DNA from: Nitrospirota bacterium
Lineage (GTDB): Bacteria > Nitrospirota > UBA9217
Assembly (NCBI GenBank): GCA_963663225.1
Contig: OY760142.1
Coordinates: 1,312,001 to 1,376,000 of the forward strand
DNA: 64,000 nucleotides
Direction of reading: 5' to 3'
Notes under the pieces: model-generated
What the model was told of the DNA's origin: nothing
What the model saw: the letters and a program-made list of their open reading frames with translations, nothing else
Database searches by the model: none
Shown: positions 1-64,000 of the stretch, piece by piece
How the letters are laid out: each line of letters opens with the position of its first letter
Numbering within the stretch: the stretch's first letter is position 1
Program-made: the position numbers and the translations under genes

Positions 1-769
<769 letters not shown>

Positions 770-853
770 TGAATCAGGACGACTAGTAAAGCATCCTGCA
801 TCATGAAAGCTATCGGCTGAATAAAATTGAGCGCAGAGGATTTAAAGAATAAC

Positions 854-1282
854 ATGGTCGCCGAAAAAGGAAAAATGCTTCTTGAGATTGTTGCGCCGAG
901 CCGTCAAGTGGTGCGATCGGAGCGTGTGGATGAAGTCATCGCTCCAGGCAGCGAGGGAGAATTTGGCGTTTTGCCGGGCCACATGCTCTTTCTGACTACC
1001 CTCAAGATCGGGATGCTCTCATACCGCGAAGGAACTCAGTGGCACCATCTTGCGATTGATTGGGGTTATGCCGAGGTAGGTCCGGACCGGGTTGTTATTC
1101 TGGCTGAAGGTGCTGATCGCGCATCCGAGATTGATCTTGCGGAAGCCAAACTCATGAAAGAACGGGCTGAAAAGGCCCTTGCGGAAAAACATGACCAGCA
1201 GGATTTGGAAAAGGCACGCATCGAACTTCTTCGGGCTTTGATCAGAATACAGGTAGCGGAGAAGCATGAAGCGGTAAAATAG
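854..1282 (+). CDS. atpC: F0F1 ATP synthase subunit epsilon
   Basis: GSEGEFGVLPGH motif, directly follows atpD; ATG 854 chosen over TTG 827. Confidence 0.95.
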   Translation: MVAEKGKMLLEIVAPSRQVVRSERVDEVIAPGSEGEFGVLPGHMLFLTTLKIGMLSYREGTQWHHLAIDWGYAEVGPDRVVILAEGADRASEIDLAEAKLMKERAEKALAEKHDQQDLEKARIELLRALIRIQVAEKHEAVK

Positions 1283-1321
1283 CGCAGATACAAATAAATA
1301 GATTGCACCAGATATATTGCT

Positions 1322-1363
1322 AAAGGGCTGATTTGATTTTGAATCAGCCCTTTTTATTTTTTT
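1322..1363 (+). terminator. Rho-independent terminator of the atp operon
   Basis: AAAGGGCTGATT/AATCAGCCCTTT stem followed by a T-rich tract. Confidence 0.85.
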
Positions 1364-1718
1364 AAATAGCGAATTGCAGCAAAGTGCATCAAACTGCAAT
1401 TTTCAGAAAATCTGCATTAAACACGCTAATGCCCTTGTAATTGTCAGTCATTTATGGTATTTAAGTTACGGTTCATTTCTTATACGTATATTTACCATCG
1501 CAAATAAGTTCCCTTACTGTGAAAATACAAATAGCTGCATGGACGCAATAAACACATGCGGCCCTTCAGTCGGCTAAAATGACTGATGATGGCGCGATGC
1601 ATGCGTAGCCCTGTCCGAGGTTTGCAGTGGTTCCCGATGTTTCGTTGAGTTCCTGCGTGGTATTGCCGAAACTGCATCCTTATCACGTTGCGGAGAAAAA
1701 ATATAGGAGTGTCATCAA

Positions 1719-2264
1719 ATGATCTTCAAATGTCCATTTAGTCGGTACTCCGTATTTACAATCTCGCTAAGCGCACTGTATATTCTTGCAGCCTTCGTTC
1801 TCGGTTGCAGATCCTCCTCCCCCGGAATTGATACAGCAGATAATCCTTCGCAGTCAAAAAATGGAAAAATATATTCATCACCAGCAGTGAATGAAGGCGT
1901 TTCTCTACGGGTTTTGTGGACAGTCAGCGAATATAAGCTGGGAGCGGCGGCTGTTTTGACTAAAAAAGAAGCGGATGCACTGCTTTTTAAACCCTTAAAC
2001 ATGGATGCAAACTCAATTATTTTTGCAGGGAAAAACTGTAGTAAAGTAACTTTTAAAAAAGAAACAGTAGCTGCGAGAGAATATTTCGAAACTACATTTC
2101 ATATCACACCGGAAGCGCTGGGCATTACGCATAAAACAGTAGAGCTGATTAAAACCGACTGTGATCTCCCTGGTTTCGCCGAATTCGTTCGCTTAAGTGA
2201 TAGACAATTGGTGTTGTATATAAAAGGCGTTTTTTTCTTCCTTAAGCCTGCCGTCGCTTACTAA
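1719..2264 (+). CDS. hypothetical lipoprotein
   Basis: 181-aa ORF, AGGAG RBS, hydrophobic N-terminus ending in a VLGC lipobox. Confidence 0.7.
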   Translation: MIFKCPFSRYSVFTISLSALYILAAFVLGCRSSSPGIDTADNPSQSKNGKIYSSPAVNEGVSLRVLWTVSEYKLGAAAVLTKKEADALLFKPLNMDANSIIFAGKNCSKVTFKKETVAAREYFETTFHITPEALGITHKTVELIKTDCDLPGFAEFVRLSDRQLVLYIKGVFFFLKPAVAY

Positions 2265-2339
2265 TGGCAGGTTGAAGTTGCATGTTTCGGCTTTTTCTTA
2301 TGCCAAATCTTTATAGACTATGAAATAAATTATCGTAAC

Positions 2340-2394
2340 CTGTTGAACCGTATTCAAGTCCGGATTTTCTCAGCTGTCGGTGCGAGGTAACCAT
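2340..2394 (+). promoter_or_regulatory. shared upstream motif, copy A
   Basis: CTGTTGAACCG-N7-GTCCGGATTT-N3-CAGCTG-N12-AACCAT; matches copy B at 4559-4613. Confidence 0.6.
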
Positions 2395-2457
2395 CCTATC
2401 GACAATATAAACACATACAGCATGTAGTGAAAAGCTGCTTAAAACTAGGGGGGGAGT

Positions 2458-4515
2458 ATGGTTAAAAAAAGTTTTAAGGCGTTTTACATCGTCGCGGTTT
2501 TTGGCATATTATTCACACTTACTATTTGGATAGCCTCTGCCAATGAATATTCCGGGCCGAGAAAACTGGTACCGCAACTTTCCAGTGACGGCAATACGCT
2601 ATTCAACGGTCTCCCCCCCGTAGTTTACCACACAGACCCTAATCCATCGGCAGCCAAAATGCGCATTCCTTCACCCTCAAGCCTGACCACGCTGCCAGAA
2701 AAGGCCACAGCAACTTTTTCCATCACGTATGTTGCTAATGGTGGGACAGATCCTTGGAGCGCAAGTTGCACAACATTTCCTGAAGAAGCGAAAGCGGCTT
2801 TTAACGCAGCAGCAGCCATTTGGGGAGGGCTTTTGAATTCCTCTGTACCGATAACGATAAGCGCATGCTGGTCGAACTTGGGTTCCAGCAGCATATTAGG
2901 TTATTCTGGCGGCGCCCCTCTTCGTCGGGATTTCAGCGGTGCTCCTCTTGCAAATACCTGGTACGCAGGGTCACTGGCTAATGCGCTTGCTGGCACCGAT
3001 CTCGACCCGACTGAGTACGATATGCACATTACGTATAATAGCAATTTTACCTGGTATTACGGAACAGACGGTCTGACACCTACAGGTCAATATGACTTAA
3101 TGTCAGTGGTTCTGCATGAAATAGCACACGGTCTTAACTTTAGTGGTTCAATGGACTACAGCGGAGGAAGTGGTTCCTGGGGTTTATTAGGATCTCCTAG
3201 TATATATGATACGTTTGCGAGAGATGGAACCGCTAATCCAGGCAGCCTACTGATCGACACAACTGTCTATAGCAATCCATCTACTGCATTAGGAAACGCT
3301 TTGACCTCTGATAACATCTGGTTTCACGGTACGAACGCCATGGCTGCTAATAGTGGCCAGCGCATCAAATTATATGCTCCTTCCACATGGTCGTCCGGCT
3401 CCAGCTACTCTCACTTGGATTATGCAACCTTCAGCGGTACAGTGAACAGATTAATGGTGTATGCCATTTCAGATGGCGTATCAATACACAACCCCGGCCC
3501 GATTGTGCTGGCCATGCTGCAGGACTTGGGCTGGCCTACAAGTGCCGATGTTAGTCTTACCATGACGGGTACACCTTCCACCCTGAATGTTGGAAATATC
3601 ATCTTATACAGAATCACTATTTTGAATAATGGACCTCAGAGTGCAGCAAATGTTACAGTAACAGATATCCTACCAGCCGGCGTAACTTATGTAGGTGCGG
3701 TAACCGCCAGGGGATCCTGCAGCGAAGCCGGGGGTACAGTCTCGTGCAATATTGGAGCAATAAGCAATGGTTCGACTGCAACAATAACCGTAACAGTGAG
3801 AACAACCGCAGCAAATGCAACCCTTTCCAATACAGCCACGGTTACAACTTCCGTGACGGATTCGAATTCTGCAAATAACACCGCAACAGTCAATACAGTA
3901 GTAAATAATCCAACACCGATCATCAGCAGGCTGAGCCCAATCTGGTCAGCTCCTACCTACTCGGGAGGAACGGCATTTACTTTAACGGTTACCGGGAGCG
4001 GTTTTGTGAATGGGTCACAGGTACAGTGGGGCAGAGGAACCCCCGGCTATCGCACGACGCATTTTATTTCCCAAAATCAGGTCACCGCTGATATCTTGGC
4101 TTCGGATATTACAACGACTGGTACCGCCATCGTCAACGTTGTAAATCCGACCCCCGGCGGAGGGAGCTCAAATAATGCAACTTTTACAATCAGCACAACT
4201 GCACCATCTTCCGGTGGTGGCAGCTCAGGGAGTGGAAGCGGAGGCTGTTTCATTGCCACGGCGGCCTATGGTTCTTCAATGGCTGAAGATGTGCAATATT
4301 TACGGGGATTTCGAAATGAATATCTCCTTACCAATTCAGTAGGTCGTAAATTTGTAGAGCTGTACTATCGATATAGTCCTCCCATAGCAGAATACATTCG
4401 CCAACATGATAATCTTCGTACGGCAGTGCGGTGGATGCTATCACCCTTGGTTAAGCTCAGCAAGCTTTTGGTGAGTGACGAGGCTGCAAAAAAACAGACA
4501 GAAGACAACCCGTAA
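2458..4515 (+). CDS. secreted zinc metalloprotease (HEXXH) with DUF11-like and IPT/TIG-like domains and a C-terminal CFI-box-CTERM domain
   Basis: signal peptide; [11 protein letters not shown] and GSSYSHLD motifs; [19 protein letters not shown] (DUF11-like); Gly/Ser linker then [12 protein letters not shown]...[13 protein letters not shown]. Confidence 0.85.
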
Positions 4516-4558
4516 TTGTTTTCGCAAGTTGTGTTTTTTTAATCTATTTAAATGACTA

Positions 4559-4613
4559 CGGTTTAACCGAAAATTTTGTCCGGATTTAACCAGCTGCATT
4601 TGTTCACAACCAT
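4559..4613 (+). promoter_or_regulatory. shared upstream motif, copy B
   Basis: CGGTTTAACCG-N8-GTCCGGATTT-N3-CAGCTG-N11-AACCAT; matches copy A at 2340-2394. Confidence 0.6.
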
Positions 4614-4634
4614 TTTACGAATACGGGGGGTAGC

Positions 4635-5534
4635 ATGAAACGCATTATGCTTGCGGGTACGTTGGTTTTTGCGGCAGTGGTTTTACTCACCGGGTGCGGT
4701 GGCAGCGGTAGCGGGAACAATGTGACAGGAGAGTCATGGAGCGGCACCGACAGCTATGGAGTGATAGCGTTTACGGTGTATACAGATGGTACTATGTCGG
4801 CAAATGGTACGATAACAGGAGGAAGCAGCCGCTCGGGATATGGCACCTATACGAAAAACAACGGAACAATAACAGGTACTTTCAGTACCAGCGGAAGCTG
4901 CACTGGCCCGTTTTCAGCCACGGTTTCTGGAAATACAATGTCCGGAAGTTATAGTGATAATTGCGGGCACACAAGTAGCTTTTCGACAACCTTGGCGACT
5001 GTCCGTGACCGTTCCTGGCAGTCTGATGGAAATGGGTTTCTGCAGTTTATCACAAGCAATCCAGATTATTACAACTACGGGCTATGGTATCCTTTGAATG
5101 CAACATACCAAGCTCAAATGTCAACTGTGACAGCGACAATAAAAAAGCGGTCAGGTTCTCAAACAAGCGGATACGGGATAGTCTTTTGCTACCAAGACAC
5201 CAATAACTTTTACAATCTTCTCCTTGATACGCGGGGACATTTCCTAGTCAGGGAAAAAGTTGCAGGAAATTATAGTACGATTATTCCCTGGACAACATCC
5301 GGGTCTTTGAATACTGGCTATGATATTACAAACGAAATAAGTGTTGTTCAGCAAAGCCTGCATACTTTTACGATATATTTCAACGGGATACAGGGCGTAT
5401 CATTCAGTGATAGTCACTTCACAGGAGGAAGTGGAGGTTTTTATGCGACTGTCCACGACCAAACTGATGAATATTTCCCAGGGTTGCCGGTGGATATTCG
5501 ATTTAAAATGAACGCACCCATAATATATCCTTGA
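4635..5534 (+). CDS. hypothetical beta-rich lipoprotein, possibly with a lectin-like C-terminal domain
   Basis: LLTGC lipobox, Gly/Ser/Thr-rich N-terminal half, GYGIVFCYQDTNNFY beta-sandwich-like C-terminus. Confidence 0.75.
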   Translation: MKRIMLAGTLVFAAVVLLTGCGGSGSGNNVTGESWSGTDSYGVIAFTVYTDGTMSANGTITGGSSRSGYGTYTKNNGTITGTFSTSGSCTGPFSATVSGNTMSGSYSDNCGHTSSFSTTLATVRDRSWQSDGNGFLQFITSNPDYYNYGLWYPLNATYQAQMSTVTATIKKRSGSQTSGYGIVFCYQDTNNFYNLLLDTRGHFLVREKVAGNYSTIIPWTTSGSLNTGYDITNEISVVQQSLHTFTIYFNGIQGVSFSDSHFTGGSGGFYATVHDQTDEYFPGLPVDIRFKMNAPIIYP

Positions 5535-5616
5535 CTGCGGCAGTCAGGACAAGAGCGTAGTTGGAAACTCATCGCGGTACTGATTCCCCCTGCCCATAAT
5601 CAAGGGCATAATGCTC

Positions 5617-5648
5617 ATGGCGGCCACAAACGGCTGCCATTTTTGTTT
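5617..5648 (+). terminator. Rho-independent terminator
   Basis: ATGGCGGCC-acaaac-GGCTGCCAT followed by TTTTGTTT. Confidence 0.7.
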
Positions 5649-5671
5649 GAACGAGCAATGTGCTAAAATTC

Positions 5672-5700
5672 TTGCTAAATTCGTGAAATTAGAGTACATT
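5672..5700 (+). promoter_or_regulatory. putative sigma70 promoter of skp-rdgB
   Basis: TTGCTA-N17-TACATT. Confidence 0.4.
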
Positions 5701-5789
5701 AGACGTTCTTACGCGCTTGAAGTTCGATTGAAAAACGTCCTAAATTCGGAAATAACGATCAAACCATGATCTGACAAACGGAGGAAAAA

Positions 5790-6302
5790 ATGAGGAAGGT
5801 TCTGGTATCAATAATTGTTTTTATGTTCATGACAGCCGGTCTTGCCTTTGCGCAAGAAAGCGTTAAGATCGGATATGTTGATATGAAAAAAGTGATGAAC
5901 GACTGCAAGGCTGGAAAGGCAGCGTTAGACAAACTGGAGAAGAACGCTAAGGAAAAGCAGACAAAGATCGACAAGGAAAAAAAGAAGCTTGAAACAATGC
6001 AGGCAGATTTTGAGAAGAAGGCGGCAGGACTTACGGACAAGGAACGCCAAAGCAAGCAGAAGGATTTCCAAGACAAAGTCCAGGCGTTTCAGAAGATGGT
6101 CAGCCAGTCCCAGCAGGAGTTCAATGAAATGCAGGCTGAATACACAAAAAAAGTTTTTAACGATATGAAAGCAGCAATCGCGGGCATAGCTAAGGCAGAC
6201 AATTACACCATTATTATGGAAAAAACCGACACGTCAGTTTTGTATGCAAAAGACGGCATTGATTTGACTGAAAAAGTAATGGAAAAAATGAACGCAGAGT
6301 AG
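5790..6302 (+). CDS. skp: OmpH/Skp family periplasmic chaperone
   Basis: signal peptide, KIGYVDM motif, coiled coil, DLTEKV C-terminus; GGAGG RBS. Confidence 0.9.
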   Translation: MRKVLVSIIVFMFMTAGLAFAQESVKIGYVDMKKVMNDCKAGKAALDKLEKNAKEKQTKIDKEKKKLETMQADFEKKAAGLTDKERQSKQKDFQDKVQAFQKMVSQSQQEFNEMQAEYTKKVFNDMKAAIAGIAKADNYTIIMEKTDTSVLYAKDGIDLTEKVMEKMNAE

Positions 6303-6315
6303 TTTTGTTTCTGCA

Positions 6316-6951
6316 ATGAATATTGAAATAGTTCTCGCAACCCGAAATAAAAACAAAGTAGCTGAAATCAAACAGATAACAAGCGGTCTGCCGATTATTC
6401 TGCAGTCTCTCGATGACTTCCCCCGATGTCCGGAGGTGGTAGAAGACAAAGACACCTTTGAGGGAAACGCCTTGAAAAAAGCTATCGAGGTTTGCCAATA
6501 CACCGGCAGACCAGCACTGGCAGACGATTCGGGGCTTGAAGTAGATTGTCTGAACGGCAGCCCTGGAGTCTATTCATCGCGATATGCCGGTGGTCCAGGC
6601 CCAGGCAGTGATGCAAAAAACAACGAAAAGCTTCTTGCAGAATTGAAAGAAGTTCCTGATGCCCGGCGAGGAGCACGGTTTATATGCTGCCTTGCTTTGG
6701 CGGTTCCCGGTGGCCCCGTCAAAACGTTTTCTGGGTATGCTCCGGGAAGTATAAGCCGTGAACCAAGAGGGACGAACGGTTTTGGCTATGATCCGGTGTT
6801 TATCCCGGAAGGTCATTCCAGGACTTTTGCTGAAATGTCCAGGGAGGAAAAAGACACCCTCAGCCACCGGGGGCAGGCACTAAAAAAGATGAGAGATTTT
6901 CTTGCTGCAAAGGTTTTGGAGCAGGGGAAAAAGCAGGCAGATTTGTCATAA
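6316..6951 (+). CDS. rdgB: XTP/dITP diphosphatase (RdgB/HAM1 family)
   Basis: LATRNKNK, ADDSGL, GFGYDPVF and SHRG motifs. Confidence 0.95.
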   Translation: MNIEIVLATRNKNKVAEIKQITSGLPIILQSLDDFPRCPEVVEDKDTFEGNALKKAIEVCQYTGRPALADDSGLEVDCLNGSPGVYSSRYAGGPGPGSDAKNNEKLLAELKEVPDARRGARFICCLALAVPGGPVKTFSGYAPGSISREPRGTNGFGYDPVFIPEGHSRTFAEMSREEKDTLSHRGQALKKMRDFLAAKVLEQGKKQADLS

Positions 6952-6969
6952 AAAATTTAAAATTCACGG

Positions 6970-6998
6970 TTGTCATCTTCAAGAAAATAGTGTATGAT
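6970..6998 (+). promoter_or_regulatory. putative sigma70 promoter of hppA
   Basis: TTGTCA-N17-TATGAT. Confidence 0.55.
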
Positions 6999-7057
6999 GC
7001 GCCGTTTTCGAGCACTAGTTTTACACATCACTACTATAAACGATCAGGAGGAAATCA

Positions 7058-9127
7058 ATGAGCAGTATACTTCTTTTTGCTTTGCTTTGCGGACTGGCCG
7101 GCGTCGCGTACGCCATAGGGACCGCGAGCTGGGTAAACAAGCAGGATGCGGGAAACGCCCGTATGAAGGAAATTTCGGACGCTGTAAAGGAAGGTGCGTA
7201 TGCGTTCCTTTCACGTGAATACAAAACCGTTGCCATTGTTGCCATTATACTGGTGATTCTTTTGGCCGTTGTCCCGGGTCTCGGCATATGGGCGGCGATC
7301 GGTTTTATCATCGGTACCGTGGGATCGGCTCTTGCCGGTTTTATCGGTATGTGGGTGACGGTGCGTGCCAATGTACGCACGGCCCAGGCTGCAAATAAAG
7401 GTTTGCAGGCAGCCCTCACTCTCGCATTTAAGGGCGGTTCCGTCACGGGTATCATGGTCGTGGGACTCGGCATCATCGGTCTCGCTGGTTTCTATTTTAT
7501 AGCCAAAACAGCAGCGCCGGCGGAAGCATTTCACGCGCTTGTTGGACTCGGCTTTGGGTGCTCGCTGATGAGCGTGTTCGCCCGTATCGCCGGCGGCATT
7601 TATACAAAAGCCGCTGACGTCGGAGCAGATCTTGTGGGAAAAGTCGAGGCCGGCATTCCGGAGGATGATCCCCGGAATCCTGCCGTGATCGCGGACAACG
7701 TAGGAGACAATGTGGGCGACTGTGCGGGCATGGCAGCCGATCTTTATGAAACCTATACCGTGACGCTTGTGGCAGCAATGCTGCTTGCAAAAACGATCTT
7801 TGGCGAGTCGAGCAGGTGGATTGAATTTCCGTTGCTGCTGGGTGGAATTTCAATACTGGCTTCCATCATCGGGACCTATGCGGTGAAGCTGGGCAAAAAC
7901 AACTATATTATGGGTGCCTTGTATAAAGGACTTGCCGTTGCCGGCGTGCTGGCGGCGGGCGCATTTTTATATGCATCCGGGGTATTTATTGAGAGCCTGA
8001 CAGGAGCGGATGCCGGAGTATTTACCAAATGGACAGTATTTTTCACGGCAGTGATCGGACTTGCTTTGACTGGTTTAATCGTCTGGATAACCGAATACTT
8101 TACTTCACAGACCTTCGGACCGGTTAAACACATTGCCGAAGCAAGCCAGACAGGACATGCAACGAACATTATAGCCGGGCTCGCTGTCAGCATGAAGTCC
8201 ACCGGCATGCCGGTGATTGTCATTGTTGCCTCCATCCTTGGCGCGTTTGCCCTGGGCGGCGGTTTTTGCGGAAATCCCGGCGGTGGATTGTTCGCTATTG
8301 CACTTGCCGCTGTTTCGATGCTTTCCATGACCGGCATCGTAGTTGCCATTGATTCCTATGGACCGATTACGGACAATGCCGGCGGAATTGCAGAAATGTC
8401 AGAGCTTCCGAAAAACGTGCGTGAAATTACCGACCCTCTCGACGCAGTGGGGAATACGACCAAGGCCGTGACGAAAGGGTATGCGATCGGTTCAGCCGCG
8501 CTCGCCGCGCTCGTGCTTTTTGCCGAATATTCCCGCTCATTTGGCACGGATGTGAAGGTTCTTTTTGATCTGTCGAACCCCATGGTTCTTGCCGGATTGT
8601 TCATCGGCGGTTTGCTGCCATACTATTTCGGATCGCTGCTTATGGAGGCTGTCGGAAAGGCGGCGGGTGGCGTTGTTGAGGAAGTGCGCAGACAGTTCCG
8701 CGAAATTAAGGGCATTATGGAAGGCAAGGCCAAGCCTGAATACGGAAAATGTGTTGATATTGTGACGAAAGGCGCCATCAAACAAATGATGGTTCCCGCC
8801 CTCATTCCCGTAGTCATTCCGGTGGTGGTCGGGCTGACTCTGGGCCGCGAAGCGCTCGGCGGCGTCCTTATTGGAAGCATTATTACCGGTTTGTTCCAGG
8901 CCATAGCCATGACGAGCGGCGGCGGAGCATGGGACAATGCAAAGAAGTATATTGAAGACGGCATGTACGGAGGAAAGAAAAGTCCAGCGCACCAAGCGGC
9001 AGTGACCGGGGACACGGTTGGCGATCCCTACAAGGATACTGCCGGTCCTGCCATCAATCCGATGATCAAGGTCATCAATATTGTTGCTCTGTTGATCGTT
9101 CCGATTATGATCAGTTTAATGAAATAA
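7058..9127 (+). CDS. hppA: membrane-bound ion-translocating pyrophosphatase, K+-independent type
   Basis: [20 protein letters not shown] and [10 protein letters not shown] motifs; GNTTKA carries the Lys that marks K+-independence. Confidence 0.95.
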
Positions 9128-9154
9128 CAAACCACTAAAACCACACATCTCACA

Positions 9155-9190
9155 AAGGGCCGTCCGGGGCATGGACGGCTCTTCTTATTT
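9155..9190 (+). terminator. Rho-independent terminator after hppA
   Basis: GGGCCGTCC/GGACGGCTC stem followed by TTCTTATTT. Confidence 0.65.
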
Positions 9191-9218
9191 CCAGGGGTTG
9201 TTAAAAACTCATTACAAT

Positions 9219-9746
9219 ATGGAAAAGAATTTACTTGCCAGCGCCGGTTGCTCGCCCGAAATCATTGCCCACAGCATACTCGTATCGGAAAAGGCGTGCG
9301 CTATTGCCCGGCGCGTAAACATAAATTATGATTATGCATTGATACGGCGTGGAGGTTTATTGCATGATATCGGCAGATCAAAAACGCATGGAATAGAACA
9401 TGCGCTTGTAGGCGCCGGCATTGCGAGGAGCTACGGCCTCTCTGAGGAACTAATTCGTATTATAGCACGTCATATTGGGGCCGGCATCACCGCCCACGAA
9501 GCGGAACGGCTTGGGCTGCCGAAAAAAGATTATCTGCCGCTGACACCGGAAGAAAAAATTGTTTCCTACGCCGACAATCTCACGTGCGGCGTAAGAGAGC
9601 TTTCATTTGCGGAAGCATTGGAACGCTTCAAAGCAATGCTTGGGCCTGCCCATGAGGGTATTGCCCTCTTTCTCAAACAGCATCATGAAATACGGTCCTG
9701 GATGCAGGAAGCGCCAGACGGAATGTCAGGTGAAAATTCACCTTGA
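9219..9746 (+). CDS. HD domain (HDIG) metal-dependent phosphohydrolase, TIGR00295-like
   Basis: LLHDIGR, HIGAG and EEKIVSYADNL motifs; start placed after the hppA terminator. Confidence 0.85.
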   Translation: MEKNLLASAGCSPEIIAHSILVSEKACAIARRVNINYDYALIRRGGLLHDIGRSKTHGIEHALVGAGIARSYGLSEELIRIIARHIGAGITAHEAERLGLPKKDYLPLTPEEKIVSYADNLTCGVRELSFAEALERFKAMLGPAHEGIALFLKQHHEIRSWMQEAPDGMSGENSP

Positions 9747-9782
9747 AAAAAGCACTATTTTTTTTACGCAGGCACATCTTTA

Positions 9783-9811
9783 TTGTCTGCCTACAGTGCT
9801 TATGGTATAAT
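9783..9811 (+). promoter_or_regulatory. putative sigma70 promoter with extended -10
   Basis: TTGTCT-N17-TATAAT with TG at the extended -10 position. Confidence 0.6.
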
Positions 9812-9913
9812 AAAAACACTCTTTTTCGAAACTATTCATCGGTTCCAATACTACACAAGTATGCCGGATGTTGATGCATTACGGTCGCTTGTTGTAGCCG
9901 GAGGTACTGTTCT

Positions 9914-12900
9914 ATGGCAATTTTGTGGCGCATATGTCTCTTTATTCTTCTGATTGCACCCGCGGCCTCTGCATACCAACAGATAGATTTCCTGCGTGAA
10001 ATCGGTGTGACTGATAAGCAAACAGGACAAGCAGGCAGATTAGACGCACCCCGTGCGATGGCCGTGGGAGGGGAACTATTATACGTAGCCGATACTGATG
10101 CGCACCGTATTGCCGTTTTTGACCAGAGTGGAAAGATGGTGCGTACCTGGGGCCTGAAGGGGAGCAAATCCGGTCAATTCAGACGACCCGCCGGCATAGC
10201 ACTTGATGAGCAGGGGAAAATTTATGTTTCCGATACAGGGAACCATCGCATTCAGGTATTTACCGCCGAAGGAAAACTGATACGCAGTTTCGGAGTCAAA
10301 GGAAGCAGCCCGCGTGAGTTCAACAATCCGCATGGAATTGCTAGTGTAAAGGGGCTTCTGTATGTTGCGGACACCGGCAACAGCCGCGTTCAGGTGATGA
10401 CCAATGATGGCATCTTTCTTCATCAAATTACCGTAAAGACAAAAAAAGAAGAAATGGAAGCACCGATCAGTGTTGCCGTTGATACGCAAAACACGCTGTA
10501 TGTCCTCGACGCAGATGCATGCAATATTCGTATCTTTGATGCTCTTGGAAATCAACTCCGTGTTTTCGGTGCACGCGGAAGCGGACAGGAAGGATTCGAA
10601 AAGCCACAGGGTATTGCGGTGGACAACCGGGGAATAATTTATATTGCAGATACGGGAAATTTCAAAGCAAAAAAATTCAACCCCGGAGGAAAGCTGATCG
10701 CCTCCATAGGAGCCGAGGGCGATGGCCGCGGACAATTTCGTGAAATTGCAGGGATAGCTGTTGACCCGGAATACCGGATATGGACGCTTGATGCAGGAAA
10801 AAATACGATCCAGCTTTTCACCAGCGAGCGGGATGATTCCCCATTGCTTGCTCCTTCATCTCCGTTGCCGATTCCGGAGATATCAAAAGACCTGCCCGGC
10901 GAGGCAACTGCCGTTGCGTTCAATAAACGGTTGTGGGGGCTGACCGGAGACTCGCTTGTTGCGATAGGCGATTCTGGCGGGGGCCGCTCGATCGGTTCCA
11001 GCGGCAGCGACCCCGGTCTTCTAAAAAAACCCCGGGGGATGACAGTCGACAGTCAAGGAAACTTCTGGATAGCCGATACAGGCAATGATCGCTTGCAGAA
11101 GTTCAGTTTGGAGGGCAGCCTGCTGCAGGTACTGGGTAAATCCGGGGGTGGTGAGGGAGAGTTTAATTCACCAGCCAGCATGGCAGTAAGCCCGAAAGGT
11201 AACATTTATGTTGCAGATACCGGAAACCGGCGGATACAGGTTTTTAGTCCAAAAGGCGTGTTTCTCGGTGCTTTTGGCAAAGAAGGGAGCCAGTCCGGCC
11301 AGTTTAAGGAGATCGTTGACATCACGGTTGATGCAGCTGAAAATATCTATATTGTCGACCGGGGAAACGACCGGGTAAGCAAGACAGACAGCAACGGCAC
11401 GCTTCTCTGGGAAGCCGGAAAAACCGGCAAGCAGGAGGGAGAACTGCAGAGCCCCGAAAATATACTTGTTACTGCGGACGGTGAAGTTTTCGTGCTTGAT
11501 GCGGGGAACGCACGCATCCAGGTTTTCAACAGCAGCGGAAAATTTCTGAGGAAGTTCGGCAGTGAAGGGTCGGAACCCGGCACGTTCAGCAATCCTCAAG
11601 GAATGGCCCTTGAAGAGGGGCGCCGGCTTTTTGTCGGCGACCCTGGCAATAAACGGATTCAGACTTTTTTGCTGAAATTTACCCCGGAGACGCCGAAAGA
11701 AGTTACTGCTCAGGCGAAAATTAACGAAATTCAGCTGAGCTGGAAGCCAAACGCAGAGACCTATTTCCAGCACTACAATATTTATCGCGCCGCTTCTCCC
11801 GCGGATGCATTCAACCTTATCGGGACGGCAACAGCACCGTTTTATGTGGACAAGAACCTGCCGAGCAACCATACGTATCAATACCGCGTGACCAGCCAGG
11901 CCTGGGACGGAAATGAGACCGCCTCTTCAGCTGTGGTGCACGCCACGACACCGAAGCTGGTTCCAGCGCAACCTAAAAAAATACGCATCGAGGCAACCGA
12001 AAAGCATATAACGCTTTCCTGGCTTCCCAATACAGAGCCTTTTGTTATGCAGTATCGCGTCTACCGCTCGAAACAACCAACAGCCGGTTTTGAGCTTGCA
12101 GCAAAAAGCGAAAAGACCATTTTGCTGGATGGACCGCTTGCCGATGAGACGCTTTATTACTATCAGATCACAGCGGTGGGAAAGGAAGGGGATGAAAGCC
12201 AACCAAGCGAAGTTGTGTTCGCGGCAACCCCTAAAGCCCCTCTTACCGCGCCTCCGGTTGAAATCAGCTCGATTGAGCTGGGAGAAATTTTTGCTTCCGC
12301 ATATAAGTACTATGAATCACATCCGCTCGGAAAAGTTGTGATTGCAAACCAGACCGACCGGACCTATACGAAAGTTAAAGTAAGCTTTTCCGTAAAAGAC
12401 TACATGGATTTTCCTACAGAACTGGAAATAGCTACTCTGGCCCCGAAGCAAAAAGTTGAACTGCTGTTGAAACCGGTTTTCAGCAATGCCATTCTGGACG
12501 TGAGCGAAAACACTCCGCTTCAGAGTGAAATTGCCCTTACCTACCATGTGGGAGGAGAAGCAAAAACCATTACCCGGAGCTTCCCGGTAATGCTGTACGA
12601 GAAGCATGCAATTCGGTGGGATCAGAAGGAGAAAATCGGAGCGTTTGTCACGTCAAAAGATCCGGTCATCAATGACTTTACCAGGGCCGTTGTACAGCCG
12701 TATGTGGACGCCTACCCGAATTTGGACAAGTCAATTGTATATGCGCGGGCGATCTACGCAGCCCTTGGAGTCATGGGAATTTCGTATCTCGTGGATCCGA
12801 CGCCGTTCCAGGAGTTTTCCGAAAATACCACGATCGTGGATTACACGCTGTATCCCCGTGATGTCTTAATCAGAAAAAGCGGCGACTGCGATGGTCTCTC

Positions 12901-13705
12901 TATAATGTTTGCCGCTGCTTTGGAAAATATCAGCATAGAAACGGCTGTTGTCGATGTGCCGGGCCATGTCTTTGTGATGTTTAATACGGGAATACCGGAG
13001 CAGGAACGAAAAACGCTCGGTTTTCCGGATGAATTGCTGGTCGTATACCGCGGCACCGTCTGGTTGCCGCTGGAGATGACAATGGTAGGGTCGTCGTTTA
13101 CGCAGGCCTGGCAGAAAGGTGCAGAAGAATTCCGGGACTGGTCTGCAAAAGGAAAGGCGGATATTATCAGCATTCATAAGGCGTGGGAGCTTTTTAGACC
13201 GGTCACGCAGCCTTATACAGATTTTAGTCCTGAAAAAATCAAGCGCGAAGCGATTGAAGAAAAATACAAAGATGAGCTTGAAAAGCTTGCACGGCAGCGT
13301 CTTGCCAATCTGTCCGCGGGGTACCGTGCAACACTGAAAAAAAATCCTGGTGATCTGGAGTCCCTGGGACAGCTCGGCATTCTCTACGGAGAAAACGGCA
13401 TGACATCCGAGGCGATGGAGCAGTTCCAGAAAATGCTGGCCCACGACAAAACCAACGCCTTAGCGTTGAATAATATCGGAAACATCAGTTATTTACAGGG
13501 CAGGTTCGACGACGCCCGCCAGGCTTATGAGGCCGCGCTCAAGTCAATGCCGGACGATCCCGGGGTCATGGTAAACCTCGCCCGCGTTCTGCACCATTCG
13601 GGCAAAAAAGATGCTGCCAAGAAGTTGTTCCAAAGAGCAGCCGCACTTGATCCGCGCGTAGTACGGCAATACGCCGACCTTGCCGGAAGCCTGGGTATAA
13701 AGTAA
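9914..13705 (+). CDS. large secreted protein: NHL beta-propellers + 2 FN3 + transglutaminase-like domain + TPR
   Basis: about 12 repeats of F..P.GIAVD..G.IYVADTGN.RIQVF; two LSW...Y..YR FN3 units; GDCDG / GHVF / PLEMT; C-terminal TPRs; GGAGG RBS. Confidence 0.85.
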   Translation: MAILWRICLFILLIAPAASAYQQIDFLREIGVTDKQTGQAGRLDAPRAMAVGGELLYVADTDAHRIAVFDQSGKMVRTWGLKGSKSGQFRRPAGIALDEQGKIYVSDTGNHRIQVFTAEGKLIRSFGVKGSSPREFNNPHGIASVKGLLYVADTGNSRVQVMTNDGIFLHQITVKTKKEEMEAPISVAVDTQNTLYVLDADACNIRIFDALGNQLRVFGARGSGQEGFEKPQGIAVDNRGIIYIADTGNFKAKKFNPGGKLIASIGAEGDGRGQFREIAGIAVDPEYRIWTLDAGKNTIQLFTSERDDSPLLAPSSPLPIPEISKDLPGEATAVAFNKRLWGLTGDSLVAIGDSGGGRSIGSSGSDPGLLKKPRGMTVDSQGNFWIADTGNDRLQKFSLEGSLLQVLGKSGGGEGEFNSPASMAVSPKGNIYVADTGNRRIQVFSPKGVFLGAFGKEGSQSGQFKEIVDITVDAAENIYIVDRGNDRVSKTDSNGTLLWEAGKTGKQEGELQSPENILVTADGEVFVLDAGNARIQVFNSSGKFLRKFGSEGSEPGTFSNPQGMALEEGRRLFVGDPGNKRIQTFLLKFTPETPKEVTAQAKINEIQLSWKPNAETYFQHYNIYRAASPADAFNLIGTATAPFYVDKNLPSNHTYQYRVTSQAWDGNETASSAVVHATTPKLVPAQPKKIRIEATEKHITLSWLPNTEPFVMQYRVYRSKQPTAGFELAAKSEKTILLDGPLADETLYYYQITAVGKEGDESQPSEVVFAATPKAPLTAPPVEISSIELGEIFASAYKYYESHPLGKVVIANQTDRTYTKVKVSFSVKDYMDFPTELEIATLAPKQKVELLLKPVFSNAILDVSENTPLQSEIALTYHVGGEAKTITRSFPVMLYEKHAIRWDQKEKIGAFVTSKDPVINDFTRAVVQPYVDAYPNLDKSIVYARAIYAALGVMGISYLVDPTPFQEFSENTTIVDYTLYPRDVLIRKSGDCDGLSIMFAAALENISIETAVVDVPGHVFVMFNTGIPEQERKTLGFPDELLVVYRGTVWLPLEMTMVGSSFTQAWQKGAEEFRDWSAKGKADIISIHKAWELFRPVTQPYTDFSPEKIKREAIEEKYKDELEKLARQRLANLSAGYRATLKKNPGDLESLGQLGILYGENGMTSEAMEQFQKMLAHDKTNALALNNIGNISYLQGRFDDARQAYEAALKSMPDDPGVMVNLARVLHHSGKKDAAKKLFQRAAALDPRVVRQYADLAGSLGIK

Positions 13706-13780
13706 AGTTCTTGCCAATGCCGACAGCAATACTAAAATTACACGATCCCACATTTGCAGCCATGACCAAGGAGGTCTGAA

Positions 13781-14299
13781 ATGATGAAAAAAACAGTTTC
13801 TTTCCTAGCGGCTTTTGTTCTCTGCTGCACGACGGTGCTTTTGGCGCAGGACAAAACCGAATCAACTCTGTCTGCTTGGCTAAAAAGCATTCAACAGAAA
13901 CTCGAGCAAATCGTCCCTAAAAAATCACTTCCCATGGCTACAGGCGTGGCGGGGACGCGCGGCGCAAAGGATGACACCTCGGTCAAGCTGTACTGGAAAG
14001 GCAAAAAAGGCGATGAATCGGTGACCGAAGAAGAGCTGCTCAAATTCAAGGCAGGCGTGGATTTGGCCGGGAAAGGCGACCGTGAGGGGTCGGTCAAGGC
14101 ATTGGATGATTTTATGAAACAATATCCTGACAGCGCATTGATACCCGATGCTAAAAAAACGTTTGATCTGGTGAAGGCAGAGAGCACACCCGAAGGGAAA
14201 ATTGAGAAAAAAGCGGAAACAGACGAAGTAAAAAAAGAAACCAAAAAAGAAGTAAAGAAGAAGGCTAAAAAAGCGAAAAAACAAGATGAAGGGAATTAA
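13781..14299 (+). CDS. secreted hypothetical protein with a TPR-like helix pair and Lys-rich tail
   Basis: signal peptide, AAGGAGG RBS, GVAGTRGA motif, FMKQYPDSALIPDA helix pair. Confidence 0.8.
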   Translation: MMKKTVSFLAAFVLCCTTVLLAQDKTESTLSAWLKSIQQKLEQIVPKKSLPMATGVAGTRGAKDDTSVKLYWKGKKGDESVTEEELLKFKAGVDLAGKGDREGSVKALDDFMKQYPDSALIPDAKKTFDLVKAESTPEGKIEKKAETDEVKKETKKEVKKKAKKAKKQDEGN

Positions 14300-14357
14300 C
14301 AATACTGCAACTGTTCTCTAGGCGCACGGAGCGGTGCTCTGTGCCATTTCCTATTTC

Positions 14358-14384
14358 AAGGCAGGGAATTTTCCCTGCCTTTTT
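14358..14384 (+). terminator. Rho-independent terminator
   Basis: AAGGCAGGGA/TCCCTGCCTT stem followed by Ts. Confidence 0.8.
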
Positions 14385-14455
14385 GCTTGCAATCGGCAGT
14401 GGGTGCAGCCATTTTTTTCTGGATGTTTCCCTGCTGATTTGATAGTCTAGTCCGC

Positions 14456-15715
14456 ATGCCACATCGAAGAACTTCAAGAACACCCTGGGCTTTTATCCCG
14501 TCGCTTTACTTCGCAGAAGGACTGCCTTACGTACTGATCAATACGGTTTCGGTCATTCTCTACAAACGCATGGGCGTTGATAATGCGAGCATTGCTTTCT
14601 GGACCAGCTGGCTTTACCTGCCCTGGGTCATTAAAATGTTCTGGGGGCCGGTTGTAGACATTTACTCCTCCAAGCGCGTCTGGATACTGAGCACGCAGGC
14701 AGCCATGAGTATATGCCTGTTTGGCATCGCGTTTTCGCTCAGGAGCGAGTCGTTTTTCTTTCTTTCGCTTGCTGCGTTCAGCGCCGGCGCTTTTATTTCC
14801 GCAACTTATGACATTGCCACAGATGGTTTTTACATGCTGGCACTCAGTGAAAAAGAGCAGGCCTTTTTCGTAGGCATCCGGTCCGCTTGTTACCGGTTGG
14901 CCATGATTTTCGGGTCGGGGCTTCTGGTCTATCTCGCGGGGCTGCTCGAAACAGCAAGCGGCGACATTGCCCGGAGCTGGTCTTTTGTGATGGCTGCTTC
15001 CGGCCTGCTTCTTGGAGCCGCCCTGATTTACCACAAGTTCATGCTTCCGGTTCCCGCGGTTGACGGTGTGCGCGCGCTCAGAAACAATGCAGACAGCGTA
15101 TCATTTGCAGAAGTCATCCGCGCATATTTCAACCAGAAGAAAATCGGAATTATTCTGGCATTCATCCTTCTTTATCGGCTTGGCGAGGCTATGCTGCTGA
15201 AGCTTGTTTCGCCGTTTTTTCTTGATTCACCTGCCGGGGGAGGATTGGGGCTTTCAACGCAGGACGTTGGTCTTGTGTACGGTACCGTAGGGGTGCTGTG
15301 TCTCGTTTTGGGCGGCGTACTTGGTGGGGGGCTCATATCCCGCTTTGGCTTTAAACGCTGTGTCTGGCCCATGGTGATAGCCATGCACCTTCCTGATCTT
15401 TTCTTCGTTTATATGGCCTATTCACAGCCGGCGATTTGGCTCGTTTACCCGCTTGTAGCAATGGAACAGTTCGGCTATGGTCTTGGATTCACGGTTTTTA
15501 CCGTGTATCTTATGTATGTAACGCAGGGAAAGTACAAGACGTCTCACTATGCCATTTCAACCGGAATTATGGCTTTAGGCATGATGCTGCCCGGGTTTGT
15601 AAGCGGCTGGATCCAGGAAGCGGTAGGGTACAGAGTGTTTTTTGTCCTTGTTTGTTTTCTGACAATTCCGGGCGTATTGACCATCCCATTTATTCCAAAA
15701 GACAACATAGAATAA
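14456..15715 (+). CDS. ampG: AmpG-family MFS transporter (muropeptide permease-like)
   Basis: SLYFAEGLP, LPWVIK, SATYDIATDG and YRLGEA motifs; about 12 TM segments. Confidence 0.8.
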   Translation: MPHRRTSRTPWAFIPSLYFAEGLPYVLINTVSVILYKRMGVDNASIAFWTSWLYLPWVIKMFWGPVVDIYSSKRVWILSTQAAMSICLFGIAFSLRSESFFFLSLAAFSAGAFISATYDIATDGFYMLALSEKEQAFFVGIRSACYRLAMIFGSGLLVYLAGLLETASGDIARSWSFVMAASGLLLGAALIYHKFMLPVPAVDGVRALRNNADSVSFAEVIRAYFNQKKIGIILAFILLYRLGEAMLLKLVSPFFLDSPAGGGLGLSTQDVGLVYGTVGVLCLVLGGVLGGGLISRFGFKRCVWPMVIAMHLPDLFFVYMAYSQPAIWLVYPLVAMEQFGYGLGFTVFTVYLMYVTQGKYKTSHYAISTGIMALGMMLPGFVSGWIQEAVGYRVFFVLVCFLTIPGVLTIPFIPKDNIE

Positions 15716-15790
15716 ACCTTTCATGCGAAGGAAGGATCGTCATGTGGAGAAAAAGCGAAAGCCGGGTTAAATGCCAGCGGGGTTCCTCAG

Positions 15791-16039
15791 CTATTCTTTC
15801 CAGTTGCCGGATAACACATAGCCGATAATGATGCCCAGAACAATGTTGGTCGTTCCTCTGTCGAGTTTATCGTTGATGCCGAGAATGATCAGAAGCGGCA
15901 GTAAAAAAACAACTGCCAGGAATTGGATTGCCCGTATTCCCAGCGTCGCGTTCTGTTTAGTTACCAGATAAAAAACACCGTACAGGCCACCTGCCATAAT
16001 AAGTGCCACTATTATGCTTATCCACAGCTGCTGATACAT
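15791..16039 (-). CDS. small membrane protein (about 3 TM)
   Basis: GGAGG RBS upstream of ATG 16039; hydrophobic segments. Confidence 0.7.
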   Translation of the reverse strand: MYQQLWISIIVALIMAGGLYGVFYLVTKQNATLGIRAIQFLAVVFLLPLLIILGINDKLDRGTTNIVLGIIIGYVLSGNWKE

Positions 16040-16257
16040 GGTTTTACCTCCCTTAACGGACTTTTTTGCACGCGCAGATAAAGAAGCGTGTTGCATTATA
16101 ATGAACAAAAGGCGTTTTGTCAAAGGGGTAATAACGTTGGAATCTGGATTATCGAAACTTACACTAGTTTCTTCGTTAAAAAGCGGGTAAAATGTCGAAA
16201 AATGCTGCCTTCTTCCGGGAGCAGGTGGTACAATGGGAAAACGCAACGGGGTGATAT

Positions 16258-17184
16258 ATTAACAAGGTTCTCTGTCTATTCGGACTGATTATAGCAGCAG
16301 GGTATGCGTGGAGGTATTTCAACCCGGGAGGCATTGACCGGCACCGGGTGCGGCATGTGTTAAGCGTGGCCGTCCTGAATTTCTTTCTGGTGGCATTGGC
16401 GTTTAACCTTGTTGCTTCTGCACGGTTCGACCGGACTTTTCTCCTTATACCTTTGACGGGAGTCGTCGCCATTGTTGCTAGCATGACTGTCGGGTTCGGT
16501 GTTTACGCGTTGCTTGCCCGCTTCGTTCATATCCCACGGCCGGTATTCGGCGTAATGATCTTTGCCGCGGCATTCGGCAATGTGATTGTTCTTGGCCTCC
16601 CGGTTATTGTCGAACTGCTTGGTCCTGAACAGGCATACGTATCAATCCTGTACGACCAATTGGCGGCGACGCCGATATTGCTGACCATCGGAGTATTCAT
16701 AGCCGCCCGGTATGGAAGCGGAAAAAGTGTCTCCCTTGCATCGTCGCTGAAGCGGGTAGGCATGCTTCCGCCGCTTTGGGGCGTTGCAGCAGGGATTGCT
16801 GCCCATCTCGCGGGAATAACGGTTCCTCAATTCGTGATGGACGCCACTGCACTTATGGGCGGTGTGGTGGTTCCGGTCATGATCTTTATGGTTGGGCTTG
16901 CCCTTGATTTTCAGGACCTGAGGCGGCTGCCGATAGCAATTCCTGCCATCGCAATCAAGCTGCTGGTGGCGCCAGTGCTGGTCTTGGGTATCGGCTCGTG
17001 GTTTGGCCTTACGGGTAGTTCACTCAAAGCGGTGGCGATTGCAGGGGCCATGCCGGTGATGGTGACGTCGCTGGTACTGGCAGATGAGTTTAATCTGGAT
17101 GTGCCGCTTACCGCGCTGTGTATTGCGATATCGACGGTTGGACTTTTTTTTACCATGCCGCTTATGCAGAGAATGCTTTTTTGA
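16258..17184 (+). CDS. AEC (auxin efflux carrier/malate permease) family transporter; start uncertain
   Basis: FGNVIVLGLP, IKLLVAP and AMP motifs; first TM helix lies upstream of GTG 16348 and the frame is open back to TGA 16252. Confidence 0.8.
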   Translation: MNKVLCLFGLIIAAGYAWRYFNPGGIDRHRVRHVLSVAVLNFFLVALAFNLVASARFDRTFLLIPLTGVVAIVASMTVGFGVYALLARFVHIPRPVFGVMIFAAAFGNVIVLGLPVIVELLGPEQAYVSILYDQLAATPILLTIGVFIAARYGSGKSVSLASSLKRVGMLPPLWGVAAGIAAHLAGITVPQFVMDATALMGGVVVPVMIFMVGLALDFQDLRRLPIAIPAIAIKLLVAPVLVLGIGSWFGLTGSSLKAVAIAGAMPVMVTSLVLADEFNLDVPLTALCIAISTVGLFFTMPLMQRMLF

Positions 17185-17243
17185 AAAAAAAGCACGGGAC
17201 ACACAATGCCTAAAAGGGCGCGGTTGTTTTTTGGGGATATTTC

Positions 17244-18146
17244 ATGGCATATGCCGGTGAAGGCAAAAGATTTCTCGTCGATATCCACGTTCATGGCGCG
17301 GAACAGTACGATACCCGCACGCGGCGGGAAGAAGATATCCTTCGCATGGCCAGGATTCATGGAGAACGCGGAACCGGACTTGTTCTGCCAACCATATACC
17401 CGGGCTCTCTTGTGGACATGCGAGAGAATATAAGCGCTGTAAGGCGCGCGATGCAGGCACAACGGGAGGGGGCAAAAATTTTCGGGGTGCATTTGGAAGG
17501 CCCGTTTCTGAACAGCAACTGCGCCGGCGCCTTGGACAAGAGCAGTTTTGCAGAACCCTCCCTCGACATGCTTTCGCGCCTGGTTTCCGGCTTTGAGGAC
17601 ATTATAAAAATCATCACGATTGCGCCTGAGCTGCCGGGAGCGCTCCGTATCATTGAAGTGTGCAGGGGAAAAGGTTTTCTCGTCCAGATGGGCCACAGCA
17701 ATGCAACCTATGAACAGGCGGAAGAGGGAAAACGTGCCGGTGCTACGGGTATTACCCATGTGTTTAATGCCATGCGGGGTTTCCACCACCGAGAACCGGG
17801 TCTTACGGGGTTCGGGCTCATGGATGAGGACCTGTACGTGGAAGTGATCGCAGATATGGTTCACGTCCATCCGCAAAGCCTCAAGATGTTGTTTGACATG
17901 AAATCAGCGGAAAAAATTCTGCTTATTTCCGATTCAGTAAAAGGTCCGGGCTGGGGAAACGGCCCTCTGCGGGGAGCCGGCGGCATGCTGTTGGGAAGTG
18001 GAATAGCTTTGGCAGATGCGGTAACAAATCTGATTGAGCACGGGATACCTCCGGAACGGGCCTATCAGTTTGCCTCGGATAATCCTTTGGCATATTTGGG
18101 CATATCGGATCTTGACCGCGTGGCGCCCAGCTTGCCGAATGCCTGA
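17244..18146 (+). CDS. nagA: N-acetylglucosamine-6-phosphate deacetylase (short form)
   Basis: DIHVHG, HLEGPFL, TIAPE, GHSNA, THVFNAM and ISDS motifs. Confidence 0.88.
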   Translation: MAYAGEGKRFLVDIHVHGAEQYDTRTRREEDILRMARIHGERGTGLVLPTIYPGSLVDMRENISAVRRAMQAQREGAKIFGVHLEGPFLNSNCAGALDKSSFAEPSLDMLSRLVSGFEDIIKIITIAPELPGALRIIEVCRGKGFLVQMGHSNATYEQAEEGKRAGATGITHVFNAMRGFHHREPGLTGFGLMDEDLYVEVIADMVHVHPQSLKMLFDMKSAEKILLISDSVKGPGWGNGPLRGAGGMLLGSGIALADAVTNLIEHGIPPERAYQFASDNPLAYLGISDLDRVAPSLPNA

Positions 18147-18229
18147 TTGTGCAACACGATGAACAGCATATGCGCGGTTTTTCCGTTCGTGTCTCTGTGC
18201 TGTCGGAATCTCATGAGGGGTGTTTTTTT

Positions 18230-18883
18230 ATGAAGCCAGTCAGTCTTCTTATCTTTGATCTGGACGGAACGCTCGTCGATACGCTCGGCGACATAACCGC
18301 GTCGACCAATTTCGTGCTCGGCCGCTTCGGCAGGCAACCGCTCGAAATGCAGACTGTTCGCCGTTACGTGGGAGACGGGATCGGCAAGCTCGTCGAACGC
18401 TCCTTCGGCGGCAGAGCCGAAAACCTTGCAGAGGCAGTTGCGCTGTACAAGGAACACCACCGTCAAAACTTCACGACCCACTCTGCGCTGTACCCGTCGG
18501 TCAGGGCAACACTGGAATGTTTCAGTCAGATTCCGAAGGCGGTTATTACGAACAAAAGCATGGAGTTCTGCAAGCCATTGCTTGAGCACCTCGGGATTGT
18601 GCAGCATTTTGACATGATTATCGGCGCGGATTCCGGCCTGCCGCTCAAACCTGCTCCGGATGCTATTTTCAGGATCATTGAAAAGCACGCTATTTCCAAG
18701 GAACATGCGGCAATTATTGGGGACGGCACGACGGATATTCAGGCAGGCAAAGCGGCGGGTATTATTACTTGCGCGGTCACATACGGATTTCGTTCTGAGG
18801 AAGAGCTGAAAAAAGCAGGGCCGGATTATACGATTCATACCATGGCGGACTTAAAGAATATTTTTGTTCCGGTATCCGTCTGA
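18230..18883 (+). CDS. HAD-IA phosphatase (phosphoglycolate phosphatase/MupP-like)
   Basis: FDLDGTLVDT, TNK, KPAP and GDGTTDIQAG motifs. Confidence 0.9.
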   Translation: MKPVSLLIFDLDGTLVDTLGDITASTNFVLGRFGRQPLEMQTVRRYVGDGIGKLVERSFGGRAENLAEAVALYKEHHRQNFTTHSALYPSVRATLECFSQIPKAVITNKSMEFCKPLLEHLGIVQHFDMIIGADSGLPLKPAPDAIFRIIEKHAISKEHAAIIGDGTTDIQAGKAAGIITCAVTYGFRSEEELKKAGPDYTIHTMADLKNIFVPVSV

Positions 18884-18952
18884 TTTTTTTGTGTATGCCG
18901 GGCTGGACCGCTGCCGTCCCAAAAAACTGCATAGCCTAAACTGAGGAAAGAC

Positions 18953-20065
18953 ATGCCCTCTTATCCGACATCAGAGCCTTCCCGCGGTTCATTCGCAGGA
19001 GGGCACTCTGCAATGAATTATCTGCCGCGGTTAATTGCCTGGGAAGTGACCAGAAGCTGCCTCCTCAACTGTATTCACTGTAGAGCTGCAGCGCGATACG
19101 GCCCCTACGAAGGAGAACTGACAACGGAGGAATGCTGCCGTTTTCTGGATGATGTCAAGTCGTTCAGCGATCCGATCATGATTCTTACCGGCGGCGAGCC
19201 TATGATGCGCACCGACATTTATGACATTGCTGCGTACGGTTCTCAGCTGGGGCTCCGCATGGTGATGGCTCCCTGCGGTCTGCTCGTGACCGAGGAGCAT
19301 GCCAAAAAAATCAAAAGGTCCGGCATTATGCGGGTATCACTCTCCCTCGACGGATTAACCGCAGAGAGCCACAATGCGTTTCGGCGTGTGGAAGGGGCGT
19401 TTGAAGGCGTGATGCAGGCAATCGAAAACCTCAAAAAGGCCGGCGTGGAATTTCAGATCAATACCACGGTTACAAAGCACAATGTGGGAGATTTGCCGCA
19501 GCTTCTCGAAATGATAGTCAAGCTCGGCGCCGTAGCGTACCATCCATTCCTTCTGGTGCCGACCGGCCGCGGCAAGGCCCTTGCTGATATGGAAGTGTCT
19601 CCTGCCGACTACGAGAAAACACTAAAATGGTTTTATGACATGAGAGACAAGGTGCCGATACAATTCAAACCCACCTGTGCTCCGCATTATTATCGGATCT
19701 TCCGGCAGGAAGAACAGCGCAAGGGCAAAACCGTCACTCCTGCTTCGCACGGGCTTGACGCCATGACCAAAGGCTGCATGGGAGGGCAAAGCTTTGCCTT
19801 CGTATCCCACGTGGGAAAGGTGCAAATTTGCGGCTTTCTCGAGGAAGAGGCCGGCGACATCAAGAGCGAGCCTTTCTCGAAAATATGGAACACGTCGCAA
19901 TTGTTTCGTGAAATGCGGGACCTTGACCGATACCACGGTAAATGCGGCATCTGTGAGTACCGCAGGATTTGCGGCGGCTGCCGTGCGAGGGCTTTTGCCG
20001 TTTCCGGCGATTACCTTGCCGCGGAGCCCTTCTGCACCTATGAACCGAAACGAGTGAAACCATGA
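18953..20065 (+). CDS. ahbD: radical SAM/SPASM protein, AhbD/NirJ-like (probable heme b synthase)
   Basis: LIAWEVTRSCLLNCIHCRA, TGGEP, LVPTGRG, TCAPHYYR and CxxC...CGGCRARA SPASM motifs. Confidence 0.75.
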   Translation: MPSYPTSEPSRGSFAGGHSAMNYLPRLIAWEVTRSCLLNCIHCRAAARYGPYEGELTTEECCRFLDDVKSFSDPIMILTGGEPMMRTDIYDIAAYGSQLGLRMVMAPCGLLVTEEHAKKIKRSGIMRVSLSLDGLTAESHNAFRRVEGAFEGVMQAIENLKKAGVEFQINTTVTKHNVGDLPQLLEMIVKLGAVAYHPFLLVPTGRGKALADMEVSPADYEKTLKWFYDMRDKVPIQFKPTCAPHYYRIFRQEEQRKGKTVTPASHGLDAMTKGCMGGQSFAFVSHVGKVQICGFLEEEAGDIKSEPFSKIWNTSQLFREMRDLDRYHGKCGICEYRRICGGCRARAFAVSGDYLAAEPFCTYEPKRVKP

Positions 20066-20982
20066 CCGACGAACGATTGAAAACCGGAACAATGAGCACG
20101 ATTCTTGATTTATTTCTAGAAAAGAAGGAGAAGAAAGGCAAGATGGAAGACCAGAATTTGGGACGCATACTTGTTAAACTCGACAAACTGCTTGACCGAT
20201 ATGTTAACGAGGGCTCGGACAAACCCGCGTTTGAGGACTACCAGGCTTTTATCTGGGACGGCACGAAAAAAATCATGAAACCGATCAAACGACCGGTGCA
20301 GATGTGCCAGGAAGACCTTATCGGCATTGAGATGATAAAGCAGGAAGTATTCCGCAACACCCAGCATTTTATCGACGGTAAAAAATCAAACAATGTACTG
20401 CTGTGGGGTGAACGGGGCACCGGAAAATCGTCCTTGCTGAAGTCGCTGCTGACGACGTTTAAAAACACACCGCTTCGCATGATCCAGATTTATAAACACG
20501 ATATTCTCACGCTTCAGGATATATATGATCTTCTGGCCCGAAACGCCTCCTACCGCTTCATTCTTTTTCTCGATGACCTGTCGTTCGAGGAAAACCAGAC
20601 GGACTACAAGCAGATGAAAACAATTATGGACGGCGGTCTCGAGCAAATTCCCTCGAATGTGGTCTTTTACGCCACGTCGAACCGCAAGCACCTTATCCCG
20701 ACCCGTTTTTCGGATAATGACGGCGATATTACGAGACCGTCGGACACCGTGGAAGAAAAGGTTTCCCTGGTGGACCGCTTCGGTCTGCGTTTCGGGTTTT
20801 ATCACTTTTCGCAGGAGACGTACCTTGATATTGTTGCCTCCTATGCGGCAAAGTACGGCGTTTGCATGGAAAAAAGCGAGCTTGAGCAAAAAGCCATTCA
20901 ATGGGCCCTCGGCGCTGGCGGCAGAAATGGACGGATTGCAGAACAGTTCGTCCGGGCCATGCAGGAGGGGGAAGTCCGCTAA
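20062..20982 (+). CDS. DUF815-family AAA+ ATP-binding protein
   Basis: GERGTGKSS, FLDDLSFE, YATSNRKHL and SLVDRFGL motifs. Confidence 0.88.
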   Translation: MTDERLKTGTMSTILDLFLEKKEKKGKMEDQNLGRILVKLDKLLDRYVNEGSDKPAFEDYQAFIWDGTKKIMKPIKRPVQMCQEDLIGIEMIKQEVFRNTQHFIDGKKSNNVLLWGERGTGKSSLLKSLLTTFKNTPLRMIQIYKHDILTLQDIYDLLARNASYRFILFLDDLSFEENQTDYKQMKTIMDGGLEQIPSNVVFYATSNRKHLIPTRFSDNDGDITRPSDTVEEKVSLVDRFGLRFGFYHFSQETYLDIVASYAAKYGVCMEKSELEQKAIQWALGAGGRNGRIAEQFVRAMQEGEVR

Positions 20983-20992
20983 AGAATAGACA

Positions 20993-22828
20993 GTGAAATC
21001 GGCGCTGAAGGAGCGTGTGGTGATAGGGGTTATTCAACGATATCTTTTGACAGTGATCGTGAGTTGCGTTGCCGTCCCCGGCATGCTTATCGCGGCGGCA
21101 ACGGAAGGCCGTGCCGACGTCGTGCTGCAAATCAACTATGATTCCGTCAAGGAGTCGGCAGCACAGTTTATTCGAAATGAAATGAAAAAAACCGATGCGA
21201 TCGGTTTGAGTATCGCGCTGGTGGACAACCAGCGGCTGGTATGGGCGCAGGGATTCGGATACGCCAATATCAGAAAAGACCAGGCTGCGACTCCGGATAC
21301 CGTGTACCGGATCGGCAGCCTTACCAAAATTTTTACTACGCTCGCAGCAATGCAGCTTTCAGAACAGGGAAAGCTGAATATCGATGCACCCATCAAATCA
21401 CTTCTTCCGGAATTTGCAATCCGGACGCGGTTTGAAACAAAAACGCCGATTACCGTTCGCGATCTCATTACCCATCATTCCGGCCTGCCGTCCGACTTCC
21501 AAAAAGGGATGTGGAGCAAAAATCCGGATTCCTTCTCAGCCATTACCAGGCTGATCAAGGACGAGTATGCGGCGTATCCTCCGGGATTTATTTTTTCATA
21601 CTCCAACATAGGTTATGACTTGCTCGGTCTCGTGATTGAGCGTGTAAGCGGACAGGACTACGCCCAGTTCGTCCAGGGTTCGCAGCTGAAGCCGCTGAAT
21701 ATGCGTCATTCCGGTTTCACCCCGCCGGCGGCACTATTGCTGCTGTCTGCCGGTTACTCCAGGGGAAAAGAGATGGATGATCCACCGTTGCGGGATGTTC
21801 CCGCCGCCGGCATGTACTCAACGGTCCTGGACATGAGCCGCTTCATGAAGATGCTGTTCGCAAACGGGGCGCTGGACAACCGGCAAATCATCAAGCCCGG
21901 AACGCTCGCGATGATGTTCAGGCCCCAAAATGAAAATGTCCCGCTGGATTTGGGGCTCCGCGTCGGGCTTGGCTGGATGCTGGGTGGGCTTGGTGAAGTT
22001 GAGATTCTGAATGCAGGCACGGTCGCGCATAAGGTCGGCGCCACCATGATGTTCCGCAGCGCCATGATTGTTCTGCCGAAACACAAGCTGGGCGTGATCG
22101 TGCTTTCAAACTCTTCCACAACGGGGCGGATGGTGAGCAAAGTCGCGGTGCAGGCACTTACCCTTGCGCTCGAAACAAAAACAGGCATCAAGCAGCCTGT
22201 TTCCGAAGCCCCGCAGGAGGCGGATCTTCGGCTGTCTCAGGACGTCCTGCGGACATACGCCGGAAACTATGCATCCATGGTGGGTCTTGCAGAGATAACG
22301 CCAAAGTCTGATCGATTTGATCTCGAAGCCCTGAACAGGACATTTCATCTCATACCGCATAGTAATGGAAAATTTGGAGCAAAATACGCCCTCCTGGGTC
22401 TGTTCCCCTTCAGTCTGGCGGAACTCGATGACTACGAAGTGTCCTACGCAAAGGTGGCAGGACGCGAAATACTCCGGGCAACAACCAAAGGCAGCGATTT
22501 GCTCGTAGCGGAAAAAATTCGGCCCATGCCGATTCCGAAAACATGGCAAATGCGGGCAGGAAACTATCGGATTGAAAATTTGGGAGACGATTTTCCCCTG
22601 CTGAGCAAAATTGCCGTTCGCTTTGAAAAAGATTTGCTCCTTGCAGAATGCAGTCTGCCGTTTTTTTTCAAAAGCACCTTTCGGTTTCCGCTAAAGCCGG
22701 TTTCAGATACCGAAGCTGTGCTGGCTGGATTGGGCGGACGGAGCATGGGGGAGACAATCAGGGTGATTACCGTCAACGGAAAAGAAAAATTGCTGTACTC
22801 CGGATATGTGCTCGGCAGGGAAGAATAG
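20993..22828 (+). CDS. serine hydrolase, beta-lactamase class C/AmpH-like, with a C-terminal extension
   Basis: GSLTK (SxxK), THHSG and YSN motifs; start uncertain. Confidence 0.85.
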   Translation: MKSALKERVVIGVIQRYLLTVIVSCVAVPGMLIAAATEGRADVVLQINYDSVKESAAQFIRNEMKKTDAIGLSIALVDNQRLVWAQGFGYANIRKDQAATPDTVYRIGSLTKIFTTLAAMQLSEQGKLNIDAPIKSLLPEFAIRTRFETKTPITVRDLITHHSGLPSDFQKGMWSKNPDSFSAITRLIKDEYAAYPPGFIFSYSNIGYDLLGLVIERVSGQDYAQFVQGSQLKPLNMRHSGFTPPAALLLLSAGYSRGKEMDDPPLRDVPAAGMYSTVLDMSRFMKMLFANGALDNRQIIKPGTLAMMFRPQNENVPLDLGLRVGLGWMLGGLGEVEILNAGTVAHKVGATMMFRSAMIVLPKHKLGVIVLSNSSTTGRMVSKVAVQALTLALETKTGIKQPVSEAPQEADLRLSQDVLRTYAGNYASMVGLAEITPKSDRFDLEALNRTFHLIPHSNGKFGAKYALLGLFPFSLAELDDYEVSYAKVAGREILRATTKGSDLLVAEKIRPMPIPKTWQMRAGNYRIENLGDDFPLLSKIAVRFEKDLLLAECSLPFFFKSTFRFPLKPVSDTEAVLAGLGGRSMGETIRVITVNGKEKLLYSGYVLGREE

Positions 22829-22876
22829 CAGAACTTCAGAAACCAGTTTTTAACGGCACTACGGAACCGTCTTTCC

Positions 22877-24007
22877 ATGAAAACCGACTTAAAAAGAATT
22901 GCTGCAAATGTATCACGCCTTTCCATGCTTCTGACGCGGGAGCGGAAAAACCTTCCTGCTTCCTATCTCACCGATCCCGGTTTGCGGGAAGCGTACACGG
23001 CGTATTTTCTCTCTACGAACAGGAAAAAGATACACCAGCCTCTGGACGAGCTTTCCCGTCACCCGGACGGATTGCTTGCAAAAAACAAACTGCGCATTCT
23101 TGACATAGGCTGCGGACCCGGCACCGCAGTGTTGGGCGCAATGGAGTTCTTTGCACGAAAAGACAGCATGCCGCAGCTGGAGTTCGTTGCGATTGATCAA
23201 GTGGAGGAAAATCTGAAGGAAGCAAAGGCGCAATTTTCTGAACATCGCGGCGCGCTGCAGGTTCCGGCCTCCTTGAAATCCGTACTCGCAGACGTTATTG
23301 AAGTGGAACATCTGCATGAGAATCGCTTCGACATAATCATTCTCTCGAATGTTCTGAACGAACTGTTTCTGCAAGCCGAGGAAAGGATCCCAAAGCGGAC
23401 AGAGATGCTCAGCAGAATTCTGAACCATCTTCTCCGTGATGACGGCAGCTGCATTGTTATCGAACCCGCCCTGAGGACGACTTCCCGTGAGATGATAGGG
23501 GTGCGGAACGCAATCGCGGACCATGGCTTCTCTGTTTATTCACCCTGCCTTTTCACCGGTGTTTGCCCGGCGCTTGCAATGCAGAAAGACTGGTGCCATG
23601 AAGATATTTCCTGGACAGCGCCTTCGTTTATACAGGAGATTGACAAACGGGCAGGACTTCGCAGAGATTCACTCAAATTTTCCTATTTCGTTCTTAGAAA
23701 CGACGGGCGTTCCCTGCGGGATTGCTACAGCCCGGGTGTATTTCGTGTCGTAAGCGATCCTCTTGTATCAAAAGGGAAACGAGAGTTCTACATTTGCGGA
23801 GAAGGCAGCAGGCGGTTGATTACAAGGCTTGATAAAGACGCTTCAACCGAGAATAAAGCGTTTGAGCGTTTGCAGAGAGGCAGCATAACTTCTTTTAATC
23901 GGTTGGTTGTGGAACATAAACGTTGCAAAGTAGAAAAAGACACGGTGGTGCACAGGATTGACGAACAGGGAGAGGATGCGCCCAGTCGCCCTTTCCTCAA
24001 GGCATGA
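22877..24007 (+). CDS. Rsm22/METTL17-family SAM-dependent methyltransferase-like protein
   Basis: AYTAYF, LDIGCGPGT, IEPA, SPCx5Cx9CH and KFSY motifs. Confidence 0.8.
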   Translation: MKTDLKRIAANVSRLSMLLTRERKNLPASYLTDPGLREAYTAYFLSTNRKKIHQPLDELSRHPDGLLAKNKLRILDIGCGPGTAVLGAMEFFARKDSMPQLEFVAIDQVEENLKEAKAQFSEHRGALQVPASLKSVLADVIEVEHLHENRFDIIILSNVLNELFLQAEERIPKRTEMLSRILNHLLRDDGSCIVIEPALRTTSREMIGVRNAIADHGFSVYSPCLFTGVCPALAMQKDWCHEDISWTAPSFIQEIDKRAGLRRDSLKFSYFVLRNDGRSLRDCYSPGVFRVVSDPLVSKGKREFYICGEGSRRLITRLDKDASTENKAFERLQRGSITSFNRLVVEHKRCKVEKDTVVHRIDEQGEDAPSRPFLKA

Positions 24008-24035
24008 GAAAATTACTTGCAGGGATCATGAACAA

Positions 24036-24542
24036 ATGAGCAGATACAGGCAACCGCTAAAGCCCGGGTCAAAATACATAACAGCAGAAGGGAAAAAACG
24101 GCTGAGTGATGAGTTTGAATTCCTTTGGAGGAGCAAGCGTCCGGAAGTGACCGCCGCGCTCGCAGCGGCAGCGGCGGAGGGGGACCGCTCAGAGAATGCG
24201 GAGTATATCTACCGTAAAAAACAGCTCCGCGAGATTGACAGCCGCATTCATCACCTGAAAGAACGGTTGGAACATATTGTGGTGGTCGATGGAAAACCGG
24301 ATGACGTGTCCCGCATATTTTTCGGCGCCTGGGTGCGCCTGGAAGATGAGAACGGCAGCATCTTCGATTACCGCATTGTCGGACCGGATGAGTTCGACCC
24401 GGCCAGAGGACTGATCAGCATGGATTCGCCCTTGGCGAGGGCCCTGATGAAAAAATCGGAAGGGGACGAAGTAATCGTGAAGCGGCCCAAAGGTGAAGCC
24501 TGTTTTGTCATCGCACGCGTCCAGTATGAACCGTTTTCATAA
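24036..24542 (+). CDS. greB: transcription elongation factor GreB
   Basis: YITAEG, AAEGDRSENAEYIYRKKQLREIDSRI and ISMDSPLARAL motifs. Confidence 0.92.
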   Translation: MSRYRQPLKPGSKYITAEGKKRLSDEFEFLWRSKRPEVTAALAAAAAEGDRSENAEYIYRKKQLREIDSRIHHLKERLEHIVVVDGKPDDVSRIFFGAWVRLEDENGSIFDYRIVGPDEFDPARGLISMDSPLARALMKKSEGDEVIVKRPKGEACFVIARVQYEPFS

Positions 24543-24589
24543 ACCGGACGGCAAAAGCAGACCGGGTAGCAAAACGGCAGCAGGAGGAA

Positions 24590-25303
24590 TTGTTGAACCT
24601 CATCCTTCTTTTTCCGGATGATTTTAACGGCGATAAAAACCACGTGCGGCTGCAAGGCCGTCGCTTACAACACGTTTTGACAGTGCATCGTGCCTCGGTC
24701 GGAGACAGTCTGTGCGTCGGCAAGGCCGGCGAAAGCATCGGCACCGGAACAATCACTCGTCTCAGCGAAACCGTTCTTGAAATGGCGGTGCAATTTGATC
24801 GGCAACCGCCGTTACCGCTTCCTCTGACCCTTCTGCTGGCACTCCCGAGGCCGAAAGTGTTGAAGCGGGTGCTCCGTTCCGTCAGTGCTCTGGGCGTGAA
24901 GCGGATTGTTCTGCTGAACAGCTTTCGTGTGGAAAAGAGCTACTGGCAGAGTCCGGTGCTGTGCAGGGAGTCCCTGCAAGAAGAATTGGTGGCGGGCCTT
25001 GAACAGGCCAAAGACACGGTGCTTCCTGAAATTCTGCTCCGGCCGTTTTTCAAGCCGTTCGTGGAAGACGAACTGCCCGGTCTTGCTGCCGGAACGCTCG
25101 CCTTTGTGGCCCATCCCACAGCAGTGAGGGATTGTCCGCGCGGCATACAAAAAGCAGCAACACTCGCAATCGGTCCCGAAGGCGGCTTCATACCCTACGA
25201 AATCGAAAAGTTTATACAACAGGGATTTACGCCGGTTCAGACGGGGAACCGGATACTGAATGTTGAGACCGCAGTACCGGCCATTATTTCGCGGTTGTAT
25301 TAA
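24590..25303 (+). CDS. rsmE: 16S rRNA m3U1498 methyltransferase RsmE
   Basis: LALPRPK, EKSYW, IGPEGG and ILNVETA SPOUT motifs; TTG start with AGGAGG RBS. Confidence 0.88.
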   Translation: MLNLILLFPDDFNGDKNHVRLQGRRLQHVLTVHRASVGDSLCVGKAGESIGTGTITRLSETVLEMAVQFDRQPPLPLPLTLLLALPRPKVLKRVLRSVSALGVKRIVLLNSFRVEKSYWQSPVLCRESLQEELVAGLEQAKDTVLPEILLRPFFKPFVEDELPGLAAGTLAFVAHPTAVRDCPRGIQKAATLAIGPEGGFIPYEIEKFIQQGFTPVQTGNRILNVETAVPAIISRLY

Positions 25304-25363
25304 TCAGCGTTCGCAATCAACAGTGCGCATCCCGTGCGCGGGATTTTTAAAGGAGACCAAGCC

Positions 25364-25786
25364 ATGATTCCGGTCAACAGCACGCTCTTTTTGGATGAAA
25401 ACGAAATTCAACTTTCTTATGTCAGAGCATCAGGTCCCGGCGGACAGAACGTAAATAAAGTCGCGACCGCTGCGCAGCTTAGGTTCGATGTGGGGAATTC
25501 CCCGTCCCTGCCGGGTGATGTCCGCACCCGTCTTATCCGGCTGGGAGGAAGGCGCATTACACAGGACGGTGTTCTTATTATCGACGCGCGCCGGTTTCGG
25601 ACTCAGGAGCAGAACCGTGAAGATGCCGTTACCCGGCTTGTTGAGCTGGTGTGCAAGGCTGCGGAAAAACCAAAACCTAGGAAAAAAACCAGACCTTCGA
25701 AAGCAGCGAAAGAAAACAGGATTGAGAGCAAAAAGAAGCGCGGAAGGTTAAAAAGAATGAGAAGCAGGCAGCCGGATATCGACTGA
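25364..25786 (+). CDS. arfB: alternative ribosome rescue peptidyl-tRNA hydrolase ArfB
   Basis: RASGPGGQNVNKV motif and basic C-terminal tail. Confidence 0.95.
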   Translation: MIPVNSTLFLDENEIQLSYVRASGPGGQNVNKVATAAQLRFDVGNSPSLPGDVRTRLIRLGGRRITQDGVLIIDARRFRTQEQNREDAVTRLVELVCKAAEKPKPRKKTRPSKAAKENRIESKKKRGRLKRMRSRQPDID

Positions 25787-25796
25787 CTCCGGAGTT

Positions 25797-26906
25797 CTAA
25801 AACACACTGATCTCGGCTGTTCCATCGGCTCTAAAAACGGCTTTTAATGAATTATGCGTTATCCCCACCGCTTCTGCCCGCACCCGTTGAACCTTTCCCG
25901 TGATGCTTACGTATTGATTCACTTTGCGGTTTAAGGCCTCCGTCAACCGGTCCTTTACCATTGCAATTTTATCGCCGATGAACCATTTTGCCTGGTCCGA
26001 CAAGGTTGCCTGCAAACCGCTGTGCAGCAGCCAGTCCGTGGTCTTGGCAAGAATATTTTTTGTTTCGAATGTATAGTCAAGATTTTGCAGGAACAGTGTT
26101 TCCGCAGATGCATCGTATGCAGGGGTACCGGATAGATACAGCGTCCCTGAGGCAGCTCCTGTGATTTTTACTTCCAGTACCACGGAGTCGCCGGACGCAT
26201 ATATTCTGATCCGATCAATGCGAAAACTTTTTCCACTCGAATGATAGAGCGCGCCGGCCGTTTTCCTCGTAAGCTCTTCGCCGATGAAATTGAATGACAG
26301 TTCGTTGTTTATTGCAATATGAAAACCATCCCGGGACAGCTCTTGCGTCCTGGAAAATTTCGGAGCGGGCTGGGACGAAGATTTTTGTATATCGCCGCTC
26401 ACCAGCGACGGCATGGCGACGAGACCGACCAGAACGGTTGAAGTATCTCTTTTCCGCACGGGACGAGCAACGAGGACCTCCTGAAGGTTCAGCAGCAGCG
26501 AGAGGTCATAATTCAGCCTGACAGGATTCTGCAAGGCGTCCCACGCCCTGGCCACTGCCATGCGCAGATAGATATTATTCAGCAGCTCATCGTCCGACAC
26601 CGCCGGACGGCCGTTGAGAAAATCCTGAAGTTTGCCGGAAATGTTGTTTTCCTGGTTCAATGCATTCAGCGCTCTGTTTCTGGACAACAGGAGATTGAGC
26701 TTGTCGGTAAGTGCGGTCATGGAGACGACAATAGGCACGGTTATTATGGAACGTTCGGCGGGCTGCGTTATCAGTGGTTTTGGAGGGGTCTTGGGCGGCG
26801 GGACCTTGAACGTCGCACACCCGGAGAGTGTTGAGGCCAGGAAAAGAATGGCAACTGCAGCGGCCGACTGCAGGATTTTACACACAGACATGGTTCCAGA
26901 GTTCAT
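25797..26906 (-). CDS. DUF4403-like lipoprotein
   Basis: LSGC lipobox; GTLYLSGTPAYD...LDYT..TKNIL..TDWL pattern. Confidence 0.7.
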   Translation of the reverse strand: MNSGTMSVCKILQSAAAVAILFLASTLSGCATFKVPPPKTPPKPLITQPAERSIITVPIVVSMTALTDKLNLLLSRNRALNALNQENNISGKLQDFLNGRPAVSDDELLNNIYLRMAVARAWDALQNPVRLNYDLSLLLNLQEVLVARPVRKRDTSTVLVGLVAMPSLVSGDIQKSSSQPAPKFSRTQELSRDGFHIAINNELSFNFIGEELTRKTAGALYHSSGKSFRIDRIRIYASGDSVVLEVKITGAASGTLYLSGTPAYDASAETLFLQNLDYTFETKNILAKTTDWLLHSGLQATLSDQAKWFIGDKIAMVKDRLTEALNRKVNQYVSITGKVQRVRAEAVGITHNSLKAVFRADGTAEISVF

Positions 26907-27017
26907 TATACTATTTTATGCGAATTGGACGAAAGTGTAAATCATTTTTTGCCGCTCTGTACCGTCGCACGGCAGCGACACCACCGGACCGTTTGCTTCC
27001 TTTCAGACACACAATGC

Positions 27018-27890
27018 CTATTGTTTTTTTTCACGTAAGAGTTTATATACAGCGGAAAGATCCTGCTCCCCGAGCCCGCTGCGCACTGCCAGGGCAAACA
27101 GCTCTTTTGCGGCATTCGTTGCAGGCATGGCAACACCGGCTTCATACGCCGTATCTGCAGCCAGCTGCAGGTCCTTGTACATCCACTTGAGATGAAAGTC
27201 CGGGTCAAATGTTTCCGTTTCAATTTTCGTTTTTCTGACAGCCAAAACCGGTGGAAATACTGGAGAGGTAGAGAGAGCATTCAGCAGCATGTCTTTCGGG
27301 ATGCCGAGGGACATGCCGAGGACGACGCTCTCCGAAAAAGCGACCATGGCTTGCGCGACCATGATGTTATTGACGATCTTCATGGCAGACCCCATGCCGC
27401 AGCCGCCCACCGGTACTACTGCCCTGCCCATCGCTTCAAAAAGAGGGCGCGCTGATTCAAGGTCGGTTTTTTCACCGCCGACAAAAAAAAGAAGCTGGCC
27501 CTGTTCCGCAGGGATTTTGGACCCCATGACCGGAGCGTCAAGAAAACGGACGGAACGCTTTTTTGCCTCCGCCGCCATGCGTTTGGTAAAGGACGGGTTC
27601 ACCGTGCTGCAATCGATCCACAAAGCATTTTTACCAAGTCGGTCAAGAAAGCCGTCTTCCTTGTGCAGCGCTGCGTGCTCGATGACGTCGGGTTTTGCGA
27701 GCATGGTGATGACCACTTCAGCCTGTTTAGCCGCCTCCGCGGGAGTGGCAGCCCACGCGGCCCCGCTTGCAATGAGGCCTTCGGCTTTTTTTCTGGTTCT
27801 GTTGTAAAGAACAAGTTCGTGTCCCTTTTTCTGCAGATTCATGGCCATGCGGCTTCCCATGATTCCCAGTCCGAGAAAAGCGATTTTCAT
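27018..27890 (-). CDS. NAD(P)-dependent oxidoreductase, 3-hydroxyisobutyrate dehydrogenase family
   Basis: FLGLGIMG, YNRT, DAPVMG, KIVNN and KDL motifs; GGAGG RBS. Confidence 0.92.
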   Translation of the reverse strand: MKIAFLGLGIMGSRMAMNLQKKGHELVLYNRTRKKAEGLIASGAAWAATPAEAAKQAEVVITMLAKPDVIEHAALHKEDGFLDRLGKNALWIDCSTVNPSFTKRMAAEAKKRSVRFLDAPVMGSKIPAEQGQLLFFVGGEKTDLESARPLFEAMGRAVVPVGGCGMGSAMKIVNNIMVAQAMVAFSESVVLGMSLGIPKDMLLNALSTSPVFPPVLAVRKTKIETETFDPDFHLKWMYKDLQLAADTAYEAGVAMPATNAAKELFALAVRSGLGEQDLSAVYKLLREKKQ

Positions 27891-28008
27891 AGTAAAAACC
27901 TCCTCCAAATGTATGGTAATAACTATAGCACAAAAGCCGAATTGGCCGCGCGGGTAAAAAAATGATTTCAGTTGCAATTCCACGGTGCACAGGGTACAGT
28001 GCGGCGAA

Positions 28009-29919
28009 ATGGCGCTCGTCAGTTTACAAGACATAAAAGTCAGCTTTGGAGGGCCACTGCTGCTTGAAGGCGCGGACCTGTCCATCGACCGGGGGGAACG
28101 TGTTTGCCTTGTTGGCAGGAACGGCACCGGAAAATCCACCATTCTGAAGCTTGTCGCCGGAGAAGTAAAACCTGACAGCGGCAGGCTTGTCTTTCAGCAG
28201 GGAGTGCGCATTTCATTCCTGACGCAGGAAGTTCCTCAAGATATTCAGGGCAGCGTGTTTGACATTGTGGCAGGTGCTTTTGGCGAGCAGGGAAAGCTGC
28301 TCACCGACTACCATGCCGCAAGCCTCAGTCTTGCGCGCGTGCACAGCGTGAAACTGATGGCGGAGCTGGAGGATGTGCAGCATAAATTGGAAGCCGCCGG
28401 AGCGTGGCAGATGCAGCAACGCGTGGAGACGGTCCTGTCGCGTCTGGAGCTGGATGCCGATGCTGAGTTCTCAAGACTGTCGGGAGGCTTGAAGCGGCGC
28501 GCTCTGCTCGCGAAAGCGCTGGCAGGGGAGCCGGATCTGCTGCTTCTGGACGAACCCACAAACCATCTTGATATCGAGGCGATTGCGTGGCTCGAAGAAT
28601 TTCTGCTCGGATTCGGAGGGACGGTGCTCTTCGTGACCCATGATCGCGCGCTGCTTCAGAAGCTTGCGACGCGAATCCTTGACCTTGACCGCGGCAGGCT
28701 CACGAGCTGGCCCGGGAACTATGATCTCTATCTTGAACGAAAGCAGGCCGCCCTTGATGCGGAAGCCGTCGAGAATGCAAAATTCGACAAAAAGCTTGCG
28801 GCGGAGGAAGCCTGGATCCGGCAGGGCATCAAAGCGCGCCGGACGAGAAACGAAGGCCGCGTCCGGGCGCTGAAGGAGCTAAGGAGGATCAGGAATGAAC
28901 GGCGCGAAGCGGCCGGTGCGGCGCGCATGCAGGTGCAGGAAGCGGAGCGGACAGGCAGGCTTGTCATTGAGGCCCGCGAGGTGTGTTTTCGCTATGACGA
29001 CCGGCCTGTCGTAGATGGTTTTTCAACCACCATCCTTCGAGGAGACAAGGTGGGCATCATCGGTCCGAACGGGTCGGGCAAAACCACCCTGCTGAAACTG
29101 CTGCTGGGCGAGCTGAAACCGCAGCAAGGATCGGTCCGCTTCGGCACACGTGTTGAGGTGTCATACCTTGACCAGCACCGTGCGCAGCTTGACGAAGAAA
29201 AAACAGTTCAAGACAACGTGGCAAACGGCAGCGATCATGTGACGATCAACGGCAACAGACGCCACGTCATCGGTTATTTGCAGGATTTTTTGTTCGCGCC
29301 CGAGCGCGCACGCAGCCCGGTGAAGGTCCTTTCCGGCGGAGAGCGGAATCGTCTCCTGCTGGCAAAGCTCTTTACGTTGCCGTCGAATGTGCTGGTCCTG
29401 GACGAACCCACGAATGATCTGGACATCGAGACCCTGGATCTGCTCGAAGAGCTGCTGCTGGAGTATTCCGGAACCGTGCTGCTGGTCAGTCATGACCGCA
29501 CGTTTATCAACAATGTGGCGACCAGCACGCTGGTATTTGAAGGCGTCGGCAAAATAACCGAATACGTGGGCGGATATGATGACTGGCTGCGTCAGAGAAA
29601 ACCGGCCGGAGCGCAGATCGTGCAAACCGGACAGTTACCCAGAAAGGAACCGGTCCGCGTCCAGTCTGAAAGAAAACGGAAACTGACGTTCAAAGAACAA
29701 AAAGAGCTGGAGGCGCTGCCGGCGCGCATAGAAGACCTCGAACAAGAGCAGGAACGAATCATTCAAATGATGGCTGATCCGGCTTTTTACCGCGAGAGCG
29801 GTGCAAAAGTTACCGAATATACAGACCGCCTTGAGGTCCTGAAAAAAGAACTGGCAGAAGCATATGAGCGGTGGGAGCAGCTGGAGGCGATAAAAGGGGG
29901 AGCCTCTCTTCCTGAATAA
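28009..29919 (+). CDS. uup: ABC-F family ATPase Uup
   Basis: two ABC domains (GRNGTGKS, GPNGSGKT), WIRQGIKARRTRNEGRVRAL linker, C-terminal coiled coil. Confidence 0.93.
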   Translation: MALVSLQDIKVSFGGPLLLEGADLSIDRGERVCLVGRNGTGKSTILKLVAGEVKPDSGRLVFQQGVRISFLTQEVPQDIQGSVFDIVAGAFGEQGKLLTDYHAASLSLARVHSVKLMAELEDVQHKLEAAGAWQMQQRVETVLSRLELDADAEFSRLSGGLKRRALLAKALAGEPDLLLLDEPTNHLDIEAIAWLEEFLLGFGGTVLFVTHDRALLQKLATRILDLDRGRLTSWPGNYDLYLERKQAALDAEAVENAKFDKKLAAEEAWIRQGIKARRTRNEGRVRALKELRRIRNERREAAGAARMQVQEAERTGRLVIEAREVCFRYDDRPVVDGFSTTILRGDKVGIIGPNGSGKTTLLKLLLGELKPQQGSVRFGTRVEVSYLDQHRAQLDEEKTVQDNVANGSDHVTINGNRRHVIGYLQDFLFAPERARSPVKVLSGGERNRLLLAKLFTLPSNVLVLDEPTNDLDIETLDLLEELLLEYSGTVLLVSHDRTFINNVATSTLVFEGVGKITEYVGGYDDWLRQRKPAGAQIVQTGQLPRKEPVRVQSERKRKLTFKEQKELEALPARIEDLEQEQERIIQMMADPAFYRESGAKVTEYTDRLEVLKKELAEAYERWEQLEAIKGGASLPE

Positions 29920-29935
29920 TGCCGAAGCAGTGTGT

Positions 29936-32716
29936 TTATTTTCTGCCGCTCGCAAACGAATTGCCTGCCTCGGGCTCGTGAGAAGGCTTCCCTTCCAGAA
30001 CATCCCGTATTTTTTTTGAAAGCGTATCCGGACGCAAGGGTTTTGAAATAAAATGCGTTTTTTCTTTTTCAATTCCCTTTCGCTCGAGTACATCCGCAGT
30101 GTATCCGCTGATAAACAATATTTTTATATCCGGCCGGATGTTCTGCAGCTCCTTATGAACATCACGGGCGCTCAGGCCCGGCATGATCATATCAGAAATA
30201 ACCAACTGGATCCGTTCTTTGTTTTCTCTGAAAAGTTCGAGGGCTTGCTCCCCCTTGGCAGCCTCAAGGACTTCATATCCCAATCCTTCCAGCATGGTTT
30301 TCGTTACGTTCCTGACCACGTCGTCATCTTCTATAAGAAGAAGCATTTCCGTTCCGCGCACGATTGCGGATGCCGGCATTTTCCCGGTTTGTTGAGCTCC
30401 GGTTTGACTAAGCGGCAGATAAATTTTGAAACATGTACCCTTGCCCGGATCGCTGCTGACGCCGATAAAACCGCCGTGTTGTTTGATGGTTCCGTATACC
30501 ATTGCCAGCCCCAGTCCTGGGCCTTTGCCGACTTCCTTGGTCGTAAAAAAAGGTTCAAAAAGATGCTGCTGCATGGCACGGTCCATTCCCACCCCGGTGT
30601 CCGTGATGGAAATGAGAGCAAATTTCCCGGGGCTGCCATACCGCTGCTCTTGAATGAACTGTTCGCTTATTTCGGTGTCCTGAGTCGTGATTGTTAACGT
30701 TCCTCCCTGAGGCATTGCGTCCCGCGCATTTGCGGCAAGATTCAAGAGCGCTTGTTCTATCTGACCCATGTCTGCTCTGATCATCAGGGGGAAATCCGTC
30801 GTTTTGACTTCCAACGCAATGTCTTCGCCAAGGACCCGCGACAGCAGTTTTTTTGTGCTGTTCACGGTTTCATTAACATCGATGAGGATGGGGTGCATCA
30901 CCTGCTTTCGGCTGAAAGCGAGCAGGCTTTGCGTAAGGTTTGCGGCTTTTTCCGATGAGGTGAGAATTTGTTCGACATAATGATGCAAGGGGTCCGCTGC
31001 GGGCAATTTCATCCTCAGAAGATTCCCGTATCCGATTATTGCGGTCAGAATATTGTTGAAATCGTGCGCTACACCGCCTGCCAGCAACCCGACGACCTCC
31101 ATTTTCTGCGCCTGAATGAATTTTTCCTCAAGTTCTTTCTGTCTGGTAATGTCCTTATTTATGCCGATCATCCGCATCGGTTTGGCTTGAGCATCCCTGA
31201 GAACGACCCCCTCTGCTTTGATAATCCGCAGGGTTCCGTCCTGCTGTAGAATGCGGAACTCGGTGTCGAAATTTTTTTCTCCCCGGAAGGCCATCTGTGT
31301 CTCTGCCACGACGCGGTCTGCGTCGCCGGAGTGGAGTGCTTTCCTCCATGTTTCGAAGCGCACTGGAGAGGAGTCGTTGGGGATGCCGTAGAGCAGGAAC
31401 ATGCGATCGTCCCAGATGAAGGTATTGGCATACAAATCCCAGTCCCAAATGGCCAGACCGGTGGAAGCTGCTGCCATCTGAAGCCGCTGGGTTGTTTCCC
31501 GCAGCCGCTCGTCGTTTTTTCGCTTTGCGACTGCGATTGCCACATAGTCGACCAATTTTTCCAAAAGAAGGATTTTTTCTTCGGTAAAAAGTCCTTTCCG
31601 TTTGTCATGAAATTGAATCAAGGCCAGGGTTTCTCCCTGCGAGCGGATCGGAATCAAGATAACCGACTCATAACGGAAGAGGGAACACTGGACGCGTTTT
31701 GCAGCCAGCCGGGCGGCATCATAACTGTCCGTCAGCAGTTCTGAAAGGGCGTTTGTCCAAAAACTGCCGTGCGAGGTAAAAAAGGGCTTTGTTGCATCAA
31801 AGCTGCCGCGGAGAATACTGCCGCATATGCATGCAAGCGTGCGCAGGTCCGCAGGATTCTGGTCTCCACTATTTGGAGCGATACCGTCTGAACAGAGCGT
31901 ATTCTCCACCAGAGCAAAATCCTTGAGAGTGCTGCTTATTTCATAATACGGGAAGCTTTCACCTTCCTTCCGCCGGAATCCGATAGTTTCGCAGCCCGTG
32001 ATCTGCTGAAAAGAACGAGCCAAGTCCCTCATCAATTCCTGCAAGTCGCCTGCTCTGTTGCAAACACGCAACAGCTCAAGAGTCGCTTCCCGTTCCTCCT
32101 CGGCGCGCTTGCGTTCCGTTATGTTTTCAAAGACGGTTATAAAGCACCTGTTTTTCGCGCTGTAGACCGATATGGACAACCATAATTTGAGTGGTTTGAA
32201 GTCTATTTCCAATGTTTCCGGTTTGCCGGTTAAAGCAACGCGGCCGTAAATTTCGAACAGCTCCGGATGGGCCTCGCGGATTCCATGAATAACTTCGGAG
32301 ACTTTCTTGCCTTTCACATTTTTAAGGCCGGTCAGTTTTTTGAACGCACTGTTGACATCCAAATAAACGAAATCCACCGGGCGGTCCTGGTCGTCAAAAA
32401 TCATTCTGCAATAAGCAAATCCCTCCATCATATTTTCGAACAACAGGCTGAAACGCGCCTCGCTGTCCCGCAGGTCCCGCTCGGTCTGCTGATGTTTTAT
32501 AATGTCCCTTGCGATGAGATGATAAAGCAGAATGGCGGTCACAAAAATAAAAAAAAGACCTTTTCCGACGGCAATACGGACAAGAATCGCGGGGTCTTCT
32601 ACAAGCAGGCCGAGAATGGTATCAGAAAAGTATATCCATAATGCAGCAAATACCACATAAATGGCAATAATGCGCAATGCGGATCGATGTTCCATCCAGC
32701 TTTTTTTATTGTGCAT
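29936..32716 (-). CDS. hybrid sensor histidine kinase/response regulator (TM-PAS-GAF-PAS-HisKA-HATPase-REC)
   Basis: AGGVAHDFNNIL H-box, NARDAM, FEPFFTTK, GLGL and C-terminal receiver domain (DMIMP). Confidence 0.93.
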   Translation of the reverse strand: MHNKKSWMEHRSALRIIAIYVVFAALWIYFSDTILGLLVEDPAILVRIAVGKGLFFIFVTAILLYHLIARDIIKHQQTERDLRDSEARFSLLFENMMEGFAYCRMIFDDQDRPVDFVYLDVNSAFKKLTGLKNVKGKKVSEVIHGIREAHPELFEIYGRVALTGKPETLEIDFKPLKLWLSISVYSAKNRCFITVFENITERKRAEEEREATLELLRVCNRAGDLQELMRDLARSFQQITGCETIGFRRKEGESFPYYEISSTLKDFALVENTLCSDGIAPNSGDQNPADLRTLACICGSILRGSFDATKPFFTSHGSFWTNALSELLTDSYDAARLAAKRVQCSLFRYESVILIPIRSQGETLALIQFHDKRKGLFTEEKILLLEKLVDYVAIAVAKRKNDERLRETTQRLQMAAASTGLAIWDWDLYANTFIWDDRMFLLYGIPNDSSPVRFETWRKALHSGDADRVVAETQMAFRGEKNFDTEFRILQQDGTLRIIKAEGVVLRDAQAKPMRMIGINKDITRQKELEEKFIQAQKMEVVGLLAGGVAHDFNNILTAIIGYGNLLRMKLPAADPLHHYVEQILTSSEKAANLTQSLLAFSRKQVMHPILIDVNETVNSTKKLLSRVLGEDIALEVKTTDFPLMIRADMGQIEQALLNLAANARDAMPQGGTLTITTQDTEISEQFIQEQRYGSPGKFALISITDTGVGMDRAMQQHLFEPFFTTKEVGKGPGLGLAMVYGTIKQHGGFIGVSSDPGKGTCFKIYLPLSQTGAQQTGKMPASAIVRGTEMLLLIEDDDVVRNVTKTMLEGLGYEVLEAAKGEQALELFRENKERIQLVISDMIMPGLSARDVHKELQNIRPDIKILFISGYTADVLERKGIEKEKTHFISKPLRPDTLSKKIRDVLEGKPSHEPEAGNSFASGRK

Positions 32717-33089
32717 AAGGCAGTACCCCCAAAGACGATAACAAAGAAATTATAATGGATGAGTAATAAACCATCCGGCTGTCTGCTGGAACTGTGCTCA
32801 CTATACTTTGTGTGCTTGTAAAAAGTGCACAATTATCAGCGCCGGAAAAGCAGTACTGATTAATGCAAGGCTGAACTTGGTTTAAAGAAAGGAACGTCGG
32901 CGTTGCTGCAAAACGGTTTTTGTGACGCAGATGTTGGCAATAGCATGCAACTATAGCAAAGTAATTTTAGCATTTGCAAAGCGGGAAAACAACAAAAAAC
33001 GCTGAGCCGCTGCTGTTAATCACACAAAGGAGATCAATTCGCTTCAATGTACAACTTTCGAACGAAGTATTTTAATTTTCGGCAAAAAA

Positions 33090-33105
33090 TGCCGTACCCG
33101 TGCCA
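33090..33105 (-). promoter_or_regulatory. putative sigma54 promoter facing the hybrid kinase
   Basis: minus-strand TGGCACGGGTACGGCA: perfect -24 box, GG-N10-GC spacing, weak -12. Confidence 0.4.
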
Positions 33106-33177
33106 AAATTTTCACATATTAATGTGCCTTAAACATGCTGGTGCTGGAAACAGTTTGTTTTTGCAGAAAATAAAAAA

Positions 33178-33193
33178 TGGTATGCATAATGCA
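33178..33193 (+). promoter_or_regulatory. putative sigma54 promoter of the small ORF at 33237
   Basis: TGGTATGCATAATGCA with GG-N10-GC spacing, about 45 nt upstream of the ATG. Confidence 0.5.
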
Positions 33194-33236
33194 GACATGT
33201 GATCAGAAGACAATGAGTAAAGGATGGCTCTTAGCT

Positions 33237-33404
33237 ATGGAAAACAATGCTGTGAAAATATGCAACTGCGAGGATAAGCAGGACGTACTGAATATTCTTA
33301 TGGACAGCTCATTATATCTTGAGCTGGCCCTGAACGAACGATACCTTTTACTAAAACGCATTGTTGAATACTATCGTGATACAATCGTGCAGAATGTCGT
33401 GTGA
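33237..33404 (+). CDS. small hypothetical protein (55 aa)
   Basis: AAGGA RBS, amphipathic helical sequence, upstream sigma54-like promoter. Confidence 0.55.
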   Translation: MENNAVKICNCEDKQDVLNILMDSSLYLELALNERYLLLKRIVEYYRDTIVQNVV

Positions 33405-33437
33405 GTTGCTGCCATGCTCATTCGCGCAAAAAGAAGG

Positions 33438-34691
33438 TTATTCGCTTCCGTTCAGGTATTTAACCCACGCAATTCCTTCCTGTGCTGATTTGCAGGTTGC
33501 GGGATAATCGTTGCATAAGTTGAGAGCAGTTTGAAACGCACGGTCAGCTCCGGCATAATCTTTTAACTGCAAGTACGCATGCCCCTGCCTAGCCATTGCT
33601 GCAGCATAGTATTTTGTCTGGTCGGAATAACGTTCTGCGAAACGGTCAGCTTCTATAATCGCCCTTCTATAGTCCCTGAGATATTTGTCATAAATCTCGA
33701 TCATGCCGAGCTGTGCTTTTGCGCATGCAGTCCGGTCCTGAGGGAAATAATAAGAAACCGCCGAATACGCAACCGCCTGTTTCTTCCAGTGCTTCGATCC
33801 TTTGTCTCCCCAGGTGGCAACAGCATAATCCAGTTGGCCCGCTCCATCCTGCTGCCGTTCGATTTTTTCTCTGTCCGTGTGAAGCAGCCAAACAGGGCTT
33901 GTTTTTGCTTCTGCCCAGGTTGCAGCCGGGGCATGGTAGTTTTGAAAAAACAAGATCAGGAGAGGAACTGCCCAGATGCCGTTGAAAAAAATATGCACCA
34001 GTATCGGGGAGAGAAGACTTTTTCGATACTCATACACCAGGGCGAACGCAATACCCAGCAAAAAAACGGCGAAACTGTTCAGAGCATTGTAATTATGGAG
34101 CACTGAAAAAACTGCGGCCTGAGCGACCGAAGCCAGCCAGAGGGGAAGGCGGGTTTTCAGCGCGTTGTAGAGAAATCCTCTGAAAAAAAACTCCTCGACA
34201 ACGGGGCCTATCGTGACAGCCATAATCAAAATGGCCAGGGCAAGAAAGGAATTAGGCGCATTCTGCAACCACTGCAGCATCGGGTCCATGCTGCGCTGTA
34301 TTTTAAACAAAACTTCCACGAGTTTTACCGCCGGTCCGATAAACAACCCAATCAGTAAAACACAGGTGATACCTATTATTGTTTCCTGGAAAATTACCGA
34401 AGGCTGTAGCGAGTTGATCAGAGGCCAGGCATTCCGTTTTCTGGTGACGGTGAATGCATAGAAGAAAAGTGAGCCAAAGAGGAGCATCTGCGCGAAGAAG
34501 GCGACGGGAGCCGCAAGCCAGGGGCGGTAGTATAATGCTTTGGAGTGGTGGGCCGCCAAACCGACGGTTGCGAAGACCGCCAGAAGCAGCAATCCGAGAA
34601 GGATATCTTTGAGCGGCCAGAGAACAGGTTCCCCCAGTTCCCGGGAAGCCGCAGGGGAGTCCGGCTGATCAGCAGAGGTGTCGTGTGTCAC
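33438..34691 (-). CDS. CPBP (type II CAAX/Abi) intramembrane metalloprotease fused to a C-terminal TPR-like domain
   Basis: VEEFFFRG, FSVLH and HIFFN motifs; soluble helical-repeat C-terminus. Confidence 0.85.
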   Translation of the reverse strand: MTHDTSADQPDSPAASRELGEPVLWPLKDILLGLLLLAVFATVGLAAHHSKALYYRPWLAAPVAFFAQMLLFGSLFFYAFTVTRKRNAWPLINSLQPSVIFQETIIGITCVLLIGLFIGPAVKLVEVLFKIQRSMDPMLQWLQNAPNSFLALAILIMAVTIGPVVEEFFFRGFLYNALKTRLPLWLASVAQAAVFSVLHNYNALNSFAVFLLGIAFALVYEYRKSLLSPILVHIFFNGIWAVPLLILFFQNYHAPAATWAEAKTSPVWLLHTDREKIERQQDGAGQLDYAVATWGDKGSKHWKKQAVAYSAVSYYFPQDRTACAKAQLGMIEIYDKYLRDYRRAIIEADRFAERYSDQTKYYAAAMARQGHAYLQLKDYAGADRAFQTALNLCNDYPATCKSAQEGIAWVKYLNGSE

Positions 34692-35071
34692 GTTCCGTCC
34701 TTTAACTTGTCTTTCAGCAGGTCGCCGAGTGTTGTCAAAGGTTTGTAATCCACCGCGGTCTTTTTTCTGCCTTCAGTGCTTCCGTTGCTGTAAACGTCAG
34801 CGTCGAGGTATTCCTGGTGCTCATTATCATGACAATACAGGCAGAGTAACTCCCAGTTGCTGCCGTCCGGTGGATTGTTATCGTGGTTGTGGTCTTTGTG
34901 ATGAACCGTGAGTTCCCGTAGTTTTTTCCCAGAAAAATCACGACCGCATCTGGCGCAGATCCACGGGAACAGCTTGAGCGCCTGCTCGCGATAGCCCTGT
35001 TCCCGAAGTTCCCGAACGCGCCGGGCTTCGGCAATGATGTCGCTTTTTGTCTGATTGTTGTTGTCCGGCAT
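34688..35071 (-). CDS. yajD: YajD-family HNH nuclease
   Basis: GYREQALKLFPWICARCGR, LTVHHKDHNHDNNPPDGSNWELLCLYCHDNEH. Confidence 0.93.
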   Translation of the reverse strand: MPDNNNQTKSDIIAEARRVRELREQGYREQALKLFPWICARCGRDFSGKKLRELTVHHKDHNHDNNPPDGSNWELLCLYCHDNEHQEYLDADVYSNGSTEGRKKTAVDYKPLTTLGDLLKDKLKDGT

Positions 35072-35132
35072 TCGAAAAAAGTTCCCAGAAACGGATTGCG
35101 AACAAAAAAATAAAAAGGCCTCAGATGATACG

Positions 35133-36152
35133 TCAGTAAGGCCGCATCGTTTCATCGGCGCTGCAAGCACAGGCGGCTGGAATGGCGCAGGCCGTGCGTG
35201 AAAAGAAATCTCCGATTTCTTTTTTTACTTCGTCAGCCCGCTCCCGGCGGTTGACTTTTTCTCTGAAATCAGCCCCCCCGTGCAGCCCCTTCGTATACCA
35301 GCAGAGGTGCTTCCGCATTTCACGGATTGCCGCACTTTCACCAACGAGCCTGATCATGTCATCAAAATGCCTGTGCATAAGCGTTTGGCGCTCCTCATGG
35401 GACGGAGGAGCAGGCAGAGCGCCGGTTTTCAGATATTGCTTCGCTTCCCTGAATATCCAGGGATATCCCTGCGCGGCCCTGCCGATCATGACGCCGTTGC
35501 ATCCGGTCTCATCTAGAAGCTTTTTCGCATCCAGGGCAGTACGAACATCGCCATTGCCGATTACGGGTATGTTTACAGCAGCTTTTACCCGTGCAATCGC
35601 GTTCCAGTCTGCATGACCGGAGAAGCCTTGCGCTTTGGTTCTGCCGTGCACAATGAGCGCGCTGACACCAACAGATTCAGCAATCCGTGCCAGATCCGGC
35701 GCAACCAGGCTGTTTGCGTCCCAACCGAGGCGAATCTTTACCGAAACCGGCACTTTTGAAGCGCCGACAACCGCCGTCATGATCTCCTTCGCCAGTCCAA
35801 TGTCGCGCAGCAGGGCGGCCCCCGCACCGCTTTTTAATATCTTCGGTACCGGACATCCCATATTGACATCAATGCAATCCACACCACCCTGCGAAATAAT
35901 GCGGACAGCTTCTGCCATGGACCGGGGTTTTGAACCGAAAATCTGGAAAACAACCGGCCGTTCGGCGGGATTCGTGTGAAGCATTCCTTTGGTGCGCCTG
36001 TGCTCGCGAATCAGCGCTTCGACGCTCACCATTTCGGAGAACACGAGGCCCGCGCCAAGTTCCTTGCAGATCAGACGGAACGGAAAATCCGTAATTCCGG
36101 CCATAGGCGCAAGAACAAGGGGGTTTTCTTTCAGAATGTCCTTAAGAGACAT
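35133..36152 (-). CDS. dusB: tRNA-dihydrouridine synthase DusB
   Basis: LAPMAG, NMGCP, VKIRLGW, VHGRT, GNGD and MIGR motifs. Confidence 0.93.
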   Translation of the reverse strand: MSLKDILKENPLVLAPMAGITDFPFRLICKELGAGLVFSEMVSVEALIREHRRTKGMLHTNPAERPVVFQIFGSKPRSMAEAVRIISQGGVDCIDVNMGCPVPKILKSGAGAALLRDIGLAKEIMTAVVGASKVPVSVKIRLGWDANSLVAPDLARIAESVGVSALIVHGRTKAQGFSGHADWNAIARVKAAVNIPVIGNGDVRTALDAKKLLDETGCNGVMIGRAAQGYPWIFREAKQYLKTGALPAPPSHEERQTLMHRHFDDMIRLVGESAAIREMRKHLCWYTKGLHGGADFREKVNRRERADEVKKEIGDFFSRTACAIPAACACSADETMRPY

Positions 36153-36227
36153 GCGGCTATTATAACCGATAGAAGCGAAAATGCGAACGCTTTTTGCTTG
36201 GAAGGGTCTCGGTAACTGAAGAAGATG

Positions 36228-36689
36228 CTACTGTCTGAATGTTTGATGGCACTTTACGCAAGCGGCCAGGAGCATGTTTGTGATTCGCTGCATTTCCCGC
36301 TGATTATTGTGCCTCGCCGCGCGGTCCAGAGCTTCCAGCTTGGCGCGAAACTTCAAGTCCATGTCGATGAACTCCGGAATCCGCGCCGGGTTTTTGGGAA
36401 GGGTTACCGTCCTTGTCCGGACCCCTTCAAGGGTCTTATCCATGGTGCCGTGCATGGACAGGATGGCTTTATGCACCTTATCACTGTCGCCGAGAGCAAC
36501 TGCTGACACTATTTTCCCAAAAGCGCTGTCGTGAGTCATCATCTCCTCAATGAGAGGGCTTTGCGCCGAGGATTGCCCGGCTGAGTGCGTCGAATCCTCA
36601 TTCTGGCCTGAAACAACCGGAATGGGAAGGCCTGCGATACAACAGCATACAAGCGCAATCAGTATGGTATTTCGGAATAAGCGATTCAT
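36228..36689 (-). CDS. periplasmic class II (cytochrome c'-like) c-type cytochrome
   Basis: signal peptide, helical sequence, single C-terminal CVKCH heme-binding motif. Confidence 0.8.
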   Translation of the reverse strand: MNRLFRNTILIALVCCCIAGLPIPVVSGQNEDSTHSAGQSSAQSPLIEEMMTHDSAFGKIVSAVALGDSDKVHKAILSMHGTMDKTLEGVRTRTVTLPKNPARIPEFIDMDLKFRAKLEALDRAARHNNQREMQRITNMLLAACVKCHQTFRQ

Positions 36690-36894
36690 AAGGACACTCC
36701 CTGGCTTGCACCGGACGGCAGGCCAGGAAAAGAAAGCCTGTCTCCGGAGCCGAAAAGTTAGAATGGGTGATTATACCAGAAAAAAGGCGGCAAGACGACA
36801 ACAGAAATGAAAAAATACGAGATGCTCTGATCCGCCTTCAGCTGCCCGCAGGGGATACCCGACTTCAAAGCAGGAATGAAGAGGCAGAAAAACC

Positions 36895-36923
36895 TTGACA
36901 TTGATGGACTTATCTTATATATT
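36895..36923 (+). promoter_or_regulatory. sigma70 promoter of the ffh-rpsP operon
   Basis: TTGACA-N17-TATATT. Confidence 0.7.
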
Positions 36924-36955
36924 CTATCTTCTTTATTCTTTACCAGGTGTATTCC

Positions 36956-38281
36956 ATGTTTGATTCCCTGACGGGTAAATTAGAATCTGTCTTTAAAAAA
37001 CTGCGCGGCAGGGGCCTTCTTAAGGAAGCTGACGTCAAAGAATCCCTGCGGGAAGTACGTCTGGCGCTTCTGGAAGCTGATGTAAACTTCAAAGTTGTCA
37101 AGGACTTTATCGGCCGGGTGCAGGAGCGGGCCATTGGTCAGGAGATTCTGTCCAGCCTTACTCCCGGCCAGCAGGTCGTTAAAGTTGTGCACGAAGAGCT
37201 TGCCTCGCTTTTGGGGGGCACGCAGGCAAAGCTCCATTTAGCGCCGAACCCGCCCACGGTCATTATGATGGTGGGATTGCAGGGGTCCGGTAAAACGACT
37301 ACCGCCGGCAAGCTGGCAAAAATGTTTAAAAAAGACGGGCGGCGGGTCCTGCTGGTTCCTGCGGACACGCGCAGACCGGCGGCAATCCAGCAGCTTGTTA
37401 CCCTGTCAAAACAGGTGGGAGTTGATGCATACTCGTCGGATCAGACGGATCCGGTCGTTATCTGCCGCGAATCGGTGAAACATGCGGCATCATCGCTTTA
37501 CGAGGTGGTGATCCTCGATACTGCGGGCCGGCTGCAGATTGATGAGCCGCTTATCGAGGAACTCCGGCAGATCAAGTCCGCAGTAGCTCCGCACGAAGTG
37601 CTGCTCGTAGCAGACGCCATGACCGGCCAGGAGGCCGTGAACATCGCGGAGAAGTTCAACTCGTCCGTGGGCCTCGACGGCGTGGTGCTGACCAAACTTG
37701 ACGGCGATGCCCGGGGCGGCGCGGCGCTTTCAGTCAGGGCCGTGACCGGAAAACCGCTCAAGTTTGTGGGCATGGGCGAAAAACTCGACGCCCTTGAGCC
37801 GTTCCACCCGGACCGCATGGCGTCGCGCATTCTCGGAATGGGCGATGTGTTATCGCTGATTGAGAAGGCGCAGGAGTCTGTAGACCGGGAAGAAGCCCTC
37901 GAACTTGCAAAGAAGCTGAAAAAGAATTCTTTTGACCTGGATGATTTCCGGAACCAGCTTAAGCAGGTCAAAAAACTCGGCGGTCTTGAATCAATCATGG
38001 GGATGGTTCCCGGGTTGAAAAAAGTCAAGCTGCCGGATGCGCAAGTAAACGAAAAGGAATTGGCAAAGGTTGACGCGATCATCTGCTCAATGACGCCGAA
38101 AGAGCGGACGGATTATACGATCATTAACGGCAGCCGGCGTGCCCGCATCGCAAAAGGAAGCGGGACCCAGGTGCAGGATGTGAACCGGCTTCTCAAGCAG
38201 TTTGCCGAAATGCGCAAGATGATGAAGTCCATGTCCGGCGGCAAGATGAGCAGGATGTTCGGAGGCAGGATGCCGTTTTAG
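36956..38281 (+). CDS. ffh: signal recognition particle protein Ffh
   Basis: [24 protein letters not shown] motifs and Met-rich M domain. Confidence 0.98.
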
Positions 38282-38372
38282 CATCCGGGCCGGTTTTTTC
38301 CGCAACGATGGACAGCGGGCATATATATTCCGAGAAACGAAGGAAATTGATCAAGAAGAAAGAGGTGGACAC

Positions 38373-38636
38373 ATGGCAGTAAGAATCAGACTCAAGAGAA
38401 TGGGAACCCACAAGAAGCCGTATTATCGTCTGGTTGTGGCGGATTCCCGGTCGCCGAGAGACGGTCGTTTCATTGAGATGGTCGGCACCTACGACCCGCT
38501 CAAGAAACCCGCGGAGATCAAGGTTGATCAGGAAAAAACGCTCGGCTGGCTCAAGAAAGGCGCTGTCCCGTCCGACACGGTAAAGACCCTGCTTTCGAAA
38601 ATCGGGGTCATGAAGCAGCACGCGGCGGCAAAGTAA
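38373..38636 (+). CDS. rpsP: 30S ribosomal protein S16
   Basis: [11 protein letters not shown]...[14 protein letters not shown]. Confidence 0.98.
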
Positions 38637-38684
38637 CAAGCGACGGATTCAAGGACTGACGTTCCGCACGCAGGCGGCTGTCCG

Positions 38685-39194
38685 GTGCGTATGCTTATAT
38701 CAATCGGCAGAGTGCTAAAACCCTGGGGAGTCAGGGGCGAGGTGAAGGTTGAGACGCTGACGGATTTTCCGGAGCGGTTTAAAGATCTTCACCGCATATA
38801 CCTGGAGTCTCCTTCCGGAAAGAAAATCAGCGCTGAGATATCCGCAGCACGATATGTTGATGGTGTCCCGTTTCTCCTGATTGCCGGTTACGATACGCCG
38901 GAAAAGTCCAGAACGCTCAACGGATGGTACATCCGAATTCCGCGGGAGGAGGCGGTTCCTCTTCCGGAAGGCAGCTACTACTGGTTTGAACTCATTGGGA
39001 TGGAGGTCGTTTCAGAGGGTGGAGAAAAACTCGGAACGATTACCGACATCTTTGAAACAGGGAGCAATGACGTTTATGTGATTAAACGCGGCCGGAAGGA
39101 AAGCTATATTCCGGCCACGCGAGAGGTGGTCAAACAGGTCGACAAAGCATCAAACAGGATGGTTATCCATCTTATGGACGGCCTGATGGAATGA
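38685..39194 (+). CDS. rimM: ribosome maturation factor RimM
   Basis: GVRGEVK, YYWFELIG and TGSNDV motifs; synteny. Confidence 0.95.
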   Translation: MRMLISIGRVLKPWGVRGEVKVETLTDFPERFKDLHRIYLESPSGKKISAEISAARYVDGVPFLLIAGYDTPEKSRTLNGWYIRIPREEAVPLPEGSYYWFELIGMEVVSEGGEKLGTITDIFETGSNDVYVIKRGRKESYIPATREVVKQVDKASNRMVIHLMDGLME

Positions 39195-39973
39195 AGCAAA
39201 AACCGGAACCGGGAATGCGCAAACTGAACTTTGAGGTGCTTACGTTGTTTCCGGGGATCCTCGCAGGGCCCCTGCATGAGAGCATTCTGAAGCGGGGCAG
39301 GGAAAAAGGGCTCCTGCAGGTAACGATCCGGAACATCCGCGATTATACGATTGATAAACACAAGACTGCGGATGACAGCCCGTACGGCGGCGGGGCGGGC
39401 ATGGTGCTCAAACCCGAACCGATTTTCAACGCGTTCAATGCGATAAAGGCTGAGCACCCGGATGAGGAATTTCTGACAATTCTTCTTTCCCCCCAGGGCC
39501 GAGTGTTCGACCAGCAGCAGGCGGAGCGGCTCTCTGAAGAAAAACGGAGAATCGTTCTGCTGTGCGGCCACTATGAGGCCGTTGACGAGCGGGTGGTGCA
39601 AACGCTTGTTGATGAGGAATTGTCCGTCGGCGACTACGTGCTGACCGGCGGTGAACTTGCGGCGCTTGTGGTGATCGACGCTGCGGCACGGCTTTTGCCC
39701 GGTGTTTTGGGTGACGAAGAATCGGCCTATCGCGATTCTTTCGGAGACGGCCTGCTTGATCATCCGCACTACACGCGGCCCGCAGAATTTTGCGGCATCA
39801 GGGTGCCTGAGGTTCTTCTCTCCGGAAACCACGCTGAAATCGAGCATTGGCGCCGGAAGGAATCCCTCAAAGCAACGCTGATAAAAAGGCCGGATCTTAT
39901 CGCAACGGCTGATTTGACCGACGAGGACCGCAGAATACTGGCGGATTTGAAGCAGGAATTGAATATCAATTGA
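39191..39973 (+). CDS. trmD: tRNA (guanine37-N1)-methyltransferase TrmD
   Basis: DDSPYGGGAGM, LSPQG, SVGDYVLTGGE and YTRP motifs. Confidence 0.97.
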   Translation: MKQKPEPGMRKLNFEVLTLFPGILAGPLHESILKRGREKGLLQVTIRNIRDYTIDKHKTADDSPYGGGAGMVLKPEPIFNAFNAIKAEHPDEEFLTILLSPQGRVFDQQQAERLSEEKRRIVLLCGHYEAVDERVVQTLVDEELSVGDYVLTGGELAALVVIDAAARLLPGVLGDEESAYRDSFGDGLLDHPHYTRPAEFCGIRVPEVLLSGNHAEIEHWRRKESLKATLIKRPDLIATADLTDEDRRILADLKQELNIN

Positions 39974-40057
39974 TACAGCATACGGGCAGATGATAAACAA
40001 GCGTTTTCCACCTGCCGGGTATCGTGAATCTTGGTTCTGTTTTTAAGGAGGTTTGCA

Positions 40058-40462
40058 ATGGCGATGAATATCATTCAATCACTGGAGAAGGCGCAGCTAA
40101 AGGAAGGGATTCCGAGCTTCCGCGTGGGCGACACCATCCGCGTTCATGCGAAGGTCGTAGAAGGAGACAAGGAAAGGATCCAGGTCTATGAAGGCGTGGT
40201 AATCGGCCGGCAGGGTGCGGGTGCGCGGGAAGTCATCCGCGTTCGGAAGCTGTCCTACGGCGTCGGCGTCGAACGCCTGTTCCCACTCCATTCACCGATG
40301 ATCGATAAAATTGAGCTGGCAAAGCAGGGGAAAGTCCGCAGGGCAAAGCTTTACTTCCTGCGAGAGCTTCGCGGAAAAGCCGCCCGCATCAAGGAAAAAG
40401 AGAACGTCCTGGCATCGGCAGCAGGTCGAAGCCAGTCGGTAGCGCCTTCGGACCAGAAATAA
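40058..40462 (+). CDS. rplS: 50S ribosomal protein L19
   Basis: [19 protein letters not shown] and GKVRRAKLY motifs; AAGGAGG RBS. Confidence 0.97.
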
Positions 40463-40492
40463 CAGTGAAGCGATTACGAGCACTGTTCAGGC

Positions 40493-40552
40493 GAATGTCA
40501 AATGCCAACCTCCTTTGTGCATGAGGAGAACCATTTGACATTTGTTTTTTTT
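40493..40552 (+). terminator. long hairpin terminator after rplS
   Basis: AATGTCAAATG/CATTTGACATT outer stem, CTCCT/AGGAG inner stem, T8 tract. Confidence 0.7.
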
Positions 40553-40613
40553 GCCGTTGTTCAGGTATATCAGAATCAAACGTTAAATCCTCCATTGTTG
40601 TTTCGAGGTTCGT

Positions 40614-41306
40614 ATGCCCCGCAGCCGGGCCTGCCTGAAGAATAGCCGTTCGGACGGAACCGCCGGTCTATTCAATGATGAACCAACGATCGATCCCCTG
40701 CACTTTGAACGAACCGCACGGAAAGACGGCTATGGTTGCATTGCCGGATTGGATGAGGCAGGACGGGGGCCCCTTGCCGGTCCTGTTGTGGCGGCTGCGG
40801 TTGTGCTTCCGGACGGCCATTTTATCGCCGGACTCACCGACTCCAAGCAGGTGCGGGAACGCGAGCGCGAAAGACTTTTTGACCTTATCCAGGCCCAGGC
40901 GGTCTGTTTTGGCATCGGCGTCGCGGACGAGCGCACGATAGACGCAGTAAACATCTACCAGGCCACAATTATCGCCATGGAGCGCGCGCTGCAGGCGCTC
41001 ATTCCCTCTCCCGATTATCTGCTGCTCGACGCAATCACGCTTCCGCGCGTCCCGATTCCTCAGAAACCGATCATCAAAGGCGATTGCCTCAGCCACAGCA
41101 TTGCCGCAGCCTCGATCCTTGCCAAGGTAACGCGGGACCGGATGATGCTGGAGCTGCATGCGAAATTTCCCTGCTACCAGTTCCACAAGCATAAAGGCTA
41201 CGGTACCAAAGAACATCTTTCACTTTTGCGTAAATATGGTCCCTGTGAGGCGCATCGCAGAAGCTTTCAGCCGGTGGCAGCTCTGCTTGAGGAGAACAGC
41301 CGATGA
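40614..41306 (+). CDS. rnhB: ribonuclease HII
   Basis: GLDEAGRGPLAGPV, DSK, IAAASILAKV and KGYGT motifs. Confidence 0.96.
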   Translation: MPRSRACLKNSRSDGTAGLFNDEPTIDPLHFERTARKDGYGCIAGLDEAGRGPLAGPVVAAAVVLPDGHFIAGLTDSKQVRERERERLFDLIQAQAVCFGIGVADERTIDAVNIYQATIIAMERALQALIPSPDYLLLDAITLPRVPIPQKPIIKGDCLSHSIAAASILAKVTRDRMMLELHAKFPCYQFHKHKGYGTKEHLSLLRKYGPCEAHRRSFQPVAALLEENSR

Positions 41307-41677
41307 GTTTTCTGAAAAAGCTCCTCGGCAAAGCCGGTGAAGACCGGGCCGCGAAATTTCTGGCAGGGCAGGGATACCGTATTCTGGAGCGGAACTACCG
41401 GACACGGAACGGAGAAATTGATCTGATAGCGCTGCATCAGGGGACCCTGGCGTTTATTGAAGTGAAAACGAGAGCGAGTGAGACGTTCGGCGCTCCCGAG
41501 CTTGCGGTTACGGCGCAGAAACAGCGCCGCATGGTCAAGGCGGCGCTGGGGTACATTAAATACAAAAACCTTCACCAGGTGCCGTGCAGGTTTGACGTTG
41601 TTGCTATCAGCACGGCGAAGGAACAGGAACTGTCGCTTATACAAAACGCATTCGAAATGGACCGGACCGGGTTGTGA
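41303..41677 (+). CDS. yraN: YraN (UPF0102) family protein
   Basis: GEDRA, GEIDLI, FIEVKTR and RFDVV motifs. Confidence 0.93.
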   Translation: MSFLKKLLGKAGEDRAAKFLAGQGYRILERNYRTRNGEIDLIALHQGTLAFIEVKTRASETFGAPELAVTAQKQRRMVKAALGYIKYKNLHQVPCRFDVVAISTAKEQELSLIQNAFEMDRTGL

Positions 41678-41735
41678 TACGGTTCGGGTGGTCGTCCGTC
41701 GCAGACGGAACAAAGCAACAAGGAGTGCCAGGATC

Positions 41736-42194
41736 ATGATTGAGCTGCTGCAAAAAATACCGCTCTTCGAAATTCTTGCCGGCAACGAGCTTGAGAAAAT
41801 CGAGCGAATCTGCGTCCGGGAATCACATGCCAAAGACACCATCATGTTTTTTGAAGGGGACCCGGGCAACCGGTGCTATATAATCACCAAGGGAGAAGTG
41901 CGGATCAGCAAATATATTCCGAACATCGGGGAAGAGGCGCTGGCCGTGCTGAAAGCGGGGGATTATTTCGGCGAGATGGCCCTGATCGACAATTTCCCGC
42001 GGTCGGCGCACGCCATCGCCAATACGGACATTGAAGTGCTTGCGATCAGCAAGGCGGATCTGGACAGGGTATTGATTGCGGATCGGGAAATAGGGTATAA
42101 ACTGCTCTGGATATTTACCCGGACGCTTTCAAAGCGGCTGCGGGAAACGAACGAAAAAATGGCGGCGTTTCTTGCCATGTCGGGTGGGTTCTGA
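41736..42194 (+). CDS. stand-alone cyclic nucleotide-binding domain protein
   Basis: GDYFGEMALID..PRSA cNMP signature; no HTH; AAGGAG RBS. Confidence 0.9.
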   Translation: MIELLQKIPLFEILAGNELEKIERICVRESHAKDTIMFFEGDPGNRCYIITKGEVRISKYIPNIGEEALAVLKAGDYFGEMALIDNFPRSAHAIANTDIEVLAISKADLDRVLIADREIGYKLLWIFTRTLSKRLRETNEKMAAFLAMSGGF

Positions 42195-42239
42195 ACGCCC
42201 TTCCGGCGAGGATAGCGAACTGCTCGTTGTTGATATATT

Positions 42240-43604
42240 GTGGAGAAAAAAAAATATAAAATAGGAATGATCAGCCTGGGGTGCCCCAAGAACCAGGTCG
42301 ACGCGGAGCAGATGCTCGGCGTGCTCGCCGGGTCCGGTTTTGAAATTACACCCGTGCAGAGCGAGGCCGACGTTATCGTCGTGAATACCTGCGGCTTCAT
42401 CGATTCCGCCAAGGAAGAGTCCATTGACGCCATTCTCGACGCTGCAAAAATGAAAACGCAGGGGTCCTTGAAAAAACTGATCATTGCCGGCTGCCTGGCG
42501 CAGCGCTACCGGGACGAACTTCTGCAGGAGCTTCCCGAAGCCGACGCCGTTATCGGCGCCGCGCAGATCGGCCGCGTCAATGAAATTTGCGAGAGGATGC
42601 TTTCTGAAGACAATCGGGTGCTCGATGTCGGCGCTCCGGCGCTGGTGTATGGTCTGCCGAGAATAAGCACGACACCGCGCCATTACCGCTATCTGAAAAT
42701 CGCGGAAGGCTGCAGCAACCGCTGCTCGTACTGCGCCATTCCCCTCATCCGGGGTGATTTCCAAAGCCGCCCTGCAGCCTCCATTCTGGAAGAAGCGCGC
42801 AAACTCTCTGATGAAGGCGCCCGGGAGCTTGTTTTGCTCGCGCAGGATTCAACCGGTTACCGTGATGATGAAATTGATCTTCCATTGCTGCTGAGAAAAC
42901 TCGCGAGTGTTTCAGGAATCCGGTGGATCAGGTTGATGTACGCATATCCGGGCAGGATCAGTCCCGCTTTGATGGAAGTCATGGCTAGCGAGGAAAAAAT
43001 TTGCAAGTACCTCGACATGCCCGTACAGCATATTGACGACAAAATTCTTGCTGCCATGAACAGGCACGGCACGTCCGACGATATCCGGCGCACGCTTGAA
43101 CAGCTGCGGAAGCACGTGCCGGGGATCGCGCTCAGGACCTCGCTCATCACCGGTTTCCCGGGCGAAACCGAAGCAGCATTCAGGCGGCTTCTTGCATTCG
43201 TACACGAGGCCGAGTTTGAACACCTCGGGGTCTTTCCGTATTCGCCAGAAGAAGACACGTTGGCTTCCACGCTCGAGGCCACGGTTCCGAGGGAAGTGGC
43301 CAATGAGCGGCTTGACCGGATCATGAAAGCGCAGGCGAAGATATCCCTCCGGAAAAACCACGCCCATGTCGGCAAACAACGGCGCGTGCTTGTTGACGGC
43401 ATGGAAGACATGGCGCTCATGGCAAGGCTCCAGACGCAGGCGCCGGAGATCGACGGCTCCGTCTACCTTTCAGAGATCGAGGCGGACCCGGGAGATTTTG
43501 TCGACGTGACGATTACCGATGCCACGGAGTATGATTTGAGGGGAGAGCCGGCAGGCAGTACAGCCGCTCCGCAACGTTCCCGCGATACAAAACGAAAGAG
43601 ATAG
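42240..43604 (+). CDS. rimO: ribosomal protein S12 methylthiotransferase RimO
   Basis: SLGCPKN, NTCGFI, GCLAQRY, EGCSNRCSYCAIP, APEIDG and TRAM domain. Confidence 0.95.
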   Translation: MEKKKYKIGMISLGCPKNQVDAEQMLGVLAGSGFEITPVQSEADVIVVNTCGFIDSAKEESIDAILDAAKMKTQGSLKKLIIAGCLAQRYRDELLQELPEADAVIGAAQIGRVNEICERMLSEDNRVLDVGAPALVYGLPRISTTPRHYRYLKIAEGCSNRCSYCAIPLIRGDFQSRPAASILEEARKLSDEGARELVLLAQDSTGYRDDEIDLPLLLRKLASVSGIRWIRLMYAYPGRISPALMEVMASEEKICKYLDMPVQHIDDKILAAMNRHGTSDDIRRTLEQLRKHVPGIALRTSLITGFPGETEAAFRRLLAFVHEAEFEHLGVFPYSPEEDTLASTLEATVPREVANERLDRIMKAQAKISLRKNHAHVGKQRRVLVDGMEDMALMARLQTQAPEIDGSVYLSEIEADPGDFVDVTITDATEYDLRGEPAGSTAAPQRSRDTKRKR

Positions 43605-43661
43605 CCTGCATGCGCACTCGGTGCGCAGGCCATATTTACTTTACAAAAAAAAGAGGACGAT

Positions 43662-44870
43662 ATGCCGAATGAAAACCAAACACCGGAGATGACCGATCAC
43701 AACGAGGAAAATTTTGCGGAAATGCTCGAAAAAAGCATGACCAAACGCGGCAGGCTCGAACCCGGCCAGATGGTGGAGGCCATGATCGTCAAAATAACCG
43801 CGGACTGGATATTCCTTGATCTCGGCGGCAAGGGAGAAGGATATCTGGACAAAAAAGAAATGCTTGACGAAAACGGGGCAGTAACGGTCAGGGAAGGTGA
43901 AACTGTTCGCGCGTATTTCCTGTCCTCCGAGAACAACGAAATGCATTTCACGACCAAAATCGGTTCCGGTCCGGCAGGCCAGAAACAAATAGAAGATGCC
44001 TGGCGAAACCGCATCCCGGTCGAAGGCACGTTTGTAAAGGAGATAAAAGGCGGATTCGAGATCAAGATCGCGGGCGGCATGCGCGCATTCTGCCCCTTTT
44101 CCCAGACCGGCATACGGCGGGAAGAAAACCAGGCAGACTACATCGGGAAGTCGTTTCCGTTTACCATAACCGAGTACAACGAAAAAAATGTCGTTCTCTC
44201 CCGCAAGGCCATTCTCGAAGAAGAACGGGAAAACAAAAAGCAGGCGCTGAAATCAGAACTGAAAGAAGGCATGAAGGTGCGGGGCACGGTCACCTCCATC
44301 CAGAAATTCGGGGCCTTTGTGAACATCGGCGGCGTGGAGGGTTTGATTCCCGTCTCGGAGATTGCCTGGGGCAGGACCGAAAAGGTGGGAGACGTGCTTG
44401 CTGTCGGGCAGGAAGTCGACGTCATCATCAAGTCAATTGACTGGGCCAAAGACCGCATCTCGTTCAGCCTGAAAGACGCCCTTCCCGATCCGTGGGAGAG
44501 CGCGGCGGAAAAATATCCTGTCGGCACCTTCCACGCGGGAACCGTTGCCCGCCTCATGCCATTCGGCGCGTTCGTCACCCTTGGGAAGGGTGTGGACGGC
44601 CTTATCCCCATATCAAAACTGGGCGCAGGCAAGAGGCTGAACCATCCCAAGGAAGTTCTGAAGGAAGGGCAGGCGATAGAAGTGAAGGTTGAAGCTGTCG
44701 ATCGGTCGCAGAAAAAGATATCGCTCTCACTTGCCGAAGTCAGCCGGGAAGAAGCCGAGGCCGCAGCGACCCTGAAGAACTACCAGGAAAAAGCAAAGGA
44801 AGTGCCGAAGAATCTGGGGAGCCTCGGGGAACTGCTCAGGGCGAAGATGGAGCAGAAAGAGAAAAAGTAG
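43662..44870 (+). CDS. rpsA: 30S ribosomal protein S1-like protein (short, 4 S1 domains)
   Basis: repeated FGAFV..G.VEGLIP.S S1 motifs; AFCPFSQ. Confidence 0.8.
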   Translation: MPNENQTPEMTDHNEENFAEMLEKSMTKRGRLEPGQMVEAMIVKITADWIFLDLGGKGEGYLDKKEMLDENGAVTVREGETVRAYFLSSENNEMHFTTKIGSGPAGQKQIEDAWRNRIPVEGTFVKEIKGGFEIKIAGGMRAFCPFSQTGIRREENQADYIGKSFPFTITEYNEKNVVLSRKAILEEERENKKQALKSELKEGMKVRGTVTSIQKFGAFVNIGGVEGLIPVSEIAWGRTEKVGDVLAVGQEVDVIIKSIDWAKDRISFSLKDALPDPWESAAEKYPVGTFHAGTVARLMPFGAFVTLGKGVDGLIPISKLGAGKRLNHPKEVLKEGQAIEVKVEAVDRSQKKISLSLAEVSREEAEAAATLKNYQEKAKEVPKNLGSLGELLRAKMEQKEKK

Positions 44871-44927
44871 CCGATAATGCGGTTGAGTGACCGGTCCTGA
44901 AGCAATCCACTTGAATTCTCTAGTTCG

Positions 44928-45365
44928 TCATTTTTCGCTATCAGCCGCATGTACTCTCAACTTGCCGTTGAAATAGGTCTGCTTCACGAGCAGAGCCTTG
45001 CTCCTTGCCCATTGCTCAAGTCCCATTTTTTTGATCAGGCAGAGGTTAAACAGCTTGGTATTGTGCGGCCTGACCGATGCCTGATCCGCATAAGGATGCA
45101 GATGGTCGCAGGGGAAATCGGCGCACTCATAGCAGAATGTGATGCCCTTCCGGGCCGCGCAGCAGAACACATTGCACGGCCTGGTGTCGCCCAGGAAGGA
45201 TATCGTCCCCTCCGCGTTTCGGCACCCCGCACATCGGGCTTTTTCCGCCGGAATACCGAGCTTTTCCGACAAGGCTGCTCTGAGATTCGAATCTTCATTC
45301 GCGAGATACAAGGGGCAATTAAAGCAATCCAAACCGCATGGTGATGTCATGCGCTGATAATCCAT
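44928..45365 (-). CDS. DUF3795-like Cys-rich protein
   Basis: PCGLDCFNC...CAGC...CNVFCC...CYECADFPC. Confidence 0.8.
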   Translation of the reverse strand: MDYQRMTSPCGLDCFNCPLYLANEDSNLRAALSEKLGIPAEKARCAGCRNAEGTISFLGDTRPCNVFCCAARKGITFCYECADFPCDHLHPYADQASVRPHNTKLFNLCLIKKMGLEQWARSKALLVKQTYFNGKLRVHAADSEK

Positions 45366-45426
45366 ACTCTTTTATTCCTTTCAGCAGCTCAGGCTGAGCA
45401 GCGTCCAGCAAAATCAAACCTGCTGA

Positions 45427-45660
45427 TTATTTTGCCGGGCAAGTCGTCACGCAAGCCTCATATCCTTCTTTACAAGCTCTTAACGTTTCAGACTTGAAAC
45501 CAACCTGATTCCCTCCAGAAACACACGACGAATAAGTTATTGTGCATTGTCTTGCGCAAGTAGCCTCGACTTTGCTTATATCCACATCTTTAATGCTATA
45601 AGCACAGCCAGTAAATGATATAAAAACAGTGAAGAAAAGCAGTAATAAAATTTTCATCAA
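45427..45660 (-). CDS. small Cys-rich lipoprotein
   Basis: FTGC lipobox, six further Cys, GGAGG RBS. Confidence 0.7.
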   Translation of the reverse strand: MMKILLLLFFTVFISFTGCAYSIKDVDISKVEATCARQCTITYSSCVSGGNQVGFKSETLRACKEGYEACVTTCPAK

Positions 45661-45731
45661 TAGCCTCCCATGTTTTGGACTGCCTTATGGCCCTTCCTGA
45701 AGATCAGTATGTCAATAACTTCGTTTATCTA

Positions 45732-46862
45732 TCAAAGAACTTCACGCACCACAGTTTTGCGCAATAAGGCCGACAGAAGCCAGCTCGCGATCAAGCCAAC
45801 AAAGAGGGTGAGCAGGAACTTGAGTTCTGCCGGCAAAGGCTTCGTGAGCAGGTAGAACTGAAACCAAGTCACAAAACCGTAATGAAAGATGTAAATGCCG
45901 TACGCGTTCGCTGTAAAGCTGTCCGCCAGGGGCCGGGCAGTCCGAAAGAAAGAATGGGCAAGGCCCAGCGCGCCAAGACTGGTGAAGGCGCAGCAGAGAG
46001 AATAGATTGTAGCAGGGAGTGCTTTTACTACCCATTCCGGCATGTTCGCGAAATACTCCGCCCTCAATCCCAGCAAACCTGCCACATACGCTAAAATTCC
46101 CAAGGCAAGCCAAAGCGGCCACGGTCTTAGATTGTCTCGCGATAAAGACAGTTCTAAGTTTGCGGCGCCGAGCGCAGCGCCAAGCAGAAACCAGCCAAAA
46201 TACAGGAAGAGCCTCCCGGTCTGAAAAACGAACGGGCCCCACAAGCGGGTCCATGCCTCGGGCAGAATGAACAGGGACGGGAGAACGGTTGTCAGCAGGG
46301 TCACAGTCAGTACTATGCCGACCAGGCTCCGGGCCGATAAGGCGGAGAGGGACAACTTTTTCATGAGATTGGGAATCAATCGATAGGCGACGGCGACAAC
46401 CCCTGAGAAAGCAAGCAAGAGCCAGATGAACCAGGCCGGCCCGGGCGTCCAATTGCTGTTGTCAAAGAATCCAGACAGAAAATCCCCCCGGCTAATCGGG
46501 TCGCTTAAAAGCCAGGATGGGTAGAACGCCAGCGGGCTGAGCACCATGGCGGAGATAATGAAAGGAATGCCAAGGCGTTTCGCACGGTCGGAAAGGAATC
46601 GACCAGATCTCTTTCGCTCAAGGGCCGGCATCACGAACAGCCCTGATATGAGAAACATAAGGGGCATGAAGAACATATCGTTGAAGTGCACAAGAAGGTC
46701 GAGCGGCATCCAACGGAGCGTATCAACGACCGGCGCGGTGGATCGCAAGTACTGCGCAGGGTCGTAATGACTGAAAGTGGTGTATGCCAGTGCAGCGTGA
46801 TGTACGACTACCAGTATGGTTACTCCGCTCCGCAGGTAGTCGATCGCCAGGTTTCGTTTCAA
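45732..46862 (-). CDS. acyltransferase-3 family membrane protein (OpgC/MdoC-like); probable third cassette
   Basis: IDYLR, VVHH, FFMPLMFLISG, RAKRLGIP and YGIYIFH motifs; TTG start with GGAG RBS right after an attC. Confidence 0.85.
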   Translation of the reverse strand: MKRNLAIDYLRSGVTILVVVHHAALAYTTFSHYDPAQYLRSTAPVVDTLRWMPLDLLVHFNDMFFMPLMFLISGLFVMPALERKRSGRFLSDRAKRLGIPFIISAMVLSPLAFYPSWLLSDPISRGDFLSGFFDNSNWTPGPAWFIWLLLAFSGVVAVAYRLIPNLMKKLSLSALSARSLVGIVLTVTLLTTVLPSLFILPEAWTRLWGPFVFQTGRLFLYFGWFLLGAALGAANLELSLSRDNLRPWPLWLALGILAYVAGLLGLRAEYFANMPEWVVKALPATIYSLCCAFTSLGALGLAHSFFRTARPLADSFTANAYGIYIFHYGFVTWFQFYLLTKPLPAELKFLLTLFVGLIASWLLSALLRKTVVREVL

Positions 46863-46881
46863 ACGGTTTCTCCGAAAGGGA

Positions 46882-46938
46882 ATCCAATGCGGCAGTTAAG
46901 CCGCGCGCGTAGCGCGTCGCTGGAATCTTTGGTTATAC
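46882..46938 (-). repeat. attC site (59-base element) with a degenerate R' box
   Basis: minus strand GTATAAC-CAAAG-ATTCCAGC-GACGCGCTACGCGCGCG-GCTTAAC-TGCCGC-ATTGGAT: canonical R''/L''/L'/R' spacing; R'' overlaps the TAA stop of the upstream ORF. Confidence 0.8.
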
Positions 46939-47436
46939 GGTTTTTTGTTTCCTGAACCAACCCCCAAAGGTATGCTGAATCATTGCTCCAACAGCAGAGA
47001 ATGCCTCAATTTCTTCCTTTTCAGGATCATTTTTCTCTAAAAGGTTTATTGAGAGCCAGCTACCCATCGCTTGATGAAAGGGAATCCCAGCCTCGCAATA
47101 GCGGTGTAGTAAACCGCTTAGATTCTCCAATGCCTGATAGCCTTTTGAATGGAATCGGAAGAGTTCTTCTCCAATCTTCGTATAGACAGTTTCACGTTTG
47201 TCCTCTGGAACATAGTCGGCGATAGTAACAAATGCAGTTCCGACAGAGGCAACTGTGACATGAAAATCCCATGATTCAGCAGGCACTGCGCCACTCTTGA
47301 AGTAATCACTAATCAGAGGGATGTTATCAATGGCTGTCACTGTTGAGTTCGTTGCAAAAATGCTTGCTGACTGCACCAAGTTTGTTGCTTGATTCTCAAA
47401 ATAATTGTCTTTGTCGAAGAATCTCCCGAAAACCAT
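46933..47436 (-). CDS. hypothetical protein (cassette 2)
   Basis: 167-aa ORF with GAGG RBS, bounded by attC-like sites; AT-richer than the backbone. Confidence 0.8.
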   Translation of the reverse strand: MVFGRFFDKDNYFENQATNLVQSASIFATNSTVTAIDNIPLISDYFKSGAVPAESWDFHVTVASVGTAFVTIADYVPEDKRETVYTKIGEELFRFHSKGYQALENLSGLLHRYCEAGIPFHQAMGSWLSINLLEKNDPEKEEIEAFSAVGAMIQHTFGGWFRKQKTV

Positions 47437-47472
47437 TCTTTTACCTCATGCTAGAAATAAGTTTGCCTCATT

Positions 47473-47525
47473 CGATAACGCCGCCGTGATGGACCGTCAG
47501 GTTTCTCTCGAGAGCGTTGTTAGTC
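47473..47525 (-). repeat. degenerate attC-like site
   Basis: minus strand GACTAAC-AACGC...GCGGC-GTTATCG, 53 bp, 6 nt after the stop of the upstream ORF; L boxes pair poorly. Confidence 0.55.
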
Positions 47526-47531
47526 TTGATG

Positions 47532-48071
47532 CTATTTCGTCTGGGGCTTGTTATGCTTATTAAGCATTTCAACCGAAGCGTTCTTCATCGTTTCTGCGAG
47601 CTTGGCTGGAATATAAATAGCAATAACATTCATTGATAACATGTCAGGCTGCGAATTGAGCGGATAACGATATTTCAATCCATAGATAAGAACATCGCCG
47701 CTCTTGTTTTGCCAGTCGGTTTGCCAAACGTGAACCTTTGTATTTGGCTTTCTTGATGCATCTTCATAGTCAGACCAGCCACGCACGATTGATGTTGGCA
47801 GACCTGGGTTTAAGAAGTCCTCTTTGAGAGGTGTCCAGCCCATGTCGTTTGTTTTCTTTAAGAGTTGATCGATAACTTCAGGAGCAGGATAGGCGGCTTT
47901 AAGATTGTAAGTCACCTGATCAGTATTGTTGACCTTTGCATAATTAATGTTTGTTGCTCCTGCTAAAACTATTAAAGACTCTGAATAATTCTTCGAGTCA
48001 TGATTTGCTTTGGTCTGACAGCTGGAGATAAGAACAGCCAGAAGCACCAACGAGAACGAAAAATGTTTCAT
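47532..48071 (-). CDS. hypothetical lipoprotein (cassette 1)
   Basis: MKHFSFSLVLLAVLISSC lipobox, AGAGGTG RBS; alternative ATG at 48095. Confidence 0.8.
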   Translation of the reverse strand: MKHFSFSLVLLAVLISSCQTKANHDSKNYSESLIVLAGATNINYAKVNNTDQVTYNLKAAYPAPEVIDQLLKKTNDMGWTPLKEDFLNPGLPTSIVRGWSDYEDASRKPNTKVHVWQTDWQNKSGDVLIYGLKYRYPLNSQPDMLSMNVIAIYIPAKLAETMKNASVEMLNKHNKPQTK

Positions 48072-48105
48072 GAATACACCTCTGCTTTGGCCCATTACTC
48101 CACCG

Positions 48106-48127
48106 GACTAACAAGCTATTAGCAACT
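48106..48127 (-). other. attI-like recombination site
   Basis: minus strand GTTGCTAATAGCTT-GTTAGTC; the core is the exact reverse complement of cassette 1's R'' GACTAAC, with no attC hairpin upstream. Confidence 0.55.
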
Positions 48128-48134
48128 CGAAAAT

Positions 48135-48163
48135 ACGGTAGCATATATTCGTAGCTTGGTCAA
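48135..48163 (-). promoter_or_regulatory. Pc-like sigma70 promoter facing the cassette array
   Basis: minus strand TTGACC-N17-TACCGT with an extended -10 TG. Confidence 0.5.
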
Positions 48164-48333
48164 TTAATTTAAGAATTTCTTGCTAATTATTAGAATTTAT
48201 TGGAACCCGAAATAATAACATTTAAAATATGGCATAGCTTTTGAGGAATACTGAGATTGTAGTCTGTTACGAATGTCACATTCCACGAATCGTTTCTTGA
48301 ATTCCCTCGCCCTCCCATGCTACACTGCCTTTT

Positions 48334-48864
48334 ATGATAGCTACATTTTTCCAAAGCCTCAATCGACGTCACGTTCCGCGTAGACTTGGTGAACGATCTG
48401 TATTGGGTTTAGTTGTTGGCATCGGGATCAGTTTTCTGATTTCCTCCATGGGTGTACAAACGGCATATGCTGGTGAAGCGTCAGCAACACGGTTGCAGCA
48501 GCCCAGGATGGTTGTTGTAATGCCGTCTGATTCCTCTTTGCTTGCGAAAACTTTTCGTGTAGTTCTCCTGTGCAACACGCTGGAATCGCGCACGAACGGC
48601 CTGCAAGGGTTCAGAAAGTTGAATAAGAACGAGGCAGCTTTGTTCGTCTTCGACAAACTAGAAGAAGTTACCTTCTGGATGGGAAGCGTTGCTTATCCCA
48701 TAGATATTATTTTCGTCGGCCCAAACAAGAAAATTATCAAAGTGTACCGAAACCGCCAGCCAGGCAGTCAGGACTTGTATTCTTCCATCAGCAAGACAAA
48801 ATGGGTGATTGAAACTGCCGCAGGTTCGGGGATCAAGGCCGGAGACAGAATACGCATAGAATAG
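48334..48864 (+). CDS. DUF192 family protein
   Basis: RTNGLQ, LFVF, FWMGSVAYPIDIIF and WVIETAAG motifs; start uncertain. Confidence 0.8.
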   Translation: MIATFFQSLNRRHVPRRLGERSVLGLVVGIGISFLISSMGVQTAYAGEASATRLQQPRMVVVMPSDSSLLAKTFRVVLLCNTLESRTNGLQGFRKLNKNEAALFVFDKLEEVTFWMGSVAYPIDIIFVGPNKKIIKVYRNRQPGSQDLYSSISKTKWVIETAAGSGIKAGDRIRIE

Positions 48865-48904
48865 TCTTATTCACCGGTAAAATAAAAACTGTACACGAGG
48901 TTTT

Positions 48905-49642
48905 ATGGAGATAGGCTACCGGATCATAAGGCCAGAAGACGTTGGCATACAGCCGCTTCAATTTGCGCAGATATCATTCTGGCGCGTGGCAAACTGGCGG
49001 GTTGCCGTGGGCGCGCAAGCAGTGAAAGAAGCTGTGGAAATGGCAGCAGCCTGCAAAGCGCGCGGCATCAGGACAATATATCATCCCATCGAATATCCAT
49101 TGACCGGCGTACTTGCGCCGCAAACCATGGAAGTGATGCGCGGCCTCGCAGCGTCGTGCGACCTCGGCTTTATCATCCATGATGAAAGGGACGCGGATGG
49201 AAAGAGGCTTTCTTCCGAGGAGCAGACGGTCTATGAACAAAATGTACTCCAGTTAAGCAAACTATTTCCGGTCTCAATCGAGAACGCCATCAACTCAAAT
49301 GATATCTCGTGGTTCTGGGAACGGTTTATTCCTTCTGCTCCTCCGAATGTATCAATCACAATCGATATCGGCCATATGGAATCTGCTGACATGGATTCAA
49401 TCGCCTATATAGAGAGCATGCCGGAACAGCTTGTAACGCGCGTAAAGTACGTGCATCTCCACCACAAGGCGGAGGAGCGTTATGGAATCAAAGACCACTG
49501 GCCGCTGGTGCCCGGGTGCAGGGAAATCGAGGCGCTAAAAGTGCTGCTTAAGCGCAAATCGGATGTAGGAGTCATTCTCGAACTGAACGCGGCCAAGCCT
49601 GGCATGGGCCAAAGCATCGAATTGTTAAAAAACTTGCAGTAA
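48905..49642 (+). CDS. xylose isomerase-like TIM barrel protein
   Basis: SIEN, IDIGH, VHLH, DH.P and ILE metal-binding pattern. Confidence 0.7.
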   Translation: MEIGYRIIRPEDVGIQPLQFAQISFWRVANWRVAVGAQAVKEAVEMAAACKARGIRTIYHPIEYPLTGVLAPQTMEVMRGLAASCDLGFIIHDERDADGKRLSSEEQTVYEQNVLQLSKLFPVSIENAINSNDISWFWERFIPSAPPNVSITIDIGHMESADMDSIAYIESMPEQLVTRVKYVHLHHKAEERYGIKDHWPLVPGCREIEALKVLLKRKSDVGVILELNAAKPGMGQSIELLKNLQ

Positions 49643-49679
49643 GCAGGTCAACCGAGGGCACAAGCCGAAAGTCATATTT

Positions 49680-50606
49680 ATGAAAATTATTCCTCTTGCA
49701 GCAGAATCGCTCGGAACCCGGAGCGCGGCCTTCTTTGTAGAAACTGTTGACCTGAAAGTCCTCATCGACCCCGGAGTCTCGCTCGCACCCTTCCGATTCA
49801 ATCTGCCGCCGCATCCTCTGGAAGTCAAAGCTCTGAACGAAAGCTGGGACCATATTAAAAAATTCGCGGCCCTGGCAGACGTTCTCATCATAACGCATTA
49901 TCATTTTGATCATTTTGACCCGACAGAACCGCTGGTCTTTAACGGTAAAATTCTTCTTATAAAACATCCGGAGGAAAACATCAACACGAGCCAGCGCGCC
50001 CGCGCGAAGGGGCTGATAAGGAACTTCAGGACGCTGCCGCGGCGGGTGGATTTCGCGGATAACAATGTGTTTGAGTTTGGCAAGACCGTGATCCGCTTTT
50101 CCCGCGCGGTGCCTCACGGTCCGAACACCAAGGTTGGCTGGGTTGTGGAAACATCGATCCGCGACGAGAGCGGATCGTTTCTGTACTCATCGGATGTTGA
50201 GGGGGCATGCCTGCCTGAACATCTTGAGTTTATCCGCGCGGAACAGCCAGCGGTACTTTATCTTGACGGGCCGTTGGTGTATCTGCCGGGAGCGGAATAT
50301 ACCCATGACGATCTCCGCGCTTCAATCAGGAACATCAGTAGTATTCTTCAAACACCGCCAGTCAAAACAGTTATTATCGACCATCACCTGCTCAGGGAAG
50401 ACAACTGGGCAAAAGAAATAAAAGAAGTTTTTTCGACAGCACAGAACCTTGGCAAACGAGTCGTGACTTCCGCGGAATTTCTTGAACAGGAGACCACGCT
50501 GTTAGAAGCGCGGAGACAGCAACTCTATGCCCAACACCCAAACATGCCGCAGGAACAGATCAAACGAAGCAGCGATTTTCAGCTCGTAAAAAAATTACGC
50601 ACATAA
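49680..50606 (+). CDS. MBL-fold hydrolase, UPF0282-like
   Basis: MKIIPLAAESLGTRS, IDPGVSLAP.RF.LPPHP, THYHFDH, SDVEG and DHHLLR motifs. Confidence 0.8.
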   Translation: MKIIPLAAESLGTRSAAFFVETVDLKVLIDPGVSLAPFRFNLPPHPLEVKALNESWDHIKKFAALADVLIITHYHFDHFDPTEPLVFNGKILLIKHPEENINTSQRARAKGLIRNFRTLPRRVDFADNNVFEFGKTVIRFSRAVPHGPNTKVGWVVETSIRDESGSFLYSSDVEGACLPEHLEFIRAEQPAVLYLDGPLVYLPGAEYTHDDLRASIRNISSILQTPPVKTVIIDHHLLREDNWAKEIKEVFSTAQNLGKRVVTSAEFLEQETTLLEARRQQLYAQHPNMPQEQIKRSSDFQLVKKLRT

Positions 50607-50619
50607 AATCCAGTCCAGC

Positions 50620-50647
50620 TTGACATGCGCATACCTGCCGTTATACT
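50620..50647 (+). promoter_or_regulatory. putative sigma70 promoter
   Basis: TTGACA-N16-TATACT. Confidence 0.55.
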
Positions 50648-50754
50648 CAAAGTAACAGGATTTTCCGCCATACAGACCGGATAATTTTACAAAAACATAA
50701 TCATCGAGGAGTGCGCGGCGTTTCCGTACCCGCAACCGCTGCATTATTACTTTT

Positions 50755-52710
50755 ATGAACAAACTGATACATGCAAAATCCCCGTACCTCCGGCATGCCG
50801 CCCATCAGAAAATAGACTGGTATCCATGGTCTGAAGAGGCATTTGAGCGGGCGCGAGCGGAAGACAAGCCGGTCTTTCTGAGCACAGGCGCGGTCTGGTG
50901 CCATTGGTGCCACGTCATGGCAAAGGAATCGTTCGAAGACGACGAGACCGCGCGGCTTCTGAATGAACTTTTTGTGTGCGTCAAGCTCGACCGCGACGAA
51001 TATCCTGACATTGACCGGCGCTACCAGCAGGCAGTGGCTGCCATGAGCTCGGCAGGAGGCTGGCCGCTTTCCGTTTTCCTGACGCCCGACAAGCAGCCGT
51101 TTTTCGGCGGCACCTATTTCCCGCCCCGAGACATGCAGGGCAGGCCCGGGTTCAAACAGGTGCTCCGCGTGGTCAGCAATTTCTATAAAACCGAAAAAAG
51201 CAATGCGCTGTCCTATGCGGCGCGGCTGATGGACGCGCTCAAGCCTCCGGCGGCAATTCCTGCTTCACTGGATCCGGCGCTGCTTCACGCAGCAGAAGAA
51301 TCCATGCTTGCGGCATTTGACAGCGAGAACGGAGGTTTCGGTTCTGCCCCGAAATTTCCCCTGTGCGGCGCGATTTCATTTCTTCTTCTGCGGTCGGCTC
51401 GAAATCCGGATTCCGCCGCAGGCCGGGCAGTGCGGATGGCGCTTGACGCCATGGCGCGCGGAGGTTTTTATGACCAGCTTGGGGGCGGTTTCCACCGCTA
51501 TTCCACGGACAAGGCGTGGATGGTCCCTCATTTCGAAAAAATGGCGGATGACAATGCCGAACTTCTCAAAAGCTATATCCATGCCTCTGTTTTGTTCGAA
51601 GATGAGCGCCTGCGGACGATTGTCCGCGGAATAATCGCGTATGTCGAGGAGGTGCTTTCCGATCCTCAGGGCGGTTTTTACGCAAGCCAGGACGCGGATG
51701 TGACGCCTGATGATGAAGGGGGATATTTTACCTGGACGCATGATGAGTTCAAAAGCGTCCTGAACACGGAAGAGTACCAGGTGCTGTCTGCCTTCTTCCT
51801 GAACGATCGGGGCATGATGCATCATGATCCCGAGAAAATTGCTTTATCCAGCCTGAAAGAACCTGAAGAGATCGCGGAGGAGCTTGGAAAGTCTCTGGAT
51901 GAAATAAGGAACATCATGACGCTTGGACGGGAAAAACTGCTGTCAGCAAGAATGAAGCGGCAGGCCCCTTTTATTGACAGAACGCTTTATACCTCTTTGA
52001 ACGGCATGCTGATCGGGGCATTTTTTCGCGTAGCCGCCGTGCTCGGAAACGAGGAAATTCTGCAGTTCGCCGTTTTGAGCCTTGAGCGCATTCTGAAAGA
52101 ACGGCTTACGCGGGGTACGCTTCAGCATGCGGAAAATGTTCCCGCACTGCTTGACGACTACGTGTATCTCATCGATGCGCTTGTCTCCGGGTATGAGGCG
52201 ACTGCAAATCGCCGGTACCTTGATCTGGCCGACGACTTCATGGCCGTGTGCAGAGAAAAATTTTACGACCAGTCGGAAGGCGGTTTCTTCGACACCGAGA
52301 ATGATGTTTTAGGCATGCGGCTCAAGCGCATAGAGGATGTCCCTCATCCGTCAGCCAATGCAGCGGCCGTCCTGCTGCTGCTCAAGCTTTCGTTCATGAA
52401 AGAGAAACCATCCTATCGTCGTATGGCAGAGCAAACGCTGGAACTGTTTGGCGGTCCGGCGGCTGCCATGGGCATCCATGCCGGCGCCTATTTCTGCGCG
52501 CTGGAGGCCTGGTTTCATATGATTCATCTTACCATAGAGGCAGCACCCGACAGTCCTCTGGCGCAGAAAGCCGTGGAACTTGCAGCGACCCGTTCAGTGG
52601 CTGTTCTCTACGGTGAAGACCACGGAAGGGTTGTTCTCTGTAAAGAAGGCGTGTGCCTTGAGCCTGTTACCGATCCTGCCCGCCTGAAGGATGTTTTGCC
52701 CCCTCTGTAG
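50755..52710 (+). CDS. thioredoxin domain-containing protein (YyaL/DUF255, SPATA20-like)
   Basis: SPYL..HA, WCHWCHVM..ESF, GGWPL, GGFHRYS and PHFEKM motifs. Confidence 0.92.
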   Translation: MNKLIHAKSPYLRHAAHQKIDWYPWSEEAFERARAEDKPVFLSTGAVWCHWCHVMAKESFEDDETARLLNELFVCVKLDRDEYPDIDRRYQQAVAAMSSAGGWPLSVFLTPDKQPFFGGTYFPPRDMQGRPGFKQVLRVVSNFYKTEKSNALSYAARLMDALKPPAAIPASLDPALLHAAEESMLAAFDSENGGFGSAPKFPLCGAISFLLLRSARNPDSAAGRAVRMALDAMARGGFYDQLGGGFHRYSTDKAWMVPHFEKMADDNAELLKSYIHASVLFEDERLRTIVRGIIAYVEEVLSDPQGGFYASQDADVTPDDEGGYFTWTHDEFKSVLNTEEYQVLSAFFLNDRGMMHHDPEKIALSSLKEPEEIAEELGKSLDEIRNIMTLGREKLLSARMKRQAPFIDRTLYTSLNGMLIGAFFRVAAVLGNEEILQFAVLSLERILKERLTRGTLQHAENVPALLDDYVYLIDALVSGYEATANRRYLDLADDFMAVCREKFYDQSEGGFFDTENDVLGMRLKRIEDVPHPSANAAAVLLLLKLSFMKEKPSYRRMAEQTLELFGGPAAAMGIHAGAYFCALEAWFHMIHLTIEAAPDSPLAQKAVELAATRSVAVLYGEDHGRVVLCKEGVCLEPVTDPARLKDVLPPL

Positions 52711-52835
52711 CGAAATGATCCCAAACACACAAAAAAGCCTTTTAATTCACTTGTTTTTATTGATTCTATTGGTTATAATATATATTCTTTGAAAAACATC
52801 TCATGATTTTATGAGCAGTGGATGGAGGTTGTTGT

Positions 52836-53132
52836 ATGCCTGTTTACGAATATGAATGCGAAAGCTGCGGCGGCCGTTTTGAAGCCATTCAGAAGTTCAG
52901 CGATCCCGCAGTTTCCGAGTGCAGTTTATGTCACGCAAAAAACGTGAAGAAAGTACTTTCGACGCCGGCGTTTGTGCTGAAAGGCACAGGATGGTATATA
53001 ACCGATTATGCCTCGCAAGACCGAAAGAAAGCAGTAGCGGCTGAAAAGTCTGTGGCGGATGCCAAGCCGGGCAGCGGGTGTGCAGCCGGCGCATGCGCGG
53101 GCGGAGCGTGCTCAGCGAAGACTGGATCCTGA
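52836..53132 (+). CDS. FmdB-family zinc ribbon protein
   Basis: MPVYEYEC..C, C..C and KGTGWYITDY motifs. Confidence 0.92.
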   Translation: MPVYEYECESCGGRFEAIQKFSDPAVSECSLCHAKNVKKVLSTPAFVLKGTGWYITDYASQDRKKAVAAEKSVADAKPGSGCAAGACAGGACSAKTGS

Positions 53133-53920
53133 TGCAACCGTTGCATATTCATGTTCCGTATCTCGTGCTGAATGATTACTTTGACTTCATCCGGGAGCGG
53201 CGCTATGATCTCGAGTTGTATCTGTCGGCGGCGGCCCTTGACGGGATCGGAAAACCCGAGACGGAGGGTCTGCTGGAACGCCTTGACTGGAGTCCTGCAC
53301 TTACCCTCCATGCACCGTTTCTGGACCTGAATCCCGGATCTGCTGATCCGCGGATCCGGTCCGCAACATACGATCGTTTTTGCCAGCTGCTGGATGTTGC
53401 GGCTGTTCTCAAGCCCCGCGCCGCGGTGTTTCATACGGCGTATGACAAATGGCGCTGTAACGGGCAGGAAGATATCTGGCTCGCGAACAGCGTGGATATG
53501 TGGCATCGGGTGATGGATACAGCATCACGGATTGGATTGCGTGTCGCTCTTGAGAATGTTTTCGACGAAAACCCCGATGCGCTCCAGCTCCTCATGGACC
53601 GGATCAACAGCCCGGATTTCGGTTTTTGTTTCGATACCGGACATTTTAATCTCTTTACCACGGTTCCGATGGAACGGTGGTTTCAGTCTCTCGGCAGCCG
53701 GCTGGTTGAAGTGCATCTCCATGACAATGACGGCACTGCAGACTCCCACTGGGCGCTCGGCAAAGGCTCAATCGATTTCGAACAATTTTTCGGTCTGATG
53801 AGCGCACGCGCTCCTTTGCCGGTGTTTACCATTGAGGCACACAGCAAAAATGACGCCGAGACAAGCCGGCAGCGGGTCAGGGCCCTTATCAAGAAGCATT
53901 ACCAACTGCCTGAAGCATAA
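53132..53920 (+). CDS. sugar phosphate isomerase/epimerase (AP endonuclease 2 TIM barrel) family protein
   Basis: HAPFLDL, LENV, FDTGH and HLHDN.G..D.H motifs; TGATG translational coupling. Confidence 0.88.
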   Translation: MQPLHIHVPYLVLNDYFDFIRERRYDLELYLSAAALDGIGKPETEGLLERLDWSPALTLHAPFLDLNPGSADPRIRSATYDRFCQLLDVAAVLKPRAAVFHTAYDKWRCNGQEDIWLANSVDMWHRVMDTASRIGLRVALENVFDENPDALQLLMDRINSPDFGFCFDTGHFNLFTTVPMERWFQSLGSRLVEVHLHDNDGTADSHWALGKGSIDFEQFFGLMSARAPLPVFTIEAHSKNDAETSRQRVRALIKKHYQLPEA

Positions 53921-54011
53921 ACAGCACAGCAAGGAATCTCTGGCAGCCCACCGGGCTTGGCCGGGAATTATTGTACTATACAGAACCGCCCCAAACACAA
54001 GACCATACCGT

Positions 54012-55769
54012 ATGAAAAATATTTCTTTTCTCATTCTGGCATTTTTGCTTGCTTCCTGTTCAGCGGGCCCCCGCCTCTGTGAAACTACGGAAACGAAGGC
54101 GCGGTGCATTGACCCTCTGGCCGACATCCGGGCGACGTCCGACGCGTATTACCATTTTATGATCGGAAGCCTGCTGGAGCAGGAAGGGAATTTTGATGCT
54201 GCTCTGAAAGAGTATTCCGAGGCGTACCGGCTGGATCCGAACGCATCAACAGCGGCGCTTTCCATGGCAGCCCTTTACCTGCGCAAAGGACAGCTTGATG
54301 AAGCGGTCCCGTATATGCAAAAGGTGCTGACGGCCGAGCCTGAAAACACAAAAGCCTTGCTGATGGCAGGCGGCATATATACCAGCAAGAAGCAATATGA
54401 TGAGGCGATAGCTGCATACCGCAAAGTACTGTCGATCGATCCAAAACAGGAAGATGCCGCGATTTATCTGGGATCGCTCTACGCCGGCCTGAAACGGTAT
54501 GACGAAGCCATAGCAACATTTAAAACACTCGGCACCGTCAGTCCGGATTCTCTCATGGCGCCGTATTATCTCGGCCGGATCTACACCGAGCGGCAGCGGT
54601 ACAAGGAGGCCCTGGCGGAGTTTAAACGGGTCATCGCGCTCAGGGAAAACTTCGAACCGGCTCATACCGGCATGGCCCTCGTCTATGAACTGATGAACAA
54701 GATTCCCGAAGCGATCAAAGCATACAAATCGAGCCTTGATCTGAACCCCCTGAACCTTGAAGTGCGCCAGCACCTTGCCCAGCTTTATATCCAGCAAAAC
54801 GAACTCGACAACGCCCTGGAACAGCTTACGAAAATCACGGCTCTGGATTCCGGCAATCTGGATGCTTTTGTAAAAATGGGGCTCATCTATGTTGAGCAGA
54901 AAAAGTATGAGCAGGCAGCCGCTGCATTCAAGATTGTTTCCCGGGCGGCCCCGAATGACCTGCGGATCAGACGGTATTTTGCCTCTACTTTGGCGGCGCT
55001 CGGGCGGCCAGAGGAGGCGCTCACGGAATACCGGGCCATCCTTGCAGGCGCGCCCGACGATACAGACACGCTGCTGCAGATAGCAGCGCTGTATTCGCAG
55101 ATGCACCGGACGCCTGAGGCCATTCCGCTTCTGGAAAAAGCCCTCGCCGATCAACCGGGAAAACCGGAGCTGTATCTGTATCTTGCCAACGCATATATGG
55201 ATGTCGAGAAATACCAGCAGTCCGTCGAAACGCTGAAAAAAGGCCTTCACATGGCGCCGGACCGTGACGATCTGATGTTCAGTCTCGCCGTTGCGTACGA
55301 GAAGCAGGGCAAGCGCGAGGACATGATTGCCGCGCTCAGGAAAACACTTGAACTCAAGCCGGACAACGCTGATGCATTAAACTATCTGGGCTACACCTAT
55401 GCTGAAAAAGGCGAGAACCTGGACGAGTCAATCCGCTTAATCAAGCGGGCATTGCTGTATAAGCCCGAGAGCGGCTACATTCTCGACAGCCTGGCCTGGG
55501 CGTATTATCAGAAGGGCATGCTGAAAGAGGCCCTTGCAAAAATGAAAGAGGCAATCGCAAAAGAAAGCGAAGATCCCGTGATGCGCGAGCATTTCGGGGA
55601 TATTTTCTTCAAACTTTCCCAGAAAGATCAGGCGCGGGAGCAGTGGCTCCGGTCGCTGGAAATCGACCCCAAAAACCAGAAACTCCGGGAAAAGTTCAGG
55701 GAATCCGGTTTCGGCAACCCGGATGAACTGCTCAAGAACATAACGCCAAGGAAAAAGAACCTGAAGTGA
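54012..55769 (+). CDS. TPR-repeat lipoprotein
   Basis: LASC lipobox, many TPRs, ALNYLGY and DSLAWAYY motifs; usual position upstream of lolB-ispE. Confidence 0.9.
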   Translation: MKNISFLILAFLLASCSAGPRLCETTETKARCIDPLADIRATSDAYYHFMIGSLLEQEGNFDAALKEYSEAYRLDPNASTAALSMAALYLRKGQLDEAVPYMQKVLTAEPENTKALLMAGGIYTSKKQYDEAIAAYRKVLSIDPKQEDAAIYLGSLYAGLKRYDEAIATFKTLGTVSPDSLMAPYYLGRIYTERQRYKEALAEFKRVIALRENFEPAHTGMALVYELMNKIPEAIKAYKSSLDLNPLNLEVRQHLAQLYIQQNELDNALEQLTKITALDSGNLDAFVKMGLIYVEQKKYEQAAAAFKIVSRAAPNDLRIRRYFASTLAALGRPEEALTEYRAILAGAPDDTDTLLQIAALYSQMHRTPEAIPLLEKALADQPGKPELYLYLANAYMDVEKYQQSVETLKKGLHMAPDRDDLMFSLAVAYEKQGKREDMIAALRKTLELKPDNADALNYLGYTYAEKGENLDESIRLIKRALLYKPESGYILDSLAWAYYQKGMLKEALAKMKEAIAKESEDPVMREHFGDIFFKLSQKDQAREQWLRSLEIDPKNQKLREKFRESGFGNPDELLKNITPRKKNLK

Positions 55770-56545
55770 AGACCCCCTTATTTGCCGTCTTGCTCATTAT
55801 TCCGCTTGTATTCGCGTGCGCGCCTAAAAAACCCGATGTTCCCTTGACAGAAGTTCCGGCAGGACCTTTAGTGCAGGCGCTGGACCAGCGACACCGCTCG
55901 TTTCACGGCATGAAGGCCATTGCCAGCATCGTAATCCAGAAATGGGGGAAAAAGCGCGTTCTGGAAAACGTCGGTATTGTGCTTGACGGACAGTGCAGAT
56001 TCCGCATGGAGGCCTATGGTCCCCTGGGGCAGACAATCACGGCTTTCGTTTGGAACGGGAAAACCATGCTGCTCCGGCGACCGGACAGCGACAGAGTTGA
56101 GCAGCAGGGAGAGGATGGCTTCGCACGGCTCCTCGGTCAGGGGCTGAACGCGCGGGAATTCTGCGCCATACTGTCGGGAAATATTCCGGAATTAGCACGA
56201 CCGTATCGTGCGGTGCAGCTGTGCGGACGGGATGGCGGGTGTGTTCTTGAAATTTCCCGCGACGACAGTGTGCGTCGCGTGCAGGTCGTCTATCCTGCCG
56301 CGACCGGCCTGGCGCCGGAGGCGCAGATTGTTTCCCAGGAGTTGCACCAGTCAGGAGACATCAGCTACCGGGTCAGATTTGACCGGACGATTTCAATCGC
56401 AAACTACCGTCTTCCGACAAAAATCGAGATCGAGGTTCCCGAGCGCCATCTGCAGCTGACGATTGAGTATGACAGCGATCTTGAGGTCGATATTCCGATT
56501 CAAGACGAATTATTTGAGATTCCAAACAACGAGACAGCCAACTGA
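55766..56545 (+). CDS. LolB-like/DUF4292 lipoprotein
   Basis: VFAC lipobox, RMEAYGPLG motif, position between the TPR gene and ispE. Confidence 0.7.
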   Translation: MKTPLFAVLLIIPLVFACAPKKPDVPLTEVPAGPLVQALDQRHRSFHGMKAIASIVIQKWGKKRVLENVGIVLDGQCRFRMEAYGPLGQTITAFVWNGKTMLLRRPDSDRVEQQGEDGFARLLGQGLNAREFCAILSGNIPELARPYRAVQLCGRDGGCVLEISRDDSVRRVQVVYPAATGLAPEAQIVSQELHQSGDISYRVRFDRTISIANYRLPTKIEIEVPERHLQLTIEYDSDLEVDIPIQDELFEIPNNETAN

Positions 56546-56646
56546 CGCCTGCTTCCCTGCGGTGCGAACATCTGAAGCATGAGCTTTGCATCCGAATCTG
56601 TTGATGCTCTGGAAAAAAGTTTTCCTGTTTAAAGGAGTGATGCACA

Positions 56647-57519
56647 ATGGACACAGTTACGCTCCAATCTCCGGCAAAGATCAATCTTTGCCTGTCTGTG
56701 CTTGCCAAACGGCCGGACGGTTACCATGAGGTAGAGATGCTCATGCAGATGGTAGGGCTGTATGATGAAATAACGATAACCACTGCAAAGACGGGCATCA
56801 GTATTTCCTGCGATGCCGGAGCCGTTCCGTCGGATGGACGAAACACTGCATGGAAGGCCGCGGCAGAGATGCTCGGCATTTCCGGAAAAAATACGGGCCT
56901 GGCAATTGAGATCAGAAAGAAAATCCCCGTGGCGGCGGGACTTGCGGGAGGAAGCGGCAATGCTGCCGCGGTGCTTGCAGGAGTAAATACGCTGCTGGGC
57001 ATGAATCTCAGCCGTGAACAGCTTGCTGAAATAGGCGCCAGGATCGGCATGGATGTTCCGTTTTTCTTCTTTGGGCCTACCGCTCTCGCCCGCGGGCGGG
57101 GGGAAATTCTGACATCATTGCCGCCGGTGCCCGTATTCTGGGTTCTCCTGGTAAATCCCGGGTTTGAGACCTCAACGGCGTGGGTGTATAAAAACTTAAA
57201 TTTGGTGTTGACAAAGAAAGTTGACTGTAATAAAATCGGAAGGCTTATGGTCCGAGACATCGCTTCTCGGCTGCATAATGACCTTGAAACCGTAACAAAA
57301 GCCGCTTATCCGGTTATTGGCACCATCCAACAGGCGCTTTTAAAACAAGGAGCTTTGGGCGCGCTGATGAGCGGAAGTGGGCCGACCGTCTTTGGTGTAT
57401 TTGAAACCGAGTCCGCCTGCCGGGCTGCCGCACAAAACCTCTCTGGCGAGGGGTGGAAGCTTTACCCGGCCGTGACACTGACAGAATCTCCGTTTGCGGA
57501 GCATCTTGCAGAACGGTAA
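56647..57519 (+). CDS. ispE: 4-diphosphocytidyl-2-C-methyl-D-erythritol kinase
   Basis: PAKINL, GYHE, IPVAAGLAGGS, NDLE and MSGSG motifs. Confidence 0.97.
   Translation: MDTVTLQSPAKINLCLSVLAKRPDGYHEVEMLMQMVGLYDEITITTAKTGISISCDAGAVPSDGRNTAWKAAAEMLGISGKNTGLAIEIRKKIPVAAGLAGGSGNAAAVLAGVNTLLGMNLSREQLAEIGARIGMDVPFFFFGPTALARGRGEILTSLPPVPVFWVLLVNPGFETSTAWVYKNLNLVLTKKVDCNKIGRLMVRDIASRLHNDLETVTKAAYPVIGTIQQALLKQGALGALMSGSGPTVFGVFETESACRAAAQNLSGEGWKLYPAVTLTESPFAEHLAER
57208..57236 (+). promoter_or_regulatory. internal sigma70 promoter within ispE
   Basis: TTGACA-N17-TAAAAT in an AT-rich patch of the CDS. Confidence 0.6.
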
Positions 57520-57583
57520 AAACCGTCTGCCGGATCAAGTTCTGACTGATAAAAACCGCGTTAGAACAGCATGGGGGGAGTAT

Positions 57584-57886
57584 ATGGACGTCACCGAGGT
57601 GAGGGTCTTTCTGGTCAATAGCGAAGAGCGGCTCAAGGCATACGCCACCATCACAATTGATAATGTGTTTCTGATCAGGGATCTCCGCGTCATCAACGGA
57701 AATACCGGCCTGTTTGTTGCCATGCCAAGCAGGAAAATGAAGGATGGAACGTTCAAGGATATCGCCCATCCCCTTAACAGCGAAACGAGACAGATGATCG
57801 AAAAAAAAGTTCTCTCGGAATATGAGCGGGAGCTGGAAAATCCTTCAAGGAAGGAATCAGCGCTGAAAGGATCAAACGAAGAATAG
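57584..57886 (+). CDS. spoVG: SpoVG family protein
   Basis: TEVRV, GLFVAMPSRK and FKDIAHP motifs. Confidence 0.95.
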   Translation: MDVTEVRVFLVNSEERLKAYATITIDNVFLIRDLRVINGNTGLFVAMPSRKMKDGTFKDIAHPLNSETRQMIEKKVLSEYERELENPSRKESALKGSNEE

Positions 57887-57935
57887 TAGTGCCGAATAAT
57901 ATCACGAGTTCTGCCGATTCTGCATCGCATCATGG

Positions 57936-57962
57936 AGAGGATAGGCGTTTGCCTATCCTTTT
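57936..57962 (+). terminator. hairpin/terminator after spoVG
   Basis: AGGATAGGC-gttt-GCCTATCCT followed by a short T run. Confidence 0.55.
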
Positions 57963-58005
57963 GATGTTTATCCGGCGGATTATGCCGGACCGGAAGCGCC
58001 GTTGA

Positions 58006-58079
58006 TCGGGGATCGTCTAATGGTAGGACAGAGGCCTTTGAAGCCTTTTATCGGGGTTCGACTCCCTGTCCCCGAACCA
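58006..58079 (+). tRNA. tRNA-Gln (anticodon TTG)
   Basis: acceptor TCGGGGA/TCCCCGA, anticodon arm GAGGC-CTTTGAA-GCCTT, T-loop TTCGACT, encoded CCA. Confidence 0.95.
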
Positions 58080-58118
58080 GTTTCTGAATATAATAAATAA
58101 AGCAAAGACGAGAGTATA

Positions 58119-59072
58119 ATGGTGACATTGAGAGGTCAGGAAATAAAGGTTTTTTCGGGAAACGCAAACGTTGCGCTGGCGAATGAAATTTGCCACAATC
58201 TGAATATTTCGCTGGGAAACGCGGTTGTGAGCAAATTCAGCGACGGCGAAATTAATGTGCAGATCGTAGATAATGTGCGAGGCATGGACGTTTTTGTTGT
58301 GCAGCCCACATCGAGCCCGGTAAACAGGCATCTTATGGAATTGCTTATCATGATCGATGCGCTCAAGCGCGCCTCGGCTGAGCGGATCACGGCGGTAATT
58401 CCCTACTACGGCTACGGCAGGCAAGACCGCAAAGTGCAGCCCCGCGTGCCGATTACCTCCAAACTGGTGGCGGATCTGATCACAACAGCCGGTGCCAGCC
58501 GGGTCCTGACGATGGACCTTCACGCGGGACAAATCCAGGGTTTTTTCAACATTCCCGTGGACAATCTTTTCGCCGCGTCGGTGATTTTGGAGTATCTGCG
58601 CACGAAAAAATTTACTAACTTGACGGTCGTGTCGCCGGATGCCGGCGGGGTGGAGCGCGCACGCGCTTTAGCGAAACGGCTGAACGCAACCCTTGCGATT
58701 ATCGACAAACGGCGCGACAAGCCGAATGTAGCGCAGGTCATGAACATTATCGGTGAAGTAAAGGGCCATGATTGCCTGCTTCTGGACGACATGGTTGATA
58801 CGGCGGGCACGCTGACTGAAGCGGCAGCTGCGCTGCGGTCAAAAGGCGCCGGCAAGATCATCGCCGCCTGTACTCATGCGGTCCTTTCCGGTCCCGCGAT
58901 CAAGCGTATTAACGATTCGGCGCTGGATGAGTTGATCGCAACGAATACCATTGCGCTCGACAGCAAGCAGCAGGAATGCGCAAAGCTGACGGTGCTGTCA
59001 GCCGCACCGCTTCTGGCAGAATCGATTAAGAGAATTCATGAGGAAACGTCGCTCAGTTCTTTGTTCGTTTGA
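58119..59072 (+). CDS. prs: ribose-phosphate pyrophosphokinase
   Basis: FSDGE, YGRQDR, DLHAGQIQGFF, SPDAGG and DDMVDTAGT motifs. Confidence 0.98.
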   Translation: MVTLRGQEIKVFSGNANVALANEICHNLNISLGNAVVSKFSDGEINVQIVDNVRGMDVFVVQPTSSPVNRHLMELLIMIDALKRASAERITAVIPYYGYGRQDRKVQPRVPITSKLVADLITTAGASRVLTMDLHAGQIQGFFNIPVDNLFAASVILEYLRTKKFTNLTVVSPDAGGVERARALAKRLNATLAIIDKRRDKPNVAQVMNIIGEVKGHDCLLLDDMVDTAGTLTEAAAALRSKGAGKIIAACTHAVLSGPAIKRINDSALDELIATNTIALDSKQQECAKLTVLSAAPLLAESIKRIHEETSLSSLFV

Positions 59073-59132
59073 AAAAGCACTAACAGTGTACACAGTCCGG
59101 CAGTTGAAACAGCGTTTATTTATGGAGGAGAA

Positions 59133-59870
59133 ATGGAAAAGTTTGCATTAACAGCACAGGTGAGAGAAAAGGCGGGAAAAGGGGTCGCCCGAGGCCTCAG
59201 ACGGAGCCAAATGGTGCCTGCCGTACTCTACAGCCACGGCAAGTCCACGCCGATCGCGATGGTCAATAAAGAGGTCACAAAAATCCTCAACACGGAAGGC
59301 GGAGAACACGCGCTTCTCAATTTGAAGCTGGAAGGGGCCAAGACAGACGGCGAGCGCATGGCCCTGATCAAGGAGTATCAGCTTGATCCGATCAGCGGTT
59401 CGCTTTTGCATGTGGATCTTCTGGAAGTTGCCATGAACGAAAAAGTAAAGATCCAGGTTGCTATTCACATCACTGGTTCCGCCCTCGGGGTAAAAGAAGG
59501 CGGCATCGTGCAGTCTGGCCTCCGGCACGTCGAAATCGAGTGTTTGCCGACCCAGATCCCCGATGCGTTCAATGTTGATATAACAGCCCTGAAGGTGAAT
59601 GAGTCGCTCCACGTTAAGGATATCAAGGTAGCGGATGGCGTAAAGATACTGACCGATGCCGACTCTACCCTCGTGAGCATCCAGCCTCCGATTTCCGATG
59701 CCAAGCTTGAGGCAATGCTGGCCGCGGCCCCGACTGCCGAAACCGGCGAGCCTGAGCTTGTCAAGAAACCGAAGAAAGAGGGAGAAGCGGAAACGCCTGC
59801 AGCTGAAGCGAAAGGTGCTGCGGCACCTGCCAAGGAAGCGGCAGCCAAGGAAGCCGCTCCGAAGAAGTAG
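59133..59870 (+). CDS. rplY: 50S ribosomal protein L25/general stress protein Ctc
   Basis: GKGVAR.LRR..VPAVLY, LHVD and GVKEGG motifs; Ala/Glu/Lys-rich tail. Confidence 0.95.
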   Translation: MEKFALTAQVREKAGKGVARGLRRSQMVPAVLYSHGKSTPIAMVNKEVTKILNTEGGEHALLNLKLEGAKTDGERMALIKEYQLDPISGSLLHVDLLEVAMNEKVKIQVAIHITGSALGVKEGGIVQSGLRHVEIECLPTQIPDAFNVDITALKVNESLHVKDIKVADGVKILTDADSTLVSIQPPISDAKLEAMLAAAPTAETGEPELVKKPKKEGEAETPAAEAKGAAAPAKEAAAKEAAPKK

Positions 59871-59899
59871 GATATCCAGGCATCGTTTCCAGGGATTGC

Positions 59900-60463
59900 A
59901 TGAAAATTATTGTCGGTCTTGGCAACCCGGGCAGAAAATACGACCGCACCCGCCACAATGCGGGTTTTCAGGCAGTCGATGAACTTGCCAAAAAACTGCA
60001 CCTTGACATAATTCAAGAAAAACACCACGCCCTTCTTGCGAAAACCAGGATTGATTCGACCGAAGCAGTCCTGGTCAAGCCGCAGACGTATATGAATGAC
60101 AGCGGAAGGGCCGTGGGAGCGGTTCTCCGTGACACCTATGCTGCAATTTCCGATCTTATCGTAATACACGACGAACTTGATCTTTCCCTGGGATCGGTGC
60201 GGGTAAAACTCGGCGGCGGGCACGGCGGTCATAATGGACTTCGGTCCATTATCGAGCATCTGGGGTCGTCTGATTTTATCCGCGTGCGAATCGGCATCAA
60301 CCGCCCGGCGCCGGGAATGGATCCGGCAGACTATGTTCTTCGTCCGTTTTTGGCGGAAGAGCGCGATAGTGCGACAGAAGCAGTGGAAAAAGCCGCGGAG
60401 GCGGCACGGGTTGTGGCGATAGAGGGCCCGCGCAGGGCCATGAATGTTTTTAATCAACGGTAG
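59900..60463 (+). CDS. pth: peptidyl-tRNA hydrolase
   Basis: GLGNPG, TRHNAG, KPQTYMN and GGHNGL motifs. Confidence 0.97.
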   Translation: MKIIVGLGNPGRKYDRTRHNAGFQAVDELAKKLHLDIIQEKHHALLAKTRIDSTEAVLVKPQTYMNDSGRAVGAVLRDTYAAISDLIVIHDELDLSLGSVRVKLGGGHGGHNGLRSIIEHLGSSDFIRVRIGINRPAPGMDPADYVLRPFLAEERDSATEAVEKAAEAARVVAIEGPRRAMNVFNQR

Positions 60464-60482
60464 CCGCACCCTTCAGGGTGCG
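60460..60482 (+). repeat. GTAG-type REP-like palindrome
   Basis: GTAG-C-CGCACCC-TTCA-GGGTGCG; the GTAG foot overlaps the pth stop codon. Confidence 0.5.
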
Positions 60483-60501
60483 TTCCCTATGTGTGAGAAC
60501 C

Positions 60502-60544
60502 AACCCGGATTCGGAGAATACTCCGACTGCTCCGGGTTTTTTTT
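60502..60544 (+). terminator. Rho-independent terminator after pth
   Basis: AACCCGGA/TCCGGGTT outer stem with TCGGAG/CTCCGA inner stem, then T run. Confidence 0.7.
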
Positions 60545-60585
60545 ATTACTCATAAATACCCCGAGAGCCGGGAAAAGGAGTCAGT

Positions 60586-61680
60586 ATGGGTTTTAACTGT
60601 GGTATCGTGGGGCTGCCGAACGTCGGCAAATCCACCATTTTTAACGCGCTCACTTCCGCCGGCGCCCAGGCGTCGAATTATCCCTTCACCACGATCGATC
60701 CGAATGTGGGTGTCGTGGATATGCCTGATGAACGGCTCGACAAGCTCGCAGAACTATATAAACCCAAAAAGCTGACCCCTACCACCATGGAATTTGTCGA
60801 TATCGCCGGGCTCGTGAAGGGGGCGGCCCAGGGGGAAGGGCTCGGGAACAAATTTCTGGCGAACATCCGGGAAGTTGATGCAATCGCACACGTAGTCCGC
60901 TGTTTTGATGACCCCAATGTGGTGCATGTTGCCGGAGCGGTGGACCCGCGGGTGGACATAGAAGTGATCGAAGCGGAGCTTATGCTTGCGGATCTTGATG
61001 CCATGGAAAAGCGGCTGTTCAAATCCGAAAAGCTTGCGAAAACGGGTGACAAAAAAATCGCGGAAGAAAATGATTTTATGAAGCGATTGAAAGATACGCT
61101 GAGCAAGGGGGAACCTCTTCGACGGATCACCTGCAACGATGAAGAAACTTCCTGGCTCAAAAGCTACAATCTGCTTTCCGCCAAGCCCGTCCTGTATGTT
61201 GCAAACGTGGCGGAGAACATGATCGGGGAACCGAATCCGCACGTGGATGCCGTGCAGAAAATCGCCGTGCAGGAAAACGCAAAAGTTGTGGTTATTTCCG
61301 GCCAGGTGGAAGGAGAAATTGCCCAACTCCCGAAGGATGAGCGCAGGGAGTATCTTTCGGGCATGGGCCTCAAAGAGTCCGGCTTGGACCGCATGATTCG
61401 CGCCGGATACGAATTGCTCGGCCTGATCACCTATTTTACGGCAGGCGAAAAAGAAGTGCGCGCCTGGACCATCACCAGGGGCACCAAGGCTCCGCAGGCC
61501 GCGGGAAAAATCCATACGGACTTCGAGAAAGGTTTCATCCGGGCTGAAGTTTTTCATTATGATGATCTTATGCGGCTGGGATCTGAGCAGGCCGTAAAGG
61601 CCGCCGGTTTGCTGCGTTCAGAGGGCAAGGAATATGTGGTCGCAGACGGGGACATCATGCTGTTCCGGTTCAATGTGTGA
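60586..61680 (+). CDS. ychF: redox-regulated ATPase YchF
   Basis: GLPNVGKST, NYPFTTI, DIAGLV and IHTDFEKGFIRAE motifs. Confidence 0.98.
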   Translation: MGFNCGIVGLPNVGKSTIFNALTSAGAQASNYPFTTIDPNVGVVDMPDERLDKLAELYKPKKLTPTTMEFVDIAGLVKGAAQGEGLGNKFLANIREVDAIAHVVRCFDDPNVVHVAGAVDPRVDIEVIEAELMLADLDAMEKRLFKSEKLAKTGDKKIAEENDFMKRLKDTLSKGEPLRRITCNDEETSWLKSYNLLSAKPVLYVANVAENMIGEPNPHVDAVQKIAVQENAKVVVISGQVEGEIAQLPKDERREYLSGMGLKESGLDRMIRAGYELLGLITYFTAGEKEVRAWTITRGTKAPQAAGKIHTDFEKGFIRAEVFHYDDLMRLGSEQAVKAAGLLRSEGKEYVVADGDIMLFRFNV

Positions 61681-61798
61681 CGCAGACGATGATGTTTTAG
61701 TATTGGATGCAGCGGCGGCCCAGAATCTGCCGTATTGATTTTTTCACGCGGCAATGTTATGTTACCGGACCGTTATTTCAGGCAGCGAGGAGATATTC

Positions 61799-63187
61799 AT
61801 GCCTTTTAACCTTCAGGAAATCATAGAGGCCAACCAAGGCCAGCAGCTTTCTTTTCTCTCGGAATACATGAACCCCCAGATGGCCAAAGTTTTCAAGATT
61901 CTCGGGTTCGACCCTGTTTATGTCCGTGGAAAAGGCGCGCACCTGTGGGACGACAAAGGCAATGACTACCTGGATCTGCAGTCAGGATTCGGCGTATTTG
62001 CCGTCGGCCGCTCTCATCCCAAAATCAAGGACGCAATCCGACAGTACTTGGACATTGACAGCCCAAACCTGATAAAACTGGGGACGCAGCTTCTCGCGGG
62101 CGTGCTGGCCAAAAAGCTGATTACTGAATATGCTCCTCCCGGAATCGACACCGTCTTCTTCTGCAACTCCGGCGCTGAGGCTATTGACGGCGCTCTCAAA
62201 TTTGCCCATGTTTTTACCGGAAGAGAAAAACTTCTCTATTGCGACCACAGTTTTCACGGGTTGACCCTGGGAGCGCTCCGGGTCAACGGTTGCAAAGAAT
62301 TTCGCGCAGACTGCGAAACAATCTTGTCCGGCGGGACCGAAGTTCCCTTTGGAGACACGGATCAGCTGGAGGCGGAACTCTCCAAGGGCGACGTGGCCGC
62401 CCTGGTGGTGGAGCCGGTTATCGGACATGGTGTCTTTTTGCATCCTGATGATTTCCTCCCGCGCGCGCGGGAGCTGTGCACGCGCTACGGCACACTCCTC
62501 ATTATCGATGAAGTCCAGACCGGTCTTGGTCGCACCGGAAAAATGTTCGGGTATGAGCACTGGAACGTGGTGCCGGACATCATGACGCTTTCGAAATCAC
62601 TTTCCGGGGGGTACTGCCCGATTGGCGCGATTCTTTATCCCCGGAAGGTTTACAACAGCGTTTTCAAGTCCCTTGACCGGTGCATGGTTCATTCAACGAC
62701 CTTCAGTCAAAACGACCTTGCAGCAGTCTGCGGTCTGGCTACGCTGGAAGTCATCCGCGAAGAAGGTCTTGTGGAAAACAGCGCCCGCATGGGAGAATAT
62801 CTCATGACCAAGCTTCGTGAGTTGGGAAATAAGTACGAACTCATTCGGGAAGTGCGCGGCAAGGGGCTCATCATTGCCATTGAGTTCGGCGAGCCCCGGT
62901 CATTCGGCCTGAAGACGGGATGGAAAATGATCCATGGCATCAACAAGAATCTTTTCTGCCAATCAATTCTGGTGCCTCTGATGATGGACCATAAGATACT
63001 TACCCAGGTTTCCGGCCACGGCAGGGATATCATAAAATTGCTTCCCTCTCTTGTTTTTGACCAGAACGATGCTGACCGGTTTTTAAACTCATTCGAAGAA
63101 GTTTTGTCGGCTGCACACCGGTTTCCGGGACCGATTTGGGAAGTCGGTTCCCGCCTTGCGAAGGCGATGGTAAAACATAGTGTATAA
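61799..63187 (+). CDS. class III PLP-dependent aminotransferase, HpnO-like
   Basis: DLQSGFGVFAVGRSHP, NSGAEA, FHG, DEVQTGLGRTG, LSKSLSGG and HSTTF motifs. Confidence 0.8.
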   Translation: MPFNLQEIIEANQGQQLSFLSEYMNPQMAKVFKILGFDPVYVRGKGAHLWDDKGNDYLDLQSGFGVFAVGRSHPKIKDAIRQYLDIDSPNLIKLGTQLLAGVLAKKLITEYAPPGIDTVFFCNSGAEAIDGALKFAHVFTGREKLLYCDHSFHGLTLGALRVNGCKEFRADCETILSGGTEVPFGDTDQLEAELSKGDVAALVVEPVIGHGVFLHPDDFLPRARELCTRYGTLLIIDEVQTGLGRTGKMFGYEHWNVVPDIMTLSKSLSGGYCPIGAILYPRKVYNSVFKSLDRCMVHSTTFSQNDLAAVCGLATLEVIREEGLVENSARMGEYLMTKLRELGNKYELIREVRGKGLIIAIEFGEPRSFGLKTGWKMIHGINKNLFCQSILVPLMMDHKILTQVSGHGRDIIKLLPSLVFDQNDADRFLNSFEEVLSAAHRFPGPIWEVGSRLAKAMVKHSV

Positions 63188-63289
63188 AAAACGATGTCTG
63201 TTATCCTGTTTTGAGAATGGTGTGCTGTAGGCAAGGCAATTGTATAAATGGCACGATTCCCGTCATCCCTGTTTAAAAAGGATTATCGT

Positions 63290-64000
63290 TTAGATCGAAA
63301 GATCTGCGGCGAGTTTTTTCCCGATTTTCTGCAGTGACTGCAAACCTCTTATTTCCGTGAACGCAATCGGAAGCATTGCCAGCGGCCGGTTGCCCGCCAG
63401 GTTCTTCAGTTCCTCAACATATCGAGTTTGGACTGTTCTCATGGCCTCTAGAGACGTGGAGTCCGTATCCTCTATTTTCTTGTTGATGATCAGGCCGTGG
63501 ACCGTAAGATTATACCGCGCAAGCGTTTCCATCACCCGTCGGGCCTGGCTTACCACCAACGATTCGGGGTTTGCAACAACAAGAAACGCTGATTTGTTGT
63601 GAACGAACTGCGCAATTTTTTCGGACAATTGGACCCACTCGTCCATGATTCCTGCGATGGGTCTTTTCCCGACAAACTGCCTGCCGATTCTGTCGAGTCC
63701 TTCAAAAACCTTTGCACCGGCCCGCAGGTGTTTTTTGATGATCCGGGGCATGGCGAGTAGATTCAGCGTCTCCCCCGCCGGTGCGGTGTCCCAAACAATT
63801 TTTTCGTATTTCTGCTGTTCCGCGTTGGTGACGATAATATCCAGCAATGTCTCTTCCCGGAGAGAAGGGGCGGATCCGATGTAATCAAGAAGGTGGTGGT
63901 GTGATTCGGTGTCAAGGCTTTCCATATCAATCAAAACAGAAATGATGTCATGAAAGTCCTTGCCGAACTTTGTTTTCCAATGAGCTGCAATTGTCTCTTG
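63290..64000 (-). CDS. ArsA/GET3-family ATPase (5'-truncated by the window)
   Basis: WDTAPAGETL, VANPE and LIINK motifs; frame is open to the window edge. Confidence 0.8.
   Translation of the reverse strand, partial: QETIAAHWKTKFGKDFHDIISVLIDMESLDTESHHHLLDYIGSAPSLREETLLDIIVTNAEQQKYEKIVWDTAPAGETLNLLAMPRIIKKHLRAGAKVFEGLDRIGRQFVGKRPIAGIMDEWVQLSEKIAQFVHNKSAFLVVANPESLVVSQARRVMETLARYNLTVHGLIINKKIEDTDSTSLEAMRTVQTRYVEELKNLAGNRPLAMLPIAFTEIRGLQSLQKIGKKLAADLSI

Follow-up and report, generated by a model that had tools for sequence, protein, structure and literature searches.

The 64-kb stretch of DNA analysed here (the window) comes from an uncultured Nitrospirota bacterium and carries a short integron-like array, and rpsA and a divergent DUF192 gene bracket the region. 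Read on the minus strand, a predicted promoter is followed by an attI-like site, an ORF of 187 aa, an attC-like site (attC1), an ORF of 167 aa, a second attC-like site (attC2) and an acyltransferase-3 gene. As shown in Table 1, every motif named in an initial annotation of this DNA was found where it had been placed on the minus strand, and the lipoprotein, hypothetical and acyltransferase-3 ORFs follow one another in the order described there.

Table 1. Positions of the array, its flanking genes and the remnants of the integrase region in the window.
Feature	Position	Strand	Description
Predicted cassette promoter Pc	48135..48163	-	-35 TTGACC, 17-nt spacer, TG extension 48143-48142, -10 TACCGT
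attI-like site	48106..48124	-	L box 48124-48118, 5-nt spacer, R box GTTAGTC 48112-48106, crossover between G48112 and T48111
Cassette 1 ORF	47532..48095	-	187 aa, or 179 aa from ATG 48071; probable lipoprotein
attC1, decayed	47473..47525	-	53 nt; R'' GACTAAC and R' GTTATCG intact, L boxes mismatched
Cassette 2 ORF	46933..47436	-	167 aa, all-helical, without known family
attC2, decayed	46882..46938	-	57 nt; R' = ATTGGAT
Acyltransferase-3 gene	45732..46862	-	Resident gene at the downstream edge of the variable part
Remnant of the attI-intI intergenic region (PintI region)	48164..48256	+	About 39 nt shorter than the L004 counterpart; aligns to L048 90-230
Scar of the intI deletion	48257..48295	+	Degraded first intI codons, DUF192 promoter immediately after
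Conserved promoter and DUF192 gene, flanking resident	48296..48864	+	Internally shortened SLC13-DUF192 fusion

It has been described that IntI recombines the bottom strand, in folded form, of a circular cassette's attC with attI at G/TT, that integration leaves the first bases of a cassette complementary to its own R'' box, and that Pc transcribes the cassettes nearest to attI (PMC4889954, PMC8946536). The initial annotation had reported such complementarity for cassette 1, and we found the same: GTTAGTC (48112-48106) is the exact reverse complement of GACTAAC (47525-47519), and this R'' box lies 6 nt past the cassette 1 stop codon. R'' and R' were complementary at 7/7 positions for the cassette 1 junction and at 5/7 for cassette 2, whose stop codon falls within the attC2 R'' box. 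An exact GTTNNNN/reverse-complement bracket was present at 6 of the 1982 ORFs examined, cassette 1 counted among them. Cassettes 1 and 2 each hold a single ORF running from a G/TT core to a complementary R'' box in the same orientation, and judged from this arrangement both are predicted to be gene cassettes.

The attC sites were scored with a covariance model (R1) made from 21 attC sites that an in-house heuristic chose from plasmid integrons, several of them members of the same 60-nt family. Sites matched to attC2 by BLAST were kept out of the training, yet three source loci came via that search. In calibration, held-out class 1 sites scored 56-63 bits and divergent sites 15-25 bits. attC2 was the best R1 match in the 64 kb (17.8 bits, E 0.042; runner-up 10.1 bits), ranked first of 128,000 positions by arm-profile score, and its score was reached by 0 of 1000 local shuffles. 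Over its full length it shares 78% identity with the attC that comes first in a class 1 integron on NZ_CP022156.1, a match that is weak alone (BLAST E 0.8). Plasmid blastn with attC2 returned 19 records; among the four inspected, H1, H5 and H6 were class 1 integron attC sites, and H13 had no annotation and was no attC by the scans. The L boxes of attC2 pair at 5/7 positions, and its R' box reads ATTGGAT and has therefore lost the invariant GTT. attC1 scored 5.1 bits (E 2.3 when 3.5 kb were searched) and ranked 84 of 128,000 by arm profile; its R boxes are intact and about half of its L-box positions are paired. The intergenic stretch that contains attC1 beat 994 of 1000 shuffles, the best local match there pairing another partner arm, and plasmid blastn with attC1 gave six weak matches, none an attC by position. 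By eye, the attC1 arms look like those of the qacG2 attC minus its long loop. A strict in-house attC heuristic recovered neither site, a repeat finder detected no family joining the att sites in the window, and an Rfam scan returned one tRNA only. Neither attC1 nor attC2 has the full set of features of a functional site, namely intact AAC/GTT cores, paired L boxes with an extrahelical base, and a bottom-strand hairpin. These results indicate that the two sites are, from their sequences, best read as decayed. The proposal of two attC sites therefore stood in part: attC2 scores top in the window, but attC1 does not score, and the state of both had been overrated.

A single genome scan with a DUF192 alignment gave 50 related loci, 49 of which are labelled Nitrospirota or a synonym. 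One of them, the close relative L004 (CAZPGZ010000001.1), shares 16 proteins with the window; 15 of these match at 94-98%, and only DUF192 falls lower, at 79%. Another, L048 (Nitrospirae bacterium GWC2_57_13, MHDZ01000054.1), gave the sole IntI match among the 50 loci. The L048 IntI has 476 aa, scores 381 bits against TIGR02249 (cut-off 265), and aligns with IntI1 over what we take to be the catalytic residues and the IntI extra domain. Its gene is followed by an SLC13-DUF192 fusion and then by a TIM-barrel gene that is also found in the window. An orthologous locus with an apparently intact integron integrase, judged by these matches, is thus found in one relative (1/50 loci, L048). In the window, no tyrosine-recombinase Pfam domain was detected in the 55 ORFs scanned, and tblastn with IntI1 and the L048 IntI gave no IntI-like match within the 64 kb. 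The initial annotation was right that the array has no integrase gene; what is left is a 39-nt scar, and the locus is not a complete integron.

On the opposite strand, upstream of the L048 intI, we found a stretch homologous to the promoter and attI of the window. The Pc-attI stretch is 74% identical to this region over 66 nt, and 0 of 1000 shuffles reached the score. Between the window and L004 the identity of Pc-attI is 86%, and the next two 100-nt blocks are at 52% and 66%, gaps counted. The -35 hexamer of Pc, the spacing, the TG and the TA---T are conserved in all three homologous loci (window, L004 and L048). The promoter TTGACC-N17-TACCGT of the initial annotation is thus present at its position and kept in relatives, but its -10 is weak: it matches only 3/6, which is why a consensus promoter scan does not list it. 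From this conservation, Pc most likely still drives transcription of both cassettes. The site next to it has an L box, a 5-nt spacer and a GTT core that heads the array, and in L048 it lies upstream of a divergent intI; on these features it is the putative attI of a relic integron platform. A reading of this site as a decayed attC was dropped, as R1 had no match there.

The homology to L048 runs on via the intergenic region to the intI start, about 190 nt in all; the score of the intergenic alignment was reached by 0/1000 shuffles for L004 and 12/1000 for the window. The scar is in register with the start of the L048 intI (alignment A5), and in L004 it reads Met-Gln-Ser-Ile, much as related long IntI proteins begin; taken by itself, the intI-start remnant is too short for significance (68/1000 and 571/1000 shuffles). 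In the window as in L004, the remnant is followed 38-39 nt on by the promoter that most relatives have ahead of SLC13-DUF192, and both have the same deletion junction. Downstream, the DUF192 gene of the window is an SLC13-DUF192 fusion that has been shortened internally; L048 keeps the full fusion. Since Pc, attI and the intI start are kept and the remnant abuts the DUF192 promoter, intI was deleted in place. The locus is very probably the relic of a sedentary chromosomal integron platform whose intI was deleted. This agrees with one of the two origins offered in the initial annotation, a chromosomal platform that lost intI, which is borne out by the homologous Pc-attI beside an intact intI in L048, by the intI-start remnant and by the different genes that L004 carries from the crossover. 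The other origin, a secondary array, is unsupported in view of the homology to the L048 attI-intI region.

The platform is patchy among relatives. The attI homologue was found in 2 of the 50 related loci and intI in 1 of 50, and the platform is absent from 48 of 50; an attI profile gave no match below E 0.5 in these other 48 MAG loci. Run with default filters on the 50 MAG loci, R1 gave two matches; these lie downstream of DUF192, and none fell inside the rpsA-DUF192 interval. With filters off it added nothing convincing on L004, L010, L017, L026, L048 and L051. Trees were made for two flanking proteins, the one for DUF192 by a quick search left unfinished. Neither joins window/L004 and L048 as sisters, and no fewer than two gains or losses of the platform are thus required. 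Ancestral presence with losses and transfer between lineages both fit this pattern. rpsA and SLC13/DUF192 are both visible in 18 related loci; in seven of these they lie less than 500 nt apart, and others hold unrelated inserts, which makes the junction a general variable spot. This variability would also suit cassettes that entered a secondary (attG-like) site, a GTT following an ordinary promoter, at a locus that never housed an integron. However, the homology to the L048 attI-intI region that extends into the intI start largely refutes this explanation, which we regard as very improbable.

The initial annotation had asked for a comparison of the rpsA-DUF192 interval in relatives. Between the window and L004, nucleotide homology ends at 48107 and resumes at 46875; identity is 58/71 up to the crossover G and 14/78 past the GTT. 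In its variable region L004 carries two unrelated ORFs and shares no genes there with the window. Its block opens with GTTAGTT, and at its end lies a remnant that resembles an attC, with an R'' complementary at 6/7 positions; R1 scored nothing in the L004 interval, and 45 of 1000 shuffles reached the best candidate there. In this one pair of genomes, homology breaks at the attI crossover and cassette content, as read from sequence, varies from that point. Because the deletion is shared and the two genomes part at the crossover, at least one change of the array came after the deletion or took place independently of it. The L048 contig ends 13 nt past the crossover, leaving its array out of view, and its sequence after the GTT differs again from those of the window and L004. 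Chance motif matches in an AT-rich variable region might account for a non-scoring attC1 and a promoter off consensus. This is hardly credible against an attC2 that comes first in the window by two methods, a break in homology at the predicted base, and a homologous site that flanks a real intI.

The variable genes also differ from their neighbours in composition: GC3 is 0.30-0.44 in the four variable ORFs of the window and L004 versus 0.60-0.67 in rpsA, DUF3795, the acyltransferase gene and the TIM-barrel gene. The cassette 1 protein (GC3 0.44) has 15 homologues and no Pfam match, and the cassette 2 protein (GC3 0.41) has 10 homologues besides itself, likewise without Pfam. Neither protein matched a Pfam or NCBIfam family above cut-off, Foldseek gave no match at E 0.001, and none of four sequences looked up was present in the Atlas. 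The predicted structure of the cassette 1 protein (pLDDT 88) had its best Z of 8.3 with PA1624 (rmsd 3.6, 113 aligned) and 7.8 with DcrB. It is thus predicted to have a PsbP/Mog1/DcrB-like fold, and this fold shows no function. Its N-terminus has a hydrophobic stretch and a cysteine, which we take to be a lipoprotein motif, and the product is probably an envelope lipoprotein. In the fold search with cassette 2, the best Z of 7.2 was within background for helical models. No plasmid homologue of cassette 1 was found; the acyltransferase had two partial plasmid homologues. The acyltransferase-3 ORF had been proposed as a third member of the array. It is present in L004 (94% aa identity, dS 0.23; GC3 0.65), its dS is core-like, and no attC-like signal was found past the gene; therefore it marks the boundary of the array, and its status as a cassette is unsupported.

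The history that we propose would begin with a sedentary chromosomal integron between rpsA and SLC13-DUF192, with intI on the plus strand and Pc, attI and the array on the minus strand. Circular cassettes would have been placed at the G/TT of attI, presumably by IntI and presumably with cassette 2 first and cassette 1 after it. Comparison shows that nearly all of intI was then lost in a common ancestor of the window and L004, and that its first codons ended up fused to the DUF192 promoter. The attC sites would have decayed afterwards, and from this decay both cassettes are now probably fixed. We infer that IntI inserted both cassettes and that efficient excision is no longer possible.

For the one genome pair compared, either IntI may have acted at this attI once intI was lost, in trans or by transient re-acquisition, or homologous recombination may have brought the deleted allele together with different arrays. 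IntI supplied in trans would be the simplest account of an array that changed behind a shared deletion, and we give it slightly less than an even chance. In a tentative extension, which we also hold a little short of probable, the orphan attI would have been kept after intI loss as a promoter-equipped landing pad, where cassettes are exchanged by IntI in trans and Pc-attI is conserved.

Homologous recombination could have joined the intI-deleted allele with different pre-existing arrays, through crossovers in Pc-attI, in DUF192 or in the acyltransferase gene; there would then have been no IntI action after the deletion, and the relic origin would stand with a different timing. Between the window and L004, the segment from attI to the DUF192 5' part is more diverged than its surroundings: dS is 0.72 in DUF192 codons 1-66 and 0.35 in the rest of the gene, compared with 0.09-0.23 in eight neighbours, and identity leaps to 98-99% in the DUF192 3' end, which resembles a recombination tract. 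Non-cognate pairs of attI and IntI are described as recognising each other inefficiently in general (PMC8946536), and every attC site here is decayed. Both alleles, however, have one junction within surrounding sequence that is old and diverged, so such a crossover would be confined to about 150 nt between attI and the scar. We consider recombination a plausible but rather less probable explanation.

A further possibility is that the platform is still live, with IntI from elsewhere in the genome, or transiently present, inserting at this attI today. The attI core and Pc are conserved, cassette 1 retains its 7/7 junction, and CALIN cassettes have been described as mobilisable in trans (bioRxiv 10.1101/2025.06.18.660453; PMC4889954). 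On the other hand, attC1, the site nearest to attI, is eroded and attC2 has no GTT, from which even the newest insertion would seem to be old; there are two cassettes only, and no intI lies within the window. Present activity is therefore unlikely. A relic platform with a deleted intI remains our preferred reading of the locus.

Previous reports describe arrays of this general kind. CALINs, attC clusters that lack an integron integrase (Cury et al. 2016, PMC4889954; Neron et al. 2022, PMC9024848), likewise have attC cassettes, no adjacent intI and short arrays, and intI loss is among the four origins put forward for them (PMC4889954). In that report, 95% of CALINs are without a recognisable intI pseudogene, whereas the window has Pc, attI and a deletion scar. 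IntegronFinder defines a CALIN by at least two attC at E below 1 with no intI nearby; with our 21-site model, which is not IntegronFinder's, attC2 has E 0.0023 locally and attC1 E 2.3. Only attC2 scores with R1, and the locus may fall short of the two-attC threshold. Inactivated Xanthomonas integrons at the ilvD locus (bioRxiv 10.1101/2025.06.18.660453) and a Treponema phagedenis remnant (PMC3607928) resemble the window in their fixed locus, deleted intI and syntenic array remnants. In Xanthomonas the same intI lesion is said usually to go with identical arrays (Gillings 2005, cited in bioRxiv 10.1101/2025.06.18.660453), whereas the window and L004 differ at attI; the Treponema remnant is termed static (PMC3607928), whereas here different genes lie behind one deletion. 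Class 2 integrons (Tn7) are reported to have cassette promoters in the attI region and not inside intI, as in the window, and a usually inactive integrase (PMC8876359). They differ in being mobile, in having a stop codon rather than a deletion, and in carrying resistance genes. The L048 platform shares Pc, attI, the intergenic region and the downstream genes, and differs in its 476-aa IntI and full SLC13-DUF192. Since intI loss with array remnants is known from CALINs, Xanthomonas and Treponema, the kind of locus is already known. In a literature search of mostly open-access titles and abstract openings, we found nothing on this locus or on a Nitrospirota attI; the supplements of bioRxiv 10.1101/2022.02.06.479319 and 10.1101/2025.06.18.660453 may hold comparable cases.

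What sets this locus apart is that one intI deletion is shared and the first cassette behind it differs. This suggests that IntI acted in trans once the gene was gone, with homologous recombination as the rival. Integrase-less arrays are common and are usually treated as frozen. This locus gives a before-and-after view: one genome has the platform intact, two others have it with a mapped intI deletion, and the cargo behind that deletion differs. attI sites are reported to be poorly described outside class 1, and the 2022 survey of complete genomes lists two CALINs only for Nitrospirota (PMC9024848). The comparison of three genomes defines attI and Pc for Nitrospirota and yields a concrete attI/IntI pair. 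The known mechanism is unchanged by these results, and the locus could be used to test directly if an orphan attI remains able to capture genes.

We compared the region between the acyltransferase and DUF3795 genes in the window with that in L004 (CAZPGZ010000001.1), a close relative, and found a second slot in which the content has been replaced, as listed in the table. In the window, an attC-like signal was absent from both sides of this slot. The final attC-like sites before the acyltransferase were also compared, and those of the window and L004 were unrelated except that ATT replaces GTT in both.

Features of the locus and of related loci
Feature	Locus	Positions	Remark
77-aa, cysteine-rich, low-GC3 probable lipoprotein	window	45385-45731	acyltransferase-DUF3795 slot
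Isoprenylcysteine methyltransferase-like gene	L004	6336-7041	acyltransferase-DUF3795 slot
ATT for GTT, final attC-like site	window	46888-46882	
ATT for GTT, final attC-like site	L004	8225-8219	
Palindrome TATTCC-N6-GGAATA	L048	129-146 and 165-182	two copies upstream of intI
Same palindrome	L004	9837-9854	relaxed
Same palindrome	window	near 48210-48240	relaxed/degraded
Lone attC-like site	L051	12133-12213	27.3 bits
IntI homologue and attC-like sites	L056	13649-24667	19 sites downstream of intI, counted in the retrieved stretch of the unannotated record
Conserved promoter	window	48296-48334	
Shortened DUF192 gene	window	48334-48864	

A palindrome was detected in L048 (Nitrospirae bacterium GWC2_57_13, with intact intI), L004 and the window. 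Judged by its placement, it could serve as a binding site for a repressor, for instance as a LexA box; a literature search for a Nitrospirota LexA motif returned nothing relevant. The attC-like site of L051, another Nitrospirota genome, lies downstream of DUF192, from which it is separated by a gene that probably encodes a transporter and by a small ORF, and carries a 3-nt insertion within one R box. An IntI homologue was accompanied by attC-like sites on the Gemmatirosa plasmid NZ_CP007129.1 (L056). Among the related loci from the DUF192-based scan, L005 is labelled Betaproteobacteria, yet it is syntenic with the Nitrospirota loci and nested among them; it is perhaps a mis-binned contig.

The usual form of DUF192 in the Nitrospirota loci is a fusion to an SLC13/ArsB-like permease. 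Shortened forms, which retain the first 40-50 residues, the last helix and DUF192, were found in several lineages, namely in the window and in the related loci L031, L036 and L039. The promoter of the window's DUF192 gene is conserved, and most of the related loci have it ahead of their SLC13-DUF192 gene. Its -10 element is only 7-10 nt upstream of the start codon, which suggests that the DUF192 or SLC13-DUF192 transcript is leaderless.
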